This document shows positions 1 to 34,589 of a DNA stretch of 34,589 nucleotides, piece after piece. Below the pieces are notes generated by a model, which was not told the origin of the DNA, ran no database searches, and was given only the letters and a program-made list of their open reading frames with translations. Source of the stretch: Chiloscyllium plagiosum (Eukaryota). Each line of letters opens with the position of its first letter. Position 1 is the stretch's first letter. The stretch is from positions 9,491,611 through 9,526,199 of the forward strand of contig NC_057758.1 in NCBI RefSeq assembly GCF_004010195.1, read 5' to 3'. Position numbers and translations under genes: made by a program.

Positions 1-130
1 GGGTGGGGGAGTTCAGGTGGCGGTTAATATCGCGGCGGCAGTTGGCTATGAAGAGGTCGAGGGCAGGTAGGAGGCCAGCACGGGGTGTCCAGGTGGATGG
101 GGTGTGTTGGAGGCGTGAGAAGGGGTTGAT
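1..130 (-). mobile_element. Penelope-like retroelement ORF fragment (region N-terminal to the RT)
   Basis: Reverse complement reads PFSRLQHTPSTWTPRAGLLPALDLFIANCRRDINR, which I recognise as a shark Penelope-like ORF motif; runs off the window start. Confidence 0.75.
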
Positions 131-360
131 CTAGACCGAGTTATTGTTCCCTTTAACGGATGAAAGTAAGAGGTGAACTGAAACTGTTTGTTCAGTCACT
201 GTGATTATTGTGAGTCTCCATGGATTCTAATTAGGCTGGAGGATGATATCTATCGTTTAATGATAAATGAGCTCCTGTCAATGTGTTATCTCATAGTATG
301 AGCGGGTGTATCAACCAATGCACTAACAAGGATCAGCAGCTCCAGGGAGAGAGAAAGGAA

Positions 361-580
361 AGATCAGAATCTTAGAACAATAGGCTGGAATGTCCTAGCG
401 ATGGATCAGAATCTGAGAACTATAGACTGGAAAGTTAGAGCCATGCATCAGAGTCTGAGAACAATGGAATGGAACGTTATACCAATGGATCAGAATATGA
501 GAACATTAGACTGGAACGTTTCAACAGTGGATCAGAATCTGAGAACAATACACTGGAATGTTACAACAAAGGACAGGAGT
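361..580 (+). repeat. 42-bp coding minisatellite, 5 units plus a partial sixth
   Basis: Units start at 361, 403, 445, 487, 529 and 571 (partial); consensus about GGATCAGAATCTGAGAACAATAGACTGGAATGTT..A.CAAT, encoding about MDQNLRTxDWNVxx. Confidence 0.95.
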
Positions 581-707
581 TTATCTGGGACTATTTGGCA
601 CCTTTCTACATATTATGGCCAATTGTCATTATCATGGCGCATCTATTTTGCTCTTCACATTGTTCAATACTTTTATTACCCTTTCCTGGCTACTGTGGGT
701 GTCCCTG
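401..707 (+). CDS. GPR139-like: First coding exon of a rhodopsin-class GPCR, shark GPR139/GPR142-like family (repeat ectodomain + first half of TM1)
   Basis: Open frame from ATG 401 to ...ALHIVQYFYYPFLATVGVP-G|GTAAG (donor at 708, phase 1). YYPxLxxVGVP followed by an intron matches the start of TM1 in the GPR139/142 family as I recall it. N-glycosylation sequons NVS and NVT are present. The ORF-track extension to 751 is intron read-through. Confidence 0.75.
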
Positions 708-2354
708 GTAAGTTTTACTGTCCTGTTAAAATATCTATAAAAATATGTTGAATTGTATTGCTATTCTTTTATTTTACACTACACTCTTTGCATTATTATG
801 ATTCCTGCTAAGATTCTGAATGCATGTAATAACTCTACAAACCATTACTAACTGCTTCAATGAACTTGTTCATTCACTCTCCCACTCTTTGCTTCTGTCC
901 CTCCTCTGTATCTCTGTTGACCTACTCAGTTTCAGCTATCAGCCACAATTCATTGTATCACTGTCCTTGTTATTTAAATATTGGGAACATGGAGGTCACT
1001 ATCTTCTGTTTCAGTTACAAACTCCATTTTCTTCCTTTGTCTCCACATATCTCTGGCCAATATCTGAGGCTAAAACAGACGAATCACAACTGTGATGATC
1101 CCGTTGACCACGAGCTGATTCCTGACAGCAGACGAAATTTAAACTATGAACACCTCCAGAATATACTTCACTGGTTCAGCCCATCTCCTATTTGAAACCT
1201 GAGCTATTAAATACTGTCTTACTGATGTCAATAATCTGTTCCTGACACATCTAGTATCAAGTCTGCTGAAGTAAATCTGAGTCGCTACTATTCAGTCAAA
1301 CAATCATGTACACACACAGACACACACAGTCCAACCATTCACCTACCTAGCGACATAACTGTCAGAGATCCATTTAGTGTCACTAACAGCATGGGCTGCA
1401 ATATTCCCCGTTCTAGACGGTTATATCGTGCAAGGAAAGTAGCAACTTACTGGCAAAGGTTTGCAATGCATCCTATCCCTGGGCAGATAGCTCAGTTCAT
1501 TTATATACGCAGCAGCAGTCTGCACAGTTCTCTATGCTGGGCTGTATATTGCTCCAGTTAATGGTGTTTAGGCTGGTTCTGTGGAGCTGATTCAGAATTT
1601 AATGTCACGAATCATTTCAGCTCATCTGGCAATGGCTTTACGCAATTTTCTCATTCTTGTGATTTGGAGACTCGTAGGTCTCATACCTCCAGTTAGTCTC
1701 GGTCCCTAATCTTTTTCCCCCATGTTCTTACAACATTTTCTCAGTTAATTGATTGTCTGTTTCCATTTTCAATGTGATTTTTTTTAAATGTCCCTCCATA
1801 TCTTTCCCAGGTCTTTGTTTTTATTTCCCCAGTATATCAAGTGCTGGCATTGTGAAATTTTGAAACAATGAAATGGTGTGTATCCGTTTGTTGTTCACAT
1901 CCTGGGGTGTTCCATGGTGTGCTCCATGTTGGACAGGGCGTTTTAGCTGCACTGAATCGCGTCTTTGAAACGTGGTCTGTCCCTCTCAGATGATCGCACT
2001 GTCAATAATATGAGGAAGCCCACTTGAATATTATTGTGAAAGGACCATGCATCGAACTTGTAGCTGACGAGATCCTGACAGACTCCTGTCTTTGAAATCA
2101 TCGTGGAGGTACTGTGGATGGTTTGCAGGAGGTTATGCTGTGAGCTGCCTCAGACATTCAATGAAATCTGAGCATGTAGTCGCCCAACTCTGGACGGATC
2201 ATGAGGATGTAGTGATAGTATCTGAGAGTGCAACATGAACAGCAAATGGAGCACAGGCTGCAGAGAATGGAAACTCTGAACCCACAGAGTATTGTGGTGA
2301 AAGAGATCTACTGCATCCACCCCGGGATTTCTGAGAACAGCGTCCATAAAATCA

Positions 2355-2930
2355 TTGAGATATACAGTACAGAAACAGACGTTTAAGTCCAACTTATACA
2401 TGCCGACCAGATATTCCATATCAAACTCGAGCTATTTACCAACATCTGAATCATATCCATCTGAACGTTCCGATTTATGGATCCATGCAAATGCATTTTA
2501 AATATTGTAATTGTGGCATCCTCTACTACCCTCTCTGTCAGTTAATTCCAATCACACTCTTTGTGAAAATATTGTCCTTAGGTCCCTTTTAAATTTTGCC
2601 CCTCTGATTTTAAACCTATGCCCTCTGATTCCCTCACTCTGTGCAAAATATCCTGTGTATTCCCCGTATACATGTTTCTCATCACATTATAAACATCTAT
2701 ATGGTCACCTCTCAGTGTATGGTAATCCGGGGCAACAGCCCTCACCTTTTCAGCCTGTCTGTTTAGCTCAATTCATCCAACAATGGCAACATCCTTGTAA
2801 ATCTTTCCTGAACCATTTCAAATTCCACAACACCCTTCCTATAGTAGGGCTAAATACAATATTTCAATAATAGTCCATCCAATGTGCTGTACAGCCACTA
2901 TATCTCCTCCCAGCTCCGATATTCAATGCA
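2355..2930 (-). mobile_element. CR1/HER1-type LINE, 5'-truncated 3' end, decayed
   Basis: Reverse complement of CR1 ORF2 C-terminus and 3' UTR (..TACAGTACAGAAACAGAC..GTCCAAC..CATGCCGACCAGATA..), homologous to the plus-strand tail at 22240-22315. Confidence 0.75.
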
Positions 2931-3465
2931 TTGATCAATTATTTCCAGAAATTTCTGTTCTTGAACAAGTTCCAAAGACGGCTGTCAAAGCTGCTCAAAC
3001 GCCGTGTCCAATATGGAGTGCCATCAACTCGGAAGTGAAAGATTATGTAAAGTGGACAAATCTATTAGTTCTGAAACTAGATAAGGCTGGCATCATTGAC
3101 ACGACAGAGCTCTTAAACATGGTCATGGAGAGAAACAGAGGGATACACATTCACTTTAAACAAAGAAGATGACACTACAGGAAGTAAAGATATTCAGATG
3201 AATATGTTAAACGTTTTTGAGGTATGTGACAAATTGGAGGCGCGTCACCAGGGAGTGACTCTCAGAAGAATAAGAACATTAAAACTGAAGTGTTAGCATC
3301 CGAAACCAGAGTAGGTCACTGAATAAAAGGCTCTAGGGGGAATGTGTCTCAGTGTGAATTGGGATCAGGCAGCAGAACAGCATTGCAGATATTGAAGCTA
3401 TAACTAAGCATCCATGTGGTGTTGTAGACCACAGCAGAGTCAGGAGAAGAAGAACTGTATTCAAG

Positions 3466-3886
3466 ATTTGTAGATGCCGGTGTTGGACTGGGGTATACAA
3501 AGTTGAAAATCGCATAACACCAGGTTATATTCCAACAGGTTTGAATGACCAGATAATGAAGATTAGAATCAGTCTGACCATTGTAGCACAGACAGTCTCA
3601 CACAGAGAAGCTTACGCCTTCAACACATTATCTGGGCAAACACGACAACAATTGTGAATGTTCACTTGAAAATATAACTTTATTCATAAATGTTGCGATT
3701 TACATATGAAAGAACTGAAACAAACATGGTTATTCTGACAGATGACAGATTTAACAATTAATCCAGGTCTTTTTCAATATATAATTTCAGTTACATCACA
3801 CTGTAAACTTTGGTATAAATTCTGTGTCTCCAAAACCACCCGATTGAGGAGCAGCACTCCGAAAGCTAGAGCAGGACTATAACCTG
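3466..3886. mobile_element. Non-autonomous Penelope-derived element with near-perfect target-site duplication
   Basis: Flanked by GAACTGTATTCAAG (3452-3465) and GAATTGTATTCAAG (3887-3900). Inverted terminal motif CCAGGTTATA (3520) / TATAACCTGG (3878). Degenerate hammerhead-like CCGATTGA-GGAG-CAGCA-CTCC-GAAAGC at ~3840-3866. Confidence 0.65.
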
Positions 3887-4034
3887 GAATTGTATTCAAG
3901 CACACTCTTTAACTTTTTAGCCTGGAGAATCCCTCAGTCTATTATTACCATCAATGGTTCGGCGTCAAATGTGGATGGACATGCCAGGGTCAGAACCGTG
4001 CGCACTGAAAACTGATGAAAATGCGTTAAGTACA

Positions 4035-4350
4035 ATAAAACCACAAGTCATAGAAGCAGAAATTAGGTCAATCAGCCCATCGAGTCTGCTCCACCATCCA
4101 ATCATTGCTGGTAGGTTTCTCAACGCCATTCTACCTCTTTCTCCCCATAAAACCTTGATTCCCTTTACAATCAAGAATCTATCTATCTCTGTCTTGAATA
4201 TACTTAATGACCTGGCCTCTACAGCTTGCTGTGGCAGTGAAGTCCATAGATTCCTCACTCTCTGGCTGAAGAAGTTTCTCCTTATCTCCGTTCTAAAAGG
4301 TCTTCCCTTTACTCTAAGGCAATACTCTCTGGTAGTCGTCTCTTCTATAA
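4035..4350 (-). mobile_element. CR1 LINE 3' fragment
   Basis: Minus ORF ...NLWTSLPQQAVEARSLSIFKTEIDRFL... is the CR1 ORF2 C-terminus, followed by the 3' UTR. Confidence 0.85.
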
Positions 4351-4357
4351 ATTCTAT

Positions 4358-4466
4358 AAGAGCTTATGCTTGAAACCTCGACGCCACCCCCCCCCCCACC
4401 TCCACCCCCCAGCTCCTCGGATGCTGCCTGACCGGCTGTGTTTTTCCAACACCTCACTTTTTGACA
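4358..4466 (+). mobile_element. Penelope-derived terminal-repeat fragment
   Basis: GCTTATGCTTGAAACCTCGAC...GCTCCTCGGATGCTGCCTGACCGGCTGTGTTTTTCCA matches the right arm of the palindromic element at 6035-6100. Confidence 0.65.
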
Positions 4467-4467
4467 C

Positions 4468-4755
4468 AGAATAAGGGATGCCAATTAGAAACTGAGATAC
4501 AACTAAATTCTTTCTCACAGAAGGACGTGAATGTCTGGAACTGCCTAACCAAGAGAGTTGTGGAGGCTAGATCAATGAATGTATTTACGAGCAGGACAGA
4601 AGTGTTTTGACACTTTGGCGAGCTCAGGGGTAAAAGGAATTAACAGGAAATTTTGCTTGAGCCCTGGAGCAGATCAGCCATGCTCTCATTGAATGTCCGG
4701 GCAGGGTTGAGGGCCGAATGTCCTCCTTCTGTTCATACTTCGCATCTTTTTATAT
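4468..4755 (+). mobile_element. CR1 LINE 3' fragment
   Basis: TTCTTTCTCACAGAAGGACGTGAATGTCTGGAACTGCCTA..GAGAGTTGTGGAGGCT (FFSQ..WN.LP..VVEA remnant) and tail GGGCCGAATGTCCTCCTTCTGTTC. Confidence 0.75.
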
Positions 4756-5443
4756 TCTGTTATTGAAAATTAACTGGATATTTTCCCAGCAATAGTGTTG
4801 TGCAGTGTTGCATTCAGAGACAGCAGAGGATTAGATTGAGCTAACCGTGGGTGAGATATGGAGGCTGCATTCACAGTGAATCTGAGCATGATCAACATCT
4901 GTGGCAGAAGTTGCAGAGAGGGACAGCCTGGAAAGAGGGTTGAGCGGGGAGGGGGCTTCTATCTAATCCAGGCTGGGCGTTCCAAGAATATTTCCCAATC
5001 TACACTTAAACTGTCTTGGAATTATCTCACGAGTCATTTTATGCAGCTGGACTCTTATTTTATTCCTGTCTCCTTCTATAAACCGGGTGGAATATTTACA
5101 GCTTTTCTATGTTCTGGCGCTACTCCCACATATAAGGAAGAAAGATTTAAAGAAATGAAGGTTTATGGTCCATCCCTCAGTAACCCGGATGCATTTCAGT
5201 CAGACCGAGTAAATGTTCACTTCTTTTGTGAGATGAATAGTGATGTGGGCAGGGCTTTAACTGAATCTGGCTGTTCGGTGACTGCAATTAATATCAGCAT
5301 CCATTGATTCCTATTATGCCAGTGGAGTGTCTCCATCTTTTGACAATAACTGGGCTCCGTTCAATGTGTTACATTGTTTTATGAGCAGGAACATCACGTA
5401 AAGCACTCACAATCATCAGCAGCTCCAGAGAGAGGGGGAAGGA

Positions 5444-5856
5444 GAGATCAGAATCGAAGTACATTGGACTGGAATATTCCAAAATGAGGAGATACTGAAG
5501 ACTGCAGGGCCTGGAGGAGGCACAGCAGGTAAGGTAGCATCCGAGGAGCAAGAGAGTCTAAGCTTGGGGCAGGACCCTTCTTAACTCCTGAAGAAGGCTC
5601 CTGCCCGAAACGTCGAATTTCCTGCTCCATGAATACTATGTCACCTCCTGTGCCTTTACCCGCGTCATTTTCCAATATTGGAATAGAATCTCAGACCAAT
5701 AGATTGCAATGTTCCAACAATGGACAGGAGTGTATCCTGAGATTATTGTTATTTTTTCTACATATTATGATGCATTGTCATTAATTTCGCAAATCAGAGT
5801 TGCACTTCTCATTATTCAGTATTATTGTCATATTCTGATTATCGTTGGTGTGCCTG
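5444..5856 (+). pseudogene. GPR139-like: Pseudo-exon 1 of a paralogous GPR139-like receptor
   Basis: Two 42-bp-type units (GATCAGAATCGAAGTACATTGGACTGGAAT at 5446; AGAATCTCAGACCAATAGATTGCAATGTT at ~5686) separated by a TE. The MDRSVS frame hits TGA and is shifted relative to ..TYYDALSLISQIRVALLIIQYYCHILIIVGVP. The donor is G|CTAAG instead of G|GTAAG. Confidence 0.75.
5487..5668. mobile_element. Palindromic Penelope-derived non-autonomous element
   Basis: Inverted arms GGCACAGCAGG..CATCCGAGGAGCA..GGGCAGGACCCTTC / GAAGGCTCCTGCCCGAAACGTCG..TGCTCCATGAAT..CCTCCTGTGCC. Hammerhead-like core CTGAAGA (5588-5594)...GAAAC (5607-5611). Absent from copy 1. Confidence 0.7.
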
Positions 5857-5911
5857 CTAAGTATAATCGTCCATTTCACATTTCTTTCAATCATGCATCA
5901 CTATATTACAG

Positions 5912-6115
5912 GTAGAAAATTAGGACTGCAGATGCTGGAGATCAGAGTCAAAGACTGTGGTGCTGGAAAAGCACAACTGCTTAGGCAGCTTCTGAGGAAC
6001 AGGAGAGTTGACGTTTCGGGCATAGACAGAGAAGTGCTTACACCCGAAACGTCGACTGTTCTGCTCCTCGGATGATTCCTGACCTGCTGTGCTTTACCAA
6101 AACTATACTCTTTAT
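5912..6115. mobile_element. Palindromic Penelope-derived non-autonomous element
   Basis: Arms AAAGCACA..AGG..TCTGAGGAACAGGAGAGTTGACGTTTCGGG / CCCGAAACGTCGACTGTTCTGCTCCTCGGA..CCT..TGTGCTTT. Same family as 5487-5668; absent from copy 1. Confidence 0.75.
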
Positions 6116-6954
6116 TACTGTATTACAGTTCCTTTCATTTACTGTACATTTGCTACTGTTACTGTTCCTGCTGAGTCTTTCAATTCAGATAATCACTCCG
6201 CAAACCATTGCGAACTGCATCAGTGAACTTGTTCATTCACTCTCTCCTTCTTAGCTTCTATCCCTCATGTATTTCTCTGTTGACCTATTCCATTTTATCT
6301 GTGATCCACGATTCATTGTTTCTCTGCCCCTGTTATTTAAATATTGGGAGCATGGAGGTCACCATCTTCTGTTTTGTTTAAAAAAAAACTCAATTTCCTT
6401 CCAATGCCTCCATCCCACCCCTGGCCAGTATCTGAAGGTAAAACAGACGAATCAGAACAGTGGTGATCCCTTTGGACATGAGTTGACTCCTTACACCAGA
6501 CCGAGATGATTCCTAATTTTACCTATTAACACCTCCAGAGTACACTTCACTGGCACATCCCATCTGCTATTTGAACCTTGAGGTATGAAATCATAATGAT
6601 GTCAATAATCTGTTGTTGACACTCCCAGTTTCAACCTGCAACAGCAACTATGAGTCAATACCCCATGGCTTGTCTCCGAACTGATACCAAAACCCAATCC
6701 ATGCATCATTCCTGTGCATACTGATCTGTATTGTTGTTTAGTCGGGAAAAAAATCTTTATTTTAGTGTTCTGAGACATATCTTCACATCTGCCTACGAAA
6801 CGTCACTCATTCTCTCTCTCTCTGTCAATTAGCAAGAACCTAGTTTTACTTGCACTCCACCCCATCCACCTCCACTGCGTGACATAACATCATATCAAGA
6901 TGAAAATACAGAACAAATCATATGACATCCATTAACTAGATACTTGAAATAACA

Positions 6955-7130
6955 TGCATGCATACACAAACACGCACGCACAGACACAAACTCACCCACA
7001 CATAGACACAGGTAGACACACACTCACACACATACAGACACACATACTCACACACATAACAATACACATACAGACAGACAGACGCACACACAAGCATGGG
7101 TGTGCGCGTGCGCGGGCACACATACACACA
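6955..7130. repeat. Degenerate (CA)n-rich microsatellite
   Basis: CACA/CAGA/CATA runs; explains the H/T-rich and V/C-rich ORFs here. Confidence 0.9.
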
Positions 7131-7219
7131 AAAAACTTTCCTTATCCTGATGAAATGTAGATATACAGAAATAAACTTTTGGGGCCGCATTTACTGTGTC
7201 TCAAAACATAGGCTGCAAA

Positions 7220-10200
7220 ATGTACATGCAGGACGTATTGCACCTGAACTAGACGGGCACAAATGTCCTGGGTGGAAGATTTGCGCGTGTGATTCGGAGG
7301 GTTTAAACAGGTTTGGCAGGGGGGAGGGAATCAGAGCCACATGTATGAGAGGGGGTCAGTTGCAGACGGGACAGTGACAGGATATATTGAATCTATCAGG
7401 AAGGATTCTCACGCGATGAACCAAAAGGATCAGTTAAAGTGTGTCTGCTTTAATGCAAGGAGTATCCGAAATAAAAGTGATAAACTTAGAGCATGGATCA
7501 GTACTTGGGGCTACGATATTGTGGCCATAACGGAGACGTGGGTTTCACAGGGACAGGAATGGTTGCTTGGTGTTCCAGGGTTTAGAACGTTTAAAAAGAA
7601 CAGGGAGGGTGGCAAAAGAGGAGGGGGTGCAGCATTGCTAATCACAGAGTGCATCACAACTATAGGAACAAAGGTTGCTGAGGAAGGCTTATCTACTGAA
7701 TCGGTATGGTGGAAGTTATGAACAGCAATGGAACAGCCACTGCATTGGGGGTTTTCTACAGAACACCTAATAACAGTAGAGAGATTGAAGATCTCATAGG
7801 CGGGCAGATTCTGGAAAAATGCAAAAGTAGCAGGGTTGTTGTTATGGGTGATTTCAACTTTCCCAACATCAACTGGAACCTCCTTAGTGCAGATGGATTG
7901 GATGGAGCCGTTTTTGTCAGGTGTGTTCAGAAGGATTTCCTTACACAGTATGTAGTCAGACCAACGAGGGGAGAGACTATTTTGGATTTGGTGCTTGGCA
8001 ACGAACCAGGACAGATGTCCGATCTCACGGTGGGAAAGCACTTTGGTGAAAGTGATCACAACTGCCTCACATTTAACATAGCCTTGGAGAAGGAAAGGAG
8101 CAGTTACCGAGGGAAGATGTTTAATTGGGGAATATTAAATCACGACGCTATCAGACAGGATTTTGCAAGTACAGACTGGGAGCAATTGTTCCATAAAAAG
8201 GGCACAGCAGACATGTGGACACTATTTAAGAAGCAGTTGTTGCGAGTGATGCACAAATTTATTCCTCTGAGACAGGTAAGAAGGGGTAAGCTTGAGGAAT
8301 CTTGGGTGATGAGAACAGAGGAACTTCTCATCAAAAGGAAGAAGGCAGCGTGCATAAGGTGGAGGAAGCAAGGATCTAGCACAGCTTTAGAGGATTACAG
8401 GCTTACAAGAAACGAGCTCAGAAATGATCTGAGGAGAGCCAGGAGGGGGCACGAAAAAGGTTTGGCAAGAAGGATTAGGGAGAACCCAAAGGAATTTTCC
8501 TTATACATGAGGAATAAGAGAATGATCAGGGAGAAGGTAGGGCCGATCAGGGATAGCGGAGGGAACTTGTGCGTGGAGTCTGAGCAAATAGGAGAAGCCC
8601 TAAATGAGTTTTTGCTTCGGTTTTCACCAAGGAAAGGGACCTTGATGTAAATGAAAACTTAGAGGAGCTGGGATACAGTCTTGACCAGATCAAGATTGAT
8701 GAAGTTGATGTGCTAGGCATTTTGGAAAACATTAAGATTGATAAGTCCCCAGGGACAAATCAGATTTATCCTAGGCTGCTCCGGGAAGTGAGAAAGGACG
8801 TGGCGGGGATATTTGCCTCCTCACTCTCCACAGGAGTCATACCAGAGGATTAGAAGGAGGCGAATGCTGTTCCTCTTTACAAGAAGGGTAATAGGGAAAT
8901 CCCTGGCAATTACAGACCAGCCAGTCTTACGTCTGTGGTCAGCAACGTATTGGAAATAATTCTGAGGGATAGGATTTATGACTATTTGGCAAAGCATAGT
9001 GCGATTAAAGGCAGTCAGCATGGCTTTGTGAGGGGCAGATCATGCCTCACAAATCTTATTGAGTTCTTTGAAAAGGTGTCACTGCTATTGGGCGGCACGG
9101 TGGCACAGTGGTTAGCACTGCTGCCTCGCAGCGCCAGAGACCCGGGTTCAATTCCCGACTCAGGCGACTGTGTGGAGTTTGCACGTTCTCCCCGTGTCTG
9201 CGTGGGTTTCCTCCGGGTGCTCCGGTTTCCTCCTACAGTCCAAAGATGTGCAGGTCAGGTGAATTGGCCATGCTAAATTGCCCGTAGTGTTAGGTAAGGG
9301 GTAAATGTAGGGGTATGGGTGGGTTACGCTTCGGCGGGTCGGTGTGGACTTGTTGGGCCGAAGGGCCTGTTTCCACACTGTAAAGTAATCTAATCTAATC
9401 TAAAGTGTCAAGACAGGTCGACAGCAGTCGAGCGGTGGATATGGTGTATGTGGACTTCAGTAAAGCATTTGTTCGGGTTCCCCAAGGTAGACTCATTCAT
9501 AAAGTCAGGAAGTATGGGATACAGGGAGATTTGGCTATCTGGATTCAAAATTGGCTGGCTGACAGAAGGCAGAGAGTGGTTGCAGATGGAAGATAGTGTT
9601 GAGTGGGATCCCGCAGAGCTATGTTCTTCAGCCCCCACTCTTTGTAGTTTTTATAACTGACTTGGATGAGGAGGTTGGAGGTGGGTTAGTAAATTTGCAG
9701 ATGACACCAAGGTGGTTCGTGTCATCGAAAGTATAGAAGGCTACTACAGGCTGCAGTGTGAATAGACAGTATGCAGAGCTGGGCTGAGAAATGGCAGATG
9801 GAGTTCAACTTGGATGAATGCGCAGTGATACATTTTGGAAAGTCAAACCCGAATGCTGAATATAGGATTGAAGGCAGGATTCTTGGCGTTGAGGAACAGA
9901 GGGATGTGGGTGTGCAACTACATAGATCCCTCAAAGTTGCCACCCAAGCAGGTAGGATTGTTGAGAAAGCATATGGTGTTTTGTCTTTCATTAACAGGGG
10001 GATTGAGTTTAAGAGCCTTGAGATTTTGCTACAGTTCTACAAGTCCCTAGTGAGACTACGCTTGGAATATTGTGTCCGGTTCTGGTCGCCCGACTATAGG
10101 ACATGTACAGAGGTTTTGTAGAGGGTGCAAAGAAGGTTTACCAGGATGCTGCCTGGACTGGAGGGTTTGCCTTATGAAGAAACGTTGAATAAGCTCGGAC

Positions 10201-10598
10201 TTTTCTCTCTGGAGAGAAGGAGGAAGAGAGGAGACCTGATCGAGGTGTATAAATTTATGAGGAATAGATAGAGTCAATAGCCAGAGACCTTTACCCAGGG
10301 CAGGATTGACAGGTACGAGAAGCCATAGCTTAAGCTATTAGGCGGAAGGTACAAATGAGACGTCAGAGGTAGGTTCTTTACGCAGCGTTGTGAATTCATG
10401 GAATGCGTTGCCAGCTGAGGTGGTGGAAGCAGAGTGCTTGGGGACATTTAAGCGACTGCTGAGCATGCACATGGGTTGAAGTCAGTTGAGGGATGTGTAG
10501 GTTAAGTTACTATATTTTACATTAGGATTAAATCTCGGCACAACATCGTGGGCCAAACAGCCTTTTCTATGCTGTACTTTTTTATGTTCTATGTTCTA
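7220..10598 (+). mobile_element. CR1/HER1-type LINE: end of ORF1, near-complete but disrupted ORF2 (APE endonuclease + RT) and 3' tail
   Basis: ORF1 end D.LHLN*TGTNVLGGRFA. EN motifs CFNARSIRNK, DIVAITETW, MGDFNFP, PTRGETILDLVL, SDHN. RT motifs QHGFVRGRSCLTNL, YVDFSKAF, KFADDTK (9691). Tail (TATGTTC)n at ~10583-10598. Several frameshifts and stops. Confidence 0.95.
9082..9404 (+). mobile_element. HE1-type tRNA-derived SINE, full length, inserted in the CR1 RT
   Basis: GGGCGGCACGG head, A box TGGCACAGTGG, B box GGTTCAATTCC, core TGTGGAGTTTGCACGTTCTCCCCGTGTCTGCGTGGGTTTCCTCCGGG, CR1-like tail and (TAATC)n. TSD GTGTCA at 9076-9081 and 9405-9410; removing it restores EFFEKVSRQVD. Confidence 0.92.
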
Positions 10599-11603
10599 AA
10601 TGTCACCATGTGATGTATTTTTCTAGTGCAACTATAGTATCAATATACTGGCCAGTAGTTGTTATGGTCCTATGCTGTGCAGGTTGTCCAGTTTACTGGA
10701 TAGTATTCTAGAGAGGTCTACACAGCTATCCATATTGGGCAGTCACCTTGTCCCACGTTATGGTGTCCGGACTGGTTCTGTAAGTCAGATCCACAATTTG
10801 ATGTAAAAAACTATTTCATCTGATTTGGCAATGCATTCATTTAATGTTCTCATTCTGGTGATATGCACCCTTCAGGTCTCACTCCTCCAGTCAGTCCCAG
10901 TTGCCTGTCTTTATCACAGTACTTTCACATGTTCGCAGTTAATCCATCTTCCGTTTTTATATTTAATGTGAATCGTTCTGTTCCTCCATATATTTTCCTG
11001 GCCTTGATTTTGAGCTCTCTAGTGTATCAATTATTGGCATCTTGAAGCTCAGAAACAATGAAATGGTGTATGTCGGGCTGTTGCTCACTTCCACATATGA
11101 GCCGTACGGTGCTCCATGTTGGACATCAAGTTTCAGCAGCTCTTACTCACCTCTTTGAAACTTTGTTGTAACTGTCCACAGAACGCCTGTGTTTGTCCCT
11201 CTCAGCTGATCGTATAGTCAGTACCACAAGAAACTCAATCGAATATTATTGTGAAAGACCGGGCATCTAATATATGTGCATGGCTCAGATAAAAAGGGAG
11301 ACGTGAGGATTTGGTGCTGCAACTCTGGATGTAGCATGGGGACTGCGGTTATAGCATTTGGGTCGGCACCATAAATTTTAAAAATGGCTACTGAGAGAGT
11401 AAGCTCTGAAACCACGGAGAGAGTTTGTGAGTGGGACAGGGATTTGCCGTATCCATCCCGGGTTTTCCAAGGACATCTTCTTAAGCTACGCTTAACTGAA
11501 GAGTAAGGTGTGAAGGGAAACTTGATTGAACAAGAAGCTGATCACAGTGCGATGTCGTCTTCTTCCAAACGAACTGTAGCTTCACACCATGGGGAGGAAG
11601 GTA

Positions 11604-11868
11604 CTGCCATTGGCTGTTAGGGTCACAATTTCATTCAGCTTCTATGATCCGGGGTTATCCTCCCACACTTGCTGTGTAGATCTTTTGTTGGGCTTAATAT
11701 TTCATTGAAAAACGTAATCAGAACACAAGAACGAGGAGCTATTGAACTCCTAGAGCCTGATTCAGCATTTGATACAGTTATGGCTGATCGCATCTTAGCC
11801 TCCCTTCAGATTCATGCTAATCTGCCATTGGCTGTTAGGGTCACAATTTCATTCAGCTTCTATGATCC
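11604..11868 (+). repeat. Perfect 47-bp direct repeat (11604-11650 and 11822-11868)
   Basis: CTGCCATTGGCTGTTAGGGTCACAATTTCATTCAGCTTCTATGATCC occurs twice with no mismatch. Confidence 0.95.
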
Positions 11869-12950
11869 ACTTAATGTATCAGTAGTCTTGAAGTCTAGGG
11901 TAGTGAATTCCTTGGTTGATAAAAATTTCACAGGAATAATTTCACCTCACCTCTCCTTAAATCTGCTACACTATATCCAAAATCTATGACCTCTTATTCT
12001 AGATTGCTCTACATGAAGAAACATCCTCTCTGCATCTACGTTACCAATTCCTTTAACGTGTTACGTATCTTGATTAGATCTTCTCTCATTCTTCTAAACT
12101 CCAGAGAGCATAAGATTGAATTGCTCCATCTCTCCGTATAACACAAAGCCGTTTTCTTGGAAACCGACCTGTTCTGACCTTCCCACAAATACATCCCTCG
12201 TCCCCAACACTACACAGGGTGCTCGAACTGCGGTCTCACTAATTCCTTGCATAAGTGCAGTCACTTCTCTACTTTTAAGATACTTTCCTTTTGGAATAAT
12301 TGTAGAAATTCCATTTTTCTTCCATATTACCTGCTGTACCCGTGAGTTATTTTTCTGCAGTTCATGAACGAGAACACCCAGATCTTCTGCGCTGTAGCAC
12401 TCTAAAGCTTCTCGTCATTTTGATAATAAACTGCTTTTCTATTCGTCTGACCAAAATACACATCGTCAGACTTACCAACATTAAATTTCAGCTGTGATAT
12501 TTTGGCCCTTTAATCTAATTTTTCAAGACATTTGTAGTTGTCTTATTTCTTCCTTGCAACTTCCATTCAAAGCTATTTCAGCATCATCTGAAAAGTTGAT
12601 TATTGCATTTTCCATGTCTTTATCCATGTCATTAAAATATATCGGAAATAGTTGGGGGCCTGAGTACCAAACCCTTTGGCACCACATGAGTTTCATCTCA
12701 TTTATCCCATCTCTCTGCATTTTTTTTTGTATATTCAATCCGCCATCCAAACTAATAAATGGCAGTAAATGCCACGTGATCTAATCTTGCATGTCAGTAT
12801 TTGATGCAGCATATTATGGAATGCCTTCTGGACGTCTCGATACTCTACACCTGCAGGATCTCCGTTATCCAGCTTGTTTGTCATCTGTTCAATGAACTCG
12901 AGAGAATTGCTCAACCACTATTAATCCTTTAGAAAACATTGCTGATGCTG
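11715..12950 (-). mobile_element. Old CR1 LINE 3' part (RT to tail)
   Basis: Minus ORF ..GPQLFPIYFNDMD..IINFSDDAEI.. (degenerate FADD); tail GAACACAAGAAC at ~11721. Confidence 0.8.
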
Positions 12951-13699
12951 ATGAAGCGGGGTTCGATTTGCAAAATTAATTTTATCAATGGATTCGAGCA
13001 ATTCCCCCTCAATTTTAGTAGCTTCTCAAAACGTTTAATTCCCCTACTATTTCATATTATTTTTAGTTCCTCCTTTTCTATAATCTTAGGATTCCTTTCT
13101 AATTCTTGTCTAACAGACATAAGTAGGTTAAAAGATATAATCCAATTGCTGTGTAAGAGACTTGTCTAGCTGAATGGCCTCATTCTTTTTGTAGTTTATA
13201 AACATGATATGGAAGGTTCTCCTTGTGTTGCGATGTCATAGGCTGTCGGGCCTAAATACCACGCTCCAGTTAGTAAGTAAGAGGCTGAAGTTCTGACGAT
13301 CCTACTCCTGTTCCGTGTAAGAGGCTAGAATTGTTATGGAATCTTCCTCATGTGCAACAGTTTGAGAGGCTGAAGGGTCTCCTTATATTCCTCCACAACA
13401 AGCTGCAGATACTGAACAGTCTAGTCCTGTATCCCTGAAAATTGCTTCGAGGGACTGATTGGTCATCTGTTCCCATACAACAAACACGTGACAAAATCAA
13501 GTCCTCCTTCCCAATATTAGTTTGGAAAGAGTTTATATCCTTCCTCAATTCCCATGCAACAGGCTGGTTGTGCTGTTAGTCTGTCTTATTCCAGTGTACA
13601 ATCCGTCATTATTTTGTGGCTTCCTCTTGCCAATTGGACACATAATTGACTTAAAGGCAGGAGACAGAGTGGAATTGAGGCAGGTTCCTTTACCGAATA

Positions 13700-14640
13700 G
13701 AAGTCTGTGACAAGTGGGTCCCCTTTCATTCGGCATTTATATAAATTTAGGTTAGAATATAGAGGCCATGATTCATAAGTTTGCAGACGACACCACAATG
13801 GGTGAAATAGTAAACGGCAAAGAAGGCTTTCTAAGATTATAAAGGAATCTTGATCAAATGGATCAAAAGGCTGAGAACTGACAGATGGAGTTCAAGCTGG
13901 ATAAATGCAAGACATTTCATTTTGGTGCAACAAGCAAGGGAGGGCTTATAAAATTAATTCTAAGGTTTGTGTAGTGTTGTAGAGCAGAGGTTGCAGGTGC
14001 ATAATTGTTTGAACTTTGCATCACATGTTGACAGGATCGTCGAAAAGCCATTTGGTATGCCTGCCTTCAAAGCTCAGTCCTTTGAGTACAGGATTTGGGA
14101 AGCCATGTTGAGATTGTACAGAATATTGGTTATACCTCTTCTGGAATACTGAAGAACTTTATAAAACTGTAGAAAGTTTCAAGAGTCTCACCAAAACATT
14201 GCAGCTATGGCAGTATGGGTTATAAAGAAAGATTGGATAGTCTGAGATTTCCTTCATTGGAGCATAGGAATTGGGAAGTGACCTGATAGAAATCTCTAAA
14301 ATAATAAGGAGCATAGATAGAGTTGATGACCGTTGTCTTTTCTCAAAGATGGAAATTTCAAGACTTGTGGGCACATTTCTAAAGTGAGATGAGAGAGGTT
14401 TAAAAAGCTATGAGGTTTTTTTTTAACAGAGGGCGGTTCGAGTGTGGAATAAACTTCCTGAGGAAGTTATGGTTGCAATGACAATGTTCAAAAAACATTT
14501 GTACGGATTCATGAAGAGGATAATTATGGAGGGGTATGGGGCAGAAGCAGGCAGGTAGGACTAGTTTGGTTTGGGATTATGTTTGGCGTGGACTGGTTCG
14601 ACCAGTGGGTCTGTTTCCATGCTGTATGACTCTATGACTT
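13700..14640 (+). mobile_element. CR1/HER1 LINE 3' part
   Basis: AAGTTTGCAGACGACACC (KFADDT), ..LRLYRILVIPLLEY, tail GGGTCTGTTTCCATGCTGTATGACTCTATGACT. Confidence 0.88.
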
Positions 14641-15339
14641 TCTGTGTTGCAGACTTGAAGAGTCTGAATGAACTGATACTGTCACTTTATGTTAGAGTAC
14701 TGGTGCTGCATGGCCGACACTGGGTCCAGTGTTTTAGGTTCGAGGGGATAATTGGCCTCATCCTGTAACTGTATATCAAGCTCCAGGCGTTGAATGGCCC
14801 TGTTCAAATGCTGGTGTAGCATGATCCAAGACCTGAAAAAGTGTTTGTTGTTGTGTAAAAATAAGATGATATTTCACTCGTGTAATCTCCAATGGGCTTT
14901 GGATCGACCTGACCATCCTTTCCTTAAAGATTGACGCCTTCATTGCAGGTATCAATTAAGGAAACCTTCTCTGAGTTGCTTCCAATGCGACAATATTCCT
15001 CCTTCAGTGAAAGAGAATAAATCTGTAAACGCTACTCCAGATGTGATCTCACTAAGACCCTGTGCAGTGTCAGCAACACTTTGCCAGTATGCTGTGAGTT
15101 CCCACCCAAATTGGAGCTGCTTCAGGTCTCTACAAGAATGCACAGCATTGTTGAAAATTCATTCTCCTTCTCTACTCCACTAGCATAACGGGAGCTCTGG
15201 TGAAAATGTTGCAATGGCGTTTGAGAATGGATATCATGCGGTTAGTTGATGCCCAGGCCCAGAGAGTACGCAGCCATCATCTCGCCTGAAAACATCATTA
15301 ATCTCCCCACTGCCCACCTCGTTCAGGTTCAACAGAATC

Positions 15340-17130
15340 TGGTAAGGTGGAGCTTAGAAACAGTAAGGGAAAGCAAACATTAATGGGACTTGTTTATCAA
15401 AGTCCAAGTGTAATACCAATGGTGTGCATATTGTAAAACAGGAAACCAGATATCCAAGCTTATGGATACTGCAATAATGATGGACAAATTCAACTTGCAT
15501 TTAGCCTTTGTTAATTGAGGTAAATGCTAGCGTTGGAAAAATGGATTTCATGCGCGTGTATAGTTGGTTTACTTAAACTGTATGTTGAGCAGGGAGAGAC
15601 AGATCAGCTTCCTGTGGATATGATGTTACGTAATCAGAAGAGCTAATTGAAAATCATGTTACAATGGAAATTTTGAGAGCAGTGATCGTAATATATTAAA
15701 ATTCATATGATGTCTAAAAAGATAACAGTTTTTATTTTGAAACTGTTGTAAACCTGAGTTCGTCAAGCCATTAAGTAATGCCAGCAAGTTGCCTTCAGTG
15801 AGCTGGACAAGTACATGAAAAGAATTGAAGGAAGACAGGCATTGCGTGTAACTGAAAGAGTTAATTTAAAATGTATAATGTTCACATATACCTCCAAGCT
15901 ACAAATATGAAAACAGAAAGGTTGTTCAACGATTGTTAAAAGAAGTTAAAGATTATATTAGATCAAAGGAAACGGCTCAGAAAATTGTAGGATATTGTGG
16001 TGAACCACAGATTCAGAGAAACGTAGGACCTAGCAAAGGAGGACTGAGAAACTGACAATAAAATCAAAAAGAGAACTTGAACACAAACTAAGAAGAAGCA
16101 TTAAGTCTGCAAAAAGCTTCTATCGGTACTTGAAAGTGAAAACAAAAGCAAGTTCAAATGTGGAGCTGTGAATGAGCGGACAGGATAATTTGTTGTACAG
16201 GACAGAAAAAAGTACATGTAAACCAAATATTTACTGTCTATATCTTCATGGAGAAACATCCAGAAAATCTACGGAAATGCCAATTGACCATGGGCTTAGT
16301 GCAACTAAAGAATAAAATCATTCATATCAGTGATAGGGTAGCATTTGAAAACATATGCGGATTGAGCTTTGGTCAGTCTGAAGGACCAGATGCACTCCAT
16401 ACAATAATTATGGAGGAAGTAAAAATTGCCATGTTGATTGCATTGGGGATCACTGTGTTACTTACCTGCACATTCTGCAAAGGCAAGAAGCCATTCTATA
16501 TAACTGGAAAGTTATAAACATAATCTGATTATTCAGCAGGGGAAGAAGAGGGAGAGTGTAAAACGACAGGTCAAGTAACTTGTTATCCATCGTAAGGAAT
16601 CTGTCGGAATGCATAGTAAAGGATGTGAGAATGGATATTTAGAAAGTAACATCAAAATTGGAGAGAATGATAACTCATTTATGGAAGGAAAGGTATAATT
16701 GACAAACTTTGTTTGCATTAATTTGAAGATGTTTCTTGTAACCATAGGTAATAGAGACCAAGTGGATTCAATATATTTTGATATTCAGGAGGATTTATTT
16801 TAAGAACTCACATCGTGAGTTAATAAACGGAAATAGAACGAAGGTTTTGAGAGGGAGACGTTAGGTTGACCGTCATCTAAGGAGAATTGGAATACAGAAG
16901 TAAATGCGTCCTGCACAAGTTACACAGAGTGTTGGTGAGACTGTACCTGGAATATTGTGCTCAATTTGGTGTCTTAAATTAAGACAGAATATGCTGACCA
17001 CAGAGGAAGTGCAGAGGATATTTTCCAGATTAACCCCTCAAATGGCAAGATTATCCAATGAGAAAACACAGTCTGTGTTCTCTAGTGTTTCAAATAATAA
17101 GAGGTGAACGCAGTGAAAATTAGAAAATTC
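15340..17130 (+). mobile_element. Highly decayed CR1 ORF2 (EN to RT, internally deleted)
   Basis: Remnants of MG.FNLH, SDH (AGCAGTGATCGTAATA), KSFYRY (AAAAGCTTCTATCGGTAC), GPDALH, and LEYC (CTGGAATATTGTG). Confidence 0.65.
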
Positions 17131-17159
17131 CCTTAGTAGAGACAGATGAACACTGGGAC

Positions 17160-18860
17160 ATAGAGTAATGTTATTAAGCAGGGTTAGGGGTAATCCCAAG
17201 ATTTTGTACACGTACATAAAGTGCAACAGAATGACCAGGGAACAATAGGCCCCCCTACAAATCAGGAGAAATCTGTACGTGAAGCTGCAGGACGTTGACA
17301 GATTGTTCCATGAGAGCTTTGCATCTGTTTTACTTGGGAGAAGAAGGATGCAAGTATAGAATTCAAGAAGATGGACTGTGAAGATCTTGAGCAGATTGAT
17401 ACAAGACGTGAGCAGGGATTGATGATTTTAGCTGGTATGAAATTGGACAAATCTCAATTCCAGATGAATTGTATCCCAGACTCATGTGCCAGACGAGAGA
17501 TAACAGGTCATGTTATAAATTTCGGACAGAATTTGGGGACGGGAAGAGTGGGTGGGGAGAGGGGGAAGGGGTAGGAGCCGAGTCGAGAACAGGTAATGTG
17601 GTTCCACTTTACAGGAAGGATGGTGAAGATAGACCGAGGAACAACAGATCAGTGAGTACCAGATCAATATTAGGGAAACGATTGGAGAAAATTAGGAAGG
17701 AGAAAATTGATCTTCATTTCGAGAAGCAAGGTATGATCAGGGATAGTTAATCTGACGTTTTCAGAGGGAAGCCATCCCGAACGAAATTTGTGGATTTTTT
17801 TGGAGGAGGCCGTTTATGTTGTCTTTCAGGAAGGCATTTGACGAAGTCCTACACGGGGAACTGGTCAAAAAAGTAAACCCGCATGGTCTCAAGGATAAAT
17901 ATGCAAGTTACGTTCAAAATTGTATTAGTGGCAGGAGACGTAAGATGTTGGTATAACGTTGTTTGTGTGACTGGAGACCAATCTACGGCGTGTGCCACAG
18001 GGATCTGTGCTGTGTTCCTTATTATTTGTGGTCTTCATAAATGACGTGGATGTCAATGTGGACGGGGTTGGGGTGGGTGTGATAAGTAACACTATGTTTG
18101 ACAGACACATTCTCTGTGTTATTCTCAGTGAGGAGGAAGGTCTTATAATACAGGGATAAATAACATGGAATGGCCAGATGGGCAGGTCAATGACAGATGG
18201 AATTGAAATCTGATAAATGTAAGGTGATGCACTTTGGAAGAAGGGACCAGACAAGGATTACTAAATGAATGTCATCACACTCGGAAGCTCAGAATGTGAT
18301 TCTCTGCAGTTCCCTGAATATTATTAGAAAGGTTAATATGTTAGTTAAGAAAGCATAGGGATCCATAGGCAAAGCTTTTATTAATCGAGGAATAAATCAT
18401 AAAAGCTGTATACGACATTGATGGAGTACTAAATGGGTTTCTGGGCACCACATTACAGGAAGGATGTAATTTCATTGGAGGGGTTTCAGCAGAGATTGAC
18501 TGTGAAGAGAGTCTGGATACGCTTGAGTTGTTTGCTTTGGAGCAGAGAAGCCGGAGAAGGAGGAGATAATTCAGAATTATAAAATTGGAAGGGGCATGGA
18601 CAGGTTGGATAGACAGAAGCTGTTCCTTTTAGAAACGGGGCAAGAGCAACAGAACACAGTTTTAAAGTCAAGGGTTTCAGACTTAAGGTGAATTTGAGGA
18701 GTTTTTTCTTTCACCCAGTGTGCATAGGGAGAGGTTAATTGCAGTGGGCAACCTTGCAACCACTACAAAATACTTGGACAAGCTCTTAAGTGTCATAACA
18801 TTCACGCTACGGGCCTCGTGTCAGAAAGTGGCTGTAACATAGATGGTGCTGTCCATTCGT
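17160..18860 (+). mobile_element. Decayed CR1 ORF2 (RT and 3' end)
   Basis: NVVPLYRKDG..NNRSVS..ILGKRLEKI, F.KAFD.V.H (TTCAGGAAGGCATTTGACGAAGTCCTACAC), VPQGSVL (GTGCCACAGGGATCTGTGCTG). Confidence 0.8.
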
Positions 18861-18959
18861 CTTTGGAGAGTCTATGCTTCTATTAAAAAAAATAATCTTT
18901 TAAAGGAACACGCAAAGCTTTTTCTCCCTCGCACATTACAAACATCAATTCTGCAACAC

Positions 18960-20390
18960 ATCTGCTTCAATTCTGTCTTCACGGAAGAAAACAATTTTTT
19001 TTTTAAATCCAGCAATTCGACAAAACCTTAGCCTGTTGAGGAAAAGGGAAACTAGAATGAAATTAGCAATAAACGTTTTTGGAGGAATCATTTGGACTGA
19101 AAGTAATGGAAGTAGACAAAGTCAACATAGCTTCATGAAATAGGAAACATTTGAGAAAGCGACTGAGCGATAAATTATGTAGAAGCAATGGATGCAATGC
19201 ATTTGAATTTTCGTAAAGATTTTAGTTGCAGTCCCAAGTCTAATGTTCAAAATCAAATGTTATGGATTGTGGTTTTTGTGTGAGGGAGCTGACAGGAAAA
19301 TGTGAGTAGAAATAAAATAATGTTTGTTTTGAAATGGAAGGCACGAGGGATGTCACAGAGACTGCTGCCTGGACCCCAGCTATTCACAATACATATGAAA
19401 CATTTATTTGAGGGAATTAAATTCAATATTTCCAAGTCTGCTGACAACATTAAAATATGTCGGATTATGAGTGGTGAGGAGAATGTAAAAATGTTTCCAG
19501 GTGATTGATGAAAGTGGATTGAATTGGCAAGTACATGGCAGATGAAGAGGGATGTGGATAGATGTGATGTTGTGCATTTTTTGGGAAAAAATAGAATGAC
19601 AACCTTTCATTAGAAAAGGGATTGGTTGAAAAAAATTAATCTGTACACAGATATGGACACTTTTTTCTTCTGCGCCGACCTCCGAGTCTATGCAGAGCAA
19701 TGAGTTCTGAAACCAAAATTTAATCCTGCGACTGGCATTGGCATACTGAACAGTGAACATGCACCCACCAAGTTGGTCGCTGTAACATTGAAAAAGGATC
19801 TGGATCTCCTTGTAAATCAGTCACTGAAAGCAGCATTACACTAATAGAAAGAAGTTAGGAAGTAAAGTGGTATGCTGATCTTCTTTTCAATTGAATTTGA
19901 GTCGAGGAGTAAGGATGTCTTACAGAGGCAGTACAGGGTCTTGGTAGGCCTCATCTCGAACACTGTTCATTATATGTCCAGTTTTGTTGTCTTTACCGAA
20001 TAAATAACAAACTGACATTGAGGGATTGTAGCGAAGGATGAACAGACTAATCTCAGGGATGACAGGCTTTTTATGTGAGCGGCGTTTGGGTCGAATGGGA
20101 CTATTCCATGAGGTTTAGGAAAATATGTGTAAATCCCAGTAAAGTTTATAAGGCTATGAATAAGTGAGACTGATTGAAAGCAGGGACGATAATTCCCCTG
20201 GCTGGGACGTCTCAGACTAGGAGCCACATTATTAGACTAGGCAGGCACATTGCATTGAAATGAAAATATATATCTGTCCTCAGAGACTTCGTGAAATTGG
20301 AGGATTCTCTATCACATAAGGCTGTGGAAGCCAAAGTACTGTGTATAAAAAAGGATTTTTGGACATTAAATGGATGTCAGCAAGTTTCCC
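18960..20390 (+). mobile_element. Decayed CR1 ORF2 (RT and 3' end)
   Basis: SVFTEE, QH.F, GPQLFTIHM..ISKSADNIKI (degenerate FADD), C-terminal remnants to ~20385. Confidence 0.75.
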
Positions 20391-21774
20391 TCTGAAATAA
20401 CTATCTCGATGGTCAGCGAACACCGTTTTCAGCAGCAGCGACAGAGATGAGAGTGACGACCGGGGGCTGCCCAGAAGGTGAATATCCCTCGAAATGGACT
20501 TACTTCGAGAGTCAGCAGCCTTTTTTTCAGAAGCAGCGGGAGCTGTGAGAGCGAAGAGCTGAGTCAAAGTGGTCGAGTAAGGCTCTGGGAAGGTGAGTGA
20601 ACTGATATATTTGGGCAGTAGCTGAACCCGAAACACTACACATGTAATATCTCTTACCAGCCTTCCTCCTCTAACCAAAAACAAAACCTGAGCAGCCTTG
20701 ATTAGGTAAGATTTTTTTCTATTTCTTTTTTTATCGTGTGGTTGGTAAGAAAAAATATTTTGTTCTTTTTTGATTAATCTATTATTTGATATTGTAGTTG
20801 GACAAAGTTATACTTATGAGTAAAAATGGCAGGAGATATCATACCTGTATTATACACCCCCTGCTCAAAGTTGGATTCAAGTGTACAGATGATGTCCCGA
20901 CTCCTTCACGTACAGGAAGTGTGTCCAGCTGCAGCTCTTGTTAGATCACATGATCGCTCTGGATCTGCAGATGAAATCACTTTGGCGCATCCAGGATAAT
21001 GAGGAGGTCGTAGATATGACATTTAGTGAATTGGTCACACTGCCGAGTAGGATTGCTGAGGGAGAAAGGTAACGAGTGACCAAAATGCAGAGAAAGAGCA
21101 GGACGGAAGTGCAGGTGACCTCCGCGATCATCCCCCTTCAAAACAGGTATGCTACTTTGTGCAGTGTGGGGGGGAGATGATTCTCCTGGGGAAAGCAGCA
21201 GTAGCCAGGATCATGGCACTGTGACTGGCTCTGTCTTATAGAATGGCGGGAAAGAGTATAGAAAGGCTTTAGTAATAAAGAATTCAATTGGAACAGGAGT
21301 AGTCAGGCGGTTCTATAGTTGCAAACGAGACTCCTGAATGATATGATGTCTTCCAATTGCGTGGTCAGGAATGTTTTGGATCGGTTGCAGAACATTCTGC
21401 GGAACATTTTAAAGAGAAGTTGATTCGTGTGCAGGACAGATATGTCCCTGTGAAAATTAAGGATAGAAAGGCAAAATTTTAGGGAACCATGAATGATAGG
21501 TGAAATTGTGAGAGCAGCTAAAAGGAAAAGGAAGCATACATAAGGTGGAGGCCTCTTGAAACAGACGAAGCTATAAGAATATCGCGAAGTGAGGAATATG
21601 CAGGGCTAAAAGAGGTCATGAAACGTCTCTAGCAAACAGGGTTTATGAAAATCGCAAGCCTTATATTCAATATTAGGAGCAAAAGGGGAACTACCGAAAG
21701 AGTTGTCCCACTCAACGACAAAGGAGAAATGTTATGCGTGGAGTCAGAGAAAGTTTGCAAGAATCTTAATGAAT

Positions 21775-22318
21775 CTTGCGTGCAATTCTGGTCTCATTCC
21801 TATCGGAAAGATGTTGTGAAACTGGAAACGTTTCAGAAAAGATTGACAAAGATGTTGCCAGGGTTGGAGGGTTTGAGCTATAGAGCAAGGCTAAACAGGT
21901 TGGGGCTATTTTCCCTGGAGTGTTAGGAGGCTGAGGGGTGACCTTATAGAGGTTTACAAAGTTATGAGATGCATAAATAGGATAAATAGGCAAAGTTTAT
22001 TCCCTGGGGTGGGGGAGTCCAGACCTAGACGGCATAGGTTTAGGGTGAAAGGGGAAAGCTATAAAAGAGTCCTAAAGGGCAACTTTTCCACGCAGAGGAT
22101 GGTACATGTATGGACTGAGCTGTCAGAGGAACTGGTGGAGGCTTGTACAATTGCAACATTTAAAAGGTGTTTGGATGGGTATATGAATAGGAAGGGTTTG
22201 GAGGGATATGGATCGGGTACTGACAGGTGGGACTAGATTAGGTTGGGATATCTGATTGGCATGGACGGGTTGGACCAAAGGGTCTGTTTCCATGCTGTAC
22301 ATCTCTACGACTCTATGC
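21775..22318 (+). mobile_element. Younger 5'-truncated HER1/CR1 3' end nested in the older CR1
   Basis: CVQFWSHSYRKDVVKLE..LPGLEGLSY..WTELSEELVEA..; tail ACATCTCTACGACTCTAT. Host ORF2 (LNE|YF) resumes at ~22320. Confidence 0.88.
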
Positions 22319-23403
22319 GTACTTTCTATCATCATTCAGCGAGGAAAGGGACATGACAGCTGTTGAGTTTAGGGATAGATGTTTGTGTACTCTAAGTCAA
22401 GTAGACATAAGGAGGGAGGAAGTGTTGCATATTCTAAAATCATTACTGTCGACTGGTCCCCGGGTCCAAATGGGATTTGCCCCAAGTAGCTGAGGGAAAC
22501 GAGACAGAAAATAACCTGGCCCTTAACTGATATCTTTGCAGCATTCTTGAATACAGGCGAGGTCCTGGAGGACTGGAGAATTGCTGAAGTCGTCCCCTTA
22601 TTTAAGAGGTATAACAGGAAAATCCAGGTAATTATAGACTGGTAAGTCTGACGTTAGTGGTAAGGCTGCTGCTGGAGACAATGCTGAGGGATAGCATCGA
22701 TTTATATTTGGAGGAAAAGGGGCTTATCAATGATAGGCAACATGGCTTTGTGGAACAAAGCTCATGTCTTACTCTCTTAATAGAACTATTTTAGAACGTC
22801 ATAAAGTCGATAAGGGAAGGGCTGTAGATGTCAAATATGTGGACTTCAGTAAGACTTTTGATAAGGTCCCCATGGTAGGCTGATGGAGAAAGTGAAGTCG
22901 TATGGGATTCAGGGTGTTATAGCGAAATGGGCATAAGGGGACAGAGATTAGTAATGTAAGTGTGATACTCAAAATGTAGACCTGTGACCAGTAGCATCCA
23001 CAGATTTCTGTGTGCGACCACTGTTGTTTGTGATGTAAATGAATGATCTGGAGGAAGGTATAGGTGGTCTGATAAGCAAGTTTGCAGGTGACAACAATAT
23101 TAGTGGATTAGCAGATAGTGAAGAGGACAGTCAGGTCATGCAACAGAATATAGATCAATTAGATTGGAGAGTGAAATAGCAGATGGTATTCAATCCAGGC
23201 AAATGCGAACTGATGCATATTGAAATATGCAATTCAGTAGCGAACTATAATTTAAGTGGAAAAGCCATGGAGAAAATTCATGTGCAAAGAGATCTGGTGT
23301 TCAGTTCCATTGTACCCTGAAGATGGCAATGCAGGTCAATATAGTGGTCAAGAAGCCATATGGCAAGCTTCACTTCACCAGAAAGTGTATTGAGCAAAGC
23401 AGT

Positions 23404-23710
23404 TTAGATTAGATTCCCAGCAATGTGGAAGCAGGCCATTCGGCCCAACAAGTCCACACCAACCCTTCAAAAAGTAACCCACCTCTTCTCTGACTAATAC
23501 ACCTCACACTATGTGCAATTTAGCATGGCCAATTCTCCTGATCTGCCAATCGTTAGACTGGGGGAGGGAACGGGAGCAGCCAGCAGAAACTTGCGCAGAC
23601 ACAGGGAGAATGTGGAAACTCCACACAAACAGTTACCGGAGGCTGGAATCGAACTTGGTATTCTGGTGCTGTGAGGCAACAATGCTAACCACGATGACAG
23701 CGTGCTTCCT
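23404..23710 (-). mobile_element. HE1-type SINE, decayed
   Basis: Reverse complement of 9090-9400: (TTAGA)n, TTCGGCCCAACAAGTCCACACC, TTTAGCATGGCCAATTC, GCAGACACAGGGAGAATGTGGAAACTCCACAC, TGCTAACCAC. Confidence 0.88.
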
Positions 23711-24719
23711 CATGCTGATCCTGTTACAGTTGTAGAGGAGTTTGTTTCAGCCACACTTGGAATACTGATTACAGATGTGATCACTGTATTACCAAAAGTA
23801 TTTGAATGCTTTGGGCAGAGTGCAGATGAGGTTCATCAGGATGTTGCCCGGGATGGAGGGTCCTGGTTATGAAGACAGGTTGAGCAGGTGAGGATTATTT
23901 TCATTGAAAAGACGGAGTTTGAGGGAGGATGTTATGGGGTCGACAAATTCTGGAGAGGTATAGACTGGGTAGATAGCAATAAGCTTTTTCCCAGAATCAG
24001 GGAATCAATTACTCGAGGTCATAAGCTCAACAAGAGAGGGAACAGTTTCAGGGGGATATGCATGGAGAGTTATTTACACAGAGGATAATTGGTGCCTGGA
24101 ACGCGTTGCCAGCGGAGGTGATCGAAACGGACACGATAACGTCACATAAGATGAACCAAAACTGATACATGAATGAGCAGAGGGATACAGATCCTTAGAA
24201 AATCGGCGACAGTCTTAGATAGAGGATCTGGATCAGCGCAGGCTTAACTAGGTGGAGGACCTGTTCCTGTGCTGTAATACTCTTTCAGCTTTGTTCTTTT
24301 GATGGGGATAGAGTAGGAATATTGTGTTGAGAGAGAGGATCAGACATCATTATATCGAGAGAGGGAGCAAAATCAGTTGATCGGGGGGACTACTGCAGTT
24401 CGCATTTTATGTTGGTTCCGATGGTTAATCGCATTCACTGATACACACGTTGTATAGGAAAAGTGCATTGAGGCGATTTTCCGCTATGAAATGAATGATG
24501 GAGCTCCAGTATCTCAAATGGCCTACCCCTTTCCTGATGTTTCTATGGTGACTGTGAGAAAGTTCCAGAAAACTTGACCTGAGATGTCCAATGGTAAGAA
24601 GGAGACCTCTGCAGGATCGACAGGACTGTGTCTTTCATTCTCTTTGCCAATATCGAGGCTTGGCTGGGTGTTATGGTCTGTTTTAATCCATTAAGACCTC
24701 AGAGCAATTTGACACAATT

Positions 24720-25000
24720 GAGTGTCTGGCTTGGCTGTTTCAGAGAGCATTAAAGAGTTTCTTGCATGTCTGTATATGTTGAGTCACTTTTTGGGCCAGA
24801 CAAGGACAACACGGCAGATTTGTTTCCTGAAAGTATATTATTGAAGCGAATTGGCGTTGAAAATTGACATCGACTTCAATGTTGACACCAGATTTTAAAT
24901 ATTGATATTTTATTAATTGTTTTTAACTTCCACCAGCGGCCAGAGGATCAGCCTGTTCTGGATAAATAATCCAGTGACACTTACAAACAGCACCATCTCC
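24720..25000 (-). mobile_element. Deu-domain SINE (SacSINE1-like), decayed
   Basis: GGCCAGACAAGG..CGGCAGATTT.TTCCTGAAAG..ATT.TGAA and ..CTGGATAAATAATCCAGTGACACTTAC..CACC resemble the reverse complement of the shark Deu-SINE as I recall it. Confidence 0.55.
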
Positions 25001-25169
25001 ACATAGGGACCTATCAGAAAGCACAATGATCAGGTTATTTCTGTGCTGCTTGTCGGCTCTGTCAAAAATAAACTTCCACCAATCTGACTATTGTGATTGT
25101 ACTGAGGTTGTGGAAATTGGTCAGTTTGTAATTATTCTCCTCTAATGGGATACAGCATAGTTGAACAAA

Positions 25170-25870
25170 TTTCTACATTGCCAGGTGAATGTCAGACTTA
25201 GACCTGGAATGGAAGAGCTTCCCGAGGGGCACAGCTTGTTGTACAGCGCAAGTTCTTAGTCCTATGAAGGAATTGTGTCAGGGTCCATTCTCTATGTCAG
25301 ACCTACTGTGTTCAGCTGTTTGTTGATGTCATGTGCAGAGAAATGAATTGCTTCATGATGGGAATCTGATTCTGTGGACATCATAACGCAGGTGAGCTGA
25401 ATTATTGACTCCACACGTCTGGCTGAGGATGGTGCCGATACGACATCCTTGTCTTTTGCAATGACGTGTAGGGCTATCCCATCTTTGGATAGGCGTATTT
25501 GTGAAGCCCTCCCGTCCAATGAGTTGTTTAATCGTCCATCACCATTTATGATTTGATGTGGTCGGACTGCACAGCTTAGATCTGATCGATTGGTTTTGGG
25601 ACCATTTTGACCTCCATATCAGATGTTTTCCTGCTGTTTGGAATGCAAACAGTCAGTCACGGTAGATTTAAGAAGTTGTCATCAGTTCGAGGTAAAAAAT
25701 GGTTCTGACACTGGCATGTTCACCTACACTTGTCACTGAAAGGGATAGAGGCTTGATTGCAATGACAGGCTAAGGGATTAGCTCCGTCAAAACGTTACAG
25801 ATTATCATTGAATACAATTCTGACTCTGCTGTGGTCCAGAGCACCACAACAATGCCAAGGATACTCTGTC
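25170..25870 (-). mobile_element. Old LINE fragment from a distinct CR1-group family (EN-RT linker)
   Basis: Minus reading ..IALHVIAKDK.., ..IHFSAHDINKQLNTV.. then GP..IP..L.TCA remnants. Confidence 0.6.
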
Positions 25871-25959
25871 CAAGAAGGGTCGGAGAGCTAGAACACCTGA
25901 AGATGCTAAAAATAGATTCTTGATCTTGAAATGAGTTGAACTCCACAAATAATTAGTCA

Positions 25960-27830
25960 TGAAAGAGGAGTGGTAGTCATAGAGGCTTGGACTCATGCGA
26001 TATAGAAACACAGCAAAACCTGACTATTCACCATATCATTATTCCTCATGATTTTATAAACTTCTGTAAAGCCACACCTCACCCTCCTGCACAAGAGGGG
26101 GAGAAATCCCAGGCTATCCCGATAACTTAAATTGGACTGTCTTGGTACCATCATTTTCAATAGTTTTTGCACCATTTCTAGTTTAGTAACATCCTTCCCA
26201 AACCAGAGCAAACAGAATTGAACACAGAACTACAAATGCGTCCTTACCATTGACTTGTACAGTCATAACATGACATCTCAATGTCTGTACTCACCGATCA
26301 CCGATAATAGTAAGCATGCCAAAATCCTCTTTCACTGCCCTGTCTTCTTGTGACACCACTTTCAAGGAACTATGTACTTGCACTCCTGGGTCTCGCTGTT
26401 CGACAACATTTCTCAGTTCCCTAACATTAATTGTATAAATCTTTCCCTGGTTTGTCGAACAAAGTGAAACAACTCACATTGATTTGCATTAAACTGCACC
26501 TGCATTTCCTTGGCCCACTGGCTTGGTTGGTCAATATCTCGTTGTCCTTTTTGATCGCCTTCCTCACTGTCCACCTTACCACCATGTTATTGTCATCTAA
26601 AAACTAACTATCCATGTTTTCTATATTCTCATGCAAATCATTTATATGAAAAGCAAACAACAGTGGGCGAACCAGCACTGGCTCTTGTGACATACCGTTG
26701 GTTACAGGACTTAAGTCAGAATAACAACCCTGTCGAAACACAGGTGGTTTCCTCTTGTTAAACCAATTTTTGTATCCAATTGCATAGCTCTCTGTGATCT
26801 CATTTGATCTCACCTAAACAATATTTCAAGCATGCGGAATGCGGTTGAAGGCCTGTCCACGTACTCGAGCACTTTGCACTCATCTATCTTCTGGGTCACA
26901 ATCAAGTTTGCTATGCACGTTTTCCCACGTGCAAAGCCATGATGGCAACCCCTAATCAGCTACTGTCCTTCCAAATACATGTAGTCCCTGTCATTTTTGA
27001 CCACATCCCTGCCCCTGAACACCCAGGCTTCCAGCACCTCACCCGTGGCTGTCCATGATATAACTATCTCTCTGGGAACCCCACAATATCTTTCCTAACT
27101 TCCCACAAAGTCATCGGACACACTTGATTTGCTCCCAGGCATTTGTCGACACTTTTGCATTTTAAGACATCCTCACATTCTTTTCTGTAATGTGAACAAT
27201 TTTCTATTAATTTTCCCGAATTTCCCAAGCTTCTATGTCTTCCTCTAGAATCAATAATGACGCTAAATATTCATTAAAGATCTCGCCATCACCTCTGGTT
27301 TAGCACCCATATGGAATAAGGGGTCCTATTCTCTCCCTGGTTATTATTTTGTTCGTAATATTCTTGTAGAATCTCTATGGAATTTCCTTTAACTTATCTG
27401 CCACATTTATCCGATGTCCCAATTTTGAACTCTTCATTTCACTCATAAGTGCATTCCTACATCCGCTATTCTCTGTAATGATTGCATGAAGCCACTTTTC
27501 ATACCTGACATTCTTCTTTATTTCTCCTTGACCACAGTCCCAATATCTCTGGTCATGCAGTGTTCCCTCCTTCTACCATCTTTGCGTTTCACACTAACAG
27601 GAAAAGGCCAGCACTGAACTCTCATTATCTCAGTGTTGAATACTTCTCACATACCAGATCTCCCTTCATTTTCAAACCACTACCTTAATCAACTTTCAAA
27701 GTTCCTGCCAACTACCGTCAAAATTGGCCGAGGTACAATTTAGAACTTCAAATTGTGAATCCAACCTAACATTTTCCATAAATATTTTAAAACGAACAGC
27801 AGTATATCACTGGTCCCAATGTGCACCCCT
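25960..27830 (-). mobile_element. Decayed CR1 ORF2
   Basis: Minus ORFs ..PVTNGMSQEPVLVRPLLFAFHINDL.. and ..KDVTKLEMVQK..LSYRD..TEVYKIMR. Confidence 0.8.
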
Positions 27831-28359
27831 GTTATCAACTCAGTCACTTGCCCTGCCTTATTTCCATGATCTTAGTGAAGAGCAAGGCAGGCTTGAGTGG
27901 TCGAACGGCCTACTCCTATGTCTGATGTTTTGATACTTTTTTGGGGAATTTAGTGGAAGTTATTTTCCAGGAAGTTCTTTTACTGAATGATGCAATCAGT
28001 GAGACCAGAGGATTTTGTGACCCATCACAGGGTGAGAGAAGGCGGCTGTATTTACAGTGAATATAGATCTACAGCATGACCAACAAATGAAACACAAGTT
28101 GCAGACAGCAGCTCTGAAAACAGAGACATGAGGGCTCATTCATATACAGTCTGTGTTTTCCAAGAACGTTTTACAATTCATTCCCGACATTATTCCTCAT
28201 TTTTACAGATCAAGGAATAGTCTGAAATGGCCATTCATCTTATTCCTGGAATTGATTCTGTTCATAGAAAATAGAACAGAGAAAGCAATACAGTGCTGTT
28301 CATGCTCCTCGGACCTCAATGTTGCGACGACCTGTCCAACCAATCTGGAGCAGATATAT

Positions 28360-29046
28360 TGTTATGAAGATGTGAGTGCACTGTTCATTTAAGAGAATGA
28401 AGAGCTGGCAGAACACCAAGTGTTCTGAACAAGATCTAAAATAAACTTCTGGTCCAGTCGCTAGCTTAGCTGGTTGCCTGAAAAAGACAAAACAGATTAG
28501 AATTAGGCCAGTCTGTTTAAAATAGTCCCACAAAAAACAAACTCCAATCTCATTTGAATTTAGTGTGCTGACAATCCGAAAAGCCAATGGCACAATCTGA
28601 TGCTTTGGGGTATAAGACCGGGGAGAATTGAACAGTTGGGAGGAGAACTGCCAAGGCATTAACATTTGCAGACTGCCCGGAGAGTGGCTCTCTGAAAGGT
28701 ACCTTTATCGATCAGTAACCTTGGAAACAGAAATCTCTAAGAAGAAAAGAAAAGCGAGGAAGATGTAAACATAAATCGACATCTGGCTGGTTTTGAAAAT
28801 TTAGATTTTAGGTAAATGGTAATCGGAGGTTTTATCAGACAAGTTTTCTAGAAGGAAAAATAAAAGTTAGTTCCGAGAAAGGATTTGTATATAGTTGTTA
28901 ATTAATTATTCTTCATTATGCTTTAAGAAACAAATTTGCTGATTTTTACTTTAAATCGTTTTTGGCCTCTAGTGTTCTCACAGATTACTGCACGGGATAA
29001 ATCCTTTCTGTATTGCTGGTTTTAATTAAGCAGGACGATTTAACCA
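28360..29046 (+). mobile_element. Probable 5' LTR of a Gypsy-type retrotransposon
   Basis: Starts TGTTATG (28360), ends TAAC(C)A immediately before a PBS-like motif and gag. The start boundary is inferred, as no second LTR is visible. Confidence 0.55.
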
Positions 29047-29049
29047 GTT

Positions 29050-29075
29050 TGGGCGCTCGTCGTCGGGATTTGAAC
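29050..29075 (+). promoter_or_regulatory. Primer-binding site, tRNA-Pro-like
   Basis: TGGGCGCTCGTCGTCGGGATTTGAAC versus the tRNA-Pro 3' complement TGGGGGCTCGTCCGGGATTTGAAC. Confidence 0.7.
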
Positions 29076-29538
29076 AGGTTTGGACAGATTTGAATAAATT
29101 TGCGAGTATGGAAAATCCCAGCAGATTTAAACCCTTACAGGTTGGTGCCATAGATCTTTAAATAAAACATAGGGAAGGCAATTGTTTTAATTTCTGCAAA
29201 GTGTGCTTAATTAAATTAAAAGCGAGAGAGCTTCTGGGATTTGAAGATGATTCTCAAATTTGCCAAGAAAATTTGACGAAAAGATAAAGGCATAATTTTC
29301 GAATTAGCAAGAAATTAGATTTGGGTTTAAACAGGGAGAAAAATAAAGCTGATATTGTATTGGAATTACTCAAAAACTAAAGTGACTCAGAGAAACACAT
29401 AATTGTATTAGAGGTAGAAAATCCAAAATTACCTTTGAGGAAAATGAAATTAGAAGATAAATAAAGGGATAGAGAAAGAGAAAGAGGGAGACAAGAGAGA
29501 GAGAGGATTGAGAGAGAGAGAAGGTTCTAAGCTAAGCA

Positions 29539-29790
29539 NNNNNNNNNNNNNNNNNNNNNNNNNNNNNNNNNNNNNNNNNNNNNNNNNNNNNNNNNNNNNN
29601 NNNNNNNNNNNNNNNNNNNNNNNNNNNNNNNNNNNNNNNNNNNNNNNNNNNNNNNNNNNNNNNNNNNNNNNNNNNNNNNNNNNNNNNNNNNNNNNNNNNN
29701 NNNNNNNNNNNNNNNNNNNNNNNNNNNNNNNNNNNNNNNNNNNNNNNNNNNNNNNNNNNNNNNNNNNNNNNNNNNNNNNNNNNNNNNNNT
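29539..29790. other. Assembly gap (N run)
   Basis: Run of N. Confidence 1.
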
Positions 29791-29863
29791 AGTGCTGAGG
29801 GGAAGGTTGGAAATGAGCTAAGGTGGGGGGAGGGGAAATGAGGAGAATGGTGAAGTCCACATT
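29791..29863. mobile_element. Short Penelope-like fragment at the gap edge, inside gag
   Basis: AAGGTGGGGGGAGGGGAAATGAGGAGAATGGTGAAGTCCACATTG resembles shark Penelope-like sequence and does not read as gag. Confidence 0.45.
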
Positions 29864-31212
29864 GTTCAGACTAAACTGTTAGGGAGAGCTAATGAGGTAT
29901 TTGCCGTGCTGTCAGATAAGGGGTCAAGGGCTTATGAAGAGGTTAAATTGGCTATTTGAAGTGTTTATGAATTGGCACCTGAAGCATATAGATAACTGGT
30001 GAAAATCATAAGAAGGAACCAGGTCTGACTTATGTTGAGTTCGATTTTGATCGATGGGTGCGTGCTTTGAAAATCGATGGGGCTTTTGAGGTTCTCTTAA
30101 AGAGTATTCTGCTGGAGGAATTTTAAACACGCTGCTCGAGATGGTAACAATTCACGTGGAGGAACAGACATTTCACGAAGTGAGAAGGAGCAGCAGAATT
30201 AGCATATAAATACATGTTGGGGCATTAAGCAAGCTTCCAGACAGAAATTTGTCCCATGGGGATAAAAGTTGGGAGAAGGGGGGATCGTACACCATTAAAC
30301 GAAGAGTAGAGAGCGCTGGAAACAATTTCACACAGGATTTAAAATAAACCAGACCAAGAGGGTGGGAGGGGGTGAAAGGCTTCTGGTGTTTCCAATGTTG
30401 TAAAGTGGGACACGTAGAGTCACAGTGCTAATCATTAAAGAAAGGCTTTGTGGGTAACAATGTGGTATAATAAGCGAAGCCAGTGGCTTTATCGATGGTA
30501 GTAAAGGAGGCTCCAAGAAGATCCAAGGTGCTGCAGGAGAGTGTGCAACCAAGGCGGGGCTGAGTGTGGAGTTGGTATCTGATCTCTACAAAGAACTTGC
30601 CTCTGTGGGTAAAGGTTACTCAGAAAGAGCAGGTGGAGAAGGGCAAGAAATTATAATTTTGATTCATACATGCACTCTTTCTGATCTGTGACCGGAGAGT
30701 GTGGTAATTTGTGAGATAGATTGTGGGATAGATTGACAGACATGTAGCGTTCCCCGATGCAAGATCTGGTTGAAATGCCAACTTCAAACTAGGAATGTTA
30801 CAGTGGGAATGATTGACAGAGTGTCAGTTCCAGGAATTCAGTTTGTTCTTGGGAATTATTTGGCAGGATCCAACGTGACATCCCTTGTTGTAGAGAAGCC
30901 CAAGGAAGACCAAAATGGTGAGGAGTTAAAACAGATTTCCCAGACTGTGTTATAACCAGATCCCACTATCATAGGTCACAGCACGAACCCAAAAGTAAAG
31001 AGAACGATGAAGGAGTTGAGGTTCAGTTAGTGAACACCCGTTTGACGTAGTGGTGCAGGAAAAGCCTGAACAGGCAGAGGGTCATATAGACGTATTTAGA
31101 CGTGAAAGGCTAAGTGACTTGCAACAGCAAGTCAAGACAATAAAAGATATATATGTGAATGCGTACTTTGAAAAGGAGGCAAGCATGGACTACATTCTAA
31201 ACGGTGAGAAAA

Positions 31213-31712
31213 NNNNNNNNNNNNNNNNNNNNNNNNNNNNNNNNNNNNNNNNNNNNNNNNNNNNNNNNNNNNNNNNNNNNNNNNNNNNNNNNNNNNNNNN
31301 NNNNNNNNNNNNNNNNNNNNNNNNNNNNNNNNNNNNNNNNNNNNNNNNNNNNNNNNNNNNNNNNNNNNNNNNNNNNNNNNNNNNNNNNNNNNNNNNNNNN
31401 NNNNNNNNNNNNNNNNNNNNNNNNNNNNNNNNNNNNNNNNNNNNNNNNNNNNNNNNNNNNNNNNNNNNNNNNNNNNNNNNNNNNNNNNNNNNNNNNNNNN
31501 NNNNNNNNNNNNNNNNNNNNNNNNNNNNNNNNNNNNNNNNNNNNNNNNNNNNNNNNNNNNNNNNNNNNNNNNNNNNNNNNNNNNNNNNNNNNNNNNNNNN
31601 NNNNNNNNNNNNNNNNNNNNNNNNNNNNNNNNNNNNNNNNNNNNNNNNNNNNNNNNNNNNNNNNNNNNNNNNNNNNNNNNNNNNNNNNNNNNNNNNNNNN
31701 NNNNNNNNNNNN
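31213..31712. other. Assembly gap (N run)
   Basis: Run of 500 N. Confidence 1.
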
Positions 31713-32157
31713 CTGACACACTCTGCTGTTTGTCAGGGACAGAAAAGTCGAGACCCAGAGCTCTGAATGCTTTATCCACTTACTGCTAAAATAAACTTAA
31801 AGTGTCAGACCGAATATCTTCTCCCATTGCTTCATTTAAAGAACACGCAGGACTTGGCTCACAGATAGAAGAAAGTAAGTTGGTAGATTGAGCCAAATTT
31901 CAACAATTGATAGTTATTTGTAACATGAGGCTCTTGATGCTTGCATTCTCCTGCTGTGTTTTTACCCATTTCTGTTCTCACTTCCCCAGTCACATTTTGC
32001 AACTTTTTAAACTGTTCCAACTTGTGGTTGAAACTGAGACACTAAACTCCGAGACATAAAGCAGGACACACATGCTTCAGCACAATTTCCTCCAGCAGCT
32101 TATTTTGCACTAACTCTGAAATAGCTGAACCCCAGTTCCTTCTTAAATCTTCTCCTG

Positions 32158-34589
32158 TTACAATAGACAATAGGTGCAGGAATAGGCCATTCTGCCCTTC
32201 GAGCCTGCACCACCATTCAATATGATCATGGCTGATCATTCCTAATCAGTATCCTGTTCCTGCCTTATCTCCATAACCCTTGATTCCCCAATCCTTGACA
32301 GCTCTATCCAACTCTTTCTTAAATGAATCCAGACACTGGGTCTCCACTGTCGTCTGGATGAAGAAGTTTCTCCTCATCTCTGTCCTAAATGGTCTACCCC
32401 GTACTTTTAAGCTGTGTCCTCTGGTTCGGCACTCACCCATCAGCAGAAACATGTTTCCTGCCTCCAGAGTGTCCAATCCTTTAATAATCTTATACGTCTC
32501 AATCAGATCCCCTCTCAGTCTTCGAAAAAAAGCGTATACAGGCCCAGTCGCTCCAGTCTTTCAGCGTATGGTAATCCCGCCATTCCAGGAATTGACCTCG
32601 TGAACCTACGCTGCACTCCCTCAATAGCCAGAATGTCTTTCCTCAAATTTGGAGACCAGAACTGCACACAATATCCCAGGTGTGGTCTCACCAGGGCCCT
32701 GTACAGCTGCAGAAGCACCTCTTTGCTTCTATACTCAATTCCTCTTGTTATGAAGGCCATCATGCTATTAGCTTTCTTCACTACCTGCTGTACCTGCATG
32801 CTTGCTTTCATTGACTGGTATACAAGAACACCCACATCTCTTTGTACTGCCCCTTTACCTAACTTGACTCCATCTAGGTAGTAATCTGCCTTCCTGTTCT
32901 TGCCACCAAAATGGATAACCATACACTTATCCACATTCATTCTGCCATGAATCTGTCCACTCACCTAGTCTGTCCAGGTCATCCTGTAACCTCCTAACAT
33001 CCTCCTCACATTGCACCCTGCCACCCAGCTTTGTATCATCAGCAAATGTGCTAATGTTACTATTAATAACATCTTCTATATCATTAACATATATTGTAAA
33101 AAGCTGCGGTCCCAGCACTGATCTCTGCGGAACACCACTGGTCACCGCCTGCCATTCCGAAAGGGAGCCAGTTCCCGAGCCACACATTCAAGTCCATTAT
33201 CTTCCTATTCCTATTCCTGGCCTCTCTAGCCCCTTGCATTGAAATAAATGCAGTTTAATTTATTAGCCTTACCTTGTCCCTGCCTGCCCTTACTGTTTGA
33301 CTCGCTTCTGTTCTCAACTGTACAAGTCTCAGATTGATCTCTTTCCTCACTATCTCCCTGGGTCCCACCTCCACGCGCCCCACCGCCCCCCCCCCTCAAC
33401 CTGCCAGTATATTAGTCCCCTTCCAATTTAAGTGCAATTTGTCCTTCTTGTTCCACAGGAACTGATCCTGAATCTATCGAACTCTGGAAAATAATCATCA
33501 ACACATCCACGATTTCTCGAGCCACCTCCTTCAGTACCCTGGGATGGAGACCATCAGGCCCCGGGGACTTATCACCCTTCAGACCTAACAGTCTCTCCAA
33601 TACCAATTCCTGGAAATATAAATTCCCTTCAGTTCAGGTCCTTCAGCCACTGTTACCTCTGGGAGATTGCTTGTGTCTTCCCCAGTGAACACAGATCTGA
33701 AGTACCAATTCAACTCTTCTGCCATTTCTTTGTTCCCCATAATATATTTCCCTGTTTCTGTCTTCAAGGACCCAATTTTAGTCTTAACCATTTTTTTCAT
33801 TTTCACATACCTAAAAAAGCTTTTACTATCCTCCTTTGTATTTTTGGCCAGTTTACTTTCGCACCTCATTTTTTCTCCACGTATTTCCTCCTTAGTAATC
33901 CTCTGTTGTTCTTTAAAAGCTTCCATTTTCCCACTCATTTTTGCGATGTTATACTTTTTCTCTTTTGACTTTATATGAAGAACCACCCCTGCCTCCTCAT
34001 AGTATCCTTCTTCCTCGCAAGGTTTGTAGCTCAGGTTGAGGTTCAGCAAGCAAACCTACACCCTAATCCTTCTTCCTTTTTGGAATGAACTGATCCTGCA
34101 TCTTCTGCATTATACCCAGAAATACCTGCCATTGCTCCTCCACTGTCATCCCTGCTAAGGTATTGCACCATTGAACTTTGGCCAGCCCCTCCCTCATAGC
34201 TACATAGTTCCCTTTATTCAACTGAAATATTGTCACTTCCGATTGTACCCTCTCCCTTTCAAATTGCAGATTGAAGCTTGTTGTATTATGGTCACTACTT
34301 CCTAATGGCTCCTTCACTTCGAGGTCCCTGATCAATTCTGGTTCGTTGCACAATACCAGATCCAGAATTGCCTTCTCCCTGGTAGGCCCCAGCACCAGCT
34401 GTTCTAAGAATCCATCTCAGAGGCACTCCACAAAGTCTCTTTCTTGAGGTCCAATACTATCCTGATTCTCCTAATCTACCTGCATGTTGAAACCCCCCCA
34501 AACAACTGTAGTAACATCTTTGCGACAGGCCAATTTCAGCTCCTGATTCAACTTACATCCGACATCCAGACTACTGTTTGGGGGCCTGT
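32158..34589 (-). mobile_element. Relatively young CR1 LINE ORF2 (EN to 3' tail), internally rearranged
   Basis: Minus ORFs [75 protein letters not shown]. Tail ACAATAGACAATAG at ~32160. Runs off the window end. Confidence 0.93.

Follow-up and report, generated by a model that had tools for sequence, protein, structure and literature searches.

At the left end of the window (the whole stretch of DNA analysed, 34,589 nucleotides, to which all positions refer) lies what, by homology, is the first exon of a shark receptor gene, in which a 42-bp sequence is tandemly repeated ahead of the first transmembrane helix (TM1). A second, disabled copy of the same exon is located about 5 kb downstream. 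The features of the two copies are as follows.

133..361, plus strand: conserved upstream region with a GA-rich leader, putative promoter and 5' UTR; aligns to the second copy at 5202-5443
near 255-267, plus strand: AT-rich, TATA-like stretch in the upstream region, with a presumed promoter role
298..375, plus strand: out-of-frame upstream ORF of 25 codons
362..403, plus strand: unit 1, probably 5' UTR; the in-frame series of ATGs begins at its last codon, 401-403, with G at both -3 and +4
404..445, plus strand: unit 2, without a sequon (Lys replaces Asn); terminal ATG at 443
446..487, plus strand: unit 3, without a sequon; internal ATG at 464, terminal ATG at 485
488..529, plus strand: unit 4, sequon NVS at 515-523; the internal ATG at 497 is the last in-frame ATG, and the terminal ATG has become GTG
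530..571, plus strand: unit 5, sequon NVT at 557-565; a decayed codon, AAG, stands in place of the family's proximal ATG
572..628, plus strand: post-repeat ectodomain with a predicted amphipathic helix at about 581-610 (AlphaFold model of the relative P0077 and column profile)
629..707, plus strand: first two thirds of TM1, ending in the family motif YYP..A..GVP (family profile, E 5e-18)
708..713, plus strand: intact splice donor GTAAGT, phase 1; relatives have Val-Asn next after the motif
5202..6656, plus strand: disabled second copy, from the upstream region through exon 1 into the start of the intron
5488..5680, plus strand: palindromic insertion of about 190 bp that separates the two units of the dead copy (138 bases align to its reverse complement at 72% identity)

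The array was delimited by Tandem Repeats Finder at 362-563 (4.8 copies, 80% matches, 0% indels, score 243), and five whole units stand in register over 362-571, any two of which differ at 7-11 of their 42 bases. A 21-bp sub-period is also discernible, at 52% matches as compared to 75% at 42 bp. From ATG 401 to position 706 the frame is open for 102 codons with zero stops, the exon ends at G707, and the intron begins at 708 in phase 1. No in-frame ATG occurs between the stop before 302 and ATG 401, and unit 1 is in frame with the rest because the period is 42 bp and for no further reason. In unit 5, the column of the lost proximal ATG is a methionine in 61 of 80 relatives. All of the anatomy described by the earlier sequence-only reading, namely five in-frame 42-bp units, two sequons, a TM1-like end and a GT donor, is present.

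The array is not a product of chance, and near-identical contigs in public DNA runs argue that it is probably not an assembly artefact either. These contigs, from three DNA samples in two studies, cover 164-421, 392-547 and 534-1089 (X1), 120-512 (X3) and 552-725 (X8); none spans the whole array, and one of the runs is possibly the source sample. Within unit 2, the near-identical X1 and X3 contigs carry conservative non-synonymous differences at 422 and 438 (Ile to Val and Arg to Lys), which are possibly allelic. One X3 contig matches 488-563 exactly with different units before it, a pattern in which allele and paralog are not separable. The upstream region is 72% identical to that of the second copy over 176 bases, paralogous contigs pile up from about position 161, and the leader is present in RNA reads from a paralog.

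The exon product matches 16 of 39 candidate proteins, all from sharks, of which 15 are named 'probable GPR139' and one is an uncharacterised shark model; the GPCR match that had been sought for it therefore exists, and together with the family profile it supports the assignment as the first exon of a class A GPCR. Against Pfam, the exon frame alone has no match under E 0.1. Four of the five full-length relatives that were scanned pass the curated cut-off of Pfam 7tm_1, and the predicted model matches class A structures; the full-length relatives are class A (rhodopsin-like) GPCRs. One of them, P0012, matches 2162 of 5363 candidates at E up to 1e-5, a set that possibly includes other receptors, and the best 120 of the 2162 are all from sharks. 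In a library clustered at 50% identity, at least 116 representatives match at E up to 1e-30, in agreement with the expanded shark receptor family that had been proposed. Ten representatives were looked up: three are from a skate, an electric ray and a catshark, five are from a coelacanth, a salamander, two teleosts and an amphioxus, and two are nameless. Judged by homology, then, this is the first exon of a member of a shark subfamily of orphan class A GPCRs, itself part of a large GPR139-related expansion in cartilaginous fishes.

The subfamily's hallmarks of one or more units, a post-unit helix, the TM1 motif and a phase-1 donor are all found in exon 1, the intron position in the relatives being taken from the end of homology and not from their DNA. 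The shark models named 'probable G-protein coupled receptor 139', a name assigned automatically at NCBI, share the exon-1 layout, the 14-residue unit and the TM1 motif; they come from Stegostoma, Rhincodon, Chiloscyllium, Heterodontus, Scyliorhinus, Mustelus, Heptranchias and Pristiophorus, and the closest tails are those of zebra shark and whale shark models. Relative to these models, the present copy has four coding units, which places it near the top of the range (four or five in 12 of 110), its units are diverged and not homogeneous, and its exon 2 was not found in the window.

To place the repeat in its family, units were counted in the proteins related to the exon product. A total of 136 proteins was examined, 22 of which were dropped for want of an exon-1 anchor, and 110 of the remaining 114 are full-length. 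Among these 110, no unit is present in 16, one in 40, two in 27, three in 15, four in 9 and five in 3, so the modal translated copy number is one; nine units occur in one broken model. The variation between paralogs is in frame, and the claim that unit number varies among them is borne out. These relatives are automatic gene models with start sites as predicted, and the sample is biased to proteins like the exon-1 product. Nine of the 16 models without a unit begin straight after it, the others being partial, mis-modelled or of a different type, and these 9 of 110 indicate that the unit is dispensable. In the other direction, 21 of the 94 unit-bearing full-length models have no methionine between the last unit and TM1, which means that the unit must be coding there if the genes are translated. 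Variants of the unit, with 13 residues or half a unit, also occur.

In a tree built from the seven-transmembrane part only, a single clade of 51 rows (SH-aLRT 100) takes in all 40 rows with units and none of the 52 rows outside carries one, while within the clade unit number has changed repeatedly. The tree is a quick version, with 103 of 179 eligible rows and without GPR139 or GPR142, and many of the outside rows have mis-predicted N-termini. At the DNA level, among 12 of 50 contig rows with pseudogenes included, each of the 5 backward joints within the array amounts to a net 42 or 84 bases, while 3 of the 4 joints that cross the GA-rich leader are not multiples of three; this is as expected if a UTR leader precedes modules with an ATG at the end of each. 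The longest arrays, of 9 units in P0003 and about 6 in P0204, are both found in models named 'uncharacterized'. P0003 and the closest relative, P0004, are broken after TM2-TM4, and long arrays may be enriched in dying genes.

We consider it probable, though far from assured, that the repeat is a 14-codon start module, copied in frame, that gives the receptor a near-neutral, unstructured tail. The default of the subfamily would be a single module, composed of two 21-bp halves, with an ATG in strong context ahead of the N-terminal helix. The module would be copied in 42-bp steps, presumably by unequal recombination or slippage. Since 42 is divisible by three and every copy comes with an ATG, each addition moves the first start upstream and lengthens the protein by 14 residues without a shift of frame. 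This extra tail would be unstructured, variably glycosylated and apparently close to neutral, with 0 to 5 copies tolerated. In the present copy, unit 1 would be UTR and units 2-5 coding, if translation starts at the first in-frame ATG; as the two most proximal ATGs are decayed, a protein made from it carries at least about two units. Receptor specificity would be borne by the post-repeat helix and extracellular loops (ECLs) 2 and 3. The sequence-only reading had taken the array for a co-opted minisatellite; the tree and the copy counts contradict this and show the 14-codon start module to be native to the subfamily. Repeats that are entirely UTR, which that reading named as a refutation, do not hold for this copy if it is translated, the last in-frame ATGs being at 485 and 497. 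The anatomy, the homology, the spread in copy number and the absence of a selection signal on the tryptophan are direct observations, and what they most likely describe is a flexible tail that the receptor can do without, not a ligand carried within the protein.

Selection on the unit was assessed from the five units here and from the relatives. The five units carry 26 substitutions from their consensus, 19 non-synonymous and 7 synonymous (pN/pS 0.64-0.76), a test whose power is low with so few changes. As had been noted, R, T, W and V are kept in all five units without stops or indels, and Q is also invariant (5 of 14 residue columns); the observation is correct, but much of it is expected by chance. 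Given 26 substitutions, the probability of no stop is 0.36, the probability that the tryptophan is kept in all five, given no stop, is 0.21, and at least five invariant columns arise with a probability of 0.11. The absence of both stops and indels has a joint chance of about 0.05-0.10, at the rate of 8 gap openings per 107 mismatches seen in the duplicated intron, and is a weak hint of frame maintenance. Across the relatives, the tryptophan is kept in 159 of 179 units, comparable to N3 (161), L4 (164) and N10 (163), and its replacements are mostly L, R, S or G. Neither these counts nor the five-unit substitution test gives a signal of a special role for the tryptophan. Over 80 subfamily rows, column conservation is 0.77 in the last unit, 0.77 in TM1 and 0.94 in TM3, and falls to 0.52 in the post-unit segment, 0.60 in ECL2 and 0.56 in ECL3. 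The unit consensus is nearly identical in distant sharks, and there may be real constraint on the unit at the DNA or protein level. An exact search of metagenome contigs with the unit pattern returned 0 matches.

Whether this particular copy is a live gene bears on how the array is read, and here two features lay beyond the earlier claims: exon 2 is not in the window and a dead exon copy is present. A search of the 33.9 kb downstream with 117 exon-2 queries and the family profile did not find exon 2; the queries produced a single weak match on the minus strand (E 0.016), besides LINE matches that trace to one faulty model, and the profile, with stops read through, matched at exon 1 and its second copy only. 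The window contains unread gaps of 251 N and 500 N. LINE fragments occupy 7400-10100 and 32500-34400, with an endonuclease at 7700-8647 (E 9e-10) and a reverse transcriptase at 8854-9273 (E 2e-4). Before the 500-N gap, at 31020-31211, a 64-residue frame matches the start of the family model P0186 over 47 residues at 60% identity; it has no Pfam match and is probably a repeat element wrongly joined into the P0186 model.

The dead copy retains two units, at 5446-5487 and 5681-5722, separated by the insertion, and is disabled by a stop, a frameshift, a 3-base deletion and a change of the donor GT to CT at 5857. The centre of the palindromic insertion (from 5588) has a CTGAAGA...GAAAC arrangement, related pieces of which lie at 4412-4440 and 5996-6098, and which we take to resemble the minimal hammerhead ribozyme core, as in Penelope-type elements. 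A search of positions 1-12000 against Rfam gave four matches at E 1.3-5, the level of chance, and did not report the insertion. A degenerate CA microsatellite (6964-7092) lies just past the point where the duplication ends. On the first copy, homology to the second stops at 133. A TATAAA at 5077-5082, 125 bases upstream of the homology end, has no counterpart in the window for the first copy, and may bear on whether that copy retained its promoter. Variable first exons that share one exon 2 were considered and gained no support, as the second exon-1 copy is dead.

Spliced RNA at the donor is absent among 8 reads from about 2/100 of one single-cell polyA run, a very shallow sample; none of the 8 is at least 95% alike to this copy, and the reads over the unit come from a decayed paralog. 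The idea that these reads represent another subfamily, whose UTR contains the unit, was rejected when the alignment showed a paralog of the same subfamily with a one-base deletion and two stops. A search across sequencing runs listed no RNA run for this sequence, a result that is neutral as to expression. Three DNA runs list no stop or frameshift variants in the exon, which is itself intact: its post-repeat part is without indels relative to the closest relatives and its donor, unlike that of the second copy, is preserved. This leaves two possibilities, an intron long enough to pass over the dead copy or the loss of exon 2. The chances that this copy is a live gene are about even.

The absence of exon 2 downstream, combined with the dead exon-1 copy at 5.2-6.7 kb, means that the copy may be an orphan. 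In the strong form of this alternative, the copy is an orphan exon or young pseudogene that lost exon 2, and its array grew or persisted without translation. The end of homology at 133, the broken models of P0003 and P0004, and the origin of the unit-bearing RNA reads solely in a decayed paralog are all in keeping with it, but the open exon, its donor and the lack of disabling variants run against it, the intron could exceed 34 kb or exon 2 could lie in one of the gaps, and intact receptors with 4-5 units exist. We regard it as unlikely, while giving it real weight.

The repeats could instead be a selected glycosylated spacer or shield of variable length, tuning surface delivery or ligand access. 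In favour of this, a sequon is present in 131 of 205 units, N10 is well kept (163 of 179), and the units are Thr-rich and predicted to be unstructured; two sequons occur in this gene. Yet these are in just 2 of the 4 coding units, the sequon Thr is among the least-kept positions (130 of 179, with Pro in 24), and in unit-like contigs from three DNA runs Pro accounts for about 90% of the summed depth at the +2 codon, a measure that includes pseudogenes and is not copy number. The sequons are labile across units, and there is nothing distal for a spacer to hold out. Selection for a spacer or shield, the main idea of the sequence-only reading, appears improbable.

The module could also act in cis, as a leader or start-codon element through which leaky scanning tunes translation while the peptide is irrelevant. 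Each unit typically ends in a strong-context ATG, the interval 298-497 holds five in-frame ATGs and short upstream ORFs, and some paralogs have a leader running into an ATG-less unit. Unit-like contigs are also far deeper than the TM1 part (in X1 at 88% identity, about 350,000 vs 5,900 summed depth, which is not copy number), a contrast that may instead arise from a multitude of units at each locus and from short contigs that overlap. Among this gene's units, changes are spread over the whole unit and no protected DNA motif has emerged, and we find a purely cis-acting role very improbable.

In the AlphaFold model of the four-unit relative P0077, built from a 95-row alignment, residues 1-58 have pLDDT under 50 (repeats 40-46), whereas the rest is at 78-98, with a confident helix at residues 61-70 followed by seven transmembrane helices; the rows of the structure alignment span 79-391 and stop short of the post-repeat helix. 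In this helix hydrophobic residues are kept at 61, 65, 68 and 72, so that one face is conserved, and the exposed positions between them are hypervariable and aromatic-rich. Variability within the subfamily is highest (conservation 0.52-0.60) in the post-repeat helix (572-628 and its equivalents in relatives) and in ECL2 and ECL3, a pattern expected of diversifying ligand-binding surfaces. A coiled coil was considered and rejected: the heptad pattern comes from the 7-residue sub-period, and weak coiled-coil Pfam matches in P0003 are all under the cut-off. A three-copy complex model was uninformative (score 0.02, with the alignment not used), and a search of the ESM Atlas with residues 1-60 gave a best score of 0.81, the level of chance.

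The pocket was compared with that of GPR139, for which Nohr et al. (PMC5430874) report that F109, H187, W241 and N271 matter for agonist activity and that R244 bonds in the model. With GPR139 numbering mapped from motifs, the aromatic floor is kept in the subfamily (F109 as Y or F in 77 of 80, H187 in 76 of 80, W241 in 80 of 80), and the polar anchors are lost (N271 to F in 70 of 80, R244 to L or F in 78 of 80); other columns include D at 3.37 in 80 of 80 and E at 5.39 in 73 of 80. A pairwise alignment had suggested that H187 was lost, and the profile alignment and column counts overturned this. As N271 and R244 are absent, the residue set for activation by L-Trp or L-Phe is incomplete, and binding of free L-Trp in the manner of GPR139 does not appear plausible, whereas an aromatic and perhaps cationic ligand would be plausible from these columns. 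The pocket leaves a small opening for a peptide-borne aromatic, which we infer would come more likely from the helix than from the repeat.

A combined possibility is that the receptors are self-gated: their own N-terminus, by way of the repeat tryptophan or the aromatic helix, would fill the pocket, and repeat number, set by recombination and leaky scanning, would define a masking tail for a protease cut at the basic residue of the repeat boundary. We hold this to be a long shot; were it true, the family would be a tunable set of protease or peptide sensors. The narrower proposal of the sequence-only reading, that the repeated tryptophan is a tethered or protease-released agonist of the receptor's own pocket, has hardly any likelihood. 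In its favour, the kept aromatic floor and the lost anchors for free amino acids would suit a peptide-borne aromatic side chain, Arg or Lys is kept at the repeat boundary in 75 of 80, and F38 of GPR20 (PMC12444479) provides a class A precedent for a built-in N-terminal agonist. Against it, the tryptophan is no better kept than its neighbours, the unit is missing from 9 of 110 intact models, five copies would gain little at a single-site pocket, AlphaFold gives the repeats no confident position, the sequence beyond the basic residue is hypervariable, and no conserved agonist peptide is found in all members.

Setting these alternatives beside the amplified start module, a real coding repeat remains in a real, poorly described receptor family, whose members can already be seen among public protein models. 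The literature searched, which did not take in most subscription journals or the supplements of shark genome papers, yielded no account of this family or of the repeat; a term search of the main text of the catshark genome paper (PMC11979771) returned no mention of GPR139 or GPR142, and the accessible portion of a GPR139 review (PMC12208981) does not mention sharks. Cartilaginous fishes have been described as GPCR-poor, above all in olfactory receptors, in passages of the whale shark paper (PMC8455134), and a family of at least 116 clusters with hypervariable outer surfaces goes against that view, which is the larger point. The repeat itself is a testable case in which a duplicated segment with a terminal start codon lengthens an N-terminus stepwise, many times independently. 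A neutral tail would be of modest, evolutionary interest, whereas one that gates the receptor would amount to a new way of controlling a GPCR.

Comparison with known receptors also corrects the misleading database name. Human GPR139 (with GPR142) is the best solved relative by sequence (E 2.7e-7; profile E 3.2e-14) and by Foldseek (7vug), and its structural alignment gives 24% identity, the N-terminus of the shark subfamily being longer. The review cited above (PMC12208981) reports GPR139 to be highly conserved in vertebrates, a degree of conservation that 24% identity does not approach, and a coelacanth orphan is nearer to the sharks at 32%. The early description as GPR139-like thus holds for a class A relative, but a distant one, and because the family is only distantly GPR139-like the pharmacology of GPR139 cannot be carried over; 'probable GPR139' is a label of convenience. 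Orphans related to GPR139 in coelacanth, salamander and teleosts are the nearest non-chondrichthyan relatives among those named, and have short N-termini without units and no large expansion that we could see. Fish and coelacanth orphans beside GPR139 were named GPR210A/B by Rinne et al. 2019 (PMC6504862), and it is our guess that the coelacanth, salamander and teleost relatives are these receptors.

Protease-activated receptors (PARs), adhesion GPCRs and GPR20 offer a second comparison, for in the sharks too an N-terminal aromatic or unmasked peptide that reaches the pocket is conceivable, and a confident helix follows the repeats. Unlike those receptors, the shark family has no single conserved agonist motif, and its unit is repeated, variable and sometimes absent. 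The coding VNTRs of GPIb-alpha, PSGL-1 and MUC1 resemble the shark repeat in being in-frame, Thr-rich, extracellular and variable in copy number. Those repeats sit between the membrane and a distal binding domain, whereas the shark repeat forms the extreme N-terminus, carries a start codon in each unit and varies between paralogs.
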